Assembly: GCA_001779595.1 (NCBI GenBank)
Contig: MFKO01000002.1
Location: 148,311 to 204,366, forward strand
Direction of reading: 5' to 3'
Source of the DNA: Candidatus Kaiserbacteria bacterium RIFCSPHIGHO2_01_FULL_46_22
GTDB lineage: Bacteria; Patescibacteriota; Minisyncoccia; Phycocordibacterales; UBA918
DNA: 56,056 nt
Notes under the pieces: generated by a model
What the model saw: only the letters and a program-made list of their open reading frames with translations
What the model was told of the DNA's origin: nothing
Database searches by the model: none
Program-made: the position numbers and the translations under genes
Part shown: one piece after another, positions 1 through 56,056 of the stretch
Layout of the letters: every line of letters begins with the position of its first letter
How positions within the stretch are numbered: the stretch's first letter is position 1

Positions 1-1
1 A

Positions 2-442
2 CGTAAAAAACCGACTTTCGAAATCAACGCAGGCGACATCGAAATGGAATACTCACGTGCTGGTGGCGCTGGCGGACAAAACGTAAACAAAGTGGAATCC
101 GCCGTCCGTCTCATTCACAAACCAACTGGTGTTGACGTGCGGAGTCAGTCAGAGCGTAGTCAGCTAAAAAATCGTGAGAAGGCGATGACTTTGCTTATTG
201 CTAAGCTGGAAATGATGCACGAAGAAGAAGAGGCTCGGAAGAATGCCGAAGTGCGCAAGAACCAAATCGGTACTGGAGACCGCAGTGAAAAAATTCGCAC
301 TTATAACTTTCCTCAAAGCCGAATTACAGACCACCGAATCAAGGAATCTTGGTACAACATCGAGGAGGTAATGGCTGGAAACCTTGACAACATTATTGAA
401 GCGATGCATAAAGCCGCTAGAGGGGAGTCTGTTGCGGAATAA
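2..442 (+). CDS. prfA: Peptide chain release factor 1, C-terminal part (5' truncated by window edge)
   Basis: [10 protein letters not shown] (GGQ) and the RF1-type [21 protein letters not shown] motif; frame open back to position 2. Confidence 0.93.
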
Positions 443-451
443 ACCGCTTCG

Positions 452-460
452 TGTTACTAT
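452..460 (+). promoter_or_regulatory. Extended -10 promoter for rpsB-tsf
   Basis: TGT-TACTAT about 120 nt upstream of the rpsB ATG. Confidence 0.55.
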
Positions 461-466
461 TTGCCC

Positions 467-582
467 GCTTTAACACCAAGAAGGTGTTCCTGGTTTCAAC
501 AAAAAAGCTTTAGGTGTAGCGCTCGTTTGCAGTAATGCACACGCGAAACTAGGTAACCTTCCAATTTCATCGTTCAATAATA
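467..582 (+). promoter_or_regulatory. Structured rpsB 5' leader (candidate S2 autoregulatory RNA)
   Basis: Hairpin AACACC/GGTGTT; 9-bp helix CCTGGTTTC(489-497)/GAAACTAGG(545-553) enclosing a TGCA-GTAA-TGCA GNRA hairpin; position matches known S2 leaders. Confidence 0.5.
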
Positions 583-1320
583 ATGTCCAATCAAAACTTA
601 ATCGACCGTATGTTTGCGGCCGGTGCACACTTTGGCTTTAAGAAAAGCCGACGGCACCCGTCAATGAAGCCATACCTCTTTGGCAGCAAAGAAGGTACTG
701 ACATATTCGACCTAGAACACTCAGTTGCTCTTCTTGAGTCCGCAAAGGAAGCTCTTAAGACTGCTGGTATGGAAGGCAAGACAGTTCTGTTTGTTGGTAC
801 CAAAGAAGAGGTATCTAAGCAGGTTCGTGAGCAAGCCGAAAAAATCAGCACCCCTTATGTTACCAATCGCTGGGTAGGTGGAATGCTTACTAACTGGAGC
901 GAAGTTAAGAAACGACTTGGTCGCTTGTCAGATCTAGTTTCACAAGGAGAAAGCGGTGAACTAGAGCGCAAATACACCAAAAAGGAGCGCGTGGTTATAA
1001 CTCGCGAGCTGAATAAGCTAATGCACAATTTCGGTGGCATCCGAACTCTAGAAAGACTTCCTGATATGCTTGTTATCATTGACCCACGTCATGACAAACT
1101 TGCTGTAGCAGAGGCACGAGAAAAGAATATTCCTATTGTCGCAGTAATGAGTAGTGATAATGACGCAAAGTCTGCTGATTATCCTGTAGTTCAGAACGAT
1201 ACTCTTCGAGCTAGTGTTGACATCGCGTTGACTGAACTAGCACAAGCGTACGCTGAAGGAAAAGCTGCTTTCGTACCTAAACCGACAAGTCTAAACAACC
1301 GTCGTCGCATCACTCGCTAG
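583..1320 (+). CDS. rpsB: 30S ribosomal protein S2
   Basis: AGAHFG, RWVGGMLTNW and AVAEAREKNIP motifs; upstream of tsf. Confidence 0.98.
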   Translation: MSNQNLIDRMFAAGAHFGFKKSRRHPSMKPYLFGSKEGTDIFDLEHSVALLESAKEALKTAGMEGKTVLFVGTKEEVSKQVREQAEKISTPYVTNRWVGGMLTNWSEVKKRLGRLSDLVSQGESGELERKYTKKERVVITRELNKLMHNFGGIRTLERLPDMLVIIDPRHDKLAVAEAREKNIPIVAVMSSDNDAKSADYPVVQNDTLRASVDIALTELAQAYAEGKAAFVPKPTSLNNRRRITR

Positions 1321-1346
1321 TTACTAATATCTAACCTGTTCTTTAT

Positions 1347-1931
1347 ATGGAGATCACATCTGCACAAATCAAAGCATTGCGTGACCAGACTGGTATTTCA
1401 GTAATGCAGTGCAAAAAAGCCCTGGAAGAAGCCGGTGGCGATATGGAAAAGGCATTAATTATCCTGAAGCAAAAGCGCAAGGAAGCTGCTGACAAAAAAT
1501 CTGACCGCACTCTTGGTGCCGGTACTGTAGGCGTTTACACTCACAACACTAGTGAAGTAGCAGCAATGGTCTTGCTCGCATCAGAGACTGACTTTGTGTC
1601 AAAAAATGAGGAGTTTGTGACACTTGCGCGCGAAATTGCTATGCATGTCGCTGCTCAAAATCCAAAATTCCTTTCCCGCGAAGAAGTGGGCGAAGAAGCA
1701 ATCGCAAAAGCAAAAGAGGTTTTTGCTGAAGACATCAAGGACAAGCCGGCGGAAATGCAGGAAAAAATTATGGAGGGTAAGTTGAGCTCATATTTCAAAG
1801 AGCAAATTTTGCTAGAACAGCCTTTTATCAAAAACCCTGATGTTACTATCGGTGAAATGGTGAACGGAGCCGTTCAAAAATTTGGCGAAAACGTATCTGT
1901 AGTGGAATTCAAAAGATTGTCGGTAAAATAA
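1347..1931 (+). CDS. tsf: Elongation factor Ts (short 194-aa form)
   Basis: IKALRDQTGISVMQCKKALEEAGGD, ETDFVSKNEEF, AMHVAAQNP. Confidence 0.97.
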   Translation: MEITSAQIKALRDQTGISVMQCKKALEEAGGDMEKALIILKQKRKEAADKKSDRTLGAGTVGVYTHNTSEVAAMVLLASETDFVSKNEEFVTLAREIAMHVAAQNPKFLSREEVGEEAIAKAKEVFAEDIKDKPAEMQEKIMEGKLSSYFKEQILLEQPFIKNPDVTIGEMVNGAVQKFGENVSVVEFKRLSVK

Positions 1932-1943
1932 ACTGACTGGAAG

Positions 1944-1990
1944 CACAAAACCGCGATGGCAGGCCTTTGGCCCGCCATCGCGGTTTTGTG
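1944..1990 (+). terminator. Long hairpin, probable terminator of rpsB-tsf
   Basis: 17-bp arms CACAAAACCGCGATGGC/GCCATCGCGGTTTTGTG plus an inner GGCC-TTT-GGCC. Confidence 0.7.
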
Positions 1991-2004
1991 TTATAATCAT
2001 CAGA

Positions 2005-2427
2005 ATGCACGTATCTGTTTGGATTCTTCTGATCAGCGGTTTTCTCCTTCTTTCACTGGCTCTTTTGTTGGCTACTGAGTCAAAAATCGGCCGCCGAATT
2101 ATTTTTGGTAGGACGCGGGCTTTTGCCGATTTACACGTCGTTGGCCTGCAAAGCAAAATGAGGAGACGAACTGAGCGATGGGGCACTTTTAACATTCGCA
2201 CCCTGTTTCACTATTTATTTCACCAGCTTCTTGGTGCGTTGTTATTCCTTAACGGTTTAGCTGAACGATATATTAGTCGTCTTCGCTACCACAACAAAAA
2301 AATTGCTCACCGTGCAAAGCAAATTTCTAGCGGAGGGCACTTAGCAGAAATTGCCGCCCATAAGGGAGATACGGCCTTATCAGACGAAGAAAAGACTGCT
2401 CGCAAAGAGCATGCTCTACGGCAATAG
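2005..2427 (+). CDS. Hypothetical membrane protein, probably leaderless
   Basis: 140-aa ORF with N-terminal TM and second hydrophobic segment; TGTTATAAT (1989-1997) 7 nt before ATG. Confidence 0.75.
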   Translation: MHVSVWILLISGFLLLSLALLLATESKIGRRIIFGRTRAFADLHVVGLQSKMRRRTERWGTFNIRTLFHYLFHQLLGALLFLNGLAERYISRLRYHNKKIAHRAKQISSGGHLAEIAAHKGDTALSDEEKTARKEHALRQ

Positions 2428-2495
2428 GCATAGAAACGATTGATCTAATAAACAACGTTGCATTTACTGATTTTTTCAGCAATAATGGGCAACCT

Positions 2496-2713
2496 GCCGC
2501 CTTAGCAGAGATGGGTGGAGGTGAGACAATCCGGTGGATTGTCGAACGGTTTTGTATATACATACAGTCCCTCTTGGTTTGGTCATAAGAAATTTTTGAG
2601 CCGGCTTAGCGAACGTTATGATAAGCAAAGGGATTTGCTTATCATCCGCAGGGGTAGAGCAACAGTTTGTATTAACATACAACCTTCGTTCATTCGGTCA
2701 TAGAAAAATGAGA
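2496..2713 (+). repeat. Two degenerate tandem copies of the tRNA-Thr leader plus 5' half
   Basis: GCCG(C/G)CTTAGC at 2496, 2600 and 2714 (the tRNA); AACGGTTTTGTA at 2545; GGTAGAGCAAC at 2653; shared CATACA...GGTCATA..GAAA spacer. Confidence 0.7.
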
Positions 2714-2786
2714 GCCGGCTTAGCTCAGTTGGTAGAGCAACGGTTTTGTAAACCGTAGGTCGTCAGTTCAAGCCTGACAGCCGGCT
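2714..2786 (+). tRNA. tRNA-Thr(UGU), 73 nt, discriminator U, CCA not encoded
   Basis: Full cloverleaf: GCCGGCT/AGCCGGC acceptor, GCTC/GAGC D stem, ACGGT-TTTGTAA-ACCGT anticodon arm, GTCAG-TTCAAGC-CTGAC T arm. Confidence 0.97.
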
Positions 2787-2817
2787 CTCATTTTTTTACG
2801 CCACTCCTTCACTCGGC

Positions 2818-2858
2818 TGTAAACCGTAGGTCGTCAGTTCAAGCCTGACAGCCGGCTC
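2818..2858 (+). repeat. Exact 41-bp direct repeat of the tRNA-Thr 3' half (att-like scar)
   Basis: Identical to 2747-2787, starts at the anticodon; 30-bp spacer between copies. Confidence 0.92.
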
Positions 2859-2898
2859 AAAGTTTTCTTACGATCCTTATCGCGTGGGGCCCTTTTCT

Positions 2899-2927
2899 TT
2901 GCAGAAAACGCCCCAGAGGGTTATATT
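2899..2927 (+). promoter_or_regulatory. Sigma70 promoter for GT2 gene
   Basis: TTGCAG-17bp-TATATT, 11 nt before ATG. Confidence 0.5.
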
Positions 2928-2938
2928 AACCTTTAAAT

Positions 2939-4489
2939 ATGGAGGATAACGCTCATCTTTTGCCGTACGCCAGACGTTCCGACTTTCACGTAGGGAGGGC
3001 TACCGAACTTTCCGGTGGCAAGCGCAAGCTTTACCGTTTTCTGGAAATACTACCCGGTTTGGCTTCTTGGACTACCTTAATCGGTATTGTGCTGTTGTCG
3101 ATTTACAGGCCATTTCTTGCGGCTTACTTCATTATAGCTTTCTCCATCTTTTGGGTGTTGAAGACGGCTTTTTTGTCCTATCACCTGCGTCACAATTGGC
3201 GACGCCTACGACACCATATGTCGCTTGATTGGCAGGATTTGGTGAGCCGTTTTGAACACGAGCATCTGTATCATTTAGTGATTTTTCCATTCTATAAAGA
3301 ACCACGGGAAGTAATTGAAGCGACCCTAGAGTCTTTGGTGCGAGTCAGTTACGATAAGAAAAAGCTGATTGTCGTACTAGCTACAGAAGAGCGCGCAGGG
3401 GGAGAAGCAGCACAAATAGCTACCGAGATGAAGGAGCGTTTTGGTGAAGAGTTTGGTCACTTTGAAATCACCTCTCACCCAGCCAACGTTCCGGGCGAGA
3501 TGGCAGGGAAGGGATCTAACGTATCTTATGCGATCGAAAAGGTCCGAGAAAAACTAATCGAACCAAACAAGATCCCATACGAGCATATAATCGTTTCTAA
3601 CTTCGATATAGATACTGTTCTCTATCCTGACTATTTCAACTGCTTGGTGTGGCATTTTATGACCGCTGAGCGTCCTCTTAAAAGTTCGTTCCAGCCAGTA
3701 CCGTTGTTCAATAACAATCTTTGGCAGGCAGGGTCACTGTCACGCGTGGTAGCAATGTCTTCAACCTTCTGGGAAATGGTGCAGCAGGAAAGACCCGAAC
3801 GAATGGCAACTTTTTCATCTCACTCAGTATCATTTCAGGCGCTTTACGAAGTGAACTACTGGCAGAGAAATATGGTGAGCGAGGATTCTCGTATTTACTG
3901 GAATTTAATGATGGCCAACGACGGAGAGTACGATGTGATTCCACTTTCGTATCCGGTGTCGATGGATGCAAACGTAGGTGGCAATCTTTTCGAAACAGTT
4001 AAAAATATCTACAAGCAACACCGGCGCTGGACTTATGGTGTGGAGAATTTTTCCTATATTGCCTACCACTTCACACGGAACAAGAACATTAGACTTGGCA
4101 AACGTATCAAAATTTTGCTTCAGCAGGCAGAAGGTTACTGGTCATTGGTTACAAATCCAATTATGCTCTTTGTACTAGGGTGGGCACCAATCTTTCTCGG
4201 TGGCCGCGTCTTCCATGAGACCGTGCTATCCTATAACCTGCCTATTGTAGTTAGAAACCTGCTAATCTTGGCAATGTTTGGTCTTGTTATATCGTCAATT
4301 ATTTCGTTGTCACTAGCACCGAAGCGCCCGGCTCATCGTTCACGTTTTGCCTACGTTGTTATGGCTATACAGTGGCTTTTAGTGCCTTTCACGATGATTA
4401 TTTTCAGCGCCTTGCCTGGACTAGATGCGCAGACTCGACTAATGTTTGGCCGTTATATGGGCTTCTGGGTAACTCCGAAAAAACGGTAG
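2939..4489 (+). CDS. Membrane-embedded GT2 (processive, cellulose-synthase-like) glycosyltransferase
   Basis: DID (DxD), SED and QHRRW (QxxRW) motifs; 2 N-terminal and several C-terminal TM helices. Confidence 0.88.
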   Translation: MEDNAHLLPYARRSDFHVGRATELSGGKRKLYRFLEILPGLASWTTLIGIVLLSIYRPFLAAYFIIAFSIFWVLKTAFLSYHLRHNWRRLRHHMSLDWQDLVSRFEHEHLYHLVIFPFYKEPREVIEATLESLVRVSYDKKKLIVVLATEERAGGEAAQIATEMKERFGEEFGHFEITSHPANVPGEMAGKGSNVSYAIEKVREKLIEPNKIPYEHIIVSNFDIDTVLYPDYFNCLVWHFMTAERPLKSSFQPVPLFNNNLWQAGSLSRVVAMSSTFWEMVQQERPERMATFSSHSVSFQALYEVNYWQRNMVSEDSRIYWNLMMANDGEYDVIPLSYPVSMDANVGGNLFETVKNIYKQHRRWTYGVENFSYIAYHFTRNKNIRLGKRIKILLQQAEGYWSLVTNPIMLFVLGWAPIFLGGRVFHETVLSYNLPIVVRNLLILAMFGLVISSIISLSLAPKRPAHRSRFAYVVMAIQWLLVPFTMIIFSALPGLDAQTRLMFGRYMGFWVTPKKR

Positions 4490-4526
4490 CTCCAAGTTTC
4501 AAGTTACAAGGTTTCAAAGCCTAGTA

Positions 4527-4557
4527 ACTTAGAAACTGAATGACTTAGAAACTGAAT
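4527..4557 (+). repeat. 15-bp direct repeat x2
   Basis: ACTTAGAAACTGAAT at 4527-4541 and 4543-4557, directly before the PEGA-gene ATG. Confidence 0.85.
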
Positions 4558-4559
4558 TT

Positions 4560-5696
4560 ATGTCTCCACAAGTACAACCTCTATCATATCGTCACCGTTT
4601 TGTGTTTTTTTACTTTTTAACGGGAATTTTCGTACTGGCGCTACCATTTCTTTATCTCTATGCCACCGGCTATCGTCTTTCATCACTTGGCGGCAACTTG
4701 ATATCAACCGGAGGCCTGTATGTAGCCACCGAACGTTCTGGTGCCCAGATTTATATTGATGATGAATTAGTACGTGAGACACGCATCTTCCGTCGTGCCT
4801 TTTATGCGCAAGGACTAGATGCCAAGACGCATAAGATTTATGTTCAAAAAACCGGCCATCACACTTGGGTTAAAGAATTGCCTGTTTACGCACATATCGT
4901 CACCGAGGCACAGGCATTCAACCTGCCTCTAGTACCGCAAGTGCGGATAATTACCGAGTGGCAGACTGAAGCTGGTGTATCTGTATTAACTTCTATTTCT
5001 CCAATCTTAAAGAACGCTTCAAGTACTAATCAGGTACTTTATGAACCAAGAGCCTCAACCTCTACTCTGGCCGTAAATTCAGAGTACGTGCAGCTAATTT
5101 CATTATTTAAGGAAACCTCAAACTACACAGAAAGCGTACTGGACCGCGCACGCGCTAATATAACCGGATCAAGCGCAACATCGACAGCTACTACCACAAA
5201 AGAATGGCGCGGCGTACAGTTATACGAAAAAGATAACGAAGTGTATGCCGCTTTCGTGGGCAATAAAGAAGAGATGCCTTATTACTATTGTGCAGAAGCT
5301 TTCCCGACTTGGGAGGAATCAAACGCCACTTCTACTGCAACTGCAAAGCATAATCTTGCGCTCACGCACGGAGCTTTAGAGGCAGCGACAGAAGTCGACG
5401 AGCTTGATCTTCCTGTACAGGCCATCTCAAATGAGGTTGAGTGCGATCCTGTAATTAAAATCGATCGCAAGAATGAAACTATTTCGGATTTTGACTTCTT
5501 CCCAAACAGCACAGACTTAATGATTATTGCTACTGAAAGCGGAATCTACGTAATAGAGATCGATGACCGTTCCTGGCAAAACCGCCAGCCACTTTTGCTC
5601 GGAAATAATTTAACCTTCAAAGTTGTAGGTAGCTCTGTTTATGCTTATGATGGAAAAGTTATCTATCAGATTAGTATCAGTCAAAACTGGTTTTAA
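4560..5696 (+). CDS. Membrane-anchored PEGA-domain protein
   Basis: N-terminal TM, then GGLYVATERSGAQIYIDDEL...HKIYVQKTGHHTW (PEGA-like); Ser/Thr-rich extracellular stretches. Confidence 0.75.
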   Translation: MSPQVQPLSYRHRFVFFYFLTGIFVLALPFLYLYATGYRLSSLGGNLISTGGLYVATERSGAQIYIDDELVRETRIFRRAFYAQGLDAKTHKIYVQKTGHHTWVKELPVYAHIVTEAQAFNLPLVPQVRIITEWQTEAGVSVLTSISPILKNASSTNQVLYEPRASTSTLAVNSEYVQLISLFKETSNYTESVLDRARANITGSSATSTATTTKEWRGVQLYEKDNEVYAAFVGNKEEMPYYYCAEAFPTWEESNATSTATAKHNLALTHGALEAATEVDELDLPVQAISNEVECDPVIKIDRKNETISDFDFFPNSTDLMIIATESGIYVIEIDDRSWQNRQPLLLGNNLTFKVVGSSVYAYDGKVIYQISISQNWF

Positions 5697-5698
5697 TT

Positions 5699-6418
5699 AT
5701 GAATCTCAAACCTGGACATAAACATCCTTTGACGCAGATAATGGGCGAGGTAAACTCGATCTTTGCCGAGCTCGGGTTCGTCTTTGCTGATGGTCCGGAG
5801 TTGGAAGAGATTCGCTACAATTTTGACCTGTTAAATGTTCCAAAAGACCATCCGTCTCGGGATATGCAGGATACCTTTTACATTGAAGGTAAGCCGGACA
5901 ACGTACTTCGTACACACACTTCTCCAGTTCAAGTACGCTATATGGAAAACCACCAGCCGCCGATTCGCATTATTGTTCCTGGCAAGGTATTCCGCAACGA
6001 AGCCACAGATGCCACTCACGAGGCACAATTCTATCAACTAGAAGGTCTGATGGTGGACAAAAACGTATCGCTTGGACACCTTAAAGGCACCTTGGAATTC
6101 TTTTTTTCACGCTTCTTTGGAGGCAAGACTGAAATACGTTTGCGTCCTAGCTTTTTCCCATTCGTAGAACCTGGTGTTGAAGTGGATATGCGCCTGACCG
6201 GAGATGATGCCCCAGAAAAACTGCGAGGCCGCTGGATTGAAATTATGGGCGCCGGAATGGTGCACCCTAACGTGCTTAAAAATGCTGGTATTGATCCCAC
6301 TATTTACCAAGGGTTTGCTTTTGGTATGGGTATGGATCGTTTAGCAATGATGAAATATGGCGTCGATGATGTGCGGCTTTTTTATACTGGTGATTTGCGT
6401 GTAGTAAATCAATTCTGA
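5699..6418 (+). CDS. pheS: Phenylalanyl-tRNA synthetase alpha subunit (no N-terminal arm)
   Basis: HPSRDMQDTFY, LRTHTSPVQ, FPFVEP and GFAFGMG motifs. Confidence 0.97.
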   Translation: MNLKPGHKHPLTQIMGEVNSIFAELGFVFADGPELEEIRYNFDLLNVPKDHPSRDMQDTFYIEGKPDNVLRTHTSPVQVRYMENHQPPIRIIVPGKVFRNEATDATHEAQFYQLEGLMVDKNVSLGHLKGTLEFFFSRFFGGKTEIRLRPSFFPFVEPGVEVDMRLTGDDAPEKLRGRWIEIMGAGMVHPNVLKNAGIDPTIYQGFAFGMGMDRLAMMKYGVDDVRLFYTGDLRVVNQF

Positions 6419-6420
6419 TT

Positions 6421-8310
6421 ATGAAAGTTTCCTACAATTGGTTAAATAAATATTTTGACGGCAAGCTTCCTGAGGCAGAAGCCGTGGCTGATGCTTTCAC
6501 TTTCCACGCTTGGGAAATTGAGGATATTGAGAAGGTAGGTAACGACACTCTGCTCGATGTAAAAGTTTTACCTGACAAAGCAATGTGGGCTCTCTCGCAC
6601 CGAGGCATAGCAAAAGATCTATCGGTGATTTTAAATATTCCTCTCGCTAAAGATGCGTTGGCAAATAAGGTCTCGCTGGGAGCAGCCTCAACAATCGGCA
6701 TCGTCCTAGAAACAGACAACTGCCGCCGCTTCGTGGCGGCACACATCACCGGCGTAAAAGTCGGTCCATCGCCAGAGTGGTTGAAAACTGCGCTTGAGAC
6801 TATTGGTCAAAGAAGCATCAACAACATTGTTGATGCCAGCAACTACGTAATGTTCGACTTAGGACAGCCTTCGCACGCTTTTGACGCTAGGCACATTGGT
6901 GCGGAAGGTTTTAAAGTACGACACGCTAGAGACGGTGAAAAATTAACTGGGCTTGATGGAATTGAATACACCTTTTTACAAACCGACACAGTAATTGCTC
7001 GCAATGACACTGATGAAATACTAAGCATCGCTGGACTTAAAGGTGGACAGCATTCAGGCATTAGTGATGACACAACCGATGTTATTGTCGAAGTCGCCAA
7101 TTGGGATCCTGTTACCACACGGCGGACGGGGCAAAGGCTCAAACTGCGCACTGATGCTTCGTCTCGTTACGAGAATGGTGTCGTGCCAGAAATGGTACCT
7201 TACGGTTTAAGTACGGTAATTGATCTTATTCTTGAAATCGCCGGTGGGGAAGTCACGAGTTATAGCGAAGTGGTCAACACTACTACGGTGCTGGGGCAGG
7301 TTAACGTATCACTCACCAAGATAAATAACGTACTTGGTCTTTCTCTAACTACAGATGAAGTATCAACCATTTTAGAGCGTTTTGGCTGGCAGTACCGAGC
7401 AAACAACGAAGAATTTTTAATAACGCCGCCATTCGAGAGAACGGACTTGGTTATTGGAGAAGACGTAATAGAAGAAATTGGTCGCATCTACGGATATCAA
7501 CACATCACTGCTGTTGTGCCCGATCCAGTGCCACTACTAGATATCAATAAGCGTTTCTATTATTCGGAAGTTGTTCGTGACAGCCTTATTGCGTTTGGCT
7601 TTTCTGAAATATTTACCAGCTCTTTCCGAGCTAATGATGAAATAAAGATCGCCAATGCCCTCGCCTCTGATAAGGGTTACTTGCGCAGTTCACTCAAAGA
7701 CAATCTTAAGGAAGCACTTCAAAAAAACGCTCCAAACGCAGATCTTTTAGGAATTAGGCAGATTCAAATTTTCGAAATTGGCACTGTTTTTAATTCATCC
7801 GGAGAATCTCTAATGCTTTCAATTGGAGTACAAAGTCCGTCTGGTTACAAAGCTAAATCCGATGAGCCTATAATCACCGAGGCTTTGCAGTCATTAGGCG
7901 AACAATTAGGACACATGGTGCAAGAAAAGAGCGAGGGAGGAATTGTAGAGATTAATCTTGGTACCCTGATCGATCAACTGCCTTCGGTATCAAATTATCA
8001 AAATTTTAAGCAACCTTCTGATGTTACTTACCGACCTTTTTCGAGTTATCCGGCAATAGTGCGAGACATTGCAATGTGGGTGAGCGGTGAGGAAGACGAA
8101 ACCAACATCGTTTCAATCTTGAAGGACACAGCTGGTCCATTATGTGTCCGTACAACCTTGTTTGACCGCTTCGAAAAAGACGGACTCACATCCTATGCCT
8201 TCCGACTTGTTTTTCAATCAACCGATCGTACTTTAACTGACAATGAAGTGAATTCGGTAATGGACAATGTGTACGAGTCTGTCAGGGAACGCAATTGGGA
8301 AGTGCGTTAA
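6421..8310 (+). CDS. pheT: Phenylalanyl-tRNA synthetase beta subunit (no B2 OB fold)
   Basis: MKVSYNWL start, RSINNIVDASNYVM, EEIGRIYGY, C-terminal anticodon-binding domain RDIAM...DRTLTD. Confidence 0.96.
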   Translation: MKVSYNWLNKYFDGKLPEAEAVADAFTFHAWEIEDIEKVGNDTLLDVKVLPDKAMWALSHRGIAKDLSVILNIPLAKDALANKVSLGAASTIGIVLETDNCRRFVAAHITGVKVGPSPEWLKTALETIGQRSINNIVDASNYVMFDLGQPSHAFDARHIGAEGFKVRHARDGEKLTGLDGIEYTFLQTDTVIARNDTDEILSIAGLKGGQHSGISDDTTDVIVEVANWDPVTTRRTGQRLKLRTDASSRYENGVVPEMVPYGLSTVIDLILEIAGGEVTSYSEVVNTTTVLGQVNVSLTKINNVLGLSLTTDEVSTILERFGWQYRANNEEFLITPPFERTDLVIGEDVIEEIGRIYGYQHITAVVPDPVPLLDINKRFYYSEVVRDSLIAFGFSEIFTSSFRANDEIKIANALASDKGYLRSSLKDNLKEALQKNAPNADLLGIRQIQIFEIGTVFNSSGESLMLSIGVQSPSGYKAKSDEPIITEALQSLGEQLGHMVQEKSEGGIVEINLGTLIDQLPSVSNYQNFKQPSDVTYRPFSSYPAIVRDIAMWVSGEEDETNIVSILKDTAGPLCVRTTLFDRFEKDGLTSYAFRLVFQSTDRTLTDNEVNSVMDNVYESVRERNWEVR

Positions 8311-8333
8311 ATAACAAAAGAGGGGCAATGCGC

Positions 8334-8528
8334 TTAGGCAGCTTGTCCCTCTTTCTTTTCTACTTCCTCTTTGTGTGGCTTAGGAGGGTTGACTTGAGCT
8401 CCCATTTGTTGGAGCTGCTCTTGCATAACCCAACGAGGTTCTTCCTGTTGTCTGTGCTGCATTGACTTCTCCTTTCCTATTTCCAATCCTACACCTAGTA
8501 TTTGGAAAAGATAATTTAAAAAGTGCAT
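8334..8528 (-). CDS. Possible small hypothetical protein
   Basis: 64-aa ORF filling an intergenic gap, hydrophobic N-terminus then Gln/Glu-rich; overlaps the pheT terminator-like hairpin. Confidence 0.35.
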   Translation of the reverse strand: MHFLNYLFQILGVGLEIGKEKSMQHRQQEEPRWVMQEQLQQMGAQVNPPKPHKEEVEKKEGQAA

Positions 8529-8540
8529 AAGTACAAAATG

Positions 8541-8566
8541 CCCGCCGCTTACGTGTAAGCGGCGGG
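8541..8566. terminator. GC-rich palindrome/terminator
   Basis: CCCGCCGCTTAC-GT-GTAAGCGGCGGG downstream of the 9001-8579 ORF. Confidence 0.6.
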
Positions 8567-8578
8567 ACTAGAACTTGG

Positions 8579-9001
8579 CTAAGTATTCATCCGACGTCTA
8601 GCCAGTGCTGTCGGGCCATGTACGGGTGGTCTGTACGACACGAAGTGTTTTTTTGAAGTAGGAAGCTCCTTCGGAGGAATTTCCACAACCTTCATTTTGC
8701 CATCAACCACTTGAATGTGGTGAACGATAAAATGTGGCAGTTCTTCTGCGACGGCTTCCGCAGTGACGACAATATATGCGGCCAGTATCTGACTTTCGTC
8801 AAAAATGACCACCACGTTGTCGTTATAAAGGCGGATATGCCTTTCTTTATATACAGCAGCTTCTGTCAGCTGCTTTTCAACTAGGTGATAGGCGCGTCTT
8901 TCGACAACAGATCCAAATTTCATTTCTGAATTTAGCTCCATCGCTGGCCTAAAAGCGATCAGTTCCTTTCCCTTTTGAGATTCGTAGATCAATATGTACA
9001 T
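8579..9001 (-). CDS. Hypothetical protein (ORFan-like, 140 aa)
   Basis: GGAGG SD 5 nt before ATG 9001; TTGCAA-17-(TGC)CATATT promoter; downstream hairpin. Confidence 0.7.
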   Translation of the reverse strand: MYILIYESQKGKELIAFRPAMELNSEMKFGSVVERRAYHLVEKQLTEAAVYKERHIRLYNDNVVVIFDESQILAAYIVVTAEAVAEELPHFIVHHIQVVDGKMKVVEIPPKELPTSKKHFVSYRPPVHGPTALARRRMNT

Positions 9002-9118
9002 TGGTACCTCCATTTCGGCCGACAGACAATATGGCATTTTGGGTCTTAAATTGCAAAAAGAGGCATAATTGACTGGTCAAAATCAGGTTAAAAACATAGA
9101 GCAAAAATGAACCAAATA

Positions 9119-9127
9119 TGCTATAAT
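9119..9127 (+). promoter_or_regulatory. Extended -10 promoter for gyrB
   Basis: TGC-TATAAT 26 nt upstream of ATG. Confidence 0.65.
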
Positions 9128-9138
9128 ACACGGGTTAA

Positions 9139-11235
<2,097 letters not shown>

Positions 11236-11250
11236 GTTTCATTAACCAAC

Positions 11251-11295
11251 ACATAATAAAAGCGCCGGCCCAAAGGGCCGGCGCTTTTATTATGT
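11251..11295. terminator. Bidirectional terminator
   Basis: 21-bp stem ACATAATAAAAGCGCCGGCCC-AAA-GGGCCGGCGCTTTTATTATGT between convergent genes. Confidence 0.85.
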
Positions 11296-11303
11296 AGATC
11301 AGT

Positions 11304-12107
11304 CTAGCGAACGTTCACTGTTGCAGTGAAGCCGTTATTAGCTGTGTTTGTATCACCATTAGTGTATACACTTACGTTAAATTTATGGCTTCCGTCGTCA
11401 TTATCAGTAACGAAAGCGATCGTTAGGGTAGCCATTTCACCAGGTTTAAGTGGCTGCTGAACATTTGACTTGAAGTCATCGCCATTTGGCAACTCAGCTT
11501 TGAAGTGCCAGTTACCAGAAGTCTTGGTGCCTAGGTTCTTTACGCGGAATTGTATCGCGCTCTGTTCCTCTGCCTCGAGGTAAGCAGTCGGAATAAAACG
11601 TTCACCACTCGTCATCTTACCAACCGCAACTAGAGAAATTTCAAGATCAGTGTAGCCATTTGGATTTGAAGTAGGTACTACGTAGGTAGTCACAGTTCGA
11701 TACTGAGGCGTAACAGGCTTTGGAGTTACTGTCGGAGTAGAAGTACCTGGGGTTGAAGTAGCAATCGGAGATTCCTCTTCCTCACTATCTTCCTCATCGT
11801 CGATTAGATCTTCACCGCCATCAACGACTACGACACCATCATCCTCTTCGTCAGTTGTCTCATCTGTTTCATCTGACTCGTCGTCTGAAGTACGTTCTTC
11901 CAGAGCGCGCTGATTATCATTAAAGACATTTGCTAGAGAGTTCCAAGCAGAAGGGATCATTCGCACAAATTGAATTGCTAGCCAAGCCAGCAATATAACT
12001 AGTACAACAAAGCCGACAATAGCTAAAACATTAGAAAGTGTCCAACCAGCCTTTAGTTCATCCTCCTTCAGAAGCAAGTCATCCTTCTTTTCAATCTGAT
12101 CGTTCAT
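11304..12107 (-). CDS. Membrane-anchored surface protein with acidic/Thr-Pro stalk and C-terminal CARDB/Ig-like domain
   Basis: TM near N-terminus, Asp/Glu-rich then ATSTPGTSTPT linker, then FRVKNLGTKTS...LKPGEMATL...NNGFTATV; start reassigned to ATG 12107. Confidence 0.75.
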   Translation of the reverse strand: MNDQIEKKDDLLLKEDELKAGWTLSNVLAIVGFVVLVILLAWLAIQFVRMIPSAWNSLANVFNDNQRALEERTSDDESDETDETTDEEDDGVVVVDGGEDLIDDEEDSEEEESPIATSTPGTSTPTVTPKPVTPQYRTVTTYVVPTSNPNGYTDLEISLVAVGKMTSGERFIPTAYLEAEEQSAIQFRVKNLGTKTSGNWHFKAELPNGDDFKSNVQQPLKPGEMATLTIAFVTDNDDGSHKFNVSVYTNGDTNTANNGFTATVNVR

Positions 12108-12213
12108 AAATTCGAATAAAATTAATGTCGCTATAATACATAATTTTAGCGGTTTGTCAACCCACAAGTTACGTATTGTGCTTACATTATGACGAACCTG
12201 CAGATTAATGAAC

Positions 12214-12241
12214 TTGACAAACCTATGTTTTCGTGTATTAT
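12214..12241 (+). promoter_or_regulatory. Sigma70 promoter for sortase
   Basis: TTGACA-16bp-TATTAT. Confidence 0.55.
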
Positions 12242-12260
12242 ATACGCAATTCTAAATTCT

Positions 12261-12917
12261 ATGTTTTCCAAGCTTATTAACGAAATATTGCCTCGATCTG
12301 GTGTATTTTTAGCCGTTTTCTTTGTCGTGATGAGTCTGGGATACAGCGTGCTTTACGCTATAGACTTCGTTCCAGAGCCTATTGCTACCGAGGAGAAGTC
12401 TGAAGAGACTATTGCTCCTTCTGTGCCTGAAATTACTAAACAGGAGGAAGAAGCGCCAGAGGTAATCGAGACGGGGGATCCACTACCTACGTCTATTACT
12501 ATCGACGCTCTTGATCGCACTATCACTGTCTTGAACCCCACCTCAAACAAGATCAGCGATCTTGATAACGCTCTCTTGAAGGGAGTGGTCCGTCACCCAG
12601 ACTCGGATGACTTAGTTGGTCCTGGTAATATCCTTATTCTCGGCCACTCTAGTTATCTTAAGAATGTCTTCAATAAGAACTTCCAGGCCTTCAATGGCAT
12701 ACAAAATCTCAACTGGGGCGACACTATCCGGGTAAAGAGCGGTGACGTTGAGTACACCTACAAGGTAGACCGTGTCTATAAGGCCGAAGCAAGCGATGTA
12801 AGCGTCAAAACTGGCGGAGATGAGCATAAGCTCACCCTAGTCACCTGTAACACCTTCGGTGCCAAGGAAGACCGCTTCATAGTTGAGGCCACATTAGTCT
12901 CCAAAAAAGCCCTCTAA
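12261..12917 (+). CDS. Sortase
   Basis: N-terminal TM; catalytic His (LGHSS), Cys (TLVTC) and Arg (EDRFIV). Confidence 0.92.
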   Translation: MFSKLINEILPRSGVFLAVFFVVMSLGYSVLYAIDFVPEPIATEEKSEETIAPSVPEITKQEEEAPEVIETGDPLPTSITIDALDRTITVLNPTSNKISDLDNALLKGVVRHPDSDDLVGPGNILILGHSSYLKNVFNKNFQAFNGIQNLNWGDTIRVKSGDVEYTYKVDRVYKAEASDVSVKTGGDEHKLTLVTCNTFGAKEDRFIVEATLVSKKAL

Positions 12918-12932
12918 ACAGGGGCTTTTTTT
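12903..12932 (+). terminator. Intrinsic terminator after sortase
   Basis: AAAAAAGCCC...GGGCTTTTTTT. Confidence 0.7.
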
Positions 12933-12937
12933 GTCTA

Positions 12938-12966
12938 TTGACTTTTAGATCATTTTGTGCTACACT
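12938..12966 (+). promoter_or_regulatory. Strong sigma70 promoter
   Basis: TTGACT-17bp-TACACT with TG extension. Confidence 0.65.
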
Positions 12967-13043
12967 AGTAGAAGTAATCAAAGTTTGCGTGTATAGTACC
13001 CGCAAGTAGTTCTCAACCTCGAACATTGAAATGGAGAGCAGAA

Positions 13044-13499
13044 ATGCCCGATAAGTATTGGAAGACTCTGGCGGCAATTGGATTCATCCTTTTTATTGCC
13101 TCAATCATCAGCGTATTCGGAACAAGTAAGGCCAACGCCGGCAACCGGTGCAAGCCACGCGTTCAGATCAACTGCCCGGTCAATCAGGCTCCCGGCGTGA
13201 AGTACCACGGTAACAAGGTGGTGAAGACTATCCGTGTCACCATCTGCCACAATCGCTGGCACGACCTGCGCGGTGGTCCTGGACAACGTTGGTGGGGCCT
13301 GACATACCGCTACACCGGCGGTGGACAGGAAAACATCAAAGAAATCCGATCGGAATGCACGACACGCAATGTGGTCTCTGGCACACGAGCCGGCAACGCT
13401 CACGACTGCCCACCTCCGGGTGAACGTCGCTCGCGCGGCCTCAAGTGGTACTGGACCCAACCCATGACCGTCAGTGGCGAAACCTACTGGGTCGGCTAG
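13044..13499 (+). CDS. Secreted/anchored Cys- and Trp-rich basic hypothetical protein
   Basis: Signal-peptide-like N-terminus, 5 Cys in mature part, GGAG SD upstream, hairpin downstream. Confidence 0.75.
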   Translation: MPDKYWKTLAAIGFILFIASIISVFGTSKANAGNRCKPRVQINCPVNQAPGVKYHGNKVVKTIRVTICHNRWHDLRGGPGQRWWGLTYRYTGGGQENIKEIRSECTTRNVVSGTRAGNAHDCPPPGERRSRGLKWYWTQPMTVSGETYWVG

Positions 13500-13505
13500 C
13501 TCTTC

Positions 13506-13533
13506 GGTCGGCGAGATTAATCTCTCGCCGACC
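13506..13533 (+). terminator. Hairpin after 13044 ORF
   Basis: GGTCGGCGAGA-TTAATC-TCTCGCCGACC; no U tract. Confidence 0.5.
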
Positions 13534-13538
13534 ACACA

Positions 13539-13612
13539 AATACCGCATCTAAATGGATGTCGGCGACGAAACATTGTTTCGTCTTCGTTATCCGGAGTGA
13601 TCCGGTGGTATT
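13539..13612 (+). ncRNA. Candidate four-way-junction cis-regulatory RNA upstream of the surface protein
   Basis: P1 AATACC/GGTATT, P2 GCATC/GATGT, P3 GACGAAAC/GTTTCGTC, P4 CCGGA-GTGA-TCCGG (GNRA loop). Confidence 0.4.
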
Positions 13613-13632
13613 AAAACAATTTATAATTATTT

Positions 13633-15342
13633 ATGAACAACATTATTAAACTTTCGATCATTTTCTCGTTTGCATTTTTGGTTATGGCTGCATTGCCTAC
13701 CAACGCAGTAAATGCTTACGGTACTAGTGGTTGTGGCGGCTGTGAAGGTGGTGGTGAAAGTGACGGCGGCGAAAAGCCTGATTGGCCTACCACTACTCCA
13801 AAGCCAGCTGAATGTAAGTTCCTAGAAGCTAACAAGACACAACTTCCTGCTGGAGGTGGTGATGTGAAGCTTTCTTGGAAGGCTGTTAACGCCAAAAGGG
13901 TAACTCTTACCGGCTTCGGTGACGTTAAGGCTGAAAACACTCGAACTGTATTCGTTAAGGATGACAAAACCTTCACCCTTACAGCTCATGGTGCCAATGG
14001 CAACGACGACTCTTGTACTGTAAAGATCAAGGTTGAAGAGCCAAAGGAGGTTGCAGTTTGTAAGTTCCTAGAAGCTAACAAGACACAACTTCCTGCCGGA
14101 GGTGGTGACGTAACCCTTACTTGGAAGACTGTAAACGCTAAAAACGTTTCAATCTCAGGTATCGGTGATGTTGCAGCTGAAGGTTCTAAGACTGTATCTG
14201 TAACCAGCACTAAGACCTTTACGCTTACCGCTAAGGGTGCTGGTGGCAACGACGCTTGTGTAGTTACTATCAAAGTAAAGGATGAACCAAACGACAAACC
14301 TGCCGTTTGTGAATACCTTACTGCTAACAAGACCCGTGTTGATGAGGATGGTGAGAACGTGACTCTCTCTTGGTCTACCAAGAATGCCACTTCAGTTTCT
14401 ATCTCTGGCATCGGCAACGTTGCTAAGAGTGGATCTAAGACTGTCTTCGTTGACAGTAACACCACTTTCACTTTGACAGCTGAAGGCACTGACGGTGATG
14501 ACACTTGTGCTGTAACTATCAAGGTTGATGAGGACCACGAAGGTCCAACTCCACGTTGTGATTACTTCCGTGTTGATAACGATGACGATATCGAGGTAGG
14601 CGACCGAGTTACTCTTGAGTGGGAAACTACCAATGCTGACGACGTTCGCATCAACCAGGGTATCGGATCTGTTAGCGACGATGGTTCAAAATCCGTAACA
14701 ATTGATGATGAATACACTGTATTCACATTGACTGCCCGCAATCTAGATGAAGACGAGGAGGATACTTGTACTGTCACTGTCCGCGCTGATGAAGACGAGG
14801 AGGATGATGAAGACGCTCCACGTTGTGATCTAGAAGTATCGAAGAGCCGCGTCAACCGTGGCGACCGAGTCACCCTTTCTTGGGAGACTACCGATGCTGA
14901 CCGAGTTCGCATCACTGACGATCGTGGCAACACCATCGTTAATACCACTAAATCTAGTCTAATGGATGGTGAAGTTGATTTGATCATCAACCAGACCACC
15001 GAATTCACTCTTAATGCTCGTGGCGATGACGGTTCTCGTACCTGCCGCGTGACTGTTAAGACTGACGACGATATCGCAGTTTATGAGAAGCGTGATCAGG
15101 GTTATGTTATTGCATTGACTCAGGTGCCATACACCGGATTTGAAGCAGGACCTACATTGACTCTTATCTTCTATGCGCTGTTGACCCTTTGGGCTCTCTT
15201 CACTGCATACATCTTGGTTATCAAGAAAGGTTCTATCCTCGGCTACTCTCTATACAAGGGTGCTGTAGCAAACGACACTGACCTTGAGAACCGAAAAAAA
15301 GTCGAAGCGCTGGTGGCGAAGTACACGGGACGCAGTTGGTAA
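13633..15342 (+). CDS. Surface protein with five Cys-bracketed Ig-like repeats and VPYTG sorting signal (putative sortase substrate)
   Basis: Signal peptide, CGGC, five ~82-90-aa repeats, VPYTG (15124-15138) followed by TM and KK. Confidence 0.85.
   Translation: MNNIIKLSIIFSFAFLVMAALPTNAVNAYGTSGCGGCEGGGESDGGEKPDWPTTTPKPAECKFLEANKTQLPAGGGDVKLSWKAVNAKRVTLTGFGDVKAENTRTVFVKDDKTFTLTAHGANGNDDSCTVKIKVEEPKEVAVCKFLEANKTQLPAGGGDVTLTWKTVNAKNVSISGIGDVAAEGSKTVSVTSTKTFTLTAKGAGGNDACVVTIKVKDEPNDKPAVCEYLTANKTRVDEDGENVTLSWSTKNATSVSISGIGNVAKSGSKTVFVDSNTTFTLTAEGTDGDDTCAVTIKVDEDHEGPTPRCDYFRVDNDDDIEVGDRVTLEWETTNADDVRINQGIGSVSDDGSKSVTIDDEYTVFTLTARNLDEDEEDTCTVTVRADEDEEDDEDAPRCDLEVSKSRVNRGDRVTLSWETTDADRVRITDDRGNTIVNTTKSSLMDGEVDLIINQTTEFTLNARGDDGSRTCRVTVKTDDDIAVYEKRDQGYVIALTQVPYTGFEAGPTLTLIFYALLTLWALFTAYILVIKKGSILGYSLYKGAVANDTDLENRKKVEALVAKYTGRSW
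13813..14096 (+). repeat. Intragenic repeat: 38-bp exact match between repeats 1 and 2
   Basis: TGTAAGTTCCTAGAAGCTAACAAGACACAACTTCCTGC at 13813-13850 and 14059-14096 (246-nt period). Confidence 0.9.
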
Positions 15343-15452
15343 TAAACCACTCCGCGGCCCCAGCGCCTGAACCCATCAGATATTCTGATGATGACACCCC
15401 GCCCAATCTGCCAGTAGGCAACTCACCTGAGTGGATCAAGTAAGATCCGAAA

Positions 15453-15494
15453 GGGCACGAAAAAACCGGACAGCTGTCCGGTTTTTTCGTGCCC
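15453..15494. terminator. Perfect 42-bp palindrome, bidirectional terminator
   Basis: GGGCACGAAAAAACCGGACAG|CTGTCCGGTTTTTTCGTGCCC between the convergent surface gene and thrS. Confidence 0.85.
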
Positions 15495-15504
15495 GATTAA
15501 CACC

Positions 15505-16719
15505 TTAAGCAATCGTCTTCTCCGAAATTTCCTTTTTCAACTTGGCAACTAAGGACTGGGGGTCTAGCTGTTCCGAACCGCCGGCTCGTGATTCGAGAGT
15601 TACATTTCCAGCTTCAATCTCCTTATCACCAATCACAGCAAAGTAGGGGAGTTTGTTCTGCTTAGCATTCCTGATCTTCTTACCCAATGATTCATTTGCG
15701 TCATCCAGAACGACACGAACACCAGCCGCTTTAAGCTCTGCAGCAATTTCTTTTGCTCTCTCGTGATGAGCCTCGCCAACCGGCAAAATAGCGATCTGCT
15801 CTGGCGCAAGCCAAAGCGGAAAAGCGCCGTTGTAATGTTCTATCAAGACAGCAGCACAACGTTCCAACGATCCTGCAATAGCAGCGTGGATCATCACGAT
15901 TCTTTCCTTCTCACCCTTTTCGTTAATACAAGTAAGGTCAAAACGCTCTGGAATGTTCATATCCAACTGAATAGTCGCCACCTGCCACTCGCGACCTGCG
16001 GCATTACTACCCATAAAGTCCAACTTTGGACCATACAAAGCCGCTTCGCCTGGCCCTTCAAAGAAATCAGCTCCACGCTCTTCAGCAATCGTACGAAGTT
16101 CACCCTCTGCCTGGTCCCAAATTTCTGGGGTACCTAGGTATTTTTCCGGTGCAGCAGGATCACGGAAAGAAAGACGTACTCGGAGTTTGAAACCAAAAGC
16201 CTTATAAAATGAATCGATGATGTCCCAGATTTTAAGGAACTCCTCTCTGACCTGACTGTGACGACAGAAAACGTGCGCATCATCTTGAGTTATCGACAAA
16301 ACACGGGTTAGACCGCCAAGCTCACCTGACTGTTCGTCACGGTATACCATCGTAGTTTCAGCATAGCGCTGTGGCATCTCTCGGTAGCTGTGTGGTTTAC
16401 GATCAAAGATCTGTGTGTGATGAGGGCAATTCATCGGTTTAAGTGCATATTCACGACCCTCTCTCGAGGTAATCCGAAAAAGCTCGTCCGCAAACTTGTC
16501 CCAATGACCACTACGTTCATATAGGTCTTTCTTAGTTATGTGCGGAATAGTTACTCTTTGATAACCGTACTGCTCACGCAACTGCCAAATGAAATTATCG
16601 ATCTCTTGGCGCAAAACAGTACCTTTCGGAGTCCAAAGAGGTAAACCTGGGCCAACCAACTCAGAGAATGTAAACAGGTCTAATTCACGCCCTATTTGTC
16701 TATGATCTCGTTCTTCCAT
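15505..16719 (-). CDS. thrS: Threonyl-tRNA synthetase lacking N-terminal editing domains
   Basis: DHRQIG start, KPMNCPHH, YRDEQSGELGGLTRV, LYGPKLDF, IHAAIAGSLER; C-terminal anticodon-binding domain. Confidence 0.97.
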   Translation of the reverse strand: MEERDHRQIGRELDLFTFSELVGPGLPLWTPKGTVLRQEIDNFIWQLREQYGYQRVTIPHITKKDLYERSGHWDKFADELFRITSREGREYALKPMNCPHHTQIFDRKPHSYREMPQRYAETTMVYRDEQSGELGGLTRVLSITQDDAHVFCRHSQVREEFLKIWDIIDSFYKAFGFKLRVRLSFRDPAAPEKYLGTPEIWDQAEGELRTIAEERGADFFEGPGEAALYGPKLDFMGSNAAGREWQVATIQLDMNIPERFDLTCINEKGEKERIVMIHAAIAGSLERCAAVLIEHYNGAFPLWLAPEQIAILPVGEAHHERAKEIAAELKAAGVRVVLDDANESLGKKIRNAKQNKLPYFAVIGDKEIEAGNVTLESRAGGSEQLDPQSLVAKLKKEISEKTIA

Positions 16720-16741
16720 AATAAATTTTATAAAGTTAAAT

Positions 16742-16898
16742 AAAAACCGCCCGAGGTACAAAGATGACTTAATGTCTTTGTACCTCGGGCGGTTTTAGCC
16801 GCGGTTCCACCGAGATTTATTACTTCATTAGAGGGCAGATTAGCCGCAGGTTGCGGACGGGATTCCGTTTGTGGTTGGTGGCCACAACAATCTCTGAT
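16742..16898 (-). ncRNA. T-box riboswitch (transcriptional) controlling thrS
   Basis: T-box AAATCTCGGTGGAACCGCG; antiterminator CTCGG-UGGAACC-GCGG-cuaaaa-CCGC-CCGAG; overlapping 18-bp terminator plus U tract; short Stem I with ACC in loop. Confidence 0.88.
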
Positions 16899-16902
16899 TT
16901 AG

Positions 16903-19900
16903 CTATGATACCGCCGATACTTCCGATGTCAACAATTTGGCGTTCTCAAGCATTACGGTAGGTTCACCACTTCTGATCTGCAGACGACCTTTAATAGCCA
17001 CACAAGCTGACGGTCTAAGCACTTCTTGTAAAGCACGATAAGTTTCAGGAAAGGCAGTCACTTCGATTTGATCGGTCTTATTAACTAGTTGGATAAACGC
17101 CATTTTTTCACCCTTCTTGGTTAAAAGTTCTCTCATTGTTCCCACCATTCCAGCGGTTACTACTGGAATACCGTTGCGTCCATCTTCTCTAATCACTTTA
17201 ATTGTTGGTCGCTTTTTTAACTCCTCAGCAAAACTGTCCAACGGATGACCAGAAACATAGACACCGAGCAGGTCTTTTTCCCAGGCGAGCTTTTGTGCCA
17301 TTGGAATTGGCGCAGACGGGTTGAGAGATAATTCAGATATAGAGGTACCGCCAAAGAGCGAGTCTTGTGAAGATTCTGCAGCAGCCTGCGCGTTTTTGTT
17401 AAATTCAAGCAAAGTTTCTAAGTTTGCAAACATCAAACCTCGCTCTTTGAAACGGTCTAGTGCGCCAGTTTCTATCAGCGCCTCCAATGACTTCTTGTTT
17501 AAGTTTCGCTCACGCACACGGGTTAAGAAATCTGACAGGGAATGGTATTGCCCATTGGTCTTTCGTTCCTCAATGATTGAATCAGAAATGCCCGCACCAA
17601 AGTTTTTTATAGTAGTGAGACCAAAGCGAATCTTTTGTGTACCAGGTACCACAGAAAAGTCCGCGAAAGATTCGTTGATGTCCGGTGGCAATACTTCGAT
17701 ACCCATTCGTTCACACTCGTGAATAATTTCTGAGATCTTCTCAGTGTCACCAGAGTCTGCTGTTAGGACGGCTGACATATACTCAACCGGGTAGTTGGCC
17801 TTCATATAAGCCGTCTGGTAGGCCACACGACCATAACTGGCGGCGTGAGCCTTGTTGAATCCGTAAGCAGCGAAAGGTTCAATTAGTTTCCATAACTGTT
17901 CGGCCTTCTGGCCCGATAACTTGCCGTATTCCACGAAACCTTTGAGCAACTTTTCCTTTTCAGCTTCCATCACCTCAGGAATCTTCTTTCCCATTGCTTT
18001 ACGGAGTTTGTCAGCATCAAGCCATGAGTATCCAGCCAAAGTAATGGCAGTCATCATCACGTCATCTTGGTAGGTGATCACGCCGTAAGAGCGGTCCAGA
18101 ATCGTTTCGAGTCGAGGATCCATATAATGAATCAGGGCCGCGTTATGTTTGCGCTCAATGTACTGCGGGATCGACTCCATCGGCCCTGGACGATACAACG
18201 CCACCATGGCGTTGATGTCGTGGATAGAGGAAGGTTGTAGCTGCTTTAGGAAAGAAGTCATTCCTGAACCGTTGAGTTGAAACAAACCCATCGTTTCACC
18301 GCGAGCCAGCATTTCAAAAGTTAGTTTGTCATCCAGAGGAATGTTTTCAATATCTACCTCTATGTTACGAATTTTCTTCACTCGCTTCACCGCATCAGCC
18401 AATATGGCTAGGTTTTTGATACCAAGAAAGTCAAATTTGAGAAGACCAACACCGTCTTCACCGACAGAGCGCATTTCATACTGGGTAATCAGCTTGCCGG
18501 TTTTCGGGTCAGGCTGTACTGGTACAAATCGATTCAAAGGCTCAGGTGCAATCACCACACCGGCAGCGTGAACTCCTAGGTGTCTGACTCTACCTTCAAT
18601 TTGTTTTGCCAGATCAAGAACCTCGCGCATTTCTGGCTCGCTTTTGTACATCTTGGCCAACTCTGGCTCAATCTCAAGAGCCCGCTTGATGGTCATTGGA
18701 AAACCCTGACTGCCGATCGGAATCAACTTGGCAATACGATCTCCAGTCGCGTAAACATGACCAAGCGCGCGCGCCACGTCACGCACTGCCGCGCGCGCCA
18801 TCATCGTACCGAAGGTGCCAATCTGGGCCACTTTGTCCTCACCATATTTCTGCTTGGCGTATTCAATAATTTCATCACGACGATTATCGGCGAAGTCCAT
18901 ATCGATATCAGGAGCGGAAGGACGTTCTGGATTGAGAAAGCGCTCGAATGGAAGCTTGTATTCAAGTGGATCCACATTGGTAATACCGAGCACGTAGGTA
19001 GTCAAAGAACCGGCCACCGAACCTCTAATAGTAGTGAGAATTCCTCGAACCCGTGATTCTCGAAGCAAATCTCCCACCACAAGGAAGTACTTTGCGTAAC
19101 CTTTCATCTTGATCACTTCCAATTCGTAATTCAAACGCTCCTGAACTTCTTTGTCTTCTAAGGACAGTCCGCGCCAAGTTACACCTTTATAGGCCAAGTC
19201 TTTGAGTTCATCATCAGGTTCTTTGCCACTTTCAATAATGTAGTTGGGGAAATACCAAGTTGTTCCGATCGGAATATCTACATTGCAGGATTCGGCTATT
19301 TTGACCGTATTGCTAACCGCCTCTGGCACATCGAGAAATTTCTCCTTTATGGCAGCTGTTGTAACGAATGAGAAGTCTTCATTGCCATCAGCACTGGTAT
19401 CGACTACTCCGCCATTTTGTATCTTAAGCAAAGTCTCGCGTGCCACCCGATCTTCAGGGTTAATGTAATAAACATCATGCGCGGCTACCAGTGGAACGTT
19501 GTTAACCTTAGCCAAGGCTTTGATGCGCTCCTGATTTTCTCCGTGGTCTAAAAGCTCTGGATGATTGGTGACCTCTAAATAACAATCTTCGCTGTAAATG
19601 TGGCGATACCAATCCAGTTTTTCTCCGGCCCGTTCCTGATCATTGTTTTTAAGAGACTGTGCTACTTCTCCAGCAAAGGATGGCAAGATCGCTATCAAGC
19701 CCTCTTTGTGTTTTTCGAGTAATTCCTGATCAAGACGTGGTTTGTAGTAAAAGCCATCCACGAAGGAACGAGTAACTAGTTCGATTAAGTTCTGATAGCC
19801 AACGTTGTTTTTGGCGAGTAACACGAGGCGACTGCGTGGTTTATCAATTCCAGCATCTTTATCAAAGCGGGTACGAGGGGAAAGGAAAGCGTCTAGGCCA

Positions 19901-20109
19901 ATTATTGGTTTTATATCTTCCTTTTGACAGGCCTTATAGAAATCAATCATTCCGTAAAGTGCACCATTGTCAGTAAGAGCTAACGCATCTTGACCGTCCG
20001 CCTTTGCAGCGTAGGCAAGTTCTTTTGGAGTTGGTAGCGCGTTTAGGAGGGAATAGTGAGAATGGACGTGTAAGTGAACAAATTCAGTCTGCAGCCGCTT
20101 TTCTGACAT
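16903..20109 (-). CDS. dnaE: DNA polymerase III alpha subunit
   Basis: PHP HLHVHSHYSLL, RGSVAG, PDIDMDF, GFNKAH; no intein-sized insertion. Confidence 0.98.
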   Translation of the reverse strand: MSEKRLQTEFVHLHVHSHYSLLNALPTPKELAYAAKADGQDALALTDNGALYGMIDFYKACQKEDIKPIIGLDAFLSPRTRFDKDAGIDKPRSRLVLLAKNNVGYQNLIELVTRSFVDGFYYKPRLDQELLEKHKEGLIAILPSFAGEVAQSLKNNDQERAGEKLDWYRHIYSEDCYLEVTNHPELLDHGENQERIKALAKVNNVPLVAAHDVYYINPEDRVARETLLKIQNGGVVDTSADGNEDFSFVTTAAIKEKFLDVPEAVSNTVKIAESCNVDIPIGTTWYFPNYIIESGKEPDDELKDLAYKGVTWRGLSLEDKEVQERLNYELEVIKMKGYAKYFLVVGDLLRESRVRGILTTIRGSVAGSLTTYVLGITNVDPLEYKLPFERFLNPERPSAPDIDMDFADNRRDEIIEYAKQKYGEDKVAQIGTFGTMMARAAVRDVARALGHVYATGDRIAKLIPIGSQGFPMTIKRALEIEPELAKMYKSEPEMREVLDLAKQIEGRVRHLGVHAAGVVIAPEPLNRFVPVQPDPKTGKLITQYEMRSVGEDGVGLLKFDFLGIKNLAILADAVKRVKKIRNIEVDIENIPLDDKLTFEMLARGETMGLFQLNGSGMTSFLKQLQPSSIHDINAMVALYRPGPMESIPQYIERKHNAALIHYMDPRLETILDRSYGVITYQDDVMMTAITLAGYSWLDADKLRKAMGKKIPEVMEAEKEKLLKGFVEYGKLSGQKAEQLWKLIEPFAAYGFNKAHAASYGRVAYQTAYMKANYPVEYMSAVLTADSGDTEKISEIIHECERMGIEVLPPDINESFADFSVVPGTQKIRFGLTTIKNFGAGISDSIIEERKTNGQYHSLSDFLTRVRERNLNKKSLEALIETGALDRFKERGLMFANLETLLEFNKNAQAAAESSQDSLFGGTSISELSLNPSAPIPMAQKLAWEKDLLGVYVSGHPLDSFAEELKKRPTIKVIREDGRNGIPVVTAGMVGTMRELLTKKGEKMAFIQLVNKTDQIEVTAFPETYRALQEVLRPSACVAIKGRLQIRSGEPTVMLENAKLLTSEVSAVS
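16905..16932 (-). promoter_or_regulatory. Sigma70 promoter for the T-box/thrS transcript, inside the dnaE 3' end
   Basis: TTGACA(16932-16927)-16bp-TATCAT(16910-16905). Confidence 0.65.
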
Positions 20110-20129
20110 AATAGCTAGTATATCAAATT

Positions 20130-20723
20130 ATGAAATGGCTGATTGGAATAGACGAAGCTGGCCGCGGGCCGCTAGCTGGGCCCGTAGCGGTTGGTGTGGT
20201 CGCCGTATCAACTGACTTTGACTGGAGTTTAATCCCTGGCGTTGGTGACTCCAAAAAGCTGTCCGAGAAAAAGCGCGAAGTGGTCTTTGAAACTGCAAAG
20301 CAGCTAAAAAAGGCTGGCCTATTAAATTTTGCAGTCTGCCAGAGCACCGCGACATATATTGACCAAGAGGGAATAGTGCCAGCTATTAAATACGGGATGA
20401 AAGATGCCCTAGAGAAACTGGCACTTAACCCTGAAGATTGTGTGGTGCGTCTAGACGGCGCACTTCGCGCGCCGTCTAACTATCAAAACCAAACCACCAT
20501 TATCGGTGGTGATGGCTTAGAACCAGTTATTGGTCTGGCCTCCATTTTGGCAAAAGTGACACGTGACCGATATATGACGAAAGTGGCAACCTTACCTGAG
20601 TATGCCCCATACGAGCTGGCTACCCATAAAGGCTACGGCACCAAACTCCACCTAGAACTTATCAAGAAACACGGGCTCTCACTTATCCACCGGAAGAGTT
20701 TTTGTCGTAATTGCGGAGTCTGA
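20130..20723 (+). CDS. rnhB: Ribonuclease HII
   Basis: GIDEAGRGPLAGPV, DSKKLS, ASILAKVTRD, HKGYGT. Confidence 0.97.
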   Translation: MKWLIGIDEAGRGPLAGPVAVGVVAVSTDFDWSLIPGVGDSKKLSEKKREVVFETAKQLKKAGLLNFAVCQSTATYIDQEGIVPAIKYGMKDALEKLALNPEDCVVRLDGALRAPSNYQNQTTIIGGDGLEPVIGLASILAKVTRDRYMTKVATLPEYAPYELATHKGYGTKLHLELIKKHGLSLIHRKSFCRNCGV

Positions 20724-20784
20724 TTAGCTGTTGTATAGTATTGATTGCGGACGAAAATTCTGTCCGACAATGTGGAGGAATACA

Positions 20785-21063
20785 ATGGGAATGCATACTG
20801 AACCGCGCTGCAAAAATTGCAAATATCAACAGAGCGGCAAAGGGAATGATTACTTGTGCGGATTGCTCCGCGCCAAAAATGACGAGCCGGTTGTTGTTGT
20901 TACACTCGTGACAAAGTTTGCGCGGTATGAAAATTGCGCATACCGATACTGGGATCGGATGTTGTCGGCCAATGCACCATTATCTGCAGAGGAGCTCATT
21001 TTGCTTGCTCAAAAAGCGCGTGTGTCAGAGACTGTGCGTTCACGACATTCTATAGCTGCCTAA
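20785..21063 (+). CDS. Small hypothetical protein with CxxC...C...C (possible Zn binding)
   Basis: GGAGG SD before ATG 20785; TTGCGG-17-TATAGT promoter; terminator at 21086-21111. Confidence 0.6.
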   Translation: MGMHTEPRCKNCKYQQSGKGNDYLCGLLRAKNDEPVVVVTLVTKFARYENCAYRYWDRMLSANAPLSAEELILLAQKARVSETVRSRHSIAA

Positions 21064-21085
21064 TAGCAGTCAAGACCCTGCCAAG

Positions 21086-21111
21086 AGGGCTGACCGACCG
21101 TCAGCCCTTTT
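21086..21111 (+). terminator. Intrinsic terminator
   Basis: AGGGCTGAC-CGACC-GTCAGCCCT-TTT. Confidence 0.7.
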
Positions 21112-21152
21112 CTATTGCCTTTTTTCGATATTTTGTTATAGTTGCTGCCATT

Positions 21153-21431
21153 ATGGTAGTTCGAATGCGACATACGCGGTCTCATACCGCAAACCGACGT
21201 AGTCACCACGCGCTAAAAGCGCCAGCTTTGGCTGTTTGTAAAAACTGTAACGCCACCCACCGACCACACCATATGTGCCTCGAATGTGGCTATTACAATG
21301 GCCGTCAGGTGATGGATCTGCAGGCTAAGAAGGAGGCTCGTCAGACCCGTTTAGAAGCAAAGCGCTCAGCACAAAATGTTGCCGTTGCCGACAACACTCC
21401 CGAAGCAGCCGCTGACGAAGGAAAGAAATAA
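21153..21431 (+). CDS. rpmF: 50S ribosomal protein L32 (Zn-ribbon form with C-terminal extension)
   Basis: RRSHHALK, CKNC...RPHHMCLECGYYNGRQV; TGTTATAGT promoter upstream. Confidence 0.95.
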   Translation: MVVRMRHTRSHTANRRSHHALKAPALAVCKNCNATHRPHHMCLECGYYNGRQVMDLQAKKEARQTRLEAKRSAQNVAVADNTPEAAADEGKK

Positions 21432-21439
21432 ATCTTTGG

Positions 21440-21479
21440 ATATTCACAAAAACTCCCTACGGGGAGTTTTTGTGAATAT
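21440..21479 (+). terminator. Terminator after rpmF
   Basis: 18-bp stem ATATTCACAAAAACTCCC-TACG-GGGAGTTTTTGTGAATAT. Confidence 0.8.
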
Positions 21480-21523
21480 AGTTGTGGTAGTATGAATAAA
21501 GTTAAGGATAAGTAGTTTCAATA

Positions 21524-22423
21524 ATGGCAAACCGGCACCTCTCACGCTCTATCGTTCTTCAAACGCTGTTTGAGTGGGATCTGAATAATCTTGAAAAGAA
21601 GGAAGTAAAAGACGTCTTGGTACGCAATATTGAAGAGTTTGCCAAGAACAAAAGTGACCAGCCTTTTATGGAGCGTCTGATGGATGGCATCCTGGGCAAA
21701 CAAAAGGAATTGGATTTGGTTATAGAAAAGGCGGCTCCAGAATGGCCAATTGATCGTATTTCTCCAGTTGATCGAAACATTCTTCGACTTGGTTTGTATG
21801 AGCTTCTTTTTGCAGATCGTGGCGAAGTACCGGCTAAAGTAGCCATCAACGAATCCATCGAACTCGCAAAGCAATTTGGCGGTGAAAACTCCAGTCGATT
21901 CGTGAACGGTGTTCTAGGTGCTGTCTATAAAGAAATAGGAGAACCAGGCAAGGAAGAGCAGAGCAAAAAGAAGGCACCGACTGTTCCATTTGAAAAGATG
22001 CTGGTTATACGTCTGGCTGGTGCTGTTGTGTATGCAGTCCATGATGGAGAAATGTACTTGGCGCTTGTACATGATATTTTTGGTCACTGGACTCTATCGA
22101 AGAGTAAGGTTGCTGAAGACGAAACAGAAGAGCAGGGTGCCACCAGAGCATTACGTGAGGAGATTGGCTTAGATATCCAAATTGAGGCCAAGCTTGGCAG
22201 TAACGAGTACGTGGCAAACAAACCAGAAATTGGAAAACACCGAAAACAAGTATCGTACTTTTTAGCCAGTGCACCTTATGTCGATCTTAAAATGGAGAAG
22301 AAAGGGGGATTAGATGACGCTAAATGGTTTAAGGTGGCTGAGATACTTGACCTCAATTTTTATGAGGATATATTGCCTATTGTCACGAAGGCCGTAACCA
22401 TGTTGGTTGCGAAAAAAGTTTAA
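21524..22423 (+). CDS. nusB: NusB fused to a C-terminal Nudix-fold domain
   Basis: RHLSRSIVLQTLFEW, DRNILRLG, VAINESIELAK..FVNGVL; then a Nudix-like REEIGL box. Confidence 0.9.
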   Translation: MANRHLSRSIVLQTLFEWDLNNLEKKEVKDVLVRNIEEFAKNKSDQPFMERLMDGILGKQKELDLVIEKAAPEWPIDRISPVDRNILRLGLYELLFADRGEVPAKVAINESIELAKQFGGENSSRFVNGVLGAVYKEIGEPGKEEQSKKKAPTVPFEKMLVIRLAGAVVYAVHDGEMYLALVHDIFGHWTLSKSKVAEDETEEQGATRALREEIGLDIQIEAKLGSNEYVANKPEIGKHRKQVSYFLASAPYVDLKMEKKGGLDDAKWFKVAEILDLNFYEDILPIVTKAVTMLVAKKV

Positions 22424-22437
22424 GTAGAAATCTGAAA

Positions 22438-23133
22438 ATGGAAAATGATCTGCCAAAACTGGAAAAAATCCTCGGGGTGGTTTTCACTAATAAAGAGCAC
22501 TTACTGTCTGCGGTAACGCACCGGTCATATCTTAATGAGCATCGTGAGGCTGTTCACGAACATAATGAACGACTAGAATTCTTAGGTGACGCTGTCCTCG
22601 AACTTGCTGTTACTGATTACCTTTTTCGTAAATACGCAGAAAAGCCAGAAGGTGAACTAACGGCTGTTCGAGCGGCACTTGTTAACACAACATCGTTGTC
22701 TGAAGCAGCGCAAAAACTTGGTATCAACGACTTTATGTTGATGTCTAAGGGTGAAGCTAAGGACACCGGACGAGCTCGCCAATATATATTGGCGAATGCA
22801 TTTGAAGCAGTAATTGGAGCCATCTACTTAGACCAAGGTTACGAGGCGGCGGCCAAATTTATTGGCAACCAACTATTCCAAAAAACAGATCGCATTGTAG
22901 AGAAACGGTTATGGCAGGACCCGAAAAGCAGATTCCAGGAACTATCTCAAGAAAAAGTCTCTATTACACCTTCCTACGAACTAATCTCCCAGACTGGCCC
23001 AGATCATGATCGTGTGTTTAACATCGGTATTTATTTGAAGGATGAAAAGGTCGCCGAAGGACAAGGTCGCTCTAAACAAGAAGCTGAGCAAAACGCTGCT
23101 GAAGCGGCATTGGCTGTAAAGCAGTGGGAGTAA
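22438..23133 (+). CDS. rnc: Ribonuclease III
   Basis: NERLEFLGDAVL signature; dsRBD DPKSRFQE...GPDHDR. Confidence 0.98.
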   Translation: MENDLPKLEKILGVVFTNKEHLLSAVTHRSYLNEHREAVHEHNERLEFLGDAVLELAVTDYLFRKYAEKPEGELTAVRAALVNTTSLSEAAQKLGINDFMLMSKGEAKDTGRARQYILANAFEAVIGAIYLDQGYEAAAKFIGNQLFQKTDRIVEKRLWQDPKSRFQELSQEKVSITPSYELISQTGPDHDRVFNIGIYLKDEKVAEGQGRSKQEAEQNAAEAALAVKQWE

Positions 23134-23208
23134 AGGCAAGACCGCTGTAATTGTAACCTGTTCACAGTCCAGATTCCTGCAGTCCTGCTTTTGCATTACA
23201 ATACTGGT

Positions 23209-23715
23209 ATGTATAAATTCCCTCGAATGAAGGCAGGGTTCACTTTGGTAGAAGTATTAGTGGTAATCGCTATCATTACCGTTTTAATGTCGATAGTGTT
23301 CGCGTCTGTCAGTGAGTCACGCAAAAAAGCACGCGATTCCAAGCGTGAGGCTGATATACAACAAGTCGCTGCAGCTCTGCAAGTCTGGGCCACCGCTAAT
23401 GGTCGCTATCCATCCACTGCTGAGGGTGTCTGTCAGTTTTATACTAGCTTCGGACCCGGCGGTTGTCTTCAAGTATTAGTCACCTCTGGCCTTCTTAACG
23501 CCCTACCTCAAGATCCGCAGAACGAGTCCTACAGTGGCAGCTGGCCAAACGACCAAATGTATTTCTACGACAACTGGTGTGCCGCCCCAACGACCCCGAC
23601 TGGTGATCAACGCTACCGTCTCTGGGCAAATGGTGAGCGTAACCATAATGGGTTAGCTAAGAACTGGTGGTACAACAACACCATCGGAGCAACTCCTTGC
23701 ACCGATCCGTCTTAA
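23209..23715 (+). CDS. Type IV pilin / GspG-like prepilin
   Basis: KAG|FTLVEVLVVIAII cleavage/methylation motif; RDSKREADI; LPQDP; TACAAT 6 nt before ATG. Confidence 0.9.
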   Translation: MYKFPRMKAGFTLVEVLVVIAIITVLMSIVFASVSESRKKARDSKREADIQQVAAALQVWATANGRYPSTAEGVCQFYTSFGPGGCLQVLVTSGLLNALPQDPQNESYSGSWPNDQMYFYDNWCAAPTTPTGDQRYRLWANGERNHNGLAKNWWYNNTIGATPCTDPS

Positions 23716-23729
23716 TACCTGCGCGCTGA

Positions 23730-25979
23730 ATGTATCTCAAACACCTTTCCATTAATGGCTTTAAATCATTCGCAAAAAAAGGCGAGTTGGAGTTTTCGTC
23801 TGCCATAACAGCTATCGTCGGACCAAATGGTAGTGGTAAGTCTAATGTGGCAGAATCTTTTCGCTTTGTGCTTGGCGAACAGTCCCCGTCAAGAATGCGC
23901 GGCAAAAAGGGTGAGGACTTGATCTGGGGAGGTAGCGATTCCCTTGCGCGAGGAAATCGTGCGTCTGTTGCGGTTACATTGGATAATGAAAAACACGTTT
24001 TCCCAGTCGATTTTGATGAAATTGTTTTGGAGCGAGTAGTGCATCGTGACGGCGCTAACGAATATCTAATAAACGGGAGTCAGGTACGTCTAAAGGACGT
24101 ACAAGAGCTTTTGGCAGCAGCTAACATCGGCCCATCAGGACACCACATCATTTCTCAAGGTGAAGCCGACCGTATTCTTTCTGCCAGCCCTAAAGAGCGT
24201 CGAGAAATGATCGAAGACGCGCTTGGCTTGAAGGTATATCAGTTCAAAAAAACTGAAGCCGTACGCAAGCTGGATAAGACTCGAGAAAATATCGACAAAG
24301 TCGATTCACTTCGTCGTGAAGTGGCACCGCACTTACGTTTTCTTGAGAAGCAAATGAAGAAGATTGAAAGAGCCGTCGAATTGAGGGATCAACTTCGTCA
24401 CTTATATGCTGAATATTTAAAACGAGAAGATACTTATCTTGCATACCACCAAGATCGGCTTGAAGGCGAGCGTAACAACCTAAAGAAAGAGTTGGAGACA
24501 AAGGAAAGCGCGCTTACAAACGCTAAAGCTGTATTGGCAAAAGAAGGCAGTGGGGAGAATCGGACAGAATTGATCGAAGCTGAAAACACTCTAACCATTG
24601 CCCGCCGTACTAAACAGGACATAGTCCGGGCAGTAGCAACTTTAGAAGGCCAACTTTCATTTCTCGAACGACGAATCAGGGCGGCACGCGACAGGAGTAC
24701 TGCTGACGATAAGTTGCAGATACCCTATGGTGAGTTGGACAAATTGGTGACATCACTTGAGTGGGAGGTGCAGAAAGCGGTCAAGAATGATGATGTCTCT
24801 GTCTTAAGACGAGCAATGACTGATGTTGTGCATACACTTCGACAATTCCTGTCCAAAGCCTCTTTGCAAGGAGAAAGATCAAGCATTGTTGAAGAGGAGC
24901 GAGAGTATGAAGACCTAACCGGAAAGAAAAATGAACTCGACAAACAACTGGCCACTGCGTCGCAAGATGAGATCCAGGCTGAAGAGCAACATCGAGCCAT
25001 TCGGACTAAGATTGAAAATAGTGAAAATGAGGGCCGCGCTGCAGAGCGAGAGGTATTCCGTTTAGGTGCCGAAAAACGCGAGTGCGAAAATGTCCTGGTT
25101 CGTTTAGAGTACGAATACAACGCTATTGTTCGTGACCGTGACGAATTTAAACGTGAATTGCAGGAAGCTGTGATCTTGATCGGTCGGAATGCTGCAGATT
25201 ATTTTAAATTAGAAATTACCGGCGATATTGTAAATGAAGATCGCGCTCGTCAAATCGAACGTCGACGCGAACTTGAAAAACTCAAGATACGACTCGAGGA
25301 GCAGGGTGGAGGAGGAGAAGAAATCGAAAAAGAGTACACAGCAGTAAAGGAACGTGACGATTTCTTGATTCGAGAAGTCGCTGATCTCAAATTGTCTGTT
25401 GAGAAACTTGAACAGTTAATTGCTGAGTTGAATGCAGAATTGAACGAACGTTTCAGTGCGGGCATCGACAAAATAAGTTTAGAATTCAATAAGTTTTTTG
25501 CACTGATGTTTGGTGGTGGTGCGGCAGAGTTGAATAAAGTAAAGATGGCACAACGCCGGCGTGTTACTTTAGCTGAAGAAGAATTGCTTACGGAAGAATC
25601 TCCGGAAACTGAAGAGAAAACCGAAGAGGGAATAGAGATTGGAGTAAAGCTACCAAACAAGAGGGTTAAGGGTCTTGATATGCTTTCTGGCGGCGAACGC
25701 GCACTTACCTCAATCGCGCTTATATTCGCTATGAGTCAGGTCAATCCGCCGCTTTTCATCATCCTCGATGAAACAGACGCGGCACTTGATGAAGCCAACA
25801 GCCGACGTTATGGCGATATGATCGAAGCGCTTTCCAAGCGATCACAGCTTATATTAATCACCCACAATCGTGAGACTATGTCTCGTGCTGGTATTCTCTA
25901 CGGTGTCACTATGGGTGGAGATGGTGTATCCAAACTGCTTTCTGTCCGACTCGATCAAGCACTCGCTGTAGCAAAATAA
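23730..25979 (+). CDS. smc: SMC-family ATPase, short form without recognisable hinge
   Basis: GPNGSGKS, ISQG, LSGGE, ILDETDAALD, ITH; SMC-type N-terminus; downstream of rnc. Confidence 0.85.
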   Translation: MYLKHLSINGFKSFAKKGELEFSSAITAIVGPNGSGKSNVAESFRFVLGEQSPSRMRGKKGEDLIWGGSDSLARGNRASVAVTLDNEKHVFPVDFDEIVLERVVHRDGANEYLINGSQVRLKDVQELLAAANIGPSGHHIISQGEADRILSASPKERREMIEDALGLKVYQFKKTEAVRKLDKTRENIDKVDSLRREVAPHLRFLEKQMKKIERAVELRDQLRHLYAEYLKREDTYLAYHQDRLEGERNNLKKELETKESALTNAKAVLAKEGSGENRTELIEAENTLTIARRTKQDIVRAVATLEGQLSFLERRIRAARDRSTADDKLQIPYGELDKLVTSLEWEVQKAVKNDDVSVLRRAMTDVVHTLRQFLSKASLQGERSSIVEEEREYEDLTGKKNELDKQLATASQDEIQAEEQHRAIRTKIENSENEGRAAEREVFRLGAEKRECENVLVRLEYEYNAIVRDRDEFKRELQEAVILIGRNAADYFKLEITGDIVNEDRARQIERRRELEKLKIRLEEQGGGGEEIEKEYTAVKERDDFLIREVADLKLSVEKLEQLIAELNAELNERFSAGIDKISLEFNKFFALMFGGGAAELNKVKMAQRRRVTLAEEELLTEESPETEEKTEEGIEIGVKLPNKRVKGLDMLSGGERALTSIALIFAMSQVNPPLFIILDETDAALDEANSRRYGDMIEALSKRSQLILITHNRETMSRAGILYGVTMGGDGVSKLLSVRLDQALAVAK

Positions 25980-26056
25980 AGGTCCGGACGTTCAAACGTG
26001 TGTCGTTTGTCGCTTCCGGACCATGTGTTATTGCAGACATTGCTGCCTCCCATTAG

Positions 26057-26284
26057 TTAGACGTACTCTTCAGTTCCAAAGACCTCGACGTTGAATCCGG
26101 CATCCTTGAGTGCTAGTCCAATTTCTTCCACCGATAAATCGGTTTCCAAAGTGAACCAATAAGCATTGTTTCTGAAGTACTCCGCGGACACTTTCTTGGC
26201 CAACATAGTGTGCACTAAGAATGCCTGACAATGCTCAACTTCTCCTTGCGTTTCTGCATGGAGATACATGTTCAAGGTGTCCAT
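26057..26284 (-). CDS. Small hypothetical protein
   Basis: AAGGAGGTG SD 6 nt before ATG 26284; 75 aa. Confidence 0.65.
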   Translation of the reverse strand: MDTLNMYLHAETQGEVEHCQAFLVHTMLAKKVSAEYFRNNAYWFTLETDLSVEEIGLALKDAGFNVEVFGTEEYV

Positions 26285-26360
26285 TTTGACCACCTCCTTC
26301 CTACCATTAGATTACTACAAAATTCGGAAATTGGTTACAGAATCTCAAAAGGTCGCGGTT

Positions 26361-28298
26361 TTACCCAATTAGTTCGTAATCTAACTGCTTCTCCTCTAGG
26401 TTTGCGTTCATAACCTTGAAACGCACAGGGTCACCCAAGCGATACACCTTGCCAGTCCGTTGACCTTTAACCGCGTAGGCCGAGGCCAAATGCTCAAAGT
26501 AATCGCCACGGATCGATGCCAAACGCACCATACCTTCTGATTTAGACTCTTTTTCTTCAACATAAATACCCCAGTCAGTGACGCCTGTTATAACGCCATT
26601 AAATTCTTCACCCACGTGAGGGGCCATAAACTCAACCTGCTTGAACTTAATCGAGTCACGTTCGGCCCGCACTGCATCAATTTCACGTTCAGAAGATTGA
26701 ACAGAAAGTTTTTCAAATTTAGCTAGTTCCTGACCCTTTATCTCTGAACCATCCAGATGCCGACGTAAAAGGCGATGGGCCATCAAGTCAGGGTAACGAC
26801 GAATCGGAGATGTGAAGTGTGTATAGTATTTAAAAGCCAGACCGAAGTGACCAATGTTTTTAGTTGAATAGACAGCCTTAGCCATTGAACGAATAGTGGC
26901 GGTCTTAATGAGAGCTTCCTCTGGTTTACCTTCAACCTCCTTAAGAAGCTTATTAATGTCCTTGGCATTGACCATACCTTTCTCTGTTCGAAGTTCATAA
27001 CCAAGCACGCGAAGGAAAGAGGCTAGTTCTTCAATTTTTTCTGGATTCGGTACATCGTGAATACGATATACAAACGCGGCATCACGATCGTTTTGTTTGG
27101 AAAGCTTGTAGATAAAAGTGGCCACACTCTGGTTGGCTAGCAACATAAAGTCCTCAATCATCAACATCGTTTCGGTACGGACTTTTGTATAAGCGCGAAT
27201 TGGTTTGCCACTTTCATCCAGCTCGAACTTAACTTCTGGCTGTTCGAAAGCAATCGCGCCCTCAGCAAACCGCTTCTTTCTGATGATGCGTCCGAGTGTC
27301 ATCATGTCGGTCAGCTCGCTATGAAAGTCTCCCTGTCCTTGATCAAGAATTTCCTGCGCCTCTTCGTAAGAGAAACGTCGATCGGAGCGAATGATTGTTT
27401 GACCATACCATTCATTAACTACCTCCGCAGAAGGGGTGAGAGTAAAGATGGCAGAGAAGGCGAGACGCTCTTCTTCAGGACGGAGTGAACATAAGTCATT
27501 TGATAACACTTCCGGCAACATCGGAATCACTCGGTCCACCAAATATATCGAGGTACCGCGTTTCTGTGCCTCATCATCAATCACTTCACCCTCCCTTACG
27601 TAATGTGATACGTCTGCGATATGCACGCCAATTTCAAAGTTACCGTCAGAAAGCTTCTGTATTGAAAGTGCGTCATCAAAGTCCTTGGCATCCTTAGGGT
27701 CAATCGTAAAGGTAGTGATACCGCGCATATCGCGGCGCTTAGGGTCCTGTTTGGCAGCGTCAAAAATAGCTGACTTTTGGTCATACATCTCTTTAGCCGC
27801 TCGGGCAACAGGTTCAGGAAAACTTTCAGAAAAACCACCACCACGAATGATGGCCTGCATTTCAGTCTCATGATCACCAGCGTGACCTAACACCTCCGTT
27901 ACAACACCAAGCGGATCACGTGTGGCATCACTCCAGCGGGTTATTTTGGCCACAGCCTTCATACCAAGCAGTTCAGCCGAGGCCTCTTTAAGTACTATAT
28001 CTTTATGAATACGTCGGTTGTCTGGTTCAAGAAAAAGCTCTTTGCGAGCGCCATCCATACGTTCCTTTACAACACCAATGAATTCACTATGGGACGCTTC
28101 GATAACCCGAACAACCTTACCTTCCTGTCGCTTTCCTGGCACACGCGGCAAAAGCTCGATTTCGACCAAGTCGCCATCGAGGCCGAACTCCAATTTTTCA
28201 GGAGAAATCAAAATGTCCTCCTCCATACCTGGCACCACCATAAAGCCAGTGCCTTTCCCACGTACCATTAGTACACCTTCATAAGAGTTGTTGCTCAC
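26361..28298 (-). CDS. rnr: Ribonuclease R (RNB family)
   Basis: TIDPKDAKDFDDA, VHIADV, YTHFTSPIRRYPDL, C-terminal S1; probable GTG start with TGTTATTCT 7 nt upstream. Confidence 0.95.
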   Translation of the reverse strand: MSNNSYEGVLMVRGKGTGFMVVPGMEEDILISPEKLEFGLDGDLVEIELLPRVPGKRQEGKVVRVIEASHSEFIGVVKERMDGARKELFLEPDNRRIHKDIVLKEASAELLGMKAVAKITRWSDATRDPLGVVTEVLGHAGDHETEMQAIIRGGGFSESFPEPVARAAKEMYDQKSAIFDAAKQDPKRRDMRGITTFTIDPKDAKDFDDALSIQKLSDGNFEIGVHIADVSHYVREGEVIDDEAQKRGTSIYLVDRVIPMLPEVLSNDLCSLRPEEERLAFSAIFTLTPSAEVVNEWYGQTIIRSDRRFSYEEAQEILDQGQGDFHSELTDMMTLGRIIRKKRFAEGAIAFEQPEVKFELDESGKPIRAYTKVRTETMLMIEDFMLLANQSVATFIYKLSKQNDRDAAFVYRIHDVPNPEKIEELASFLRVLGYELRTEKGMVNAKDINKLLKEVEGKPEEALIKTATIRSMAKAVYSTKNIGHFGLAFKYYTHFTSPIRRYPDLMAHRLLRRHLDGSEIKGQELAKFEKLSVQSSEREIDAVRAERDSIKFKQVEFMAPHVGEEFNGVITGVTDWGIYVEEKESKSEGMVRLASIRGDYFEHLASAYAVKGQRTGKVYRLGDPVRFKVMNANLEEKQLDYELIG

Positions 28299-28358
28299 GC
28301 GGCCCAGAATAACATCCAAATTGACAATAAACAATATTCTGTTATTCTTTCCGTCACT

Positions 28359-28808
28359 ATGTTAAAGATGCGATTACAGCGAGTTGGCCGCAAAAATGAC
28401 CCCTCTTACCGAGTGGTTATTACCGACTCTCGCACCAGCCCAAAGAGCAATAAGCACATCGACTTGCTCGGTGCTTATAGTGCTAAGCAGAACGCTTTTT
28501 CTGTTGACGGTGAACGCGCTAAAGAATGGATTGCAAAAGGCGTACAGGTTTCTCCGACTGTTCACAACCTGCTTATAAGCAACAAAATTATCGAAGGTAA
28601 GAAAATAAACGTTCTTCCTCGCAAATCTCCGATCGTTGATGAGGCCAAGTTGAAAGCAGAAGCTGATGCCAAGGCAGCCGCCGAAGCTGCAGAAAAAGCC
28701 GCTGCGGAAGCTGCTCTTGCTCCAGCCGAAGAAGCTACTCCTGAAGTTACCGAAGAAGTTGTAGTTGAAGAGACTGCTGCTCCAGCAGAAGAAGAGAAGG
28801 CTTCATAA
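28359..28808 (+). CDS. rpsP: 30S ribosomal protein S16 with Ala/Glu-rich tail
   Basis: MLKMRLQRVGRKNDPSYRVV; TTGACA-16-TATTCT promoter at 28321-28348. Confidence 0.96.
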   Translation: MLKMRLQRVGRKNDPSYRVVITDSRTSPKSNKHIDLLGAYSAKQNAFSVDGERAKEWIAKGVQVSPTVHNLLISNKIIEGKKINVLPRKSPIVDEAKLKAEADAKAAAEAAEKAAAEAALAPAEEATPEVTEEVVVEETAAPAEEEKAS

Positions 28809-28923
28809 TCACTACACACTACCCACAAGCACACGTTGTGCTTAGACTGACGACTGGTAACATTAAGTAAACGCCCGGCAAATGAAACGCCGAGAGTGAT
28901 TTCAGAAATTAAATAACGATTAT

Positions 28924-29274
28924 ATGCACGAGGACCAGCAATTTTTGGAGACCCTAGTGAAGGCCTTGGTGGATCATCCGGAAGTAGTAAAAACCAACCG
29001 CACTGTTGATGAAATGGGTGTATTGCTGACGCTTGATGTACACGCGGAGGATATGGGCAAAATCATCGGGCGCTCTGGCAACACTGCAAAGGCTATTCGT
29101 ACTCTTTTGCGAGTTGTTGGAATGAAACACGATGCCCGTGTAAACCTAAAAATCAACGAACCTGAAGGCGGGCGCGTAAGTCGAGATATGGAGGCATCAA
29201 TGGAGCCAAACGGCAACGATGTCCCAAACGAACCGAAGTCTCTCGACCAGGCCATCGACGACCTCAAAATCTAA
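28924..29274 (+). CDS. khpA: KH-domain RNA-binding protein
   Basis: DMGKIIGRSGNTAKAIRTLL; rpsP-khpA-trmD context. Confidence 0.9.
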   Translation: MHEDQQFLETLVKALVDHPEVVKTNRTVDEMGVLLTLDVHAEDMGKIIGRSGNTAKAIRTLLRVVGMKHDARVNLKINEPEGGRVSRDMEASMEPNGNDVPNEPKSLDQAIDDLKI

Positions 29275-29280
29275 TCTAAC

Positions 29281-29313
29281 AGAACTGCGGCGGCCTTCGG
29301 CCGCCGCAGTTCT
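29281..29313. repeat. GC-rich 15-bp hairpin without U tract
   Basis: AGAACTGCGGCGGCC-TTC-GGCCGCCGCAGTTCT. Confidence 0.75.
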
Positions 29314-29327
29314 TAAGTAGCGCTGTT

Positions 29328-29996
29328 ATGAACTTTCACGTCGTTACAATTTTTCCAGAAATCTGCCAAGCGTACACCGACGCCAGTGTTCTAGGACGTG
29401 CTCAAAAAACTGACAAAGGAAAGGGGGCGAAAGTACGTGGTAAAAAAATCTCTGTTTCTTATTACAATCCACGTGACTTCACCATTGATAAACATCATAA
29501 AGTTGATGAACGACCTTATGGCGGCGGACCAGGAATGGTAATGAAAGCTGAACCAATTTTAAAAGCTTGGGAAAAGGCAGTCGGTCGCAAGAAGGGGAAA
29601 GTGAAGACTCTTATAATGTCGCCGCGCGGCAAAAAATTTGATCAACCTTTAGCTAAGAAGTTGGCTAAGTCTTATGAACACATCGCACTAATCTCCGGTC
29701 GCTACGAAGGTATCGATGACCGCGTAAAAAAAATACTTAAGGCAGAAGAGGTATCAGTAGGCGATTATGTCCTGACCGGCGGCGAACTACCTGCTCTCAC
29801 CATCATTGACGCTGTGGCTCGCGAAATTCCAGGTGTACTCGGTACCTACGAATCACTAGAGGACCAACGACCAACCAGCGGAGTTTCTTACACGAGACCA
29901 GATGTCTTGCTGTGGAAAGGTAAAAAACACCCTGTTCCGGAGGTACTTTTAACCGGAGATCAGAAGAAAATCGACCAATTCCGCACCGCAGAGTAA
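29328..29996 (+). CDS. trmD: tRNA (guanine-N1)-methyltransferase
   Basis: DERPYGGGPGMVM, GRYEGIDDR, SVGDYVLTGGELPA. Confidence 0.97.
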   Translation: MNFHVVTIFPEICQAYTDASVLGRAQKTDKGKGAKVRGKKISVSYYNPRDFTIDKHHKVDERPYGGGPGMVMKAEPILKAWEKAVGRKKGKVKTLIMSPRGKKFDQPLAKKLAKSYEHIALISGRYEGIDDRVKKILKAEEVSVGDYVLTGGELPALTIIDAVAREIPGVLGTYESLEDQRPTSGVSYTRPDVLLWKGKKHPVPEVLLTGDQKKIDQFRTAE

Positions 29997-30035
29997 TTTA
30001 GACCACAGAATCCCTAAAATTGCCTAAATTTAGGG

Positions 30036-30226
30036 TTGCGTTTTTTCTGATTTTCTGGTAGGTTTACAGGACTTGCAATTTGGTGGTGATTGTGTTGCGG
30101 TTGTCAATCACCAGGTTGATGGGGAATAAAGGCCTTGCAGTAATGCAAATTTTAAAAGTGTAACCGCAAATATTTGGGGAACGGCGTGTAAACGCCGTCT
30201 TTTGCGTGTTACTAAACCTTATAAAT
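30036..30226 (+). promoter_or_regulatory. rpoBC promoter and structured ~155-nt leader
   Basis: TTGCGT-17-TAGGTT with TG extension; hairpins at 30084-30113, 30135-30148 and 30181-30198 (two GUAA loops). Confidence 0.5.
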
Positions 30227-33200
30227 ATGTTAGATAAGCAGCTAAACAGCGTCATCCATAGCCGTCAGACCGTGGGCAGTCTGCCAGCGAAGGTGTTCTC
30301 GAAGTACCGCGGACCTCTTGTACCGGTACCAAATCTTATCGAGCCGCAACTCGAGTCTTATAAGTGGTTTGTTGGAAATGGACTAAAGGATGTCCTTAAG
30401 GAATTTTCACCAATCTCTGACTACTCTGAGAAAAAGTTTGAGTTAGTTTTCAAAGGCTATGCCGTCGGTGAACCAAAGACTACCCCTGAGCTTGCTAAGG
30501 AAAACAAGCAGACTTATGACGCACCTCTGCGCGCCACTATCGTACTTAAGAACAAGACTTTCGAAAGTGAGAAGGAACAAGAAATCTTCCTAGCTGACAT
30601 TCCAGTAATGACTGAGCACGGCACCTTCATCATCAACGGTGTTGAGCGTGTGATCGTACCTCAGCTTGCTCGTTCCTACGGTATCTTTTTCACTGCCGGT
30701 GAGCAGAAGGGCCGCACCTACTTTGGTGCCAAAATCATTCCTGCCCGAGGCGCTTGGGTGGAAATTGAATCCGAACACGATGGCTGCATCTATGTAAAAA
30801 TCGACCGCAAAAAGAAGTTCCCAATTACTTCACTTTTGCGTGTTCTTGGCGTCACAAAAGAAGAAGAGATGATTAAGCTCTTCAAGGATGTTGAGCGTGG
30901 CGAAGAGTACATCAAGGCTACCTTGGCTAAGGACGTTGCTAAGACGGCAGACGACTCATATATTGAGATCTACAAACGTCTTCGTGACGGTGACTTGGCG
31001 ACTGTTGAAAACGCTCGCGAATTCATTAACTCAATCTTTGCACCTGAACGCTACGACCTTTCTGAAATCGGACGTCATCACTTTAACGAACGTTTTGGCC
31101 GACCAACTGACAAAAAGGCTACCGATGCTCGCACTGTATCCGTAGAAGACGTGCGTACAATCATCAAGCACATCATTGAGCAAAACCACACCCCTGGTGC
31201 TCTACCTGACGACATTGACCACCTTGGTTTCCGTCGTGTGCGCTACTTCGGCGAAATGGCCGTGCAAAGAGTTCGTGTCGGTATGACCCGAATGAAGCGC
31301 AATATTCAGGATCGTATGTCTACCATCGAGGCCGAAACAAGCCTACCGATGCAGATCATCAACCCACGTCCTCTTCAGGCTGCTATCAAGGAATTTTTCA
31401 CAACCAACCAGCTGTCGCAGTTTATGCCTCAGCAAAACATCTTGGCAGAACTAGAAGGTCTTCGTACTCTTTCAGCCCTCGGCCCGGGTGGTCTTACCCG
31501 TGAACGTGCCGGTTTCGAAGTGCGTGACGTTCACACCTCACACTACGGACGTCTTTGTCCAATCCACACACCAGAAGGTCCGAACATTGGTCTAATCTTG
31601 CGTCTTTCAATGTACGCGCGTGTTAACCGATTCGGCATCATCGAAACTCCTTACGCAAAAGTGGAAAAGGGTATAGTGACTGGAGAGATCGTTTACCTCA
31701 ATGCTCACGAAGAGGAACACTTTTACATTGCCCACGCTGCGATTGAAGTTGACGAAAAGGGCCGCATTAAGAACGAGATGCTAGAAGCACGAAAGGGCGG
31801 CGAACCTAGAGCAATCGCGCGTATGGATGTTGATTATTTGGATATTGCTACCAACCAGGCTTTCTCTGTAGCAACTTCGATGATCCCATTCCTCAACCAC
31901 GACGACGCCAACCGTACTCTGATGGGTTCAAACATGCAGAAGCAGGCAACTCCATGCCTTATTCCTGACGCACCATTGGTTGCGACCGGTATTGAAAAAA
32001 TGGTGGCAACAGATACAGCTCGCGTTATCATCGCTGAAGAAGCTGGCGAGGTAGTAGCTGTGGACTCCAAGCACATCGCTATCAAAAACAAGGACGGTAA
32101 AAAGAAAGAATATCGACTTACTACACTAGAACGAACCAACGACTTCTCAGCCTTCAATCACCGACCTATGGTTTCCCTAGGCGAAAAGGTAAAGCGTGGC
32201 GCCCTCTTGGCTGACACTTCTTCTACCGACAACGGTCAGATTGCAGTTGGTCAAAACGCATTGGTTGCCTTTATGAGTTGGTCTGGTGCCAACTACGAAG
32301 ACGCTATCGTTATTTCAGAACGTCTTGTAAAAGACAGTAAGTTCTCAACCATTCACGTGGAAGAATTTGAGACAGCGGTGCGCGACACAAAGCTCGGTCC
32401 GGAAGTAACTACTCCAGACATTCCGAACGTTTCTGAATTGAAACTCCGCAACCTTGATGAAAACGGAATCATCCGTATCGGTGCTGAAATCCGTCCAGGG
32501 GACATCCTAATCGGTAAAGTAACTCCTAAAGGTGAGACTCAGCTTTCTCCTGAAGAGCGCCTACTCCGATCTATCTTCGGCGAAAAGGCCAAGGATGTTA
32601 AGGACACTAGTTTGCGTCTTGAAGCAGGGAAGCGCGGCCGTGTCATCGGTGTCAAAGTCTTCTCCCGCGAAGCTGGAGATCAACTTGAGAGCGGTGTGAT
32701 CAAGCGTATCCACGTCACTGTAGCGCAGGTGCGTAACGTATCCGTGGGTGACAAGCTAGCTGGTCGTCACGGTAACAAGGGTGTTATTTCTCGCATCTTG
32801 CCTGAAGAAGATATGCCTTACACAGAGGACGGTCGTCCAATCGACGTTCTTTTGACTCCACTCGGCGTACCTTCTCGTATGAACTTGGGTCAGATTCTTG
32901 AACTTCACCTTGGTATGGCGGCGAACACACTTGGTTATCAAGCTGTAGTACCTCCATTCTCTGGAGCGACTGAAGAAGATGTTAAGGCCGAATTGCGAGC
33001 TGCTGGCTTGCCAGAAGATGGAAAGATTCAGCTTCGTGACGGACGTACTGGCGAAGAATTCGCTAAAAAGACCGCTGTTGGCTATATGTACATCTTGAAA
33101 CTCCATCACATGGTGGAAGACAAGATCCATATGCGATCAATTGGTCCGTACTCACTTATCACTCAGCAACCACTGGGCGGTAAGGCTCAGATCGGTGGTC

Positions 33201-33445
33201 AGCGTTTCGGAGAGATGGAAGTGTGGGCATTGCTTGGTTACGGAGCTGCCTACACCCTTCGTGAAATGCTTACAATCAAGTCCGACGACATTGTTGGTCG
33301 CTCTGCTGCCTTCGATGCAATCGTACGTGGTGAACGTATCTCACACCCACACACTCCGGCTGCGTTCAACGTACTAGTAAATCAACTGCGTGGTCTTTCG
33401 CTCAATGTTGATCTTACTCGTGGTCAGGCCGAAGAAAAAAATTAA
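30227..33445 (+). CDS. rpoB: RNA polymerase beta subunit
   Basis: GTFIINGVERV, HYGRLCPIHTPEGPNIGL, GDKLAGRHGNKG, GGQRFGEME; start codon uncertain. Confidence 0.98.
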   Translation: MLDKQLNSVIHSRQTVGSLPAKVFSKYRGPLVPVPNLIEPQLESYKWFVGNGLKDVLKEFSPISDYSEKKFELVFKGYAVGEPKTTPELAKENKQTYDAPLRATIVLKNKTFESEKEQEIFLADIPVMTEHGTFIINGVERVIVPQLARSYGIFFTAGEQKGRTYFGAKIIPARGAWVEIESEHDGCIYVKIDRKKKFPITSLLRVLGVTKEEEMIKLFKDVERGEEYIKATLAKDVAKTADDSYIEIYKRLRDGDLATVENAREFINSIFAPERYDLSEIGRHHFNERFGRPTDKKATDARTVSVEDVRTIIKHIIEQNHTPGALPDDIDHLGFRRVRYFGEMAVQRVRVGMTRMKRNIQDRMSTIEAETSLPMQIINPRPLQAAIKEFFTTNQLSQFMPQQNILAELEGLRTLSALGPGGLTRERAGFEVRDVHTSHYGRLCPIHTPEGPNIGLILRLSMYARVNRFGIIETPYAKVEKGIVTGEIVYLNAHEEEHFYIAHAAIEVDEKGRIKNEMLEARKGGEPRAIARMDVDYLDIATNQAFSVATSMIPFLNHDDANRTLMGSNMQKQATPCLIPDAPLVATGIEKMVATDTARVIIAEEAGEVVAVDSKHIAIKNKDGKKKEYRLTTLERTNDFSAFNHRPMVSLGEKVKRGALLADTSSTDNGQIAVGQNALVAFMSWSGANYEDAIVISERLVKDSKFSTIHVEEFETAVRDTKLGPEVTTPDIPNVSELKLRNLDENGIIRIGAEIRPGDILIGKVTPKGETQLSPEERLLRSIFGEKAKDVKDTSLRLEAGKRGRVIGVKVFSREAGDQLESGVIKRIHVTVAQVRNVSVGDKLAGRHGNKGVISRILPEEDMPYTEDGRPIDVLLTPLGVPSRMNLGQILELHLGMAANTLGYQAVVPPFSGATEEDVKAELRAAGLPEDGKIQLRDGRTGEEFAKKTAVGYMYILKLHHMVEDKIHMRSIGPYSLITQQPLGGKAQIGGQRFGEMEVWALLGYGAAYTLREMLTIKSDDIVGRSAAFDAIVRGERISHPHTPAAFNVLVNQLRGLSLNVDLTRGQAEEKN

Positions 33446-33469
33446 TAGTCACTTCACCAAAATTAAAAT

Positions 33470-36400
33470 ATGGAAAACACAAATACAACTCCACGCGAGA
33501 AAGGATTCGGACCACGCAAGTCGCGTGCACCGCAGCCGTTCACTGAAGTCGCACTTCGTCTGGCTAGTCCAGAGGACGTCCTCGAGTGGTCGCATGGTGA
33601 AGTGACCAAGCCAGAAACGATTAACTATCGTACTCAAAGACCAGAAAAACACGGTCTATTCGATGAGCGTATCTTCGGACCAGTTGAAGACTACGAGTGT
33701 TCTTGTAAGAAGTACCGAGGTATTCGTTACAAGGGTATTGTCTGTGAGAAGTGTGGCGTTGAAGTTACCCGTGCCATTGTAAGACGCGAGCGAATGGGTC
33801 ACATTGACCTTTGTGTTCCTGTCTCACACATCTGGTTCTTGCGCGGCGTACCTTCACGTATCGCTCTCATTCTTGGTATTTCCGCTACTGATATTGAAAA
33901 AGTTATTTACTTCGCCGGCTACATTGTCACTAAGATTTCTGAAAGCGATCGTTCACGTTTGCTTGCTGAACTTGCTCAGGAGTTCAAGACAAAGTCTAAG
34001 GAACTTCAGAACGAGTCAGCTGTGGCTGAACTAAAGGAGCGAATGGAAGAAGTGAAGAAGGAGATCAACTCGATCAAGCAGGGTACAGTTCTTGATGAAA
34101 ACAACTACCACAAGTTCTCCATCAAGTATGGCACTTTGTTTGAAGCCAAGATCGGCGCAGAAAGTGTATTCGAACTATTTAAGAATATTAATCTTCAGGA
34201 ACTGCAAAAGCGCCTTGAAGAAGAACGTGAAAAAGCTGGTGCCCTTGAGCGAGCCAAGCTTGATAAGCGACTCGGCCTCGTGCGTGGAATGCTCAATTCT
34301 GGCGTTCGTCCAGAATGGATGTTCCTAACTCGTCTTCCAGTTATTCCACCGGCACTGCGTCCGATGGTGGCTCTTGAAGGTGGTCGTCATGCCTCTTCTG
34401 ACTTAAACGACCTTTACCGTCGCGTCATCAACCGTAACAACCGTTTGAAGAAGTTGATCGACATAATGGCACCAGACGTAATCTTGCGTAACGAAAAGCG
34501 TATCTTGCAGGAAGCGGTTGACGCCTTGATCGACAACTCGATTCGTCACGGCAACAGCGCCTACTCAATGATGAGTCAGGCACAACGGCGTCCTCTTAAG
34601 TCTCTTTCCGACTACCTTAAGTCTAAACAGGGTTACTTCCGTCAAAACCTTCTCGGTAAGCGTGTGGACTATTCTGGCCGTTCGGTGATCGTTATTGGTC
34701 CAGATCTTGATCTTGACCAGTGTGGTCTTCCAAAGCATATGGCTCTGGAACTCTTCCGTCCGTTCGTCATTTCTCAACTTCTAAAACAGGAGCTTGCGTA
34801 TAACATCCGTGGCGCCGGTCGTCTTATCGAAGACGGTGTGCCAGAAGTTTGGGCGATTCTCGAAGACATCATTCGTGACAAGCACGTACTTCTAAACCGT
34901 GCTCCAACTCTACACCGACAGGGTATCCAGGCCTTCCGTCCAGTTCTAATCGAAGGTAACGCTATCCAAGTTCACCCACTCGTTTGTCGCGCTTTCAACG
35001 CCGACTTCGACGGTGACCAGATGGCTGTACACGTACCTCTTTCTGAAGAGGCACAGATGGAAGCTCGTGAAATTATTTCTGCCAACAAGAACATTTTGAA
35101 GCCAGGTTCTTCTGAACCGGTTGTGTCTGAAAAGCTTCTTGATATGGCTCTTGGTGCCTACTGGATGACAAAGATCATCGAAGGTGACAAGGGTGAAGAT
35201 AAATTCTTCTCCTCACCAAACGACGCTATCAACGCTTACGACTACGGCTTGATTAGTTTCCGCGCCAAGATCAAAGTATTGGCTACAGATACACCAAAGT
35301 ACCGTCAATACGAAGGCAAACTATTCGAGACTTCCGTTGGTCGTCTTCTGTTCAACAGCGTTCTTCCGAGTGACTACCCATTCATCAACGATGTGGTCGT
35401 TCAAAAGACTTTGTTCAACATCATCATCGATATTATTGATGACCGTGGTACCGACGCTGTGCCGCCGATTGTAGATAAGTTGAAAAAGTTTGGCTTTAAG
35501 TACGCAACTCAGTCTGGTACAACTTGGGGTATCGACGAAGTGGTCGTACCAAAAGGAAAGCCGGCAGTTATTGAAAAGGCTCGTGCTAGCGAGCGAGATG
35601 TGTTCACTCACTTCGGTGAAGGTTTGATCTCACGCGATGAACGACGCCGAATGATCGTAGAGATCTGGCACCGCGCCAAGAGCGAGATTGAAGGCCTTCT
35701 ACCAGAAACTCTAGATCCTAATGGTTCTGCTTTCGAAATGTGGAAGTCCGGCGCTCGAGGTTCCCTTGGACAAATCGGTCAGATGGCTGGTATGAAAGGT
35801 CTTATCGTGAACACTCGAGGTGAAACCCTTGAGTTCCCAGTGCTTTCTTCTATGAAGGAAGGTATGACACCGATCGAATACTTCATTACCACTCACGGTT
35901 CTCGTAAAGGTCTTGCTGACACCGCGCTTCAGACAGCTAAAGCTGGTTACCTTACTCGTCGTCTCTTCGTGGTAGCGCAGGACGCAATTATCACCGAGAG
36001 TGATTGTAAGACCAAAGCTGGCACCACTATCGGCCGTATCTCTGCTTCTGGCATTGAGATTGCTTTCTCAAAGGCAATCAAGGGTCGTGTATTGGCTGCG
36101 GACGCTATGGACAACCAAGATAACGTTATCTTCAAGAAGGGACATCTACTTTCTCGTCGTGACGCTATCGCTCTTGAAGACTCAACTTGTCCATCTGTTG
36201 TTGTACGATCTCCGATGACTTGTGCAACCTTGCGCGGAGTTTGTCAGACCTGTTACGGACACGATCTCACTACCAACGCATTGGTTGATATTGGAGAGAC
36301 TGTCGGTACTGTTGCTGCACAGGCGATTGGTGAACCAGGTACACAGCTCACTATGAACACTAAGCACGCCGGTGGTGCTGCCTCTGTAGGTGGCGACGTG

Positions 36401-37156
36401 ACCCAGGGTCTTCCACGCGTGGAAGAAGTATTTGAAAAACGTCAGCCGAAGATTCCAGCCGTGGTTTCAAAGACCGCTGGTATCGTTACCGAAATTCGTC
36501 GCGAGGGCAGAGAGAAGGTGATTGTGGTAGCTCCAGAAAAGGGTGCCAAGTACGCCAAGAAGACTTCTGACAACTTGGAATACGAAGTAAGTTACCGCCG
36601 TGTTGTTACAGTTTCAGTCGGCGACACCATAAAATCCGGTCAGTTGATGACAGATGGTTCTGCCCACTTGCCAGACATCTTTAAGTACGGCACCCGTGAG
36701 CAAACTCAGGACTACATCATTTCTGAAATTAACAAGATTTACGAACTGCAGGGTGTGACGATTGCGCGCAAGCACATCGAACTCATCGTAAAGCAGATGA
36801 TGAGTCGCGTTAAGATCACTGATGCTGGTGGCACTCACTTCACCATTGGTGACGTTATCGAAGAATGGATCTTCGTTGATGCCAACCAGAAGATGAAGGA
36901 TGAAGGTAAGGAACAAGCCAAGTCTGAAAAACTCATTCTTGGTATTACCGAGACTTCACTTTCTCGAAAGAGCTTCCTCTCAGCTGCTTCCTTCCAGAAC
37001 ACTACTCGCGTTCTTATCAACGCCGCAGTAAAGGGAAACAAAGACAATCTAGCTGGCTTGATGGAAAACGTTATCATCGGCCGCTTGATCCCAGCTGGAA
37101 CTGGCTTCAAAGGCTCGAAGAAGTACGACATGATCAGGACTATCGCTCAGGACTAA
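33470..37156 (+). CDS. rpoC: RNA polymerase beta' subunit
   Basis: CSCKKY...CEKCGV Zn finger, [30 protein letters not shown]. Confidence 0.98.
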
Positions 37157-37164
37157 TAAATAGA

Positions 37165-37197
37165 AGAAAAGGCCGGCGCTTCGCGCCGGCCTTTTCT
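37165..37197 (+). terminator. Terminator after rpoC
   Basis: AGAAAAGGCCGGCGC-TTC-GCGCCGGCCTTTTCT. Confidence 0.8.
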
Positions 37198-37274
37198 GTT
37201 GTGTCAGTAATTTATGAAAATAAAACCTCCAGGCAAGTTGCCGGGAGGTAGTACATTGATTTTGGAGTCTCTAT

Positions 37275-37457
37275 TCATGATCTGCTTCTGTGAGTATCTG
37301 CTAGCGTCAATCCGAGGTGGATCGGCCCTAATAGTGATGCCCCAGCAGCAAATACGATCTTGAGTGCCATCGGTGCCTGATCGGCCCAAATGTAACGCAA
37401 GGTTTCTGTAAATGCGATTATGGAGCAGATGCCCCAGATGGCGATGAACGTTTCCAT
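37275..37457 (-). CDS. Small 2-TM protein A (60 aa)
   Basis: Own TTGACA-17-TATTAT promoter (37521-37493), GAGGG SD, terminator near 37217-37250; paralog of 37820-38041. Confidence 0.7.
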   Translation of the reverse strand: METFIAIWGICSIIAFTETLRYIWADQAPMALKIVFAAGASLLGPIHLGLTLADTHRSRS

Positions 37458-37540
37458 TTTCAAGTCCCTCTGAGTGGAATTTAACTGATTATATAATAGC
37501 ATATTTAAGACTATTTGTCAAGCACAATAGTTTACGTATG

Positions 37541-37576
37541 AAAAACCCCGGCGAACCGCTAGGGTTCTCCGGGGTT
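37541..37576 (-). terminator. Terminator for small ORFs B/C
   Basis: AACCCCGG...CCGGGGTT with inner GAACC/GGTTC; A5 on plus strand gives U tract on minus. Confidence 0.7.
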
Positions 37577-37578
37577 GC

Positions 37579-37800
37579 TTATTGTACTTTGCGTGCTTGT
37601 CGAGCCTTTCTTAACTTACTGCCAAGATGTTGCACATAAGATATGCAGCTTAATGTCAGAAAAAGTGGCCAGGCAAAGAATGACATAACGGCCACTGTGA
37701 CGAGCAACATCCAATTAAGTCGGCCCATCTTGTACGCCATGATGGCAAATACAACAGTGTATAAGACGGAACAAATTATCCACGCGGTCTTATAATCCAT
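37579..37800 (-). CDS. Small 2-TM protein B (73 aa, basic tail)
   Basis: AGGAGG SD; WIICS motif; two hydrophobic segments. Confidence 0.7.
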   Translation of the reverse strand: MDYKTAWIICSVLYTVVFAIMAYKMGRLNWMLLVTVAVMSFFAWPLFLTLSCISYVQHLGSKLRKARQARKVQ

Positions 37801-37819
37801 TTAAGTCCCTCCTGGGCTT

Positions 37820-38041
37820 TTACTTTTTGGGTTTCTTTAGGTTTTCCAGCGCCACGTAAACGTCCGCAAGAAGGATCCCGAGATAGACCGGCCCTGTGGC
37901 CGACAGAAGAATTGCCGTGACGAGCATCACCCCTGAATTCGCGAAAGACTTCCATGTCTCCAGAATGTATCGACACGACCCTGCAAATGCAGTAACAGAG
38001 CAGAGGGCCCAAAGTACCAAGATGAACTCCACGATAGACAT
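37820..38041 (-). CDS. Small 2-TM protein C (73 aa)
   Basis: GAGGTGAGG SD; WALCS...RYI...GPVYLGILLAD matches protein A. Confidence 0.72.
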   Translation of the reverse strand: MSIVEFILVLWALCSVTAFAGSCRYILETWKSFANSGVMLVTAILLSATGPVYLGILLADVYVALENLKKPKK

Positions 38042-38153
38042 TTCCTCACCTCTATCTATATGGCTGACTGGTTAGATTTATATAACTTTTTTTGATTAAG
38101 TCAACCTATGACCGCAATCAGCAATGGTTGTCACACTGTAGTAAAATAGACTT

Positions 38154-39872
38154 ATGACAGGGGATTCCGTACAGCAAATTAAAGATCGTCTATCGATTGT
38201 GGATGTTATTGCGCCTTATGTCGAGTTGCATAAGGCTGGCAAAAATATGAAAGGTAAATCTCCTTTCACCGCAGAAAAAACCCCTTCGTTTTATGTTTCT
38301 CCTGAACGTGGTATGTATTACTGTTTCTCGTCCTCACAAGGCGGCGATATGTTTACATTTGTACAGAAAATGGAAGGTGTAGATTTTAAAGGCGCCCTTA
38401 AGATTCTAGCTGACAGAGCTGGAGTGGAGTTAGTTGCCGAAGACCCGAAGAAGCGTGATCAACGCGATACTTTATATTCAGTAATAGAAGAGGCAACTCG
38501 TTTCTTCGAAAAAAATCTAGCCGACAACAATGTGGCTCTGGATTATGTGCTTGATCGTACCGTTACCAAAGAAACCATAGGCAAATGGCGCATCGGCTAC
38601 GCGCCAGATGAGTGGCGTTCGCTTAAAGAGCATCTAAATAAAAAAGGTTTTGTTGACGATGTGTTGATCGAAGCCGGTCTAGCCAAACGGGCTGACGCTG
38701 GAAAACAGCCATACGATGTTTTTCGTGATCGCATAATGTTTCCGATAATGGACCCTTCCGGTCGTGTAATTGCTTTTTCCGGCCGAATTCTAAAGAAAGA
38801 CACCGATAGCCCAAAGTATGTAAACAGCCCGGAAACTCCGCTCTTTAATAAATCAGAGGTGCTTTTTGGATACGACAAAGCCAAGCACGGCATTCACAAA
38901 TTCGATTTTTCTTTAATTGTAGAAGGACAGTTTGATGTTGTACTTTCTCATCAGGCCGGCTATCACAACGCGGTCGCTGTTTCCGGCACGGCGCTAACGA
39001 TCCATCATCTTTCACTGTTGCAGAGATTATCAAACCGTATTGTATTAGCACTTGATTCAGACAAGGCTGGTATCGCGGCTGTAAAACGTGCTGCCGACGT
39101 GGCGCTCGGTCGAGGTATCGATCTAAAGGTTGCGCGCATAGAAGGCGGAAAAGATCCTGCCGATCTGGTACGAGAAGATCCAAAACTACTGCGCCAATCA
39201 ATCGGCAGAGCCACCCATGTGATTGAGTTTCTACTTAATATTTTGAAAGAAGAAACGAAAGACGCACGTACTTATAAAATGAAGGCGCGCGACGAAATAC
39301 TGCCGTACTTGATATCAATTGATAGCCATATCGAACGCGATCATTTTGCCAACACTGTGGCTGAAGCGGTCGGTACCACCGTTGACGCAATTCGACTTGA
39401 ACTGGCTCGGCTAGAGGAACTGGCTCGACAAAAAAATGAGCGTGGTAATTCACCAAGTGTAATTAATAAAACGGAACCGTTGCAAAAAGCCACCAACGAA
39501 AGCCGGTTAAATAAACTAACAAACTACTTGGCGGTACTAGCTGGCCTTCTACCTATCGAAGAACGTCATATGTTAGAGGAACGGCTGATTGCAATTTCTG
39601 GAGAAACAGCAGACGCAAGGCGTACCCTGATGTCACCCGAAGAACTGAGTGCTCTCACCTTTACTTTGGAACAATATCTGGCAGAAGAAAAACCCCGATA
39701 TGTTCGTGAAGATTGGGAAGGGAAGTTGATTGAGTTAAACCTTAGTATTTTGAAAGAAAAAATTGCCAAAGAGCGCTCGTCACTACTTGAAGCAGAAGCA
39801 AATGGTGATGAAGCAGCTGCATCTTTGCACATTGCGCAGATTGACACATTGCGTTCACAATTGCATTCTTAA
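38154..39872 (+). CDS. dnaG: DNA primase
   Basis: Zn-binding-domain region SPFTAEKTPSF...YYCF, FRDRIMFPI, KYVNSPETP, VEGQFDV, DSDKAG. Confidence 0.97.
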   Translation: MTGDSVQQIKDRLSIVDVIAPYVELHKAGKNMKGKSPFTAEKTPSFYVSPERGMYYCFSSSQGGDMFTFVQKMEGVDFKGALKILADRAGVELVAEDPKKRDQRDTLYSVIEEATRFFEKNLADNNVALDYVLDRTVTKETIGKWRIGYAPDEWRSLKEHLNKKGFVDDVLIEAGLAKRADAGKQPYDVFRDRIMFPIMDPSGRVIAFSGRILKKDTDSPKYVNSPETPLFNKSEVLFGYDKAKHGIHKFDFSLIVEGQFDVVLSHQAGYHNAVAVSGTALTIHHLSLLQRLSNRIVLALDSDKAGIAAVKRAADVALGRGIDLKVARIEGGKDPADLVREDPKLLRQSIGRATHVIEFLLNILKEETKDARTYKMKARDEILPYLISIDSHIERDHFANTVAEAVGTTVDAIRLELARLEELARQKNERGNSPSVINKTEPLQKATNESRLNKLTNYLAVLAGLLPIEERHMLEERLIAISGETADARRTLMSPEELSALTFTLEQYLAEEKPRYVREDWEGKLIELNLSILKEKIAKERSSLLEAEANGDEAAASLHIAQIDTLRSQLHS

Positions 39873-39947
39873 TGTTGTCATCATACCCACAGTCCACTTG
39901 CAAATGAAGGCTTTTAATGTATAGTTGTCGAACTTGTTTATTGATAT

Positions 39948-41237
39948 ATGGTGTCCAAAAAGAAAGCACCTAGGAAGACCTCGAAAAAAACGGTGAAAAA
40001 AACCGTAAAAAAGGCAGGCAAAAAAATGGCCAAAAAAGCTCCAAAGCGAGCCGTGGCAATAAAAAAGAAAGCTGCCAAAAAACCGATCAAGACGCCAAAA
40101 AAAGTAGTTAAAAAACAGCCGGTCAAAAAACCGGTCGTTAAAAAGACACCAAAACAAAACCGACTAGCCCGCGAACAAGAACACAAGGCAAATGACCTGT
40201 TAAAAATGGGACGTGACCGCGGTTACGTTACTTTTGATGATATCCTAAAGTTTTTCCCGAGCGTTGAAAGAGACGTGCCTTTCTTGGAGGAAGTATACGA
40301 CCGTCTTGCTACGGCCAACGTGGATGTACTTTCAAGCGGTGGTCTCTTAGGTAACAACCAGGGTGAAGAGTTATTGGCGCAGAAGAACGCATATCGACGC
40401 GGAGATTCGAGTCACGACTCGATCCAGATGTACCTGCGAGAAATCGGCCAGTACCCACTTTTGACTGCTGTAGAAGAACGAACGCTCGCGAAGCGTATTG
40501 TGGACGGTGATGATGAAGCACGTAACCTTTTAGCGCGCGCCAACTTGCGTCTGGTAGTTTCTATTGCCAAAAAATATGTTGGTCGTTCCCCGGACCTGAC
40601 TTTGCTGGACTTGATTCAGGAAGGAAACCTTGGTCTCTTCAAAGCAGTTGATAAATTCGACTTCACAAAAGGCTTTAAGTTCTCTACTTACGCTACTTGG
40701 TGGATTCGTCAGGCCATCACTCGTGCTTTAGCTGACCAGTCTCGCACTATTCGTATTCCGGTCCACATGGTGGAAACAATGGCTAAATACAAACAGGTAT
40801 CACGCCGTTTGTCTCAAGACTTTGGACGTGATCCGATGCCAGAGGAGATCGCCACTGAAATGGGTGTCGAAGTGGAGAAGATCTATCAGATTGAGAAAAT
40901 CAGTCAGGATACTATTTCATTAGAGTTGCCAGTCGGTGACGACGATGACCGATCACGGTTGTCTGACTTTATTGCCGACGACAAGATTACTTCACCTGAT
41001 CAGGAAGTAGCGCACAGCATTTTGACCGATCAGATTCTAGAAATTTTGGACACTCTGTCTGAGAAGGAAAGAAAGATTTTGGAAATGCGCCACGGTCTAA
41101 TCGACGGCACTTACCACACTCTTGAAGAAGTGGGCGCAGAGTTTGGCGTAACCCGCGAACGTATTCGACAAATCGAAGCTAAGGCTTTGGAAAAGATTCG
41201 CCAGCACGAAAAGGCCAGACGACTGAAAAGCTACTAA
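39948..41237 (+). CDS. rpoD: Primary sigma factor with Lys-rich N-terminal tail
   Basis: [53 protein letters not shown]. Confidence 0.97.
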
Positions 41238-41251
41238 AAAATATAAAAAGA

Positions 41252-41284
41252 ATGGGCCGCCGCAACTATGTTGCGGCGGCCCAT
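41252..41284. terminator. Bidirectional hairpin between rpoD and transporter
   Basis: ATGGGCCGCCGCAAC-TAT-GTTGCGGCGGCCCAT. Confidence 0.75.
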
Positions 41285-41293
41285 CGTATTTAC

Positions 41294-42445
41294 TTACACA
41301 TGCGGATCGTGGGGCGCCCAACCGATCAGGAAGAGCGACAAGAACCCGACCATATAAGCGATCGGAATGATCCACGACTCCCTCAGGAACACAGCTGTAT
41401 TTCTGATGCGAGGATGGTCGTTCGAGACGGCAACGCCGGCCGAAGATCCGAACCACATCATTGATCCGCCAAAGCCAACGGCGTAGGCAAGCCAGCCCCA
41501 GTCATATCCACCCTGATCCAAGGCAAGCTTAGTCAGAGGAATATTGTCGAACACGCTGGACACGAAGCCTAGCGCGAAGACCATTGAAGGGGAGGCGGGA
41601 GGAAGGGACTTCACCGGCATCAGGCTTGCGGCCAGTACCAGCGAAAGCAGAAACACTGCTCCCTTGGTAGCCTTAGGCACATGATGCCAGTTCGGATTCC
41701 GGTACCACATAGTGCCGATAATGGCGATCCAGACGCCAACAGCGGGGAAGTCCAGCAAGATGTTGGTAGACACAGTTCCTACCAAGATCAGGGCCACTAC
41801 GGCAAGACTGCCGAAGTCGATTGGGCGCTTTTCTGAAGCGTCCTTTGTTATGCGATGCCGCCGGTCCTGCCAAATTGACAAGGGAACGCCAAACACCAAC
41901 AGAGCGACGAATGACGGCAGATATGCATGAGTGACGTCCACCCACGATACACCGTCGATCCACATCATAGTTGTTGTGGTATCGCCGATCACGCTACCGG
42001 CGCCGCCGGCGTTGCTGGCAGCGACGATACCGGCCAGATAACCGACAGTGACCTCGCCTTTATACACGACCGTTGCGATCGACGCACCGATCATGGCAGC
42101 TGCGATATTGTCGAGAAAACCCGACATCGCCCAGACGATAAAAAGGAGTACGAAGCCACCTTTCCAATCGTCCGGCAAAATTGCCGGTACTCGTTCCGCC
42201 AGTCGAGACTGGCGGAAGTGATCGGCCAAGATCTCGAAACCAACAAGTAGCCCGAGCAGATTGGCGACCAGTCGCCATTCATGCCCGAAATGACCGAGCA
42301 GATCCACGTCTTGTGCAAACAACAGTTTGTACAAGACCACAGTGATTAGACCACCGATAGCGATCCGTACATTGTGATGATGGAAGATAGCCACCCCAAT
42401 CAGAGTAGCTGTAAAGATGACGAACTCAAACGGTATTATAGGCAT
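41294..42445 (-). CDS. IT-superfamily (NhaD/ArsB/citrate-transporter-like) permease
   Basis: SGFLDNIAAA, ASNAGGAGSVIGDTTTTMMW, SSVFDNIPLT, GGSMMWFGSSAGVA; multi-TM. Confidence 0.82.
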   Translation of the reverse strand: MPIIPFEFVIFTATLIGVAIFHHHNVRIAIGGLITVVLYKLLFAQDVDLLGHFGHEWRLVANLLGLLVGFEILADHFRQSRLAERVPAILPDDWKGGFVLLFIVWAMSGFLDNIAAAMIGASIATVVYKGEVTVGYLAGIVAASNAGGAGSVIGDTTTTMMWIDGVSWVDVTHAYLPSFVALLVFGVPLSIWQDRRHRITKDASEKRPIDFGSLAVVALILVGTVSTNILLDFPAVGVWIAIIGTMWYRNPNWHHVPKATKGAVFLLSLVLAASLMPVKSLPPASPSMVFALGFVSSVFDNIPLTKLALDQGGYDWGWLAYAVGFGGSMMWFGSSAGVAVSNDHPRIRNTAVFLRESWIIPIAYMVGFLSLFLIGWAPHDPHV

Positions 42446-42473
42446 TTAGCCCTCCTGCGTTGCTGATTTCGGA

Positions 42474-42800
42474 TCACAAGTCACGGAGGCGCTGCTGCAG
42501 CGCCTCCAATTCGCTCATCGACAGCTTGGACAGAGTCAAACTCTGTCCATCAATCGAAGTAATGATACTCGGCCACTTTGTTGAACTGAAGTGGGCACTC
42601 AACTCATGATCAGCGAAGCTGATCATGAACGGAGTGTCGCCAATAGTTGGCAATTTATCAGCCATAAGCTCGTAGCACCGTGAAGCCATGGTCAGCCTTT
42701 CATGTTGTTCTGTATTTGAAAAGCTGTAGCAGACGGACTCTGAGGCCGGATGGCCTTCAGCGTCAAAATGTGGGGCGTGATGCAGTACAAAACGGGACAT
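42474..42800 (-). CDS. Hypothetical protein (108 aa)
   Basis: GAGGAGGAGG SD; TGTTATA promoter-like element upstream. Confidence 0.65.
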   Translation of the reverse strand: MSRFVLHHAPHFDAEGHPASESVCYSFSNTEQHERLTMASRCYELMADKLPTIGDTPFMISFADHELSAHFSSTKWPSIITSIDGQSLTLSKLSMSELEALQQRLRDL

Positions 42801-42854
42801 TTCCTCCTCCTCTGAGTGTTGCTGTAAATGTACAAGCAGCGCGCACTATATAAC

Positions 42855-42882
42855 AAAAAGAGCCCTTAATCAAGGGCTCTTT
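42855..42882 (-). terminator. Terminator after Na+/H+ antiporter
   Basis: AAAGAGCCCTT-AATC-AAGGGCTCTTT with U tract on minus strand. Confidence 0.7.
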
Positions 42883-42903
42883 GAGCGATTTATGTAGTGT
42901 AGA

Positions 42904-45009
42904 TTACTGGGCAGTTTGCTCCATTCGCTCGGTTAGGTGGGCCATCAATTTTGGTGTGATCATCTCCTTTTCGTACAATTCTTTGATAATCGACTCCTCG
43001 GTCTTCAAAAGGCCGCGACCAACCAATGAGCTGTTTAGTGCTTCCACTTCTTCAGGAATGGCTGCTGCCATTTCATTCATCTTGGCCGTAGATCCTTCTT
43101 TGAAGGTGGTGTAGGTATCCACCAAACGCTCGACCGCCTCACTACTTATAAGGTCAGCTGTCACATTAGTCTGCAGATGATGTAGCTCTTTAAGAACCTT
43201 GCGTGCGATAACTGTTTGCGCTCGGTAGTAACGGAATTTATCGATCGCAGTAAAGGTAGCTGTTTTGGGGAAGAAAATACGGCGAAGGAAGTTAGCTAGA
43301 CGCTCAAACACATCCTTGTAGTCAGTCACGTTTGAGTGCACGACTCCGAAGTTGCCTTTTTCTACTTGCTCCATCTGCAGAGTTAGCTTGCTGAGAATTC
43401 GCTTAAATATCTTTTCTGAAATTTCACCATAGGTGTAAAGGTTTTTGAGGAAATATTTTTCAATACCGAGTGCGTGCATACGCAACACTTTGTCTGCCAA
43501 ATGTTCGGTATTGTTATTATTTTTCAGTAATGATCGGCAATTATCCTGCGCACGTCCCAAATCACGACGGTGATTATCAACCATCTTATTGAAGGCTCCT
43601 TCGCTGATATATCCTTTTTCTTTGAAGGTTGAGAGACGGCGCAATATTTCTGAGTGAATGATCGCCTCTGAAAGTGCCTCCTCGACTACCTCGATTTCTG
43701 TGAGCGCATCGAGTTTAAGTTTGCGCATCATCAACCCAATAGTAGTGGCCTTGATAAAGAGAGTGGCGTAAATACAACCAATGGTCAGGCCGAGAATAAA
43801 TTCCTTTGGTGTGAATGTGTACCCCCAATTGGCAAAAGTAAGGTCGTCTGGGATTAAGAGGACCATAGTGATAGCGAGAGCACCGCGCAAGCTACCCCAA
43901 GCCAAAAGGTGTTGCCAAGAGTTTGGAATTTTCTCCTCTATCTTAGTCCAGTTCAACAGCGTAACAATTGGATAAATGGAAACAGCGCGACTCACTGCCA
44001 CCACAAGCACCACAATCACTATTGGCGCCAGCATTGCTTCTAGAGGAATCGATATACTCGTGAATAAAAGACCAATCAATATGAACACAAGCGAATTAGC
44101 CAAGAAAGCAAACTGTCCCCAGAATTTCTCAATAAACTCATCTGCTTTAGGAGAAACCTTAAATCGGCCGTAATTACCAATAACCATTGCGGCTAGGGTG
44201 GTTGAGATTATCGGTGAGAGTTTGACCAGTCCGTCAGTGTGATGTCCCAAGTATTCTGAAATAAGGTCTGTGAAGATAAAAGTGAGGTGGGCACTCACGA
44301 TCATCAAACTGATAGCAACGAATTCGTGAGTCGAAGCCTTTTCAATCATTTTAGAAAAGACACCACCCATAATGATGCCGAAAACGATGCCTCCAATCAC
44401 CATAATCATAAAGGTAATAACGCCTCCTACAATCACACTTGGATCAATCACTGGCAAAGCGATCACGCTTAGTAACACGAAGAAAAACGCTACCGCAGTA
44501 CCGTCGTTAAAAAGACTTTCACCTTCGAAGAGCAGAGTTAGTCGTCGAGGTGCGCCATATTCTTTGAAAAGGGCCAATACTGCGACCGGGTCAGTAGCAG
44601 AAATCAATGCGCCGAAAAGTAGCCAGAGTAGGAATGGTACCTCTATACCAAGCAAGAAGGTGAAGATGCTGTAGAGAGTACCACTAATAAGTAATGAAGA
44701 AACAAGCAGACTGACGACCGACAAGATAGTGATAGACCACTTATTCTCGTAAACCTTACGAATGGACATGTTGTAGGCAGACTCGAAGATCAGGGTCGGC
44801 AAAAGCAGGTAGAAGAGTAGAGCTGGAGTCAATGTGAAGGTTTCCAAAAAGTGGAAAGGTTCCAGAGCAGCAATAGGAACCAGAATCAGACCAACTGCCA
44901 CCAACAAGACTGTGTAGGGTAGCTTGGTGCGCTTAGCTAAGAAGAAAGTCGCTGTGGAAACAATCAGTAGGACAAATAACGCTAAGGCTGATTCTAAAGT
45001 TAGGCCCAT
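42904..45009 (-). CDS. CPA1-family (NhaP-like) Na+/H+ antiporter with cytoplasmic C-terminal domain
   Basis: LLPTLIFESAY, ISATDPVAV, FEGESLFNDG, WGSLRGAL. Confidence 0.92.
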   Translation of the reverse strand: MGLTLESALALFVLLIVSTATFFLAKRTKLPYTVLLVAVGLILVPIAALEPFHFLETFTLTPALLFYLLLPTLIFESAYNMSIRKVYENKWSITILSVVSLLVSSLLISGTLYSIFTFLLGIEVPFLLWLLFGALISATDPVAVLALFKEYGAPRRLTLLFEGESLFNDGTAVAFFFVLLSVIALPVIDPSVIVGGVITFMIMVIGGIVFGIIMGGVFSKMIEKASTHEFVAISLMIVSAHLTFIFTDLISEYLGHHTDGLVKLSPIISTTLAAMVIGNYGRFKVSPKADEFIEKFWGQFAFLANSLVFILIGLLFTSISIPLEAMLAPIVIVVLVVAVSRAVSIYPIVTLLNWTKIEEKIPNSWQHLLAWGSLRGALAITMVLLIPDDLTFANWGYTFTPKEFILGLTIGCIYATLFIKATTIGLMMRKLKLDALTEIEVVEEALSEAIIHSEILRRLSTFKEKGYISEGAFNKMVDNHRRDLGRAQDNCRSLLKNNNNTEHLADKVLRMHALGIEKYFLKNLYTYGEISEKIFKRILSKLTLQMEQVEKGNFGVVHSNVTDYKDVFERLANFLRRIFFPKTATFTAIDKFRYYRAQTVIARKVLKELHHLQTNVTADLISSEAVERLVDTYTTFKEGSTAKMNEMAAAIPEEVEALNSSLVGRGLLKTEESIIKELYEKEMITPKLMAHLTERMEQTAQ

Positions 45010-45119
45010 AAATCTAAGGGATTAAAAAATGTGACAAGCTGTTAATTTAGTACTGATTCTGTCCTAAGGCAAGGGGGCAGACTGCGTATCATCTTAGGCC
45101 TCGTAATAAACCACAATAA

Positions 45120-45599
45120 TTAAAGATCTTCAAGGACTGCTCCGGACGGTGTTTTTAGCCCTAGAAAACGGGCAATAATAATCTTCAGACCTTGTCTTGA
45201 AATGATCCCAATCGGGTGATTTTCGCGATCCACGACCGGAATACGAGCGCGTCGATGTGCGATTGCTGTGGCCGCTATAGTAATAAGACTGTCGTCCAGC
45301 GAAACGGAGGTGAAATCGGCTGACATAAAATCAATGACTGGACGATCTTTAGCTTCCTTAACTGCCGCTTGAAATAGCTTTTCAGTGCCGAGTTGAGACA
45401 TAATTGAATCCCCATCAAGATAGCCGGGCACAATGGCATCGAGTAGATCAACAACCGAAACCTCACCCGAAAGGACGCCATCCTCATCAGTTACGAGCAG
45501 GGTATTGGTTTGGCCGTTTAACATCGCGCGTAGAGCCTCTTCGAAAGTGGCGTCTTCGCTCACAGTCACGGCTGGCTTGACGATATCTTTGACTTCCAT
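45120..45599 (-). CDS. Tandem CBS-domain protein
   Basis: VKPAVTVSEDAT...LLVTDEDGVLSG; IPVVDRENHPIGIIS. Confidence 0.85.
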   Translation of the reverse strand: MEVKDIVKPAVTVSEDATFEEALRAMLNGQTNTLLVTDEDGVLSGEVSVVDLLDAIVPGYLDGDSIMSQLGTEKLFQAAVKEAKDRPVIDFMSADFTSVSLDDSLITIAATAIAHRRARIPVVDRENHPIGIISRQGLKIIIARFLGLKTPSGAVLEDL

Positions 45600-45683
45600 A
45601 CTTAGGTAATGATGCTCCTGCTCCAAACAGCTGTCAATCCCGACAAAACCAGTTAGTGGTTTCAATTATGTATAATGGCCGAT

Positions 45684-48641
45684 ATGAAAGAAGCTAAGGC
45701 CGACAGATCAACATTTGAAGAGGCTTACGCTAAATTGAATAGTCATCAGAAGGCAGCCGTCGATACAATTGATGGACCTGTAATGGTGATCGCCGGACCA
45801 GGTACTGGCAAGACAGAGATATTGGCGCTTCGTATCGCCAATATTCTTTTGCGCACAGACACCAGACCGGAGAACATTCTAGCTCTCACTTTCACTGATG
45901 CTGGAGCACACAATATGCGCAATCGTCTTGCGCGATATATTGGCGCTGACTCTTACCATGTTGCAGTTCATACTTTTCATAGCTTCGCCGGTGAACAAAT
46001 TGGTCGCTACCCAGACGCTTATCCCAGCATCATAGGCGGCAGAGCCGCCAGCGACATCGAAAAGTTGCAGATTATCGAAGAAATCATAAACGATAACGAT
46101 TTCAAACTCCTTCGACCGCATGGTGATCCTTTATATTACGTACGTGAGATTCCTAGGGCGATTAGCGATCTGAAAAAGGAGTATGTTACTCCGGAAATAT
46201 TTGCCGAACGTATCACGGAAGAAGAAACACTACTTGCGTCATTGCCAAAATTACACGAGAAGGGCGCGCATAAAGGAAAGGTACGTAAAGACTATCTGGA
46301 GTTTGAAAAACGAGTGTCCAAACACCGCGAACTTCTTCGAGTTTATCAACTTTATCAAGCTACACTGCGTGACCGACGCTTGTATGACTTTGAAGATATG
46401 ATTGTTGAGACAGTGAAGGCTCTAGAAGGAAATGAGGATATGCTTCGTGACCTGCAGGAAACCTATCAATATATTCTGGCGGATGAACACCAAGACGTTA
46501 ACGAGAGTCAAAACCGTATTCTTGAAATCCTTGCTGACTTTCATGATAGGCCAAACATTTTTGTGGTGGGCGATGAGAAGCAAGCAATATTCCGTTTCCA
46601 GGGTGCATCCCTCAATAACTTTTTGTATTTTCAAGATCGTTTTCCTGGCACCAAAGTCATCGCTCTTACCGACAATTACCGTTCCACTTCAAAAATTCTC
46701 GACCTGTCCTATGAATTAATTAAGACTGACGACGAAATCCTGCGTGATTTGCGCGTTCCTCTTAATGCGGCCGGAGCGGCAAGTTCGGAAACAGGTAGAG
46801 TCGAACACCGAAATTTTCCACATGAGGCCATCGAAGATGAGTGGGTAATTGAGGAAGTGAAAGCGGCACTTGCTTCAGGCACTGCACCAGACGACATTGT
46901 TATCATTACCCGCTACAACCGTGACGTACTGCACTTTACCAATCGCTTGCGACAAAGTGGCATAGAGGCTTCACCGTCCGCCGATATCGATATACTAGAG
47001 CACCCAATAACGTTGTCTGTTGAAACATTAATCCGAGCCGCTTCGCTCATTAATGACGAAAAGGCTCTGTTTGATTGTTTGCTTTGTGGATGCTGGCGGC
47101 TAGAAGCGGGGGATTTGGCACGTGTTTTTGCCGCCCGCTCAACTGAGTGGCCATTGGCTCGTTTGATTGCTGATGCCAACAAGTTAGGTGAGCTTGGCAT
47201 AGAAAATCCATCACCAATACTGAAAGTTGGAGAACTATTGAGTGAGGCTCGTCTAGAAAGTGCCACTAAGCCACCACATCAAGTGCTGCATTTTCTCATC
47301 AAAGAAAGCGGTTTCTTGGACCACATTATGCAAACCGATCCGATTGAAGGAGCCAGCGTACTGCGCCGAGTCTATGACGAGATAGAAACAGCCGTAATTA
47401 GTCAACAGGCCACAACTTTGCGTGAGGTAGCTACTCAGTTCCAGTATCGTCGTCTACACAACTTACCCATCACCGCTCCGTTTGTAATCAGCAATAAAGG
47501 TTCCGTACAAGTGATGACGGTACATAAGTCGAAAGGACTTGAATTTGATACCGTTATCTTGCCTCGGGTGACTGATAAGTGTTTTGGTAAAAGCAGCAAA
47601 CGAGATTTGTTTAAGTTGCCACTTACACAAAATCGATCACAACTCGGAGAAAATGATGAGGAAGACGATGAGCGTCGTCTTCTTTATGTAGCAATGACAC
47701 GAGCAAAAACAAGTCTCTTAGTCAGCGCCGGGGAAATGAATGGAGAGGGTAAACCGCTTGATCTGTCGCGCTTCCTTCCTTCAATTGGACTGGAGTATTT
47801 AAAAACTGTTGACGTTGCCGCGCAAGTTGTTGACTTTGAACCTGCCAAAATATTTGCCAGTAAATCAACCTCCTTCCAACTCACGCCGGAGATTATTAAG
47901 GCACTATTTTTAGCCAGAGGTTTTTCTGTCACGCATCTAAATAATTATTTGGAAGATCCGCAAAAATATTTCTACGACAACTTGCTTCGTCGTCCACAAC
48001 CACGAGCAGTTTCTTTGCTCTTTGGGACAACAGTGCACGAAGTACTAGACCAAGCAGCCTTACACATTTCCAAAAATGGTGTGTTGCCTTCAGATACCTT
48101 AATATCCGACTGGCTTAAAGGTGCACTGCGCAAACTGCCGCTTTCAGTGAGCGAAGACACCTCGTTGCACGAACGAGCCTACTCAGCACTATTGGCTTAT
48201 CTGCCGACACTGGCAAGGAACGTTGGTGAAAAATCTCGTAGTGAATTCTCAGTCAGTACAATATTAAAAACAGATGATCCTGATTTACCAGAAATCCCTC
48301 TAACCGGAAAGCTCGACCGAGTCGACTTCGATGAAGCCGGAAACATAACACGAGTGGCAGACTACAAGACAGGCAAGGCTAAATCTAGAAACGATGTAGC
48401 GGGTGAGACTAAGAGCAGTGACGGAAAGTACAAGCGGCAACTGGTCTTCTATGGTTTGCTGCTTTCTCTATCCAATCCAGACCGACCTCTACCGGCCGAG
48501 TTCACCATATCGTTTGTAGAGCCTAAGGAGAGTGGAGATATCGTGGAGCATACATTTACAGTGACGAGAGATGAGATTGAGGAGCTGAAGGGAGAAGTTA
48601 TTAGAGTGGCTAAAGAAATAATTTCTGGCGAGAAGTTTTAA
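45684..48641 (+). CDS. UvrD/PcrA-family SF1 helicase with C-terminal RecB-like PD-(D/E)xK nuclease
   Basis: AGPGTGKT, ALTFT, DEHQD, VGDEKQAIFRFQGA, NYRS, TVHKSKGLEF, YVAMTRAK; GKLDRVD..DYKTG..QLVFY. Confidence 0.92.
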   Translation: MKEAKADRSTFEEAYAKLNSHQKAAVDTIDGPVMVIAGPGTGKTEILALRIANILLRTDTRPENILALTFTDAGAHNMRNRLARYIGADSYHVAVHTFHSFAGEQIGRYPDAYPSIIGGRAASDIEKLQIIEEIINDNDFKLLRPHGDPLYYVREIPRAISDLKKEYVTPEIFAERITEEETLLASLPKLHEKGAHKGKVRKDYLEFEKRVSKHRELLRVYQLYQATLRDRRLYDFEDMIVETVKALEGNEDMLRDLQETYQYILADEHQDVNESQNRILEILADFHDRPNIFVVGDEKQAIFRFQGASLNNFLYFQDRFPGTKVIALTDNYRSTSKILDLSYELIKTDDEILRDLRVPLNAAGAASSETGRVEHRNFPHEAIEDEWVIEEVKAALASGTAPDDIVIITRYNRDVLHFTNRLRQSGIEASPSADIDILEHPITLSVETLIRAASLINDEKALFDCLLCGCWRLEAGDLARVFAARSTEWPLARLIADANKLGELGIENPSPILKVGELLSEARLESATKPPHQVLHFLIKESGFLDHIMQTDPIEGASVLRRVYDEIETAVISQQATTLREVATQFQYRRLHNLPITAPFVISNKGSVQVMTVHKSKGLEFDTVILPRVTDKCFGKSSKRDLFKLPLTQNRSQLGENDEEDDERRLLYVAMTRAKTSLLVSAGEMNGEGKPLDLSRFLPSIGLEYLKTVDVAAQVVDFEPAKIFASKSTSFQLTPEIIKALFLARGFSVTHLNNYLEDPQKYFYDNLLRRPQPRAVSLLFGTTVHEVLDQAALHISKNGVLPSDTLISDWLKGALRKLPLSVSEDTSLHERAYSALLAYLPTLARNVGEKSRSEFSVSTILKTDDPDLPEIPLTGKLDRVDFDEAGNITRVADYKTGKAKSRNDVAGETKSSDGKYKRQLVFYGLLLSLSNPDRPLPAEFTISFVEPKESGDIVEHTFTVTRDEIEELKGEVIRVAKEIISGEKF

Positions 48642-48680
48642 ACAAAACGGCCGGCCCATTTAGGGCCGGCCGTTTTGTTT
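48640..48680. terminator. Bidirectional terminator
   Basis: 18-bp stem AAACAAAACGGCCGGCCC-ATTTA-GGGCCGGCCGTTTTGTTT. Confidence 0.82.
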
Positions 48681-48721
48681 GTCATTCAATCAAAGGAACG
48701 ACAAGTTATGAAAGAAAAAGG

Positions 48722-49450
48722 TCAGTTCAGTAGTCCGTCAATCATTTGCTTCACTACTTCGTAAGGTTGAGCACCGTTGATCAACAAAGTTTGATCACCG
48801 ATCAAGATAATCGAGTGGGGAGTGCCGCGCCCGCCGGTAGCTATGGCATTTTGCGCATCGGACTCTACCTTAGCTTTGCCGCGTCCACTTTCTAGACAAG
48901 CCTCATAATCAGCTTGGCCAACTCCAGCTATTTCAGCAAACTCAGGCAACCGAGCAACGTTGGTTGGTTCATTGACACTTCGTTCAGCAAAAACTAAATC
49001 TGCGAATTTCCAAAAGGCATCATTGCCACCAATTTGAGCGACACACTCTGAGGCTTCAGCGATGTAGGCCGCGCTTGGGTGCAGGGAAGTGAGTGGGAAG
49101 TGGCGATAAACCCATGCAACATTGCCACCTGGACCATATTCATCAGCTATTGTTTGCATCGTAGTGTGGAATGTCTTGCAGAAAGGACAATCGAAATCCG
49201 AATATTCAATCACCACCAACTTAGCGTTAGGATTACCCCGGATATGATCTCGCTCGGAAACAGGAGTGACTGTAGAAAGTTCAGCGGAATTAACATCTTC
49301 TCCTTCCGGTGTGGTAGTAACCGGCTTATTTCCAGAAAAATAAATAGACGCCGCAATCAGTCCAAAACCGATAACAATCGCTGCTGGTACAGCAAGCGAT
49401 GACCCACCCATAGCGCTACCGCCCACATTTTCATTACTTGATTCATTCAT
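48722..49450 (-). CDS. Membrane-anchored DsbA/BdbD-like thiol-disulfide oxidoreductase
   Basis: EYSDFDCPFC, YRHFPL, GTP; N-terminal TM. Confidence 0.92.
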   Translation of the reverse strand: MNESSNENVGGSAMGGSSLAVPAAIVIGFGLIAASIYFSGNKPVTTTPEGEDVNSAELSTVTPVSERDHIRGNPNAKLVVIEYSDFDCPFCKTFHTTMQTIADEYGPGGNVAWVYRHFPLTSLHPSAAYIAEASECVAQIGGNDAFWKFADLVFAERSVNEPTNVARLPEFAEIAGVGQADYEACLESGRGKAKVESDAQNAIATGGRGTPHSIILIGDQTLLINGAQPYEVVKQMIDGLLN

Positions 49451-49483
49451 ACCGAAGCATTGTAACATGTTAAAATGGCCACT

Positions 49484-50284
49484 ATGGAGAATATTCTGCT
49501 TGGAGCAATGCAAGGATTAACCGAGTTTTTACCCGTTTCTTCTAGTGGGCATTTGGTTCTTTTACACTCGATTTTTGGTGAAGGACCAGGCGATATGGCC
49601 TTTGACGCCGTACTTCAACTGGCCACAGTATTGGCGGTCATAATCTATTTCCGCCGAGACATCTACACTCTCGCGAACACTCTACTGCGCCGTATGTCGC
49701 GCCTACCAGTAAACGAAAAGGAGATTACGTTAGCTTACGCATTAATAATCGGTACGATACCGGCGATTATTGTGGGCTTGCTGCTCGAGAGTTATATGGA
49801 GACCATCTTCCGTAATCCGTTACTTGTAGCCGGAGTATTGGTGGCAGGTTCTATCTTGTTTGTTTTTGCAGAGTGGCATTACAAAAACCATCGTCGTGAT
49901 GATCGTATGACACTCGCTAAAGGGCTTAAGATCGGACTGTTTCAATGTCTTGCTCTAATCCCAGGAATGTCTAGGAGCGGCGCCTCGATCGCTGGCGGTA
50001 TGCTGCTCGGCCTATCACGCTCTGAATCGGCCCGTTTTTCTTTCCTCTTGGCAGTGCCTGTAATTGCCGGTAGTGGACTAAAAAAGCTGCTTGAATTGGC
50101 TACAGCAAGCACCGCTACAGACTGGGGCAGTTTAGCTGTGGCAGGCATCACGGCCTTTTTAGCCGGACTGTTTGCTATTCATTTTATGCTTTCGTTTGTC
50201 CGCCGACATACTCTCTGGCCGTTTATTTGGTACCGCTTGGTACTAGCATCGGTTGTTGTGTTAGCCGTTTATTTTGGGCAATAG
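49484..50284 (+). CDS. uppP: Undecaprenyl-diphosphate phosphatase
   Basis: QGLTEFLPVSSSGHL, PGMSRSGASI, ARFSFLLAVP. Confidence 0.96.
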   Translation: MENILLGAMQGLTEFLPVSSSGHLVLLHSIFGEGPGDMAFDAVLQLATVLAVIIYFRRDIYTLANTLLRRMSRLPVNEKEITLAYALIIGTIPAIIVGLLLESYMETIFRNPLLVAGVLVAGSILFVFAEWHYKNHRRDDRMTLAKGLKIGLFQCLALIPGMSRSGASIAGGMLLGLSRSESARFSFLLAVPVIAGSGLKKLLELATASTATDWGSLAVAGITAFLAGLFAIHFMLSFVRRHTLWPFIWYRLVLASVVVLAVYFGQ

Positions 50285-50335
50285 AAAACGCCTCCCGTGC
50301 TAAGAGAGGCGCCAAAACTTGTACCGTGTGTGAAG

Positions 50336-50653
50336 CTACGAACCGGTGCCGCGCATAACCTGTCTGACGCGATCGATTGATTCGAGTGACTCTAGGTGTT
50401 TACACTTTTTCTTGTAGTGAGACAATTCCAAGAGAACATGCGTCACTTCGAATGCAGTCATTAGCAAGACAACAATCAGTGCCCCTACCTCGAACCAAAG
50501 CCCTCGGTAAGGGTCTAGACCAAGAAAGAAAATATGAAACGCTGACACTGACACAAGAACTGGAAGAGTGACCTTATGAGGTGCCATCATACTAAAAAAT
50601 AGCACCATTGATATGACCAAGGTCACTAGTCCGACAATTTGGAGAATCCACAT
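50336..50653 (-). CDS. Hypothetical membrane protein (3 TM)
   Basis: 105-aa hydrophobic ORF, GGGAG upstream. Confidence 0.65.
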   Translation of the reverse strand: MWILQIVGLVTLVISMVLFFSMMAPHKVTLPVLVSVSAFHIFFLGLDPYRGLWFEVGALIVVLLMTAFEVTHVLLELSHYKKKCKHLESLESIDRVRQVMRGTGS

Positions 50654-50709
50654 CTTACCGTCTCCCGTTAAGAACCTGAAGATAAAATACCCTCCATCGA
50701 CGTCTTTGT

Positions 50710-51285
50710 CTAGAAAGGTAGAGCGTGCGTCATTGAAACATCTTCTTTATCACCCCACTTAGAAGTGTCGAGTGGAATCTCTCGTTTCTTACTACCGTCT
50801 TTAAATTTTACGTGTCCGTTTTTAAGAGCGTATTCAAAAACCTGTCTGGTGACCTTCACATCCTGAAGACAATACTTCTTTACCTCATCGACTTTACCTT
50901 CGCGCCACCAGCGGACGGCCTGCAGGCCGTCCGCACTTTTCTTCGCACCCACTGTAGCAGAAGCCACACTGTCTAGTTTCAATCGGCGACCAAGTGATTC
51001 TCTAATCGACTCCAAAATATCAATGCTCTTGATGTGTCGCAGATCACCAGGGTAGTACTTATTAAGTAAAGGGATATCAAAGTGGTTGGAGTTGTAACCA
51101 ACCAAAGCGTCTGCACCTTCGATTACAGGCCAAATGGACGATAGTTCATCTACAGTGACCGCGTAATAACGATCCGCCTCGCTGTCATAAAAACAACCGA
51201 CGGAGATATCTAAACTGGCCGGATCATTTACACCGACATCAGAAAAATAATTTTGGGTCTCCAAATCAAAAACAACGTAACGCAT
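50710..51285 (-). CDS. RNase H-like DEDD exonuclease (RNase_H_2/YprB-like)
   Basis: FDLET, VGYNSNHFDIP, YCLQDV. Confidence 0.85.
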   Translation of the reverse strand: MRYVVFDLETQNYFSDVGVNDPASLDISVGCFYDSEADRYYAVTVDELSSIWPVIEGADALVGYNSNHFDIPLLNKYYPGDLRHIKSIDILESIRESLGRRLKLDSVASATVGAKKSADGLQAVRWWREGKVDEVKKYCLQDVKVTRQVFEYALKNGHVKFKDGSKKREIPLDTSKWGDKEDVSMTHALPF

Positions 51286-51294
51286 CGTAAAGAG

Positions 51295-52542
51295 TTAAAC
51301 GGCCAGTCTTTGTGCCAAGTCCTCCAGTGTACCAGACATCTCTGTACCATCGGCGAGGTTCTTTAGAACGTACTCGCCACGAGCTACCTCATCTTCACCA
51401 ACGACCAAAATATAACCGGCTCCAGAGTGATCGGCAGCGGCTACTTTCTTACCCAGCTTCTTGGTAGAGATATCTACCAAAGTCGAAGCACCAACAGCAC
51501 GCAATCTCATTGCTGCTTTTTCTCCATCAATATTGAACTCGGCTTCAGTAGGAATAACGATCACAAGCGCACCGGCCTTTTTACTTGGAAGCAAGTCGTG
51601 TGTTTCCAAAAAGTCGCGCATTGTCACATCTCCCATGCCGAAACCAACGCCGCTGATTGATTCACCACCAAAGAGTTCAGTGAGGTTATCGTACCGGCCA
51701 CCACCCAACATAGAACGATTGTTTTCTGGGTCGGTATCAAAGAATTCAAAAATAGTGCCTGTGTAGTAATCGAATCCGCGCGCCAGAGAACGATCGACTT
51801 TAACGTTATTTATACCAATCGCATTAAGAGCGCGAGTTACTTCGTTTCCACTCTGACTACTTTCTTCCAAGTGATCCAGTATGGCATCAGCCGCACCAGG
51901 CACAATCAAACGTAACTCCGAAAGATAGTCTGAACGGTCAATTTTATGAAACCGGTCATTGAGTCGAGTCACCTTAGCAACACTTTCCTCGTCAATCACA
52001 CCTAGTGAAGCGTAAAAATCTTTCATTTCACGACGATCGTTGACGCGAATCTCAAACATTTCCGGACGAGCACCGAAATTAATAATGGTCTGATAGGCGA
52101 GAGCGATTATTTCCACATCAGTAACCACTTCAGTTGAGCCAAAGATGTCACAGTTGAGCTGCCAGTGTTCACGCACGCGACCACGCTGAGTGCGCTCGTA
52201 CCGGAAAAGATTAGGTATTGAGTACCAGCGAACAGGGAAGGCAAGCTCTTTGCTCTTGCCAGCAATCATTCTGGCTACCGAAGGAGTCATCTCAGGACGA
52301 AGGGTCACCTCACGATCACCACGATCAGTGAAGGTGTAGGTCTGCTCATTGACCATTTCCTCGTTGGCGGCACCCTTGCTCTTGTATAGCTCGGACGATT
52401 CGAGGACCGATGCGTCATAGCGTTCAAAACCGAAGGATTCTGCTGTACGGCTCCAAGTATTGAAGATGTGCTGCTGTACAGCCATATCTTCCGGATAAAA
52501 GTCTCGTACACCCTTATATGGGTCAGTCGGAAGGTGTTTCAT
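51295..52542 (-). CDS. hisS: Histidyl-tRNA synthetase
   Basis: KGVRDFYP, LRPEMTPS, FRYERTQRGRVRE, RGFDYYTG, GGGRYD, GFGMG. Confidence 0.97.
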   Translation of the reverse strand: MKHLPTDPYKGVRDFYPEDMAVQQHIFNTWSRTAESFGFERYDASVLESSELYKSKGAANEEMVNEQTYTFTDRGDREVTLRPEMTPSVARMIAGKSKELAFPVRWYSIPNLFRYERTQRGRVREHWQLNCDIFGSTEVVTDVEIIALAYQTIINFGARPEMFEIRVNDRREMKDFYASLGVIDEESVAKVTRLNDRFHKIDRSDYLSELRLIVPGAADAILDHLEESSQSGNEVTRALNAIGINNVKVDRSLARGFDYYTGTIFEFFDTDPENNRSMLGGGRYDNLTELFGGESISGVGFGMGDVTMRDFLETHDLLPSKKAGALVIVIPTEAEFNIDGEKAAMRLRAVGASTLVDISTKKLGKKVAAADHSGAGYILVVGEDEVARGEYVLKNLADGTEMSGTLEDLAQRLAV

Positions 52543-52605
52543 AAATCCCCCAAATTGTAGCAAATTAGGAGGCCTGGCGGAAGCTGGATTTGTTATACTT
52601 ACACC

Positions 52606-53226
52606 ATGAAAGAAAGGATAGACGTCTTGTACATACACGGCGGAAACACGTTTGTTAATGACAAAGACTATTTAGACTATCTCAGGACGAAGAAAGTACC
52701 CTTAGGGAAAATAGTTAAATGGAATGGAGATAATTTCCAAGACGATCTTGGACCTAATTTCCGTGTCACCTGGCCGCGAATGCCCCTTCAAGACAATGCT
52801 CGTTACCGTGACTGGAAGATTATGTTTGAAAATTATTTACCACTTCTAAAAGGTAAATACATCTTGGTTGGCGGTTCTCTTGGTGGCATTTTTCTCGCTA
52901 AGTACCTTTCAGAAAACAAATTGTCGAAAAAACCTATCTCTGTGTACTTCGTCTGCCCACCATTTGATGACACCGTGCCCGGTCATCGACTAGCTGGTAA
53001 TTTTAAACTCAAAAATGACCTATCGTTGATTGAAGAGAACTGCAATAAATTATACTTTTTGTTTTCAGAGGATGACGATGTGGTGCCAGTTTCCCACGCT
53101 GAAAAATATAGAGTTAAATTGCCGAAGGCTAAAGTTGCGATTTATAAGAGCAAGAATGGACATTTTCTCATCAAAAAGTTTCCTGAAATTGTGAAGATGA
53201 TTAAAGCTGACGCTTTAGTAAAGTAG
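52606..53226 (+). CDS. Alpha/beta hydrolase (RBBP9/YdeN-like)
   Basis: IHGG, GGSLGG nucleophile elbow, SEDDDVVP, GHF. Confidence 0.85.
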   Translation: MKERIDVLYIHGGNTFVNDKDYLDYLRTKKVPLGKIVKWNGDNFQDDLGPNFRVTWPRMPLQDNARYRDWKIMFENYLPLLKGKYILVGGSLGGIFLAKYLSENKLSKKPISVYFVCPPFDDTVPGHRLAGNFKLKNDLSLIEENCNKLYFLFSEDDDVVPVSHAEKYRVKLPKAKVAIYKSKNGHFLIKKFPEIVKMIKADALVK

Positions 53227-53231
53227 GAGGT

Positions 53232-53978
53232 CTAGATTTTCAACACTGAATACCTTTCCATATCGTACTGATCAAGCAGAGTTTGAACAGCCTTAAAGTG
53301 AATGTCTGCAAGTTTTGAAATCATTTCAGATTGTTCTGGTTCGTGTTCGATCCAGAGTTGGCCGCTGGGTGATAGGTGTTGAGGTGCTTCTGCAATAATT
53401 CGGGCAATTAGTTCCATTCCGTCTGTGCCTCCATACAGAGCCAAATGTGGTTCGAAGTTTTTTACATTCTGCTCTGTGCGGTCTAGAGACGGGTCGATGT
53501 ATGGAGGGTTGGTGAGAATAAAATCGTATTGGTCGGTAATATTTTCAAACAGATCGCCGGCAATAATCCGCACCCGACTGGAATCAATATTATTTTCCTT
53601 AATATTACGCTCAATAGTAGCGGTGTGTTGCTGATCCATCTCTGCAAAATCAACTAGCGACTGCGGCATATGCTTGGCGACAGCAATACCGATTGCGCCT
53701 GAGCCAGCACAAAGGTCGAGGATGCGAAGCGGTCGGTCCGCAGAGCCGACTGCTTCTTTCATCGTCTCAATCGCCTTCAGTGTCCAAAATTCCGTCTCAG
53801 GGCGGGGGATTAGAGGTTGTGAATCCAAGTGAATAACACAGCCGAGAAAAGGGACGTGTCCGATGACGTAACCGAGCGGCTCGCCGGAAGCGAGTCGCTT
53901 CAGATCGATGAAAAAACCTTCGGTTTTTTCACCTTGATATTTCTCATTTAACAACCAATCTATCTCTTGTCTTTCCAT
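53232..53978 (-). CDS. prmC: Release-factor glutamine methyltransferase (HemK/PrmC)
   Basis: GEPLGYVIG, LIPRPETE, DLCAGSGAIG, NPPY. Confidence 0.93.
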   Translation of the reverse strand: MERQEIDWLLNEKYQGEKTEGFFIDLKRLASGEPLGYVIGHVPFLGCVIHLDSQPLIPRPETEFWTLKAIETMKEAVGSADRPLRILDLCAGSGAIGIAVAKHMPQSLVDFAEMDQQHTATIERNIKENNIDSSRVRIIAGDLFENITDQYDFILTNPPYIDPSLDRTEQNVKNFEPHLALYGGTDGMELIARIIAEAPQHLSPSGQLWIEHEPEQSEMISKLADIHFKAVQTLLDQYDMERYSVLKI

Positions 53979-54033
53979 AGATTCGTGTTAGTTTGCACGC
54001 AGTGCAGCAACTAGTCAACGGAGGGAACAGTCC

Positions 54034-54426
54034 ATGACGAAGATCTTTTTGGAAATCACGAGCAAATCTAACCTTGGCAAACGCGAGTACTTGCCAGACG
54101 CACCAATAGATCTGATCGCCAGGGTTGACACCCTGATCGAGCCTACAGAGCGCGGCATTTTGCGTCTATGGATTTATGACGGAAACGCGAAAGCCGGCAG
54201 CATCATCCTTGGATGGACAATGGTCGTCGAACACCACGACCCCAAATGTGGGAAATTCCTCTGGGCAAATGCAGAGTTCGACGGCGTCTACATGAGGGAT
54301 GGTATTGGAAACCACCGGGGTCATGAGTTAATCGTAAATGCGATGACGAGTTGTGATTGGTTGGTGCAAGAAGATCCAGAAATCGATCGCGACCGCTGGA
54401 TGCGGAAGATAATTGAAGGTTCGTAA
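54034..54426 (+). CDS. Hypothetical protein (130 aa)
   Basis: GGAGG SD; followed by hairpin at 54438-54463. Confidence 0.65.
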   Translation: MTKIFLEITSKSNLGKREYLPDAPIDLIARVDTLIEPTERGILRLWIYDGNAKAGSIILGWTMVVEHHDPKCGKFLWANAEFDGVYMRDGIGNHRGHELIVNAMTSCDWLVQEDPEIDRDRWMRKIIEGS

Positions 54427-54437
54427 CACGAATTTGA

Positions 54438-54470
54438 CCACCGGCGCATATGCGCGCCGGTGGCATTTTT
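54438..54470 (+). terminator. Intrinsic terminator
   Basis: CCACCGGCGC/GCGCCGGTGG followed by CATTTTT. Confidence 0.65.
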
Positions 54471-54505
54471 AATTCATTTCTTGACTGATTTGTTATAATA
54501 GACAG

Positions 54506-55243
54506 ATGTCTAACTTTCCAGCTCTAGAAATCAAAAACCTGGTCAAAAAATATGGCGAAAAGGTGGCTGTAGATAACATCTCGCTCACCATTCCCAAAGG
54601 GAGCTTTTTCGGCCTATTGGGACCAAATGGAGCCGGTAAATCGACCACCATTCATTCAATTACCGGTATTACTCAGCCCACCTCCGGACAGATATTGGTA
54701 GACGGGGTTGATGTGGTGAAGGAATACAAATTAGCACGTACTAAAGTCGGCCTTTCACCACAGGAATTTAATGTGGATATTTTTGCCACACCTGAACAGC
54801 TAATGGACTACATGGGCGGTTACTACGGCATTCCACACGACATCCGCAAGGCCCGTATAGATGAACTCATAAAACGTTTTGATTTGGAAGAACATCGAAA
54901 GGTGAAGTTTCAAAAACTTTCTGGTGGCCTCAAGCGCCGTGCCATGCTCGGTCGCGCCCTCATCCACACTCCTGACCTGCTTATTCTAGATGAGCCAACG
55001 GCTGGAGTGGATGTAATGCAGAGACATGATCTCTGGGCCTACCTCAAGGAAATGAACGAGGGTGGCAAGACAATCATCCTTACTTCTCACTATTTGGAAG
55101 AAATTCAGTATCTCTGCAATGACATTGCAATCATCAACCACGGTCGCATTATCGCGCATGGCACCAAAGAAGAGTTTATGAAGGAAGGGAAGTCGATTGA
55201 ACAAACCTACCTGGAGATTATCAAGAGTGAAAAAACCATTTAG
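54506..55243 (+). CDS. ABC transporter ATP-binding protein (YadG-like)
   Basis: GPNGAGKS, LSGG, ILDEPTAG, SHY; TGTTATAAT 6 nt before ATG. Confidence 0.93.
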   Translation: MSNFPALEIKNLVKKYGEKVAVDNISLTIPKGSFFGLLGPNGAGKSTTIHSITGITQPTSGQILVDGVDVVKEYKLARTKVGLSPQEFNVDIFATPEQLMDYMGGYYGIPHDIRKARIDELIKRFDLEEHRKVKFQKLSGGLKRRAMLGRALIHTPDLLILDEPTAGVDVMQRHDLWAYLKEMNEGGKTIILTSHYLEEIQYLCNDIAIINHGRIIAHGTKEEFMKEGKSIEQTYLEIIKSEKTI

Positions 55244-55247
55244 CAAT

Positions 55248-56015
55248 ATGAATATGAATTGGATTGGTTTATACACAATGTTGCGGCGTGAGATACAACG
55301 CACTTTCCGCGTGGTCATTCAGACTTTAGTGGCGCCAGTGATTTCGGCCGCTTTATACATCTTTATCTTCGGCAGTGTAATCGGCACCCGCATCGATGAT
55401 TTCTCTGGAGTTCCATATATTTCATTCGTCTTTCCGGGTGTCTTGATGCTGTCCATCATCAATGCGTCTTTTGCTTCAGCTTCAAGCTCCTTGTACTTCA
55501 TGCGCTTCACCCGAGGCATCGAGGAAATCTTAATCGCGCCATTCTCCTACGTTGAAATGTTGGTGGGCTTTGTGGGAAGTGCGGTGACCCGTGCTTTGTT
55601 AGTGGCATTTCTAATTCTTGGTGTTGGTATGCTCTTCGGAGCCATAACTTTGGTGCATCCTTTATGGTTTGTGTTCTATATCGCGGCGATCGCAGCTATT
55701 TTTGCGATGCTTGGGATTATCATCGCGCTCTGGGCAGAAAGTTTCGAACAACTCCAAGTCCTCAACACCTTCGTAATCACTCCACTTACTTATCTTGGTG
55801 GAATATTTTACTCAATCACTTTCTTGCCACCTCTCGCTGCTTCACTCACCCGTGCTAATCCATTCTTCTACTTCGCAGATGGAGTACGCAGCAGCATGAT
55901 CGGTTATACAGAAGCCGATAGCACAATCGGTCTGGTTGTAATCATCGGGTTAGTAGTTTTCCTTGGTGGATTGGTGATACACCTATTCCGTTCTGGTTGG
56001 AAAATCCGCACCTAG
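55248..56015 (+). CDS. ABC-2 type permease (YadH-like)
   Basis: RREIQR..QTLVAPVISAALY, TPLTYLGGIFYS, NPFFY; 6 TM. Confidence 0.92.
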   Translation: MNMNWIGLYTMLRREIQRTFRVVIQTLVAPVISAALYIFIFGSVIGTRIDDFSGVPYISFVFPGVLMLSIINASFASASSSLYFMRFTRGIEEILIAPFSYVEMLVGFVGSAVTRALLVAFLILGVGMLFGAITLVHPLWFVFYIAAIAAIFAMLGIIIALWAESFEQLQVLNTFVITPLTYLGGIFYSITFLPPLAASLTRANPFFYFADGVRSSMIGYTEADSTIGLVVIIGLVVFLGGLVIHLFRSGWKIRT

Positions 56016-56056
56016 CAAAATAAACAACAGGGAATCAACACGGCGGGCAGCGAAGC

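Follow-up and report, generated by a model that had tools for sequence, protein, structure and literature searches.

The tRNA-Thr(UGU) gene of this ultra-small CPR/Paceibacteria bacterium (genome code G000) raises the question of why a working tRNA gene is surrounded by broken copies of itself, and whether these copies are debris or part of a functional RNA. Positions refer to the window, that is, the whole stretch of 56,056 nucleotides that was analyzed. An earlier note had described three similar units starting at 2496, 2600 and 2714, with periods of 104 and 114 nt, and these coordinates were confirmed. The units open with GCCGCCTTAGC (U1), GCCGGCTTAGC (U2) and GCCGGCTTAGC (2714), and the anticodon-loop-like blocks AACGGTTTTGTA and AACAGTTTGTA lie at 2545-2556 and 2661-2671, respectively, with the true anticodon loop at 2739-2750. 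The leader was found to be duplicated as well, 2557-2599 and 2672-2713 being about 70% alike. For these units the note had offered two readings, scars of repeated recombination at the anticodon loop or a co-transcribed array of tRNA-like RNAs. We favor, with moderate confidence, a reading of the former kind, in which the units are DNA-level relics: a clamped tRNA-Thr cassette would have replaced the tRNA gene repeatedly, and the units would be passive passengers in the pre-tRNA leader.

The gene at 2714-2787 is the only one for tRNA-Thr(UGU) in the genome, does not encode CCA, and was the only tRNA called by ARAGORN and Rfam in this region. Even at permissive thresholds, Rfam gave nothing beyond RF00005 (2714-2786), the remaining matches having E >= 0.27 and scores well under the gathering threshold. 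Around the working gene lie remnants of older copies, namely two front halves and one back half, all of them dead (Table 1). In U1, the acceptor strand (GCCGCCT) leads into a degenerate D arm, after which come a hairpin module and the 5' strand of the anticodon stem, with the loop as far as TGTA. U2 consists of an acceptor strand (GCCGGCT), a D loop interrupted by a hairpin module, the whole insert being 39 nt long, and then GGTAGAGCAACAGTTTGTA, with a G29A change and a shortened loop. Both perfect hairpins were found as described: the one in U1 (2525-2543) has an 8-bp stem and a GGT loop, the one in U2 (2618-2645) a 12-bp stem and a GGGA loop. Their placement in the D-arm position, as had been proposed, holds for U2, whose hairpin is in the D loop, but not for U1, in which it follows the D arm and precedes the anticodon stem, at about tRNA position 25/26. 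A chance match was addressed by shuffling: the collinear local-alignment score against tRNA nt 1-37 was reached in 3 of 5000 shuffles for U1 and in 0 of 5000 for U2, and scores as high as these were obtained genome-wide for true tRNAs only. The 3'-half copy at 2818-2858 and both nested inverted repeats are features that the earlier note did not contain.

Table 1. Features of the tRNA-Thr(UGU) locus (positions in the window).
Feature	Position	Strand	Basis
Promoter-like element, TTGCAT (2458-2463), 17-nt spacer, AATAAT (2481-2486)	2458..2486	+	sequence; predicted promoter
U1, dead 5' portion of tRNA-Thr	2496..2556	+	sequence, shuffle control
U1 hairpin module, GGTGAGA-CAATCC-GGT-GGATTG-TCGAAC	2520..2547	+	family alignment A2
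Fold-back hairpin B1, TGTAT-ATAC-ATACA, whose first bases are the U1 anticodon TGT	2553..2566	+	sequence
Left spacer 1 (leader of U2), ending in the 5' strand of the outer clamp (2583-2599)	2557..2599	+	inverted repeat I1
U2, dead 5' half of tRNA-Thr	2600..2671	+	sequence, shuffle control
U2 hairpin module, ATGATAAGCAAA-GGGA-TTTGCTTATCAT, with 3' flank CCGCAGGG	2618..2653	+	perfect 12-bp hairpin
Fold-back hairpin B2, TGTAT-TAAC-ATACA, at the U2 anticodon	2668..2681	+	sequence
Left spacer 2 (leader of the working tRNA), ending in the 5' strand of the inner clamp (2701-2713)	2672..2713	+	inverted repeat I2
Functional tRNA-Thr(UGU)	2714..2787	+	ARAGORN; Rfam RF00005, 71.5 bits
Right spacer: 3' strand of the inner clamp (TCTCATTTTTTT), then 18 nt	2788..2817	+	sequence
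Exact copy of the 3' half, running from the anticodon TGT through the base after the discriminator	2818..2858	+	41/41 identical to 2747-2787
Outer-shell trailer with the outer clamp's 3' strand (TCAAAGTTTTCTTA), where the foreign block ends	2859..2890	+	inverted repeat I1

Inverted repeat I1 joins 2583-2606 to 2850-2873 (24 nt, 88% complementary), and its strands are paired in the minimum free energy (MFE) fold; I2 joins 2701-2720 to 2779-2798 (95% complementary). These nested leader/trailer repeats, together with the exact 41-nt 3' half, make the locus concentric, in the order U1 [ U2 [ tRNA ] 3'-half ], and the MFE fold of 2490-2880 is likewise a tRNA within a tRNA (z = -8.5 against shuffles). 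The 3' half is the partner of U2 in the outer shell, whereas the 3' partner of U1 is missing. The spacers within the locus measure 30 and 42-43 nt. U1, U2 and the 3' half all break at the TGTA of the anticodon loop, and the two fold-back hairpins located there are the only TGTAT..ATACA sites in the genome.

The promoter-like element ends 9 nt upstream of U1. The same arrangement, TTGCAT/TTGCGA/TTGCAA-N17-(C)ATAAT, precedes the tRNA or the first upstream unit in several relatives (L041, G010, G020, G022, G034, G001, L049 and L050), and 2456-2520 aligns with the promoter and tRNA start of L041 at 81% identity, from which we infer a promoter function for 2458-2486. A generic promoter scan did not list the element because its -35 box matches at only 3 of 6 positions. 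Lying between this conserved promoter and the tRNA, the units would therefore have to be co-transcribed with the gene, in line with the first half of the array reading; nothing supported its second half, a dedicated RNA role as a mimic, decoy or small RNA.

Homologous units were found in many relatives. At 24 of 63 tsf-linked tRNA-Thr(UGU) loci there were partial copies, broken within the anticodon loop or immediately after it; the other 39 loci had none. The comparison with close relatives proposed in the earlier note revealed turnover of both unit number and hairpins: copy number is 0 in L041, 1 in G004, 2 here and up to 3-4 elsewhere, and the stem sequences differ between G000 and G004. The units lie upstream or downstream of the tRNA, depending on the locus, and form recent tandem arrays in G036, L053, L115, G110 and G223, with near-identical units in the first three. 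Full-length hairpin units were present in about 30 of 301 genomes of the order, in many families, and tRNA genes throughout the clade show a layout like the present one. Under the unit model R1, U1 scored 60.5 bits as a member of the training set itself, and matches to R1 in each genome were mostly ordinary tRNAs. Relatives also carry palindromes centered 1-4 nt past the anticodon, which in G019 amount to the exact reverse complement of tRNA nt 21-36, and the fold-back design was seen at tRNA-Glu in G194 as well.

The complementary leader and trailer around the tRNA, here called clamps, pair over 13-17 bp. Clamps of 13-17 paired positions were found at 13 of 30 loci with partial copies versus 1 of 39 without (p = 0.0013), and all five nearest relatives of G000 are unclamped. 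On the tsf tree, which is short (194 aa) and weakly resolved, clamps were gained or lost at least 9 times, the T-stem and acceptor types scattered nearly as much as shuffled labels, and the orientation of the tRNA flipped 8 times. The clamp pairs comprised 186 Watson-Crick, 15 G·U and 1 A·C; because G·U so outnumbers A·C, the pairing clearly points to clamps behaving as RNA structures. With the T-run after it, the clamp looks like a putative terminator that encloses the tRNA. The outer clamp has stayed intact, and an RNA-level role for the outer shell may exist.

The two hairpins had been regarded as unrelated to each other. Our comparison instead assigns both to one clade-wide family of palindromic modules of about 27 nt, with a GGGA/GGN loop and fixed flanks (GGTGAGA..TCGAAC and ATGA..TCATCCGCAGGG) that define an orientation, although U1 and U2 contain different modules at different positions. 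In the family alignment A2 (28 units), 10 of 11 stem pairs varied on both sides, 87.6% of the cells were paired, and the covariation score was 0.525 versus 0.177 for shuffled alignments, none of 500 reaching it. The mismatches in module stems were 7 G·T and 6 A·C; covariation without a G·U bias fits palindromes at the level of DNA. The modules are portable: the U1 type occurs at tRNA-Leu(CAG), Ser and Met in relatives, and the family was found in both orientations at pseudo-copies of Leu, Glu, Val, Ser and Met tRNAs, only within dead copies and at few fixed tRNA positions. G000 holds 2-3 module copies. The earlier note had suggested looking at its other tRNA genes, and an inverted module of the U1 type lies upstream of tRNA-Leu(CAA). 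No second copy of the U2 stem was detected in G000 or in the related loci compared, only the flanks being shared. The pattern ATGA..GGGA..TCATCCGCAGGG is common to U2 and the unit upstream of tRNA-Glu in G194, a genome of the same genus, and the exact form GGGA-N(7-12)-TCATCCGCAGG occurred in 2 of 128 genomes of the genus, G194 being the sole match besides G000. A metagenome scan with the 18-mer TTCGTTCATTCGGTCATA gave 21 matches, none beside tRNA-Thr and all apparently due to chance. The possibility that the hairpins derive from phages or other mobile elements gained no support, since a scan of viral contigs with GAGGTGAGA-N13-19-TCGAAC returned more than 100 matches, about the chance level, and 0 of 80 loci examined formed a hairpin at the pattern.

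These data bear on the view that the units function in the primary transcript. The pre-tRNA would be a tRNA-in-tRNA-like scaffold whose pseudo-halves, hairpins and clamps steer its folding, its termination or its processing by RNase P/Z or RNase III, or else the units would regulate, or act as a decoy for, factors that bind tRNA-Thr. The position of the units between a conserved promoter and the sole tRNA-Thr(UGU) gene, a concentric structure that folds far better than shuffles, clamps with RNA-type covariation (15 G·U versus 1 A·C) and the exact antisense to tRNA nt 21-36 in upstream units of relatives are all as this view expects. So are the conserved loop of hairpin A and its stem covarying across families, and a covarying stem with a conserved loop shows that the hairpin is constrained, for which an RNA or protein-binding role could be responsible instead of selfish spread. 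However, a functional element is hard to reconcile with a copy number that falls to 0 in the closest relative, is 1 in G004 and 2 in G000 and rises to 3-4 elsewhere, with units on either side of the tRNA and none at 39 of 63 loci, or with modules that stand in both orientations without G·U bias. The modules of U1 and U2 and their positions also differ, the stems turn over between G000 and G004, no Rfam family matches, and there is no splicing endonuclease. We therefore regard a function in the transcript as unlikely.

The ancestry of the locus is composite. L041, the closest relative (tsf 94% and GT2 88% identity), has the same promoter with the tRNA directly after it and no units, and the acceptor GCCGCC and D-loop AGATGG of U1 match its functional tRNA, not the tRNA of G000 itself. 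Homology to L041 ends at about 2520 and is back at 2891, in the GT2 upstream region, and U1 also shows 81% identity to an upstream unit of G020. G004, in contrast, is more distant (tsf 88%, GT2 78.5%), but the working tRNA is identical to that of G004 at 74 of 74 positions versus 66 of 74 for L041. G000 and G004 further share the spacers (88-91%; left spacer 2, at 2672-2713, 91%), U2 from 2666 on (88%) and the nested 3' half, which in G004 is interrupted by a 75-nt hairpin; at the position of B2, G004 has TGTAT-TATA-ATACA. A U1 with L041 variants on the ancestral promoter, next to an inner block in common with the distant G004, indicates that the locus is a recombinant mosaic, with U1 and both flanks L041-like and the core G004-like. 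Together with the TGTA breakpoints, which are shared among the copies here and seen likewise in relatives, this mosaic upholds the reading of the units as scars of repeated recombination at the anticodon loop.

The mosaic also weighs against local neutral copying, in which replication slippage or unequal crossing-over followed by decay would have produced the units, and template switching would have produced the hairpins de novo as quasi-palindromes, all without transfer and without any element. Such copying would account for the leaders duplicated along with the units at periods of 104 and 114 nt, for the near-identical tandem units in G036, L053 and L115, and for anticodon fold-back palindromes that resemble template-switch products. 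It would also fit the near-identity of the tRNA-homologous parts of U2 and of the 3' half to the working gene. It does not explain why module loops and flanks are common across genomes and different tRNAs, why the same loop breakpoints arose again in many lineages, or why clamps are either present or absent, in a pattern scattered over the tree, and we consider it improbable.

We give about equally little credence to attL/attR-type scars, left by integrase islands (tyrosine or serine) that repeatedly entered the anticodon loop of tRNA-Thr and were later deleted to 30-45 nt. The anticodon loop is reportedly one sublocation class of integration sites (Williams 2002), and the breakpoints described above fit it. 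Displaced tRNA-gene fragments mark the ends of genomic islands and prophages, as att sites of tyrosine integrases (Islander, PMC4383910), and island ends share with this locus partial-tRNA direct repeats beside an intact gene, crossover in the anticodon loop and an intact gene that is a resident/incoming chimera; 2818-2858 is an exact direct repeat of the gene from the anticodon loop (41/41 to 2747-2787), and U1 and U2 end at the TGTA of that loop. G000 encodes one Xer-like tyrosine recombinase and one serine recombinase, the latter 60 kb away near another tRNA pair. However, neither here nor in the roughly 90 related loci inspected does an island or integrase separate the tRNA from a partial copy, the spacers being consistently 7-150 nt. 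Whole islands would have had to be lost precisely, again and again, in dozens of lineages. Integration yields one displaced fragment on one side, not nested two-sided shells with matched clamps, tandem arrays and hairpins within the fragments; the incoming DNA here is essentially only a tRNA gene, and the viral-contig scan for modules stayed at the chance level. An integrase between tsf and the displaced tRNA-Thr of L044, L069 and L070 was also considered, and the ORFs there proved to be HAD-like, ABC transporter or of unknown type, with 0 recombinases.

Chance resemblance or an assembly artefact is scarcely credible: the single matches are short (11-19 nt) and the genome is a metagenome assembly of 8 contigs, but the shuffle and genome-wide controls speak against chance, and misassembly is unlikely because the copies are too divergent for collapsed or expanded repeats, the sole exact repeat is 41 nt long, and homologous units of the same design occur in many independent assemblies, G004 among them.

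The relic reading that we prefer would run as follows. U1 and U2 would be non-decoding leftovers of earlier tRNA-Thr(UGU) genes, each replaced from inside. U1 would be the front end of the ancestral resident gene, which kept its own promoter and became joined to foreign sequence, while U2 and 2818-2858 would both come from a second copy, which was cut in two in its anticodon loop and has TGTA on either side of the split. At the center sits the complete clamped tRNA-Thr cassette with its 13-17-nt complementary leader and trailer, and the block from about 2520 to 2890 would have been brought in by recombination from another Paceibacteria lineage, with the left crossover inside the 5' part of the tRNA. 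Each dead half would have gained one palindromic module of about 27 nt, in either orientation. The driver may have been a DNA break in the anticodon loop, repaired by homologous recombination on a cassette-bearing donor taken up by natural transformation. U1 and U2 would then be carried in the pre-tRNA leader and cut off by RNase P, and the clamps would, in the RNA, hold the true halves paired against the pseudo-halves and possibly terminate transcription. Of all this, the data show the layout of the locus, its homology to units in relatives, its mosaic ancestry, the portability of the modules and the association of clamps with partial copies; the driver, the role of the modules, the fate of U1 and U2 and the action of the clamps are proposals. 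Points against this reading are the missing 3' partner of U1, the constraint on the hairpins, the RNA-like clamps with the outer one intact, and the weak resolution of the tsf tree, and the 3' half may owe its identity to gene conversion, not to age. Replacement of tRNA genes from within is apparently new to the literature: our search found no published description in CPR/Patescibacteria, and the earlier remark that no feature class fits the units stands.

The modules themselves may be recognition or by-product sites of a structure-specific nuclease; in relatives, equivalent modules house mini GIY-YIG genes. In G045, the interval between tRNA-Thr(UGU) and a 5' fragment with a hairpin contains a mini GIY-YIG ORF (Pfam 4e-14), one is likewise placed at tRNA-Val in G057, and copies of 80-130 aa were present in about 55 of 60 relatives in a Pfam-based genome search. 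The link is circumstantial, since TGGGA-type modules flanked 0 of the 20 mini GIY-YIG genes inspected, which had other inverted repeats or GC-rich hairpins beside them. G000 has no mini GIY-YIG gene, its sole PF01541 match being a 454-aa UvrC-like frame; no such nuclease ORF lies at 2428-2938. A Y1 (RAYT) transposase (PF01797) had no match in G000. With neither gene present and both recombinases elsewhere, nothing in G000 can now drive the process.

A bolder extension, which we put forward only tentatively and judge doubtful, is that Paceibacteria, and probably Patescibacteria at large, host an undescribed minimal selfish element that parasitizes tRNA genes, namely a clamped tRNA cassette copied into a break in the anticodon/D region of the resident. 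The cassette would destroy the resident gene and supply its function, and every invasion would add a shell of dead halves. The oriented modules would mark the dead copies and could serve structure-specific mini GIY-YIG (Ssn-like) nucleases as sites of recognition or immunity, spread would proceed by natural transformation and homologous recombination with the tRNA sequence as homology arm, and G000 would be a "burnt-out" genome that lost the nuclease and kept the scars.

Several known systems share individual traits with this locus. Archaeal split, permuted and intron-bearing tRNA genes have complementary leaders and trailers and an intron at 37/38; the likeness lies in an insert in the anticodon loop next to position 37 and in complementary sequences that join 5' and 3' halves. 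Here, however, the host is a bacterium, the "intron" is the working tRNA, and the outer halves cannot make a tRNA. A splicing reading was rejected, as the splicing endonuclease family (EndA, PF01974) is absent from G000 and the outer halves are degenerate. In bacterial rrn operons, leader/trailer stems around the rRNAs are processed by RNase III, and there too long complementary flanks with RNA-type covariation enclose a structured RNA in its precursor; the stems here, in contrast, measure 13-17 bp, have a T-run at the end, surround just one tRNA and are restricted to cassette-type loci. REP/REPIN sequences with RAYT, Rickettsia palindromic elements and Correia elements are palindromes of 25-150 nt that spread within genomes, with covarying stems and kept loops and flanks, and can land inside genes, including RNA genes. 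The modules resemble them in being short palindromes with a conserved flank and loop, a covarying stem and several copies, but number only 2-3 in G000 and are strictly tied to dead tRNA copies; RAYT-driven spread was rejected on the absence of PF01797.

Ssn proteins are single-domain GIY-YIG nucleases for single-stranded DNA that are associated with NTS/SRM hairpin repeats (PMC11893778). The modules are, similarly, short palindromes with oriented non-palindromic flanks, several per genome, and most relatives encode single-domain GIY-YIG proteins of 80-130 aa; it is plausible that both are linked to the recombination of incoming DNA. Unlike that system, G000 lacks the gene, and the modules depart from the NTS consensus, were not seen flanking the GIY-YIG genes inspected and lie inside dead tRNA copies. 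SegB is a free-standing GIY-YIG homing endonuclease of the phage T4 tRNA gene cluster (PMC2330249), comparable in having a GIY-YIG gene beside tRNA genes (as in G045 and G057), non-reciprocal inheritance of the flanking tRNA sequence and mosaic alleles. It differs in being a phage system with a larger protein that cuts inside a tRNA gene of a competing phage, in lacking nested pseudo-halves, modules and clamps, and in that no nuclease gene lies at the G000 locus.

If the selfish replacement cycle is true, it would explain why tRNA alleles do not track the organismal tree in these reduced genomes, why tRNA genes flip in orientation, and why genomes with hardly any other junk are rich in pseudo-tRNAs. 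tRNA genes are classic landing sites for mobile DNA, which in the known cases consists of large integrase-bearing islands and phages. The DNA that came in here amounts to hardly more than a tRNA gene and its own RNA clamp, and the debris bears portable hairpins. The cycle would be the bacterial parallel of a long-standing idea, that conflicts with mobile elements gave rise to split and intron-bearing tRNA genes. In practical terms, the units inflate intergenic regions, and they can mislead both tRNA annotation and predictors of att sites and islands in CPR genomes.

The only UGU-type threonine tRNA gene of the source genome G000 (647 kb, 46% G+C, 8 contigs; Kaiserbacteria-like Paceibacteria, CPR/Patescibacteria) is preceded by rpsB, tsf and an unknown 140-aa gene and followed by a GT2 glycosyltransferase gene. 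The earlier note described U1 and U2, dead 5'-half copies upstream of this gene, by their starts, ends and perfect hairpins, and the description proved accurate at the sequence level; it held neither the 3'-half copy beyond the gene nor the two nested inverted repeats. Because of these repeats and the 41-nt copy, the locus is concentric, U1 [ U2 [ spacer - tRNA - spacer ] 3' half ], and the TGTA of the anticodon loop is present on either side of the inner insert. The predicted RNA fold of 2490-2880 was a tRNA-in-tRNA that matched this layout (-150.7 kcal/mol, z = -8.5). In relatives, the promoter-like block lay directly 5' of the tRNA or of the first upstream unit; no second such block was found between the units and the tRNA in G000, suggesting that U1 and U2 must be co-transcribed with tRNA-Thr. 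A strong GC-rich hairpin at 1945-1985, 3' of tsf (ACAAAACCGCGATGGCAGGCC..GGCCCGCCATCGCGGTTTTGT), which gave only sub-threshold NrrF-like matches in Rfam, is probably the tsf terminator.

Features of the tRNA-Thr locus (window positions) and of other tRNA loci of G000 (contigs C2, C5 and C8)
Feature	Position	Description
Promoter-like block	2458-2486	TTGCAT-N17-AATAAT; ends 9 nt 5' of U1; conserved
U1	start 2496	acceptor strand and TTAGC, up to anticodon (...TTTGTA)
Perfect hairpin of U1	2525-2543	
U2	start 2600	acceptor strand and TTAGC, up to anticodon (...TTTGTA)
Perfect hairpin of U2	2618-2645	
tRNA-Thr(UGU), working gene	2714-2787	sole tRNA in the window (ARAGORN and Rfam)
3'-half copy	2818-2858	exact, 41 nt, 30 nt past the tRNA; anticodon to one base beyond discriminator
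Inner inverted repeat	2701-2720 with 2779-2798	tRNA leader with its own trailer; 95%
Outer inverted repeat	2583-2606 with 2850-2873	U2 leader and acceptor strand with acceptor strand and trailer of the distal 3' half; 88%
Second U1-like design	C2:7079-7174	5' pseudo-half (nt 1-26), inverted GGTGAGA..TCGAAC module, anticodon-loop remnant, TTGTA..TACAA mini-hairpin, tRNA
3'-end reverse complement, tRNA-Lys(UUU)	C8:137161-137290	
3'-end reverse complement, tRNA-Leu(UAG)	C5:44385-44520	
3'-end reverse complement, tRNA-Leu(CAA)	C2:6870-6996	
3'-end reverse complement, tRNA-His	C8:161800-161930	
3'-end reverse complement, tRNA-Gly	C8:90070-90198	

We consider it somewhat probable that a clamped cassette, that is, one with a complementary leader and trailer around the tRNA, has repeatedly replaced the tRNA-Thr gene, that U1, U2 and the distal 3' half are the DNA-level relics of these replacements, and that the units are passive and the clamps active in RNA. 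The cassette would be acquired by recombination with the tRNA itself as the homology arm, and portable palindromic modules would settle in the dead copies afterwards. U1 and U2 would then ride passively in the pre-tRNA leader, and the clamps would act in the RNA by holding the true halves together.

Leader-trailer complementarity beyond the acceptor stem was bimodal, with either 13-17 or 0-2 paired positions. The clamps had an A-rich leader and a T-run trailer, 13-17 nt long and different in sequence in each genome, and occurred in 13 of the 30 loci that have partial copies versus 1 of the 39 that lack them (p = 0.0013), the single exception, L050, having a downstream hairpin unit (clamped loci: L048, L050-L053, L058, L059, L066, L073, L074, L076, L077, L079 and L081). 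A short tsf tree required at least nine changes of clamp state, and the five nearest relatives of G000 were without a clamp. This bimodality, the association with partial copies and the scattered changes suggested that the clamped tRNA-Thr gene is a discrete, patchily spread gene form that travels with pseudo-copies; G000 has this form twice, in its inner gene and in its outer shell. The clamp pairs comprised 186 Watson-Crick, 15 G·U and only 1 A·C, and the sequences varied by locus yet stayed complementary, which marks them as paired in the transcript. Clamps of this RNA type, like the constrained hairpin of the units, leave some room for the alternative that the locus is a purposeful RNA scaffold or regulator, which has a low probability in our estimate.

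The U1 hairpin and its flanks (GGTGAGA-stem-GGN-stem-TCGAAC) could be aligned with 27 units of other genomes. Of the 11 stem pairs in this alignment, 10 varied on both sides, 87.6% of cells were paired, and the covariation score was 0.525 versus 0.177 in shuffles (0/500). The loop was (T)GGGA/G, and ~40% of members had tandem G·A pairs at the base of the stem. In a sample of 301 genomes from across the order, a covariance model built on hairpin units found full-length units in ~30, belonging to many families. Genomes of the same genus or order carried the module at tRNA-Leu(CAG), Glu, Val, Ser and Met, 40-140 nt upstream of the gene and in both orientations; in G000, a 5' pseudo-half preceding tRNA-Leu(CAA) contained it in inverted form. 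The U1 hairpin belongs to a family of portable modules. The U2 stem was unique, and its ATGA...GGGA...TCATCCGCAGGG was common to a unit upstream of tRNA-Glu in G194, so that the hairpins cannot be called unrelated, as they had been. Stem mismatches (7 G·T versus 6 A·C) showed no strand bias, which, together with the two orientations, argues for DNA-level palindromes rather than RNA hairpins.

The order tsf-unknown gene-tRNA-Thr(UGU)-GT2 was kept in ~70 of 80 related loci. In the closest relative, L041 (tsf 94%, GT2 88%), the locus was clean, with the promoter as in G000 and then directly the tRNA, which has the acceptor GCCGCC and the D loop AGATGG that also occur in U1; the working tRNA of G000 has GCCGGC and AGTTGG. 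Homology to L041 ran along G000 up to ~2520 and again from 2891. The more distant G004 (tsf 88%, GT2 78.5%) had a tRNA-Thr identical to that of G000 at 74 of 74 positions (L041, 66/74), spacers 88-91% identical from 2666 on, and the distal 3' half, which in that genome is interrupted by a 75-nt hairpin. L041-like flanks and U1 start around a G004-like core show G000 to be a mosaic: the resident parts are the flanks and the 20-odd bases at the start of U1, ~2520 to 2890 is foreign, and the left crossover lay within the tRNA 5' part. Beside this ancestry, purely local duplication and decay seems improbable. Between tRNA-Thr and GT2, L041 has a prepilin-like gene (4340-4870) where G000 has the block 2520-2890 instead. 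The T-stem and acceptor types of tRNA-Thr(UGU) required 37 and 30 changes on the tsf tree versus 42.8 and 35 with shuffled labels, and were thus almost as scattered as the latter. Its orientation relative to tsf was flipped in 9 of 70 syntenic loci (L044, L048, L050, L052, L053, L067, L069, L078 and L079), through eight separate changes scattered on the tree. A 296-aa ORF overlapping the inverted tRNA-Thr of L044 (4056-4946, minus strand) gave a weak, sub-threshold match to phage T7 endonuclease I (E = 0.004).

In the loci inspected, the stretches separating the tRNA from its partial copies contained no integrase or island, and G000 has only a single Xer-like tyrosine recombinase and a single serine recombinase, 60 kb away; we regard integrase scars as an unlikely origin of the copies. 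The serine recombinase (C2:211616-212071, minus strand; 334-aa frame) lies ~760 nt from a tRNA-Ala(GGC)/tRNA-Asn pair. Neither a Y1 transposase, a splicing endonuclease nor a mini GIY-YIG gene was found in G000. Single-domain GIY-YIG genes of 80-130 aa were present in ~55 of 60 relatives (G001-G060; e.g., L122 939-1208, L123 839-1087, L124-L141), at 1-7 copies each. In G045, one (Pfam E = 4e-14) separates the intact tRNA-Thr(UGU) from a 14-nt tRNA-Thr 5' piece that a GC-rich hairpin interrupts, and G057 shows this layout at tRNA-Val. Among 20 copies sampled, six had a tRNA within ~0.8 kb, and four or five of these abutted it. Of the GIY-YIG genes in the relatives, several adjoined genes for Thr, Val, Gln, Leu and Ser tRNAs, and many are bracketed by their own inverted repeats. 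As no TGGGA-type modules were seen around the 20 sampled genes, the link of these nucleases to the replacement is circumstantial. The nearest described systems are phage T4 SegB (PMC2330249) and the Ssn family of ssDNA nucleases, single-domain GIY-YIG proteins with oriented hairpin repeats that modulate transformation (PMC11893778). In the CPR/Patescibacteria literature searched, there was no account of tRNA fragments, pseudo-tRNAs or GIY-YIG at tRNA genes. The locus matches known kinds in its displaced tRNA fragments and small palindromic repeats; a new class of selfish cassette that replaces tRNA genes is a tentative suggestion for its origin.

In collinear alignment with tRNA nt 1-37, the score of U1 was reached by 3 of 5000 shuffles and that of U2 by none of 5000, and among 36,840 windows of G000 equally high scores occurred only at real tRNAs. 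The tRNA likeness of the half-copies therefore withstood the shuffling control, and an artefact or chance origin is very improbable. Partial copies adjoined tRNA-Thr(UGU) in 24 of 63 related loci, as 5' parts upstream in 13 and as downstream copies in 15 (both in 4). Upstream units ran from nt 1 to ~25, through a hairpin, to the 5' strand and loop of the anticodon stem, and then into a fold-back palindrome centred 1-4 nt past the anticodon, which in G019 is the exact reverse complement of tRNA nt 21-36. Downstream units consisted of the D arm, a hairpin of the same type and nt 26-76. Near-identical tandem arrays of units occurred in G036, L053, L115, G110 and G223.

The pattern for which the earlier note proposed a search at other tRNA genes of the genome is present upstream of tRNA-Leu(CAA) (C2:6997-7078, minus strand), with a TATATT box directly upstream of the pseudo-half. 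In addition, at 9 of 38 G000 tRNAs the 3' end recurred as its reverse complement 37-56 nt downstream of the gene, immediately beyond a hairpin resembling a terminator (upstream control, 0/38). This element was often broken by another hairpin, and in five of the nine it continued into a common element, CCTTTTGAG...CAAAAGGTGTAC.

What the first reader, a model, noticed from the sequence alone, without database searches (positions are those of the whole stretch)
11304..15443. Sortase locus with a VPYTG-tagged Ig-repeat substrate in a CPR bacterium
Seen: a sortase with intact His/Cys/Arg (12261-12917) lies about 700 bp from a secreted protein ending in LTQ-VPYTG, TM, KK. That is the tripartite layout of an LPXTG-type sorting signal, but with Val at position 1 and a long (~40-aa) cytoplasmic tail. 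A divergent membrane-anchored CARDB-like stalk protein and a secreted Cys-rich protein complete the cluster; uppP and a DsbA-like oxidase are in the same window. Known: sortases cleave between T and G and attach substrates to lipid II or pilins. Inference: a dedicated surface-anchoring system, plausibly for host attachment, whose acceptor in CPR is not established to my knowledge.
Basis: partly seen in the sequence, partly recalled or inferred. Interest (0 to 1): 0.68.

Follow-up and report, generated by a model that had tools for sequence, protein, structure and literature searches.

The report
Dedicated sortase and VPYTG surface protein
A groundwater CPR bacterium (Kaiserbacteria-like) carries a sortase next to the one protein family it most likely processes, an Ig-repeat surface protein with a strongly conserved VPYTGFEAGP signal. 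This three-gene module is conserved across the whole clade but is not described in the searchable literature.

Summary
Window 12261-12917 encodes a sortase: Pfam 70.8 bits, invariant His129/Cys196/Arg205, and a predicted structure that matches solved sortases. It reaches none of NCBI's curated class models (A is not in the scan output).

716 bp downstream, 13633-15342 encodes a secreted protein of five disulfide-bracketed Ig-like repeats. It ends in LTQ-VPYTG-FEAGP, a 23-residue transmembrane (TM) helix, KK, and a 37-residue tail.

- **Motif conservation:** 239 of 242 relatives carry the module. P, T and G are 100% conserved and Y 96%.
- **Linkage, sortase to motif:** 56 of 58 sortase loci with enough downstream DNA have the motif protein on the same strand.
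- **Linkage, motif to sortase:** 23 of 23 motif-seeded metagenome loci with at least 7 kb upstream have the sortase.
- **Third partner:** a divergently transcribed, membrane-anchored CARDB-domain protein is also conserved. The trio persists in locus L118, where the flanking genes differ.
- **Not core:** the Cys-rich gene occupies a variable slot.

Two features are unusual for a sorting signal. The module occurs on a single protein family. In most relatives it is followed by about 290 residues of conserved cytoplasmic domains, which are split off as a separate gene or lost in the window's lineage.

Verdict: a one-enzyme, one-substrate sortase system and a new variant of a known kind. Cleavage, the acceptor and the function are untested.

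The parts
11304..12107 (-). Membrane-anchored CARDB-domain protein (267 aa from the ATG at 12107; the mechanical ORF runs to 12167). It has an N-terminal TM helix, an acidic Pro/Thr-rich linker and a C-terminal CARDB beta-sandwich. It is the conserved third member of the module.
   Evidence: Pfam CARDB 27 bits against a cut-off of 22.7. It lies divergently upstream of the sortase in 72/80 genome loci and in 93/98 testable sortase-substrate pairs. A similarly built TM-anchored protein lies divergently upstream of the sortase in the non-syntenic locus L118; it fell below the tblastn threshold and is called CARDB-like from reading its sequence only. The TM helix and the juxtamembrane 'VRxIPSAFSSLAS' are conserved.
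12132..12242 (.). Divergent control region. It holds two mirror-image promoter-like sites (TTGACA-16-TATTAT, 11/12 each): minus strand 12160-12133 and plus strand 12214-12241. Together they form a 29-nt imperfect inverted repeat.
   Evidence: Equivalent back-to-back sites occur in relatives L001 and L006. These are consensus matches only; transcription was not shown.
12261..12917 (+). Sortase (218 aa). It has an N-terminal TM anchor (AF2 helix, residues 2-35), a disordered linker of about 40 residues, and a catalytic beta-barrel with His129 (12645-12647), Cys196 in TLVTC (12846-12848) and Arg205 (12873-12875).
   Evidence: PF04203 70.8 bits. The triad is invariant. AF2 pLDDT is 80.8. Foldseek gives probability 1.0 to solved sortases of classes A, C, D and E. 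No NCBIfam class model reaches its cut-off.
12903..12931 (+). Terminator-like hairpin with a T run, overlapping the sortase stop codon.
   Evidence: 11-pair stem. Consensus match only.
13044..13499 (+). Small secreted Cys-rich protein (signal peptide, 5 Cys). It occupies a variable slot between sortase and substrate and is not a core part.
   Evidence: No family hit. Its family is present in 21 loci. 51/127 pairs have no gene in the slot, and other loci hold unrelated small secreted proteins there.
13633..15342 (+). Putative sortase substrate (569 aa): signal peptide (13633-13716), a CGGC/Gly-rich cap, five Ig-like repeats each bracketed by a Cys pair (13813-15078), a disordered stalk, the sorting module and the tail.
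   Evidence: There are 325 homologues, all unannotated. AF2 of orthologue P0098 gives beta-sandwiches with pLDDT above 90. Foldseek matches tandem Ig domains.
15109..15153 (+). Extended sorting motif I-A-L-T-Q-V-P-Y-T-G-F-E-A-G-P (VPYTG = 15124-15138). The predicted scissile bond is Thr501|Gly502.
   Evidence: Across 240 proteins, P, T and G are 100% conserved, Y 96%, F+1 99%, A+3 98% and G+4 98%. The region is disordered in the AF2 model of P0098.
15154..15222 (+). TM helix TLTLIFYALLTLWALFTAYILVI, unusually conserved for a sorting signal (F, Y, W and Y at 98-99%).
   Evidence: 13 of the 21 invariant columns of the whole-protein alignment lie in the motif-plus-TM module.
15223..15339 (+). Cytoplasmic tail: KK stop-transfer residues plus 37 residues, including the conserved helix-like RKKVEALVAKY. 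It stands where relatives have cytoplasmic domains B and A.

Best explanation
This is a dedicated, one-enzyme, one-substrate sortase system of Paceibacteria-type CPR bacteria.

**Proposed sequence of events.**
1. The 569-aa precursor is exported by Sec through its N-terminal signal peptide.
2. Its five Ig-like repeats fold outside the cell and are locked by one disulfide each.
3. Its C-terminal TM helix and KK stop transfer. This leaves the disordered stalk ...IALTQ-VPYTG-FEAGP a few residues above the membrane.
4. The membrane-anchored sortase next door attacks the Thr501-Gly502 bond with Cys196, with His129 and Arg205 assisting, and forms a thioacyl intermediate.
5. The sortase passes the Ig-repeat stalk to an amine acceptor. 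The acceptor is most simply the peptidoglycan precursor lipid II, which gives a covalently wall-anchored surface fibre.
6. A peptide of about 70 residues (GFEAGP-TM-tail) stays in the membrane.

The divergently transcribed CARDB-domain membrane protein belongs to the same module. Its role is unknown; it could be a partner, a base or an alternative acceptor.

**Shown:** the genes, the catalytic residues, the folds, the motif conservation, the topology and the two-way gene linkage.

**Inferred:** cleavage, the acceptor, and a surface or attachment role.
For: **Enzyme.**
- Sortase domain above Pfam's cut-off.
- Invariant H/C/R triad that aligns with the B. anthracis SrtA active-site motifs.
- Sortase fold by AF2 and Foldseek.

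**Substrate.**
- Signal peptide, xPxTG, TM helix and KK in the order and topology of a sorting signal.
- The motif lies in a disordered, exposed stalk.
- The three positions that define sortase motifs (P, T, G) are 100% conserved in 240 proteins.
- 12 relatives end 33-45 residues after the motif, in the classical form ...VIKKKVS.

**Linkage.**
- 56/58 sortase-seeded loci with at least 6 kb downstream have exactly this protein downstream on the same strand.
- 23/23 motif-seeded metagenome loci with at least 7 kb upstream, and 39/40 with at least 5 kb, have the sortase upstream.
- The pair, together with a similarly built TM-anchored protein that looks CARDB-like on reading its sequence, persists in L118. 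There the sortase is only 36% identical and gyrB, ThrRS and DnaE are not neighbours.

**One substrate.**
- Apart from one adjacent VPETG paralogue in L041 and three hits that look spurious (one in an ORF overlapping the L012 sortase gene), no other xPxTG-plus-TM ORF was found in about 1.3 Mb of flanking DNA, nor in the 56 kb window.
- 109/112 module-bearing representatives share the same ectodomain family.

**Supporting context.** A DsbA-like oxidoreductase and uppP are present in the window.
Against: - No biochemical, proteomic or transcript evidence exists. Only DNA runs hold the sequence.
- The module is confined to one protein family, so it has not been shown to be a portable signal. Its conservation could be family-specific.
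- The TM helix is conserved, and most orthologues have about 290 residues of folded cytoplasmic domains after it. This is not expected for a segment that is discarded after cleavage.
- No LPXTG-anchor HMM hit at E <= 1.
- The whole neighbourhood (gyrB, ThrRS, DnaE) is syntenic across the clade. Much of the co-location is therefore inherited, not independently re-created.
- The acceptor cannot be read from the window, which has no mur genes.
- Whole genomes were not scanned, so 'single substrate' is provisional.
Confidence: 0.6

Rival explanations
1. The sortase joins the substrate to another protein and not to peptidoglycan. Either it links substrate to substrate in a pilus-like polymer, as class C sortases do, or it links the substrate to the conserved CARDB-domain membrane protein, which would act as a base.
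For: - The substrate is built of tandem Ig-like domains, as Gram-positive pilins are.
- The sortase sits in a gene cassette with its substrate, as pilus sortases do.
- A third conserved, membrane-anchored beta-sandwich protein is always divergently adjacent, with mirrored promoter-like sites.
- CPR wall structure and the usual acceptor are unknown.
Against: - No invariant or near-invariant Lys (pilin-motif candidate) appears in the ectodomain alignment or in the CARDB alignment.
- The class C model scores 34 bits against a cut-off of 160.
- The loci examined show a single sortase gene and no set of major and minor pilins.
Confidence: 0.15
2. VPYTGFEAGP is a structural juxtamembrane element of a bitopic (type I) membrane protein and is not cleaved. 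The sortase is merely a syntenic neighbour with other, unseen substrates.
For: - The module occurs on one family only.
- The TM helix is highly conserved, and most orthologues carry folded cytoplasmic domains B and A after it, like a receptor.
- gyrB, ThrRS and DnaE are just as syntenic as the sortase.
- Sortases without an adjacent substrate exist (L028, L066).
Against: - The invariant residues are exactly the P, T and G of sortase motifs, at the canonical distance from the TM helix.
- The pair stays together where the flanks differ (L118, L021, L139, L030, L099).
- Forms with a classical 33-residue ending exist.
- Domains B and A can be split off or lost without changing the module.
- No convincing other sortase substrate was seen nearby; the only other plausible one is the adjacent VPETG paralogue in L041.
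Confidence: 0.12
3. Sortase cleavage is a switch. It uncouples the ectodomain from the TM-plus-cytoplasmic part, so that the remaining membrane fragment (with domains B and A, or the short tail plus a separate B-A protein) reports or controls surface assembly.
For: - The TM helix and the cytoplasmic domains are conserved and confidently folded, with pLDDT above 90.
- The domains are found fused, or as a gene immediately downstream.
- The tail helix RKKVEALVAKY is conserved in the window's clade.
- From memory, not checked here: leftover sorting-signal peptides are sensed by a two-component system in Streptococcus gordonii.
Against: - Domains A and B match no known family or structure, so no signalling chemistry can be named.
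- They are absent from the window and its seven closest relatives, so they cannot be essential here.
Confidence: 0.1

Closest known systems
LPXTG-type cell-wall sorting by housekeeping sortases (classes A and E; Firmicutes and Actinobacteria)
   Same: - Cys transpeptidase fold and His/Cys/Arg triad.
- N-terminal membrane anchor.
- The substrate has a signal peptide, an xPxTG motif, a TM helix and basic residues.
   Different: - One substrate family, not many unrelated ones.
- Val at position 1, a fixed Tyr at X, and an extended conserved motif (…LTQVPYTGFEAGP).
- A conserved TM helix.
- 39 to about 330 residues after the TM helix, not a handful.
- No class HMM reaches its cut-off (best 42.8 bits against 140), and there is no LPXTG-anchor HMM hit.
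Proteobacterial dedicated sortase system (class GN sortase TIGR03784 with one adjacent LPXTG target; PMC3237569, PMC11580497)
   Same: One sortase is encoded next to its apparently single target, outside the classical Gram-positive phyla. This is the 'dedicated system' logic described in PMC3237569.
   Different: - The sortase is not a member of that family (23.5 bits against 158).
- The target is different: Ig repeats here, a vWFA/vault-like protein there.
- No PdsR/PdsS two-component genes or OmpA-like partner are present.
- The conserved partner here is a CARDB-domain membrane protein.
Pilus-specific class C sortases and their pilins
   Same: - Cassette organisation.
- Substrates built from Ig-like domains.
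- From memory: non-Leu first positions occur in pilin motifs (IPQTG, VPDTG, YPRTG in S. pneumoniae RrgB, RrgC and RrgA).
   Different: - No conserved pilin-motif Lys.
- No multiple pilin genes.
- Disulfides, not the isopeptide-type domains recognised by HMMs.
- The class C HMM is far below its cut-off.
CPR sortase family fam000526 (Meheust et al. 2019, PMC6744442)
   Same: It documents that sortases are enriched in CPR and linked to surface and pilus biology. The window's enzyme is annotated 'sortase' in public records.
   Different: That work does not describe substrates or a sorting motif. Whether the window's clade is the same family was not tested here.

Membership tests
Sortase superfamily (Pfam PF04203, peptidase C60) | Domain HMM above the curated cut-off | tested here: met
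   70.8 bits against 26.6, covering model positions 1-125 of 125.
Sortase superfamily (Pfam PF04203, peptidase C60) | Catalytic His, Cys (TLxTC) and Arg conserved | tested here: met
   H129, C196 and R205 are invariant in 23 homologues. They align with LITC and RY of B. anthracis SrtA 2kw8.
Sortase superfamily (Pfam PF04203, peptidase C60) | Eight-stranded beta-barrel sortase fold | tested here: met
   AF2 pLDDT 80.8. All 50 top Foldseek hits are sortases, with probability 1.0 and target TM-scores up to 0.82.
Sortase superfamily (Pfam PF04203, peptidase C60) | Transpeptidase activity on an xPxTG substrate | not testable with these tools
   Needs an enzyme assay.
Curated sortase classes C, D, E, F and GN (NCBIfam; classes A and B do not appear in the scan output) | Class HMM at or above its cut-off | tested here: not met
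   Scores against cut-offs: SrtD-type 42.8/140, D 37.3/165, C 34/160, E 33.7/160, GN 23.5/158, F 14.4/166, TIGR01076 33.9/39.35. Foldseek does not favour any class.
LPXTG-type C-terminal sorting signal | xPxTG pentapeptide just outside a TM helix, followed by basic residues, on a protein with a signal peptide | tested here: met
   VPYTG at 498-502, TM helix 508-530, KK 531-532, signal peptide 1-28. P, T and G are 100% conserved.
LPXTG-type C-terminal sorting signal | Signal lies at the extreme C-terminus with only a short charged tail | tested here: not met
   39 residues follow the TM helix here. In relatives, 12 of 240 have 45 or fewer residues after the motif and 104 have 250-350.
LPXTG-type C-terminal sorting signal | Recognised by the LPXTG-anchor HMMs (TIGR01167 / PF00746) | tested here: not met
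   No hit at E <= 1 in Pfam or NCBIfam for the window protein. For nine relatives, no hit at the thresholds used: Pfam E <= 0.01 for eight, NCBIfam E <= 0.1 for nine.
LPXTG-type C-terminal sorting signal | Portable suffix shared by otherwise unrelated proteins | tested here: not met
   109/112 module-bearing representatives have the same ectodomain family.
LPXTG-type C-terminal sorting signal | Cleaved between T and G and linked to the wall | not testable with these tools
   Needs biochemistry or proteomics.
Dedicated sortase system (one sortase, one adjacent target; concept of PMC3237569) | Enzyme and target encoded side by side | tested here: met
   56/58 and 23/23 loci, always on the same strand, with the motif 1.3-6.5 kb after the sortase stop.
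Dedicated sortase system (one sortase, one adjacent target; concept of PMC3237569) | Only one target per genome | tested here: inconclusive
   One candidate in the 56 kb window and one per 20 kb locus, apart from an adjacent paralogue in L041. Whole genomes could not be scanned.
Sortase-assembled pilus | Conserved pilin-motif Lys and several pilin genes with a class C sortase | tested here: not met
   No invariant Lys in alignment A2. One substrate gene per locus. The class C HMM is below its cut-off. Variable repeat numbers make the alignment imperfect.
CARDB domain (PF07705), for the divergent neighbour | Domain HMM above the cut-off | tested here: met
   27 bits against 22.7, residues 194-281 of the 287-aa ORF.

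The most novel reading that the evidence does not exclude
In its ancestral, fused form the VPYTG module sits in the middle of a receptor-like bitopic protein: Ig-repeat ectodomain, sortase site, conserved TM helix, then two novel cytoplasmic domains. Sortase would then do more than anchor a protein. It would split one polypeptide into a wall-bound fibre and a membrane-tethered cytoplasmic module, coupling surface assembly to an intracellular function. The conserved TM helices of enzyme and substrate would mediate specific recognition inside the membrane. The window shows the reduced end-state of this system.
Probability: 0.2. Interest if true: 0.8.

Novelty: new variant of a known kind. Interest (0 to 1): 0.55.

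Why it matters
CPR/Patescibacteria are thought to live attached to other cells, but how they build and decorate their envelope is poorly known. Sortases were noted as enriched in CPR, yet I found no description of a substrate or sorting motif for them.

This module gives a concrete, testable enzyme-substrate pair. It is conserved across a large clade (Kaiserbacteria, Nomurabacteria and other Paceibacteria) at a fixed, housekeeping-like chromosomal position. That placement suggests a core envelope component more than an accessory adhesin.

The ectodomain varies strongly in length and repeat number, as expected for an exposed, interaction-prone surface.

The extended motif and the cytoplasmic domains behind it would widen the definition of a sortase substrate, if cleavage is confirmed. 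The motif could also be useful as an orthogonal sortase tag.

Tried and rejected
- **Literature:** searches for VPYTG, PYTGF, and sortase with CPR, Patescibacteria, Parcubacteria or Paceibacteria found nothing on the motif or on CPR sortase substrates. The 2026 Pam-pilus preprint concerns a different, donor-strand-exchange system and mentions sortase only as background.
- **Motif and tails:** Pfam and NCBIfam scans of the window protein and nine long relatives gave no family for the motif or the tails.
- **Cytoplasmic domains A and B:** profile searches against PDB and Pfam gave only noise. Foldseek of the full-length orthologue model was dominated by the Ig domains, so the cytoplasmic folds stay unassigned.
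- **Expression:** only DNA metagenome runs (groundwater, soil) hold the region, so no read analysis was attempted.
- **Cys-rich gene as a core member:** rejected, since it sits in a variable slot.
- **Acceptor:** the other window genes are housekeeping and include no mur genes.
- **Pilin-type Lys:** none is conserved.

Full report
**1. What is in the sequence**

The region holds four ORFs, as described.

*Sortase (12261-12917, plus strand, 218 aa).* The mechanical ORF starts at 12189. Public gene calls use the 218-aa form, and a strong promoter-like site lies at 12214-12241.
- It matches Pfam Sortase at 70.8 bits against a cut-off of 26.6.
- In an alignment of 23 homologues, His129 (LGHSSY), Cys196 (TLxTC) and Arg205 (DRF) are invariant (coordinates).
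- A profile search of PDB finds only sortases. The best is B. anthracis SrtA 2kw8 at E 7e-9, with the active-site motifs aligned.
- An AlphaFold model (pLDDT 80.8) shows an N-terminal helix (residues 2-35), a disordered linker and a beta-barrel.
- All 50 best Foldseek matches are sortases of classes A, C, D and E, with no class favoured.
- No NCBIfam class model comes near its cut-off; the best is 42.8 bits against 140.

*Substrate (13633-15342, plus strand, 569 aa).*
- Signal peptide, residues 1-28.
- A Gly/Cys-rich cap.
- Five repeats of about 75-85 residues, each bracketed by a Cys pair.
- A short stalk, then LTQ-VPYTG (residues 498-502).
- FEAGP, then a 23-residue hydrophobic helix.
- KK and 37 further residues.

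It is the only credible xPxTG-plus-TM candidate in the 56 kb window.

*Other genes.*
- The divergent gene at 11304-12107 (minus strand) has an N-terminal TM helix, an acidic Pro/Thr-rich linker and a CARDB domain above Pfam's cut-off.
- uppP and a DsbA-like gene lie about 34 kb away.
- The organism is a Kaiserbacteria-like CPR bacterium from groundwater or soil metagenomes.

**2. Conservation of the signal**

The substrate has 325 homologues, and almost all are unannotated. A search of 1.84 billion representative proteins with only the last 91 residues found 322.

Across 240 proteins the module reads I-[SA]-L-[TS]-Q-V-P-Y-T-G-F-[ED]-A-G-P-x-L-T-x-x-F-Y-x-L-L-x-L-W-A-L-x-x-A-Y-x-L-V-I-[KR]-[KR].
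- P, T and G are 100% conserved, and Y is 96%.
- Four aromatic residues of the TM helix are 98-99% conserved.
- Ectodomains, by contrast, are only 33-60% identical and vary from about 300 to more than 1600 residues.
- 13 of the 21 invariant columns of a 40-sequence alignment fall inside the module.

In an AlphaFold model of the full-length orthologue P0098:
- the repeats are beta-sandwiches with pLDDT above 90;
- the motif lies in a disordered stretch;
- a TM helix follows;
- Foldseek matches tandem Ig domains such as titin, PTP-delta Ig1-3 and SiiE.

**3. Linkage to the sortase, tested in both directions**

*Seeded on the sortase.* 80 species-representative genome loci were fetched. Of the 58 with at least 6 kb downstream, 56 contain exactly one VPYTGF[ED]AG protein, always on the same strand.

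*Seeded on the DNA pattern for VPYTGFEAGP in metagenomes.* 118 loci were fetched. The sortase is upstream on the same strand in 23/23 loci with at least 7 kb of upstream DNA, and in 39/40 with at least 5 kb.

*Caveat.* The whole neighbourhood (gyrB, then the divergent CARDB gene, sortase, substrate, then convergent ThrRS and DnaE) is syntenic across the clade. Most of this linkage is therefore inherited.

*Informative exceptions.*
- The pair persists where gyrB and CARDB (L021, L139) or ThrRS (L030, L099) are missing.
- In L118 the genome is high-GC, the sortase is only 36% identical and all three housekeeping flanks are absent. A TM-anchored protein that reads as CARDB-like (below the tblastn threshold), the sortase and the VPYTGFEAGP protein are still together.
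- Conversely, two loci have the sortase without the substrate (L028, L066).
- The CARDB gene accompanies 93 of 98 testable pairs.
- Mirror-image promoter-like sites (TTGACA-16-TATTAT, 11/12 each) face the CARDB gene and the sortase. They recur in two relatives.

**4. What is unusual**

*(a) One protein family only.* 109 of 112 representatives that carry the module share the window's ectodomain family. The flanks hold no convincing other candidate, apart from one adjacent VPETG paralogue in L041. This fits a dedicated, one-to-one system in the sense of Haft (PMC3237569). It also means the module has not been shown to be a portable signal.

*(b) The part after the motif is often long.*

| Residues after the motif | Number of relatives | Note |
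|---|---|---|
| 45 or fewer | 12 | classical ending, ...VIKKKVS |
| 60-80 | 62 | the window's type, with a conserved RKKVEALVAKY segment |
| 120-200 | 47 | |
| 250-350 | 104 | |

The long tails hold two confidently folded domains: B, an alpha/beta domain of about 70 residues, and A, an all-alpha domain of about 100 residues. Neither has a relative in Pfam or PDB.

The same B-A unit also exists as a separate protein of 180-290 residues. It is encoded immediately after substrate genes with short tails (L010, L016, L019, L026, L029, L038). It is absent from the window and its seven closest relatives. The simplest history is fusion, then fission, then loss, with the window at the reduced end.

*(c) The sortase's own membrane anchor is conserved.* The anchor and its juxtamembrane IDFVPEP are conserved. 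Together with the conserved substrate helix, this suggests recognition within the membrane. This is inference only.

**5. The gene between**

The Cys-rich ORF (13044-13499) has no family.
- In 51 of 127 pairs, sortase and substrate are directly adjacent.
- Elsewhere the gap holds one to three small signal-peptide proteins from several unrelated families.
- The window's family occurs in 21 loci.

It is a variable passenger, not part of the core.

**6. Mechanism and rivals**

*Best reading (confidence 0.6).* Sec export is followed by disulfide-stabilised folding of the Ig repeats and retention by the TM helix and KK. The neighbouring sortase then cleaves at Thr501|Gly502 and transfers the stalk to an amine acceptor, most simply lipid II.

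*Rivals.*
- Transfer to another protein or polymerisation (0.15). This is weakened by the lack of a conserved Lys.
- No cleavage, with the motif being structural (0.12). This is weakened by P/T/G invariance, the L118 context and the classical short forms.
- Cleavage as a switch that frees a cytoplasmic module (0.10). This is attractive for the long forms but cannot be essential in the window, which lacks domains B and A.

Nothing here tests activity, the acceptor or host attachment.

**7. Comparison and novelty**

- Sortases in CPR are known (PMC6744442).
- Public records already call this enzyme a sortase.
- I found no description of its substrate or motif.
- The architecture is closest to the proteobacterial dedicated sortase system. 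The enzyme is not a member of that family, and the partners differ.

I rate it a new variant of a known kind, of moderate interest. It is a solid, widely conserved and experimentally tractable pair. The open question with real surprise value is what the cytoplasmic domains behind the cleavage site do.

Noticed in passing
window 12132-12160 and 12214-12242: Two mirror-image promoter-like elements (TTGACA-16-TATTAT, 11/12 each) form a 29-nt imperfect inverted repeat between the CARDB gene and the sortase. Similar back-to-back sites occur in relatives L001 and L006.
   Followed up: partly
L010 7102-7719; L016 12793-13443; also L019, L026, L029, L038: Cytoplasmic domains B and A are fused to the substrate in most relatives. 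In these loci they are a separate gene right after, or overlapping the end of, a short-tailed substrate gene. They are absent from the window and from L001-L007. They match no known family or structure.
   Followed up: partly
window 13044-13499 and the equivalent gap in 127 loci: The space between sortase and substrate is a variable slot. It holds 0-3 small signal-peptide proteins, often Cys-rich, from several unrelated families.
   Followed up: partly
L041 15623-17410: A second protein with a related signal (LLTEVPETG plus a TM helix, 83 residues after the motif) lies directly downstream of the main VPYTG protein. It is a possible paralogous second substrate.
   Followed up: no
L066 10001-13890; L028: In these two loci the sortase has no adjacent substrate. 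In L066 it abuts DnaE directly, and the CARDB gene, the substrate and ThrRS are all missing from the locus.
   Followed up: partly
window 13720-13760 (substrate residues about 30-43): A Gly/Cys-rich cap (SGCGGCEGGG) lies right after the signal peptide. Relatives have similar GGCCGGG-type caps (P0098, P0052, L003). Its role is unknown.
   Followed up: no
window 15505-16761 (minus strand): The ThrRS ORF is 418 aa, while relatives have 581-586 aa (L016, L010). The window's form is about 83% identical to L001 and L002 but only about 45% to L003, L004, L006 and L007. This suggests a shortened ThrRS, or two ThrRS types in the clade.
   Followed up: no
window 11252-11294: A 20-bp perfect-stem hairpin lies between the convergent gyrB and CARDB genes. 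It looks like a bidirectional terminator.
   Followed up: no
sortase residues 13-41 (window 12297-12383): The sortase membrane anchor and the following IDFVPEP are nearly invariant across homologues, which is unusual for a sortase anchor. The substrate's TM helix is conserved in parallel.
   Followed up: partly

Follow-up and report, generated by a model that had tools for sequence, protein, structure and literature searches.

The thrS leader of Patescibacteria is very probably a structurally reduced T-box riboswitch

T-boxes are the model case of a structured RNA which reads another RNA. In the canonical form (RF00230) the codon is displayed in the S-turn specifier loop of a long Stem I with a K-turn, and a double T-loop built of the AG bulge and the distal loop stacks on the tRNA elbow. 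The translational ileS T-boxes of actinobacteria (class II in TBDB, with Mycobacterium and Nocardia structures) have an ultrashort Stem I, an apical-loop specifier and no elbow-binding platform, and the discriminator domain is the same. The capture of tRNA is said to need either a long Stem I with an elbow platform, in transcriptional leaders, or a Stem II S-turn with a pseudoknot, in short translational ones (PMC7583486). Furthermore, purines on both sides of Stem III (RAG and AA) have been described for canonical discriminators (PMC7583486, PMC11297988), and Stem III itself has been called indispensable in a review (PMC7583486).

We have analysed the 157-nt leader of thrS in the window, i.e. 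the whole stretch of 56,056 nucleotides under study (Table 1). According to the sequence comparison this leader is very probably a T-box riboswitch that attenuates transcription and is specific for tRNA-Thr, and it would represent a structurally reduced subclass. It shares with the canonical T-box the T-box sequence GGUGGNACCGCG, the 7-nt bulge UGGN-ACC, the helices A1 and A2, a competing intrinsic terminator and an aminoacyl-tRNA synthetase as the regulated gene; it differs from it in that the long Stem I with its K-turn, the S-turn specifier loop and the AG bulge/distal loop platform could not be found in the window leader, and in that the codon is placed in the 7-nt apical loop of a 6-bp hairpin, a predicted arm of a four-way junction. 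The apical loop of a short hairpin is where class II T-boxes carry their specifier, and the missing elbow platform and the discriminator domain are also in common with them. Nevertheless, an S-turn Stem II and a Stem IIA/B pseudoknot (F-box) were not found in the leader, where P1 encloses P3 and P4, both of them short and plain hairpins of variable sequence with no internal loop conserved across leaders; no conserved loop-linker complementarity indicative of a pseudoknot was seen by eye; and the specificity is Thr instead of Ile. We found no earlier description of a small four-way-junction T-box of thrS in the literature.

Table 1. Features of the thrS leader and related genes in the window; paired strands on the minus strand are given in descending order
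Feature	Positions	Strand	Details
Sigma-70-type promoter	16905-16932	-	-35 TTGACA 16932-16927, 16-nt spacer, -10 TATCAT 16910-16905
P1, 5' strand CAGA	16893-16896	-	pairs with UCUG 16839-16836; predicted to close the four-way junction
Junction strand GAUUG	16888-16892	-	between P1 and P2; near-invariant
P2, specifier hairpin	16869-16887	-	UUGUGG 16887-16882 / CCACAA 16874-16869; 7-nt loop CCACCAA 16881-16875 with Thr codon ACC 16879-16877, then purine A 16876
P3 hairpin ACGG-AAUC-CCGU	16857-16868	-	contains the ACG and AAUC of the first-pass annotation
P4 hairpin CCGCA-ACC-UGCGG	16844-16856	-	CCGCA 16856-52 / UGCGG 16848-44
CUAA and P1 3' strand UCUG	16836-16843	-	conserved CUAA 16843-16840; UCUG 16839-16836
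Single-stranded linker CCCUCUAAUGAAGUAAUAAAU	16815-16835	-	purines AAG ... AAA present, no Stem III between them
Antiterminator	16784-16814	-	A1 CUCGG 16814-10 / CCGAG 16788-84; bulge UGGAACC 16809-16803
Antiterminator helix A2		-	GCGG 16802-799 / CCGC 16792-89; loop CUAAAA
Intrinsic terminator	16742-16796	-	22-bp stem 16796-16775 / 16764-16743; 10-nt loop; U-run 16746-16742
thrS (regulated gene)	15505-16719	-	404-aa threonyl-tRNA synthetase without N-terminal TGS and editing domains
tRNA-Thr(UGU)	2714-2787	+	discriminator U73, fits the UGGA bulge

The discriminator part of the leader was examined against the general features of T-boxes. The T-box sequence GGUGGAACCGCG is exact at 16811-16800 of the minus strand, and GGTGGNACCGCG occurs without mismatch only once in the 56-kb window, at 16800-16811. 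As in T-boxes generally, the T-box sequence (AGGGUGGNACCGCG) forms a 7-nt bulge between A1 and A2, and one strand is shared between the two alternative structures, the 5' strand of the terminator overlapping with the 3' half of A1 and A2. Their evaluated energies are -11.9 kcal/mol (antiterminator) and -38.5 kcal/mol (terminator). Three pairs of A1 show changes on both sides, the inner C-G and G-C pairs of A2 are invariant, and the bulge reads UGGA in 114 and UGGG in 3 of the 117 leaders among the matches listed. The basal pair of A2 is the sensor G-U known from canonical T-boxes in 64 of 114 leaders and G-C in the other 50 (among the matches listed); the window has G-C, and this counts against its reading as a T-box. 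The first-pass annotation had described the promoter, the antiterminator and the small hairpins from the letters of this stretch; the promoter and the antiterminator (CUCGG, UGGAACC, GCGG-cuaaaa-CCGC, CCGAG) proved to be present as claimed, the latter with its exact T-box sequence, and the competing terminator with UUUUU and 22 nt to the ATG was likewise upheld, except that its stem is not of 18 bp but of 22 bp in the minimum-free-energy fold.

The terminator is conserved as a structure: 90.3% of cells are paired across 114 leaders among the matches listed, 18 of the 22 pairs have changed on both sides (covariation score 0.505 vs 0.205), and a run of at least four T follows the stem in 111 of the 114 (among the matches listed). 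This evidence bears on the level of regulation as well. A T-box that controls translation, alone or together with transcription, in the manner of the short-Stem-I ileS leaders of actinobacteria, could be suspected since apical-loop specifiers have so far been described only in translational T-boxes (PMC7583486), but the long GC-rich hairpin and its U-run are conserved and covarying, they end 22 nt before the ATG (16719), and the stem leaves uncovered these 22 nt, where the ribosome-binding site would lie. No platform sequestering a ribosome-binding site was found in the leader, its expression platform being the intrinsic terminator with the U-run, and we consider translational control very unlikely. 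The T-box reading is also in line with the position of the promoter, which matches the consensus in 11 of 12 positions and lies inside the last codons of dnaE (stop codon TAG at 16905-16903, minus strand); the predicted transcription start is at about 16898 (minus strand), and P1 begins 2 nt further downstream. Among the matches listed a promoter with at least 8 of 12 matching positions precedes 113 of 115 family leaders, and the distance from the end of the -10 box to P1 is 7-11 nt in 103 of the 113 promoter-bearing leaders.

Covariation was evaluated by anchored parsing with a shuffle control, without a covariance model, because MAFFT gave inconsistent alignments of P3, P4 and Stem III. For P1, P2, A1 and A2 taken together 97.2% of cells are paired, as compared with 29-39% when the partners were slid, and the covariation score of 0.431 (0.162 in shuffles) was reached by none of 500 shuffles. 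The whole-leader fold has a z-score of -7.1 against shuffled sequences. The leader is more than a chance arrangement, because it recurs, with helices that covary, at over 130 independent loci. When the leader is folded as a whole, the minimum-free-energy structure has the 5' half of P2 paired with the GGUGG of the T-box, which rests on the self-complementarity of ACC and GGU; this pairing was rejected, because the sequence of the P2 stem varies freely and the pairing cannot be conserved. Directly supported are thus the sequence elements, which are conserved, and the helices P1, P2, A1 and the terminator, which covary; P3 and P4 are present, the leader is linked exclusively to thrS, and its bulge matches U73.

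The family is invisible to the standard model. RF00230 matched the window leader with 17.5 bits (gathering score 93), and the match was limited to the antiterminator (model positions 183-216), as the first-pass annotation had predicted; neither the window nor 20 further leader-bearing loci gave a match at gathering level. Annotation pipelines based on Rfam are blind to this leader family. The leader was found upstream of thrS in 17 of 80 related Patescibacteria loci, which were retrieved by protein similarity alone, and was absent from 63 of them. Additionally, it was detected in at least 118 metagenome stretches, in which the codon was left free; most of the block conservation in this set is imposed by the search pattern, which is a point against the T-box reading. 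The ThrRS proteins encoded behind the leaders are about 43-97% identical. Viral contigs gave no leader match. T-box-like motifs of the loci L064 and L070 (UGGAACC / UGGGACC) were rejected, as they lie inside the full-length thrS coding region, and so were the T-box-like cores of L111, L145, L159 and L179, which are inside coding sequence.

The regulated gene of the window belongs to the ThrRS family (TIGR00418, 486.5 bits, model positions 170-564 of 565), and Pfam recognized only tRNA-synt_2b and HGTP_anticodon in its product. Among the matches listed the gene after the leader was identified as thrS by blastp in 103 cases, and it is thrS wherever it is readable; the other 15 downstream products are mostly contig-end fragments showing only the N-terminus with the editing domain, and 13 leaders reach the contig end before any gene. 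T-boxes for other amino acids were absent from 1.35 Mb of Patescibacteria DNA, no T-box precedes pheST in the window, and with the codon left free no T-box of a gene other than thrS turned up among the metagenome matches listed. The specificity of the subclass is apparently confined to thrS. The idea of the first-pass annotation that in CPR/Patescibacteria an intrinsic terminator is controlled by a T-box with a very short Thr specifier shown in a loop is supported comparatively, the closest thrS loci being those of Patescibacteria/Kaiserbacteria MAGs.

In most relatives the linker between the 5' domain and A1 contains Stem III with the consensus AAGnGC-stem-GGAAnCUCGG, flanked by the RAG and AA purines as in canonical T-boxes. 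According to the RNAfold criterion the hairpin is absent at this position from 9 of 117 leaders among the matches listed, including the window, where the flanking purines are there and a canonical class I Stem III is not; this is a point against the T-box as the best explanation of the window leader. The lack of Stem III, together with that of Stem I and Stem II, with the G-C pair of the window in place of the sensor G-U and with the 63 of 80 related thrS loci that have no leader, might suggest a decayed T-box relic, which would sense no tRNA and serve as a constitutive partial terminator. However, the codon, the bulge, the junction blocks and the helices are kept across the whole range of ThrRS divergence with many compensatory changes, and the form lacking Stem III has been conserved as well, being common to the window and the locus L088, whose ThrRS is 46% identical; such a relic is hardly credible.

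The 5' domain as a whole comprises 61 nt and its codon hairpin 19 nt. The six pairs of the P2 stem have all changed on both sides, 97.4% of cells are paired, and 61 distinct 5' strands occur (leaders among the matches listed). Against this variable stem the codon in the loop is constant: of 117 distinct leaders among the matches listed 112 have ACC and 4 have ACG, a purine follows in all 116 ACC/ACG leaders, and 116 of the 117 loops have the pattern YY-ACC/ACG-R-M, in which the positions beside the codon vary (among the matches listed). The codon specifies the amino acid of the synthetase encoded downstream and has a purine next to it, and the preference for C at the third codon position is a further likeness to canonical T-boxes. 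In the window C stands instead of U at the would-be U-turn position of the loop, which counts against the T-box reading. P1 is paired in 99.8% of cells across 114 leaders among the matches listed; its first pair C-G is replaced by U-A in the locus L073, and its second pair is A-U in 105, G-C in 7, G-U in 1 and A-C in 1 of these 114. The alternative register AGAUUG/UAAUCU given by RNAalifold is possible in the window, but with the free R/Y positions it results in 14 uncompensated mismatches, and CAGA/UCUG was preferred because the sole covarying pair belongs to it. Across the leaders the counterpart of P3 is a hairpin which varies in sequence as well as in length and directly adjoins P2, and P4 is often a stem of 2-5 bp, with a GAAA loop in several relatives; the exact parse of P3 and P4 succeeded in 77 of 117 leaders among the matches listed (6.7 +/- 2.5 in shuffles). 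The GAUUG strand may either pair as UUG/UAA after a GA bulge or form an internal-loop motif with CUAA. The junction GAU/UAA may resemble the UAA/GAN internal-loop motif, on which nothing was found in the literature. A K-turn at the junction was rejected, its sequence being off the K-turn consensus in an informal comparison.

These results modify the structural model of the first-pass annotation, the core of which is supported by the comparison. The hairpin UUGUGG/CCACAA with the loop CCACCAA, in which ACC is followed by A, is found where it had been placed, the loop codon is kept as Thr in the related leaders, and the small CCGCA/UGCGG hairpin corresponds to P4. On the other hand, the four-way junction around the codon hairpin and the absence of Stem III from the window were overlooked. 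The GAUU (16892-89) / AAUC (16864-61) base of Stem I, although its strands are complementary in the window, had to be given up, AAUC being the loop of P3, with no counterpart in relatives; and the second Thr codon ACG (16868-66) is base-paired in the stem of P3 and is not conserved.

Could the specifier nonetheless lie outside the P2 loop? The candidates would be this ACG, a Thr codon with a purine next to it, and the triplet that follows UAA in the strand CUAA-UCU-G and would read Ser (UCU/UCC); UAA-UCY-G imitates the canonical layout of GAA, codon and purine on the 3' side of the specifier loop, and together with AGAGA on the 5' side it presumably resembles the canonical loop. Nevertheless, P3, in which ACG is paired, has no conserved sequence, UCY is paired with RGA and its Y/R change is compensatory, and in the locus L024 UUU at the UCY site keeps the pairing and loses the codon. 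Bacterial tRNA-Ser carries G73, while the UGGA bulge fits the U73 of tRNA-Thr, and the gene is thrS in every readable case among the matches listed. A specifier at either site is extremely improbable.

The preferred reading, a tRNA-Thr-specific T-box with its codon in the P2 loop, is consistent with the discriminator base of tRNA-Thr: U73 is present in the tRNA-Thr genes of the window and of the locus L104, it matches the fourth base of the bulge, and the U which had been assigned earlier to tRNA-Thr(UGU) of the window was confirmed. The anticodon of this tRNA, however, does not fit ACC in its wobble base, and the gene of the predicted ligand, tRNA-Thr(GGU), is absent from the 56 kb of the genome which the window covers; both are points against the T-box as the best explanation; the lone tRNA-Thr(GGU) call among the retrieved loci was false, being the antisense strand of a T-box.

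In the proposed mechanism transcription would start about 2 nt before P1, and the 61-nt 5' domain would fold as a four-way junction from P1 (CAGA/UCUG), the codon hairpin P2 and the small, variable P3 and P4. The ACC of the 7-nt P2 loop (YY-ACC-A-M, with the layout of an anticodon loop) may then pair with the GGU anticodon of tRNA-Thr in a loop-loop contact, and the UGGA of the bulge with the 3'-terminal UCCA, which is free as long as the tRNA is uncharged. The latter pairing would stabilise the weak antiterminator, the terminator would be blocked and RNA polymerase could enter thrS; if tRNA-Thr is charged its 3' end could not be seated, the terminator would form and transcription would end 22 nt before the ATG. 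That the leader binds tRNA and senses its charge, that loop meets loop in this geometry and that the junction has a role in it, we infer from these elements. The junction probably fixes the angle and the distance between the codon loop and the discriminator, replacing Stem I, Stem II and the pseudoknot. The absence of the described capture features (elbow platform, or S-turn with pseudoknot; PMC7583486) speaks against the T-box as the best explanation, since binding would still have to be fast and tight enough. Complexes of tRNAs with complementary anticodons offer an analogy, and an analogy only: three pairs would likewise be formed between two 7-nt loops with 5' pyrimidines and a 3' purine, although in the window loop the U-turn position is taken by C in place of U. 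Such tRNA complexes are far more stable than free trinucleotide duplexes.

It is also established that E. coli thrS is autoregulated via a tRNA-like operator, and the window leader resembles it as a thrS leader with an anticodon-arm-like hairpin and, as proposed, ThrRS feedback control. That the ACC loop and the junction might be an operator bound by ThrRS, with the T-box-like part as a plain attenuator, is scarcely conceivable, since, in spite of the anticodon-loop format of the P2 loop and of the regulated gene being always thrS (among the matches listed), the E. coli operator shows an anticodon and binds a protein, whereas the leader shows the codon ACC and not the anticodon bases G35 and U36 by which ThrRS reads tRNA-Thr, and it carries a terminator and the features of a tRNA 3'-end sensor (12-nt T-box sequence, 7-nt bulge, A1/A2 and RAG/AA purines), including a bulge base that matches U73.

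Taken as a T-box, the thrS leader probably represents a third structural class, a view we hold with less confidence than the T-box identity itself: it would be confined to the thrS of Patescibacteria, the tRNA anticodon would be read by an anticodon-loop-like hairpin loop on a four-way junction, without elbow platform, S-turn clamp, pseudoknot and, in some members, Stem III, and it would act co-transcriptionally via the terminator. If this is true, the accepted rule by which a long Stem I is required in transcriptional T-boxes does not hold, and an RNA much smaller than has been thought is enough to sense the identity and the charge of a tRNA. The family, being abundant and strongly conserved, would offer a natural minimal system for the requirements of both kinds of sensing. 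Patescibacteria/CPR have tiny genomes and no amino acid synthesis, and their gene regulation has been described as virtually unknown (PMC11665869). As far as we could find in the literature, the thrS leader would be the first riboregulator defined for these bacteria, and genetic tools for Patescibacteria/CPR may find in it a native switch that responds to tRNA.

The promoter, codon hairpin, antiterminator and terminator which the first-pass annotation had proposed for the thrS leader were all located in the window, and the partial match to RF00230, the standard Rfam T-box model, that it had predicted was obtained as well. When Rfam 15 was run at gathering thresholds, the tRNA was the sole match in the window; with permissive settings RF00230 matched 16785-16817 alone (model positions 183-216 of 219), scoring 17.5 bits where the cut-off is 93. 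At gathering level no RF00230 match was found in 20 other leader-bearing loci either. The evaluated energy of the antiterminator was -11.9 kcal/mol versus -38.5 kcal/mol for the terminator, the U-run of which ends 22 nt before the thrS ATG. The dnaE stop TAG begins with the T that ends the thrS -10 hexamer (16903-16910), thus the thrS promoter is wholly embedded in the dnaE coding sequence.

Features of the window and loci grouped by their thrS leader
Feature	Position	Strand	Details
dnaE, DNA polymerase III alpha	16903-20109	minus	NF004226, 1157 bits
Sigma-70-type promoter	16932-16905	minus	TTGACA-16-TATCAT, within final dnaE codons
thrS leader		minus	about 157 nt, between dnaE and thrS
Codon hairpin P2	16879-16877 (ACC)	minus	UUGUGG-CCACCAA-CCACAA, upstream of antiterminator
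Hairpin P3			ACGG-AAUC-CCGU
Hairpin P4			CCGCA-ACC-UGCGG
T-box sequence	16811-16800		GGUGGAACCGCG, single mismatch-free occurrence in the 56 kb
Antiterminator			textbook form built from GGUGGAACCGCG: helix A1 CUCGG/CCGAG, bulge UGGAACC, helix A2 GCGG/CCGC
Terminator			22-bp stem then UUUUU; 5' strand shared with antiterminator 3' half
thrS, 404 aa	15505-16719	minus	TIGR00418, 486.5 bits
ORF, 569 aa	13633-15342	plus	no Pfam match at curated cut-off; convergent with thrS
ORF, 378 aa	4560-5696		no Pfam match; 5' of pheS, 2-nt gap
pheS-pheT	5699-8310	plus	pheS short (239 aa, core domain only), pheT 629 aa; no leader or T-box
ORF, 299 aa	21524-22423	plus	NusB domain (7-136) and NUDIX hydrolase domain (168-282)
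ORF, 383 aa	41294-42445	minus	no Pfam match at curated cut-off
Leader-bearing loci, group 1			L001, L002, L021, L068, L074
Leader-bearing loci, group 2			L023, L032, L037, L040, L044, L049, L053; thrS of about 580 aa with editing domain
Leader-bearing loci, group 3			L024, L045, L054, L071, L073
Stem III-less leaders besides the window			L002, L089, L092, L104, L109, L164, L178, L187

Relatives were retrieved with the ThrRS protein of the window, the RNA not being used, which gave 80 loci, one per species-level genome (top matches 84% and 83% identical); almost every one bears the label of a Patescibacteria lineage (Kaiserbacteria, Adlerbacteria, Parcubacteria, Paceibacterota and others) or of an unclassified bacterium, and a few carry differing automated labels. 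The leader stands immediately 5' of thrS in 17 of these loci and is absent from 63, therefore it is real but patchy in its distribution. Additionally, a scaffold pattern (CRGARATYG, 33-63 nt, CYAATCYG, 22-52 nt, GGTGGNACCGCG), in which the junction blocks and the T-box sequence are the only fixed parts, the codon hairpin and the base that matches the discriminator being left free, was found in at least 118 metagenome stretches, with 117 distinct leaders among the matches listed, and had no match in viral contigs. The invariance of the blocks in this metagenome set is mostly imposed by the search pattern; nevertheless, they are well conserved in the 17 protein-retrieved loci. Among the matches listed, an upstream promoter (at least 8/12) precedes 113 of 115 leaders, and in 103 of these 113 the -10 ends 7-11 nt 5' of the junction helix P1 (CAGA/UCUG), so the whole 5' domain should be transcribed.

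The structure was examined by covariation in an alignment of 114 leaders. Over P1, P2, A1 and A2 97.2% of the cells are paired, versus 29-39% when the partners are slid by 1-3 columns, and the covariation score of 0.431 (0.162 when shuffled) was reached by 0 of 500 shuffles. All six P2 pairs show changes on both sides, with 61 distinct 5' strands, and in the terminator 90.3% of the cells are paired and 18 of 22 pairs have changed on both sides. P1 encloses three hairpins; its sole free position covaries (A-U 105, G-C 7, G-U 1, A-C 1), and in locus L073 its C-G is replaced by U-A. A four-way junction is completed by P3 and P4, hairpins whose sequence is free and which directly adjoin each other between P2 and the second conserved block; their exact parse is possible in 77 of 117 leaders versus 6.7 +/- 2.5 in shuffles. 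The GAUU/AAUC base of Stem I that had been drawn earlier finds no support, the AAUC belonging to P3. The core of the earlier interpretation, a T-box, is supported, and its secondary-structure model had to be corrected. The register AGAUUG/UAAUCU preferred by RNAalifold is disfavoured by the free R/Y positions. GAUUG and CUAA adjoining the junction are near-invariant, and might form either UUG/UAA pairs after a GA bulge or an internal-loop motif, the latter presumably resembling the UAA/GAN motif, which we take only as a lead. The MFE structure computed for the full-length leader pairs P2, by its 5' half and its loop (GUGGCCACC), with the T-box sequence (GGUGG..CCGC; 16869-16887 with 16803-16814), which contains a GGU complementary to the Thr codon ACC; the part of this pairing that involves the stem is not conserved. 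A tRNA-free contact between codon and T-box is conceivable.

Among the 117 leaders of the matches listed, the first block is followed by 19 nt that fold into a 6-bp stem with a 7-nt loop, which reads CUACCAA in 78 and CCACCAA, as in the window, in 8, besides minor variants. As loop triplet 112 leaders have ACC and 4 have ACG, with L125 as outlier; it is always followed by a purine, the remaining loop positions are variable, and 114 leaders have the T-box bulge UGGA, the other 3 UGGG. The proposal that the loop codon tracks the amino acid holds in a weaker form, within thrS leaders: the codon varies only synonymously while adjacent loop bases change. By blastp thrS lies downstream of 103 of the listed leaders; the other 15 have mostly products cut by the contig end that show the N-terminus of the editing domain alone (HTLAHLLAAA), and 13 leaders run off the contig end. 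No listed leader carried the codon of another amino acid, although the codon was left free, and no T-box core preceded any other gene in the 1.35 Mb searched; the leader class looks specific to thrS. One contig, L116, has two complete Thr T-box leaders about 900 nt apart (565-670 and 1488-1619), with a separate promoter and terminator for each, the second 5' of thrS and the first 5' of an ORF (692-1363, or from an ATG at 861) without Pfam match, which may be the sole non-thrS gene under a thrS-type leader. In L151 (138-213, plus strand, antisense to the T-box) the 5' domain, read as its reverse complement, is called tRNA-Thr(GGU) by ARAGORN, with the P2 complement as anticodon arm (loop UUGGUAG) and the P3 complement as D arm; the call, probably due to chance, illustrates the likeness of P2 to an anticodon arm and could lead to false tRNA annotations.

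Most members of the alignment read AAGnGC-Stem III-GGAAnCUCGG, and share the RAG and AA purines which flank Stem III in canonical T-boxes (PMC7583486, PMC11297988). The described steric sensor is G-U; at the base of A2, 64 of the 114 leaders have this pair and 50 have G-C, as does the window. The window leader is one of a subgroup that lacks Stem III (AAGUA-AU-AAAU-CUCGG), which comprises 9 of 117 leaders by the RNAfold criterion and up to about 13 by eye among the matches listed. By eye it extends to L088, where the identity of the ThrRS is only 46%, so the loss is conserved and not accidental. Where Stem III is retained, its loop contains GGCAUACC / GCAUAC in many members (e.g. L049, L098, L116, L145). 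Loops of Stem III are commonly regarded as variable, and this recurrence might reflect a tertiary contact; a conserved complementary partner was not seen. The UGGA bulge matches the discriminator base U73 of tRNA-Thr(UGU) both in the window and in L104, and the cognate tRNA-Thr(GGU) was not found in the available sequence.

The ThrRS of the window consists of catalytic and anticodon-binding domains, without TGS or editing domain, and the rest of the 56 kb encodes no free-standing editing domain. Most T-box-controlled relatives have a ThrRS of about 580 aa with editing domain; the short form follows 14 of the 108 leaders retaining Stem III, as well as those of the window and L002.

Apical-loop specifiers are a trait of leaders with short Stem I (PMC7583486), and the TBDB search with its class II model was limited to Actinobacteria and to those class I hits that have a truncated Stem I (PMC7778990). 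No description of such a leader was found in openly accessible full text on T-boxes or riboswitches in CPR, Patescibacteria, Parcubacteria and metagenomes. Regulation in Patescibacteria is described as virtually unknown in a 2024 perspective, which names riboswitches only as possible tools (PMC11665869). The leader of the window is a genuine and abundant T-box, specific to thrS and of a new structural subclass, the function of which we infer.
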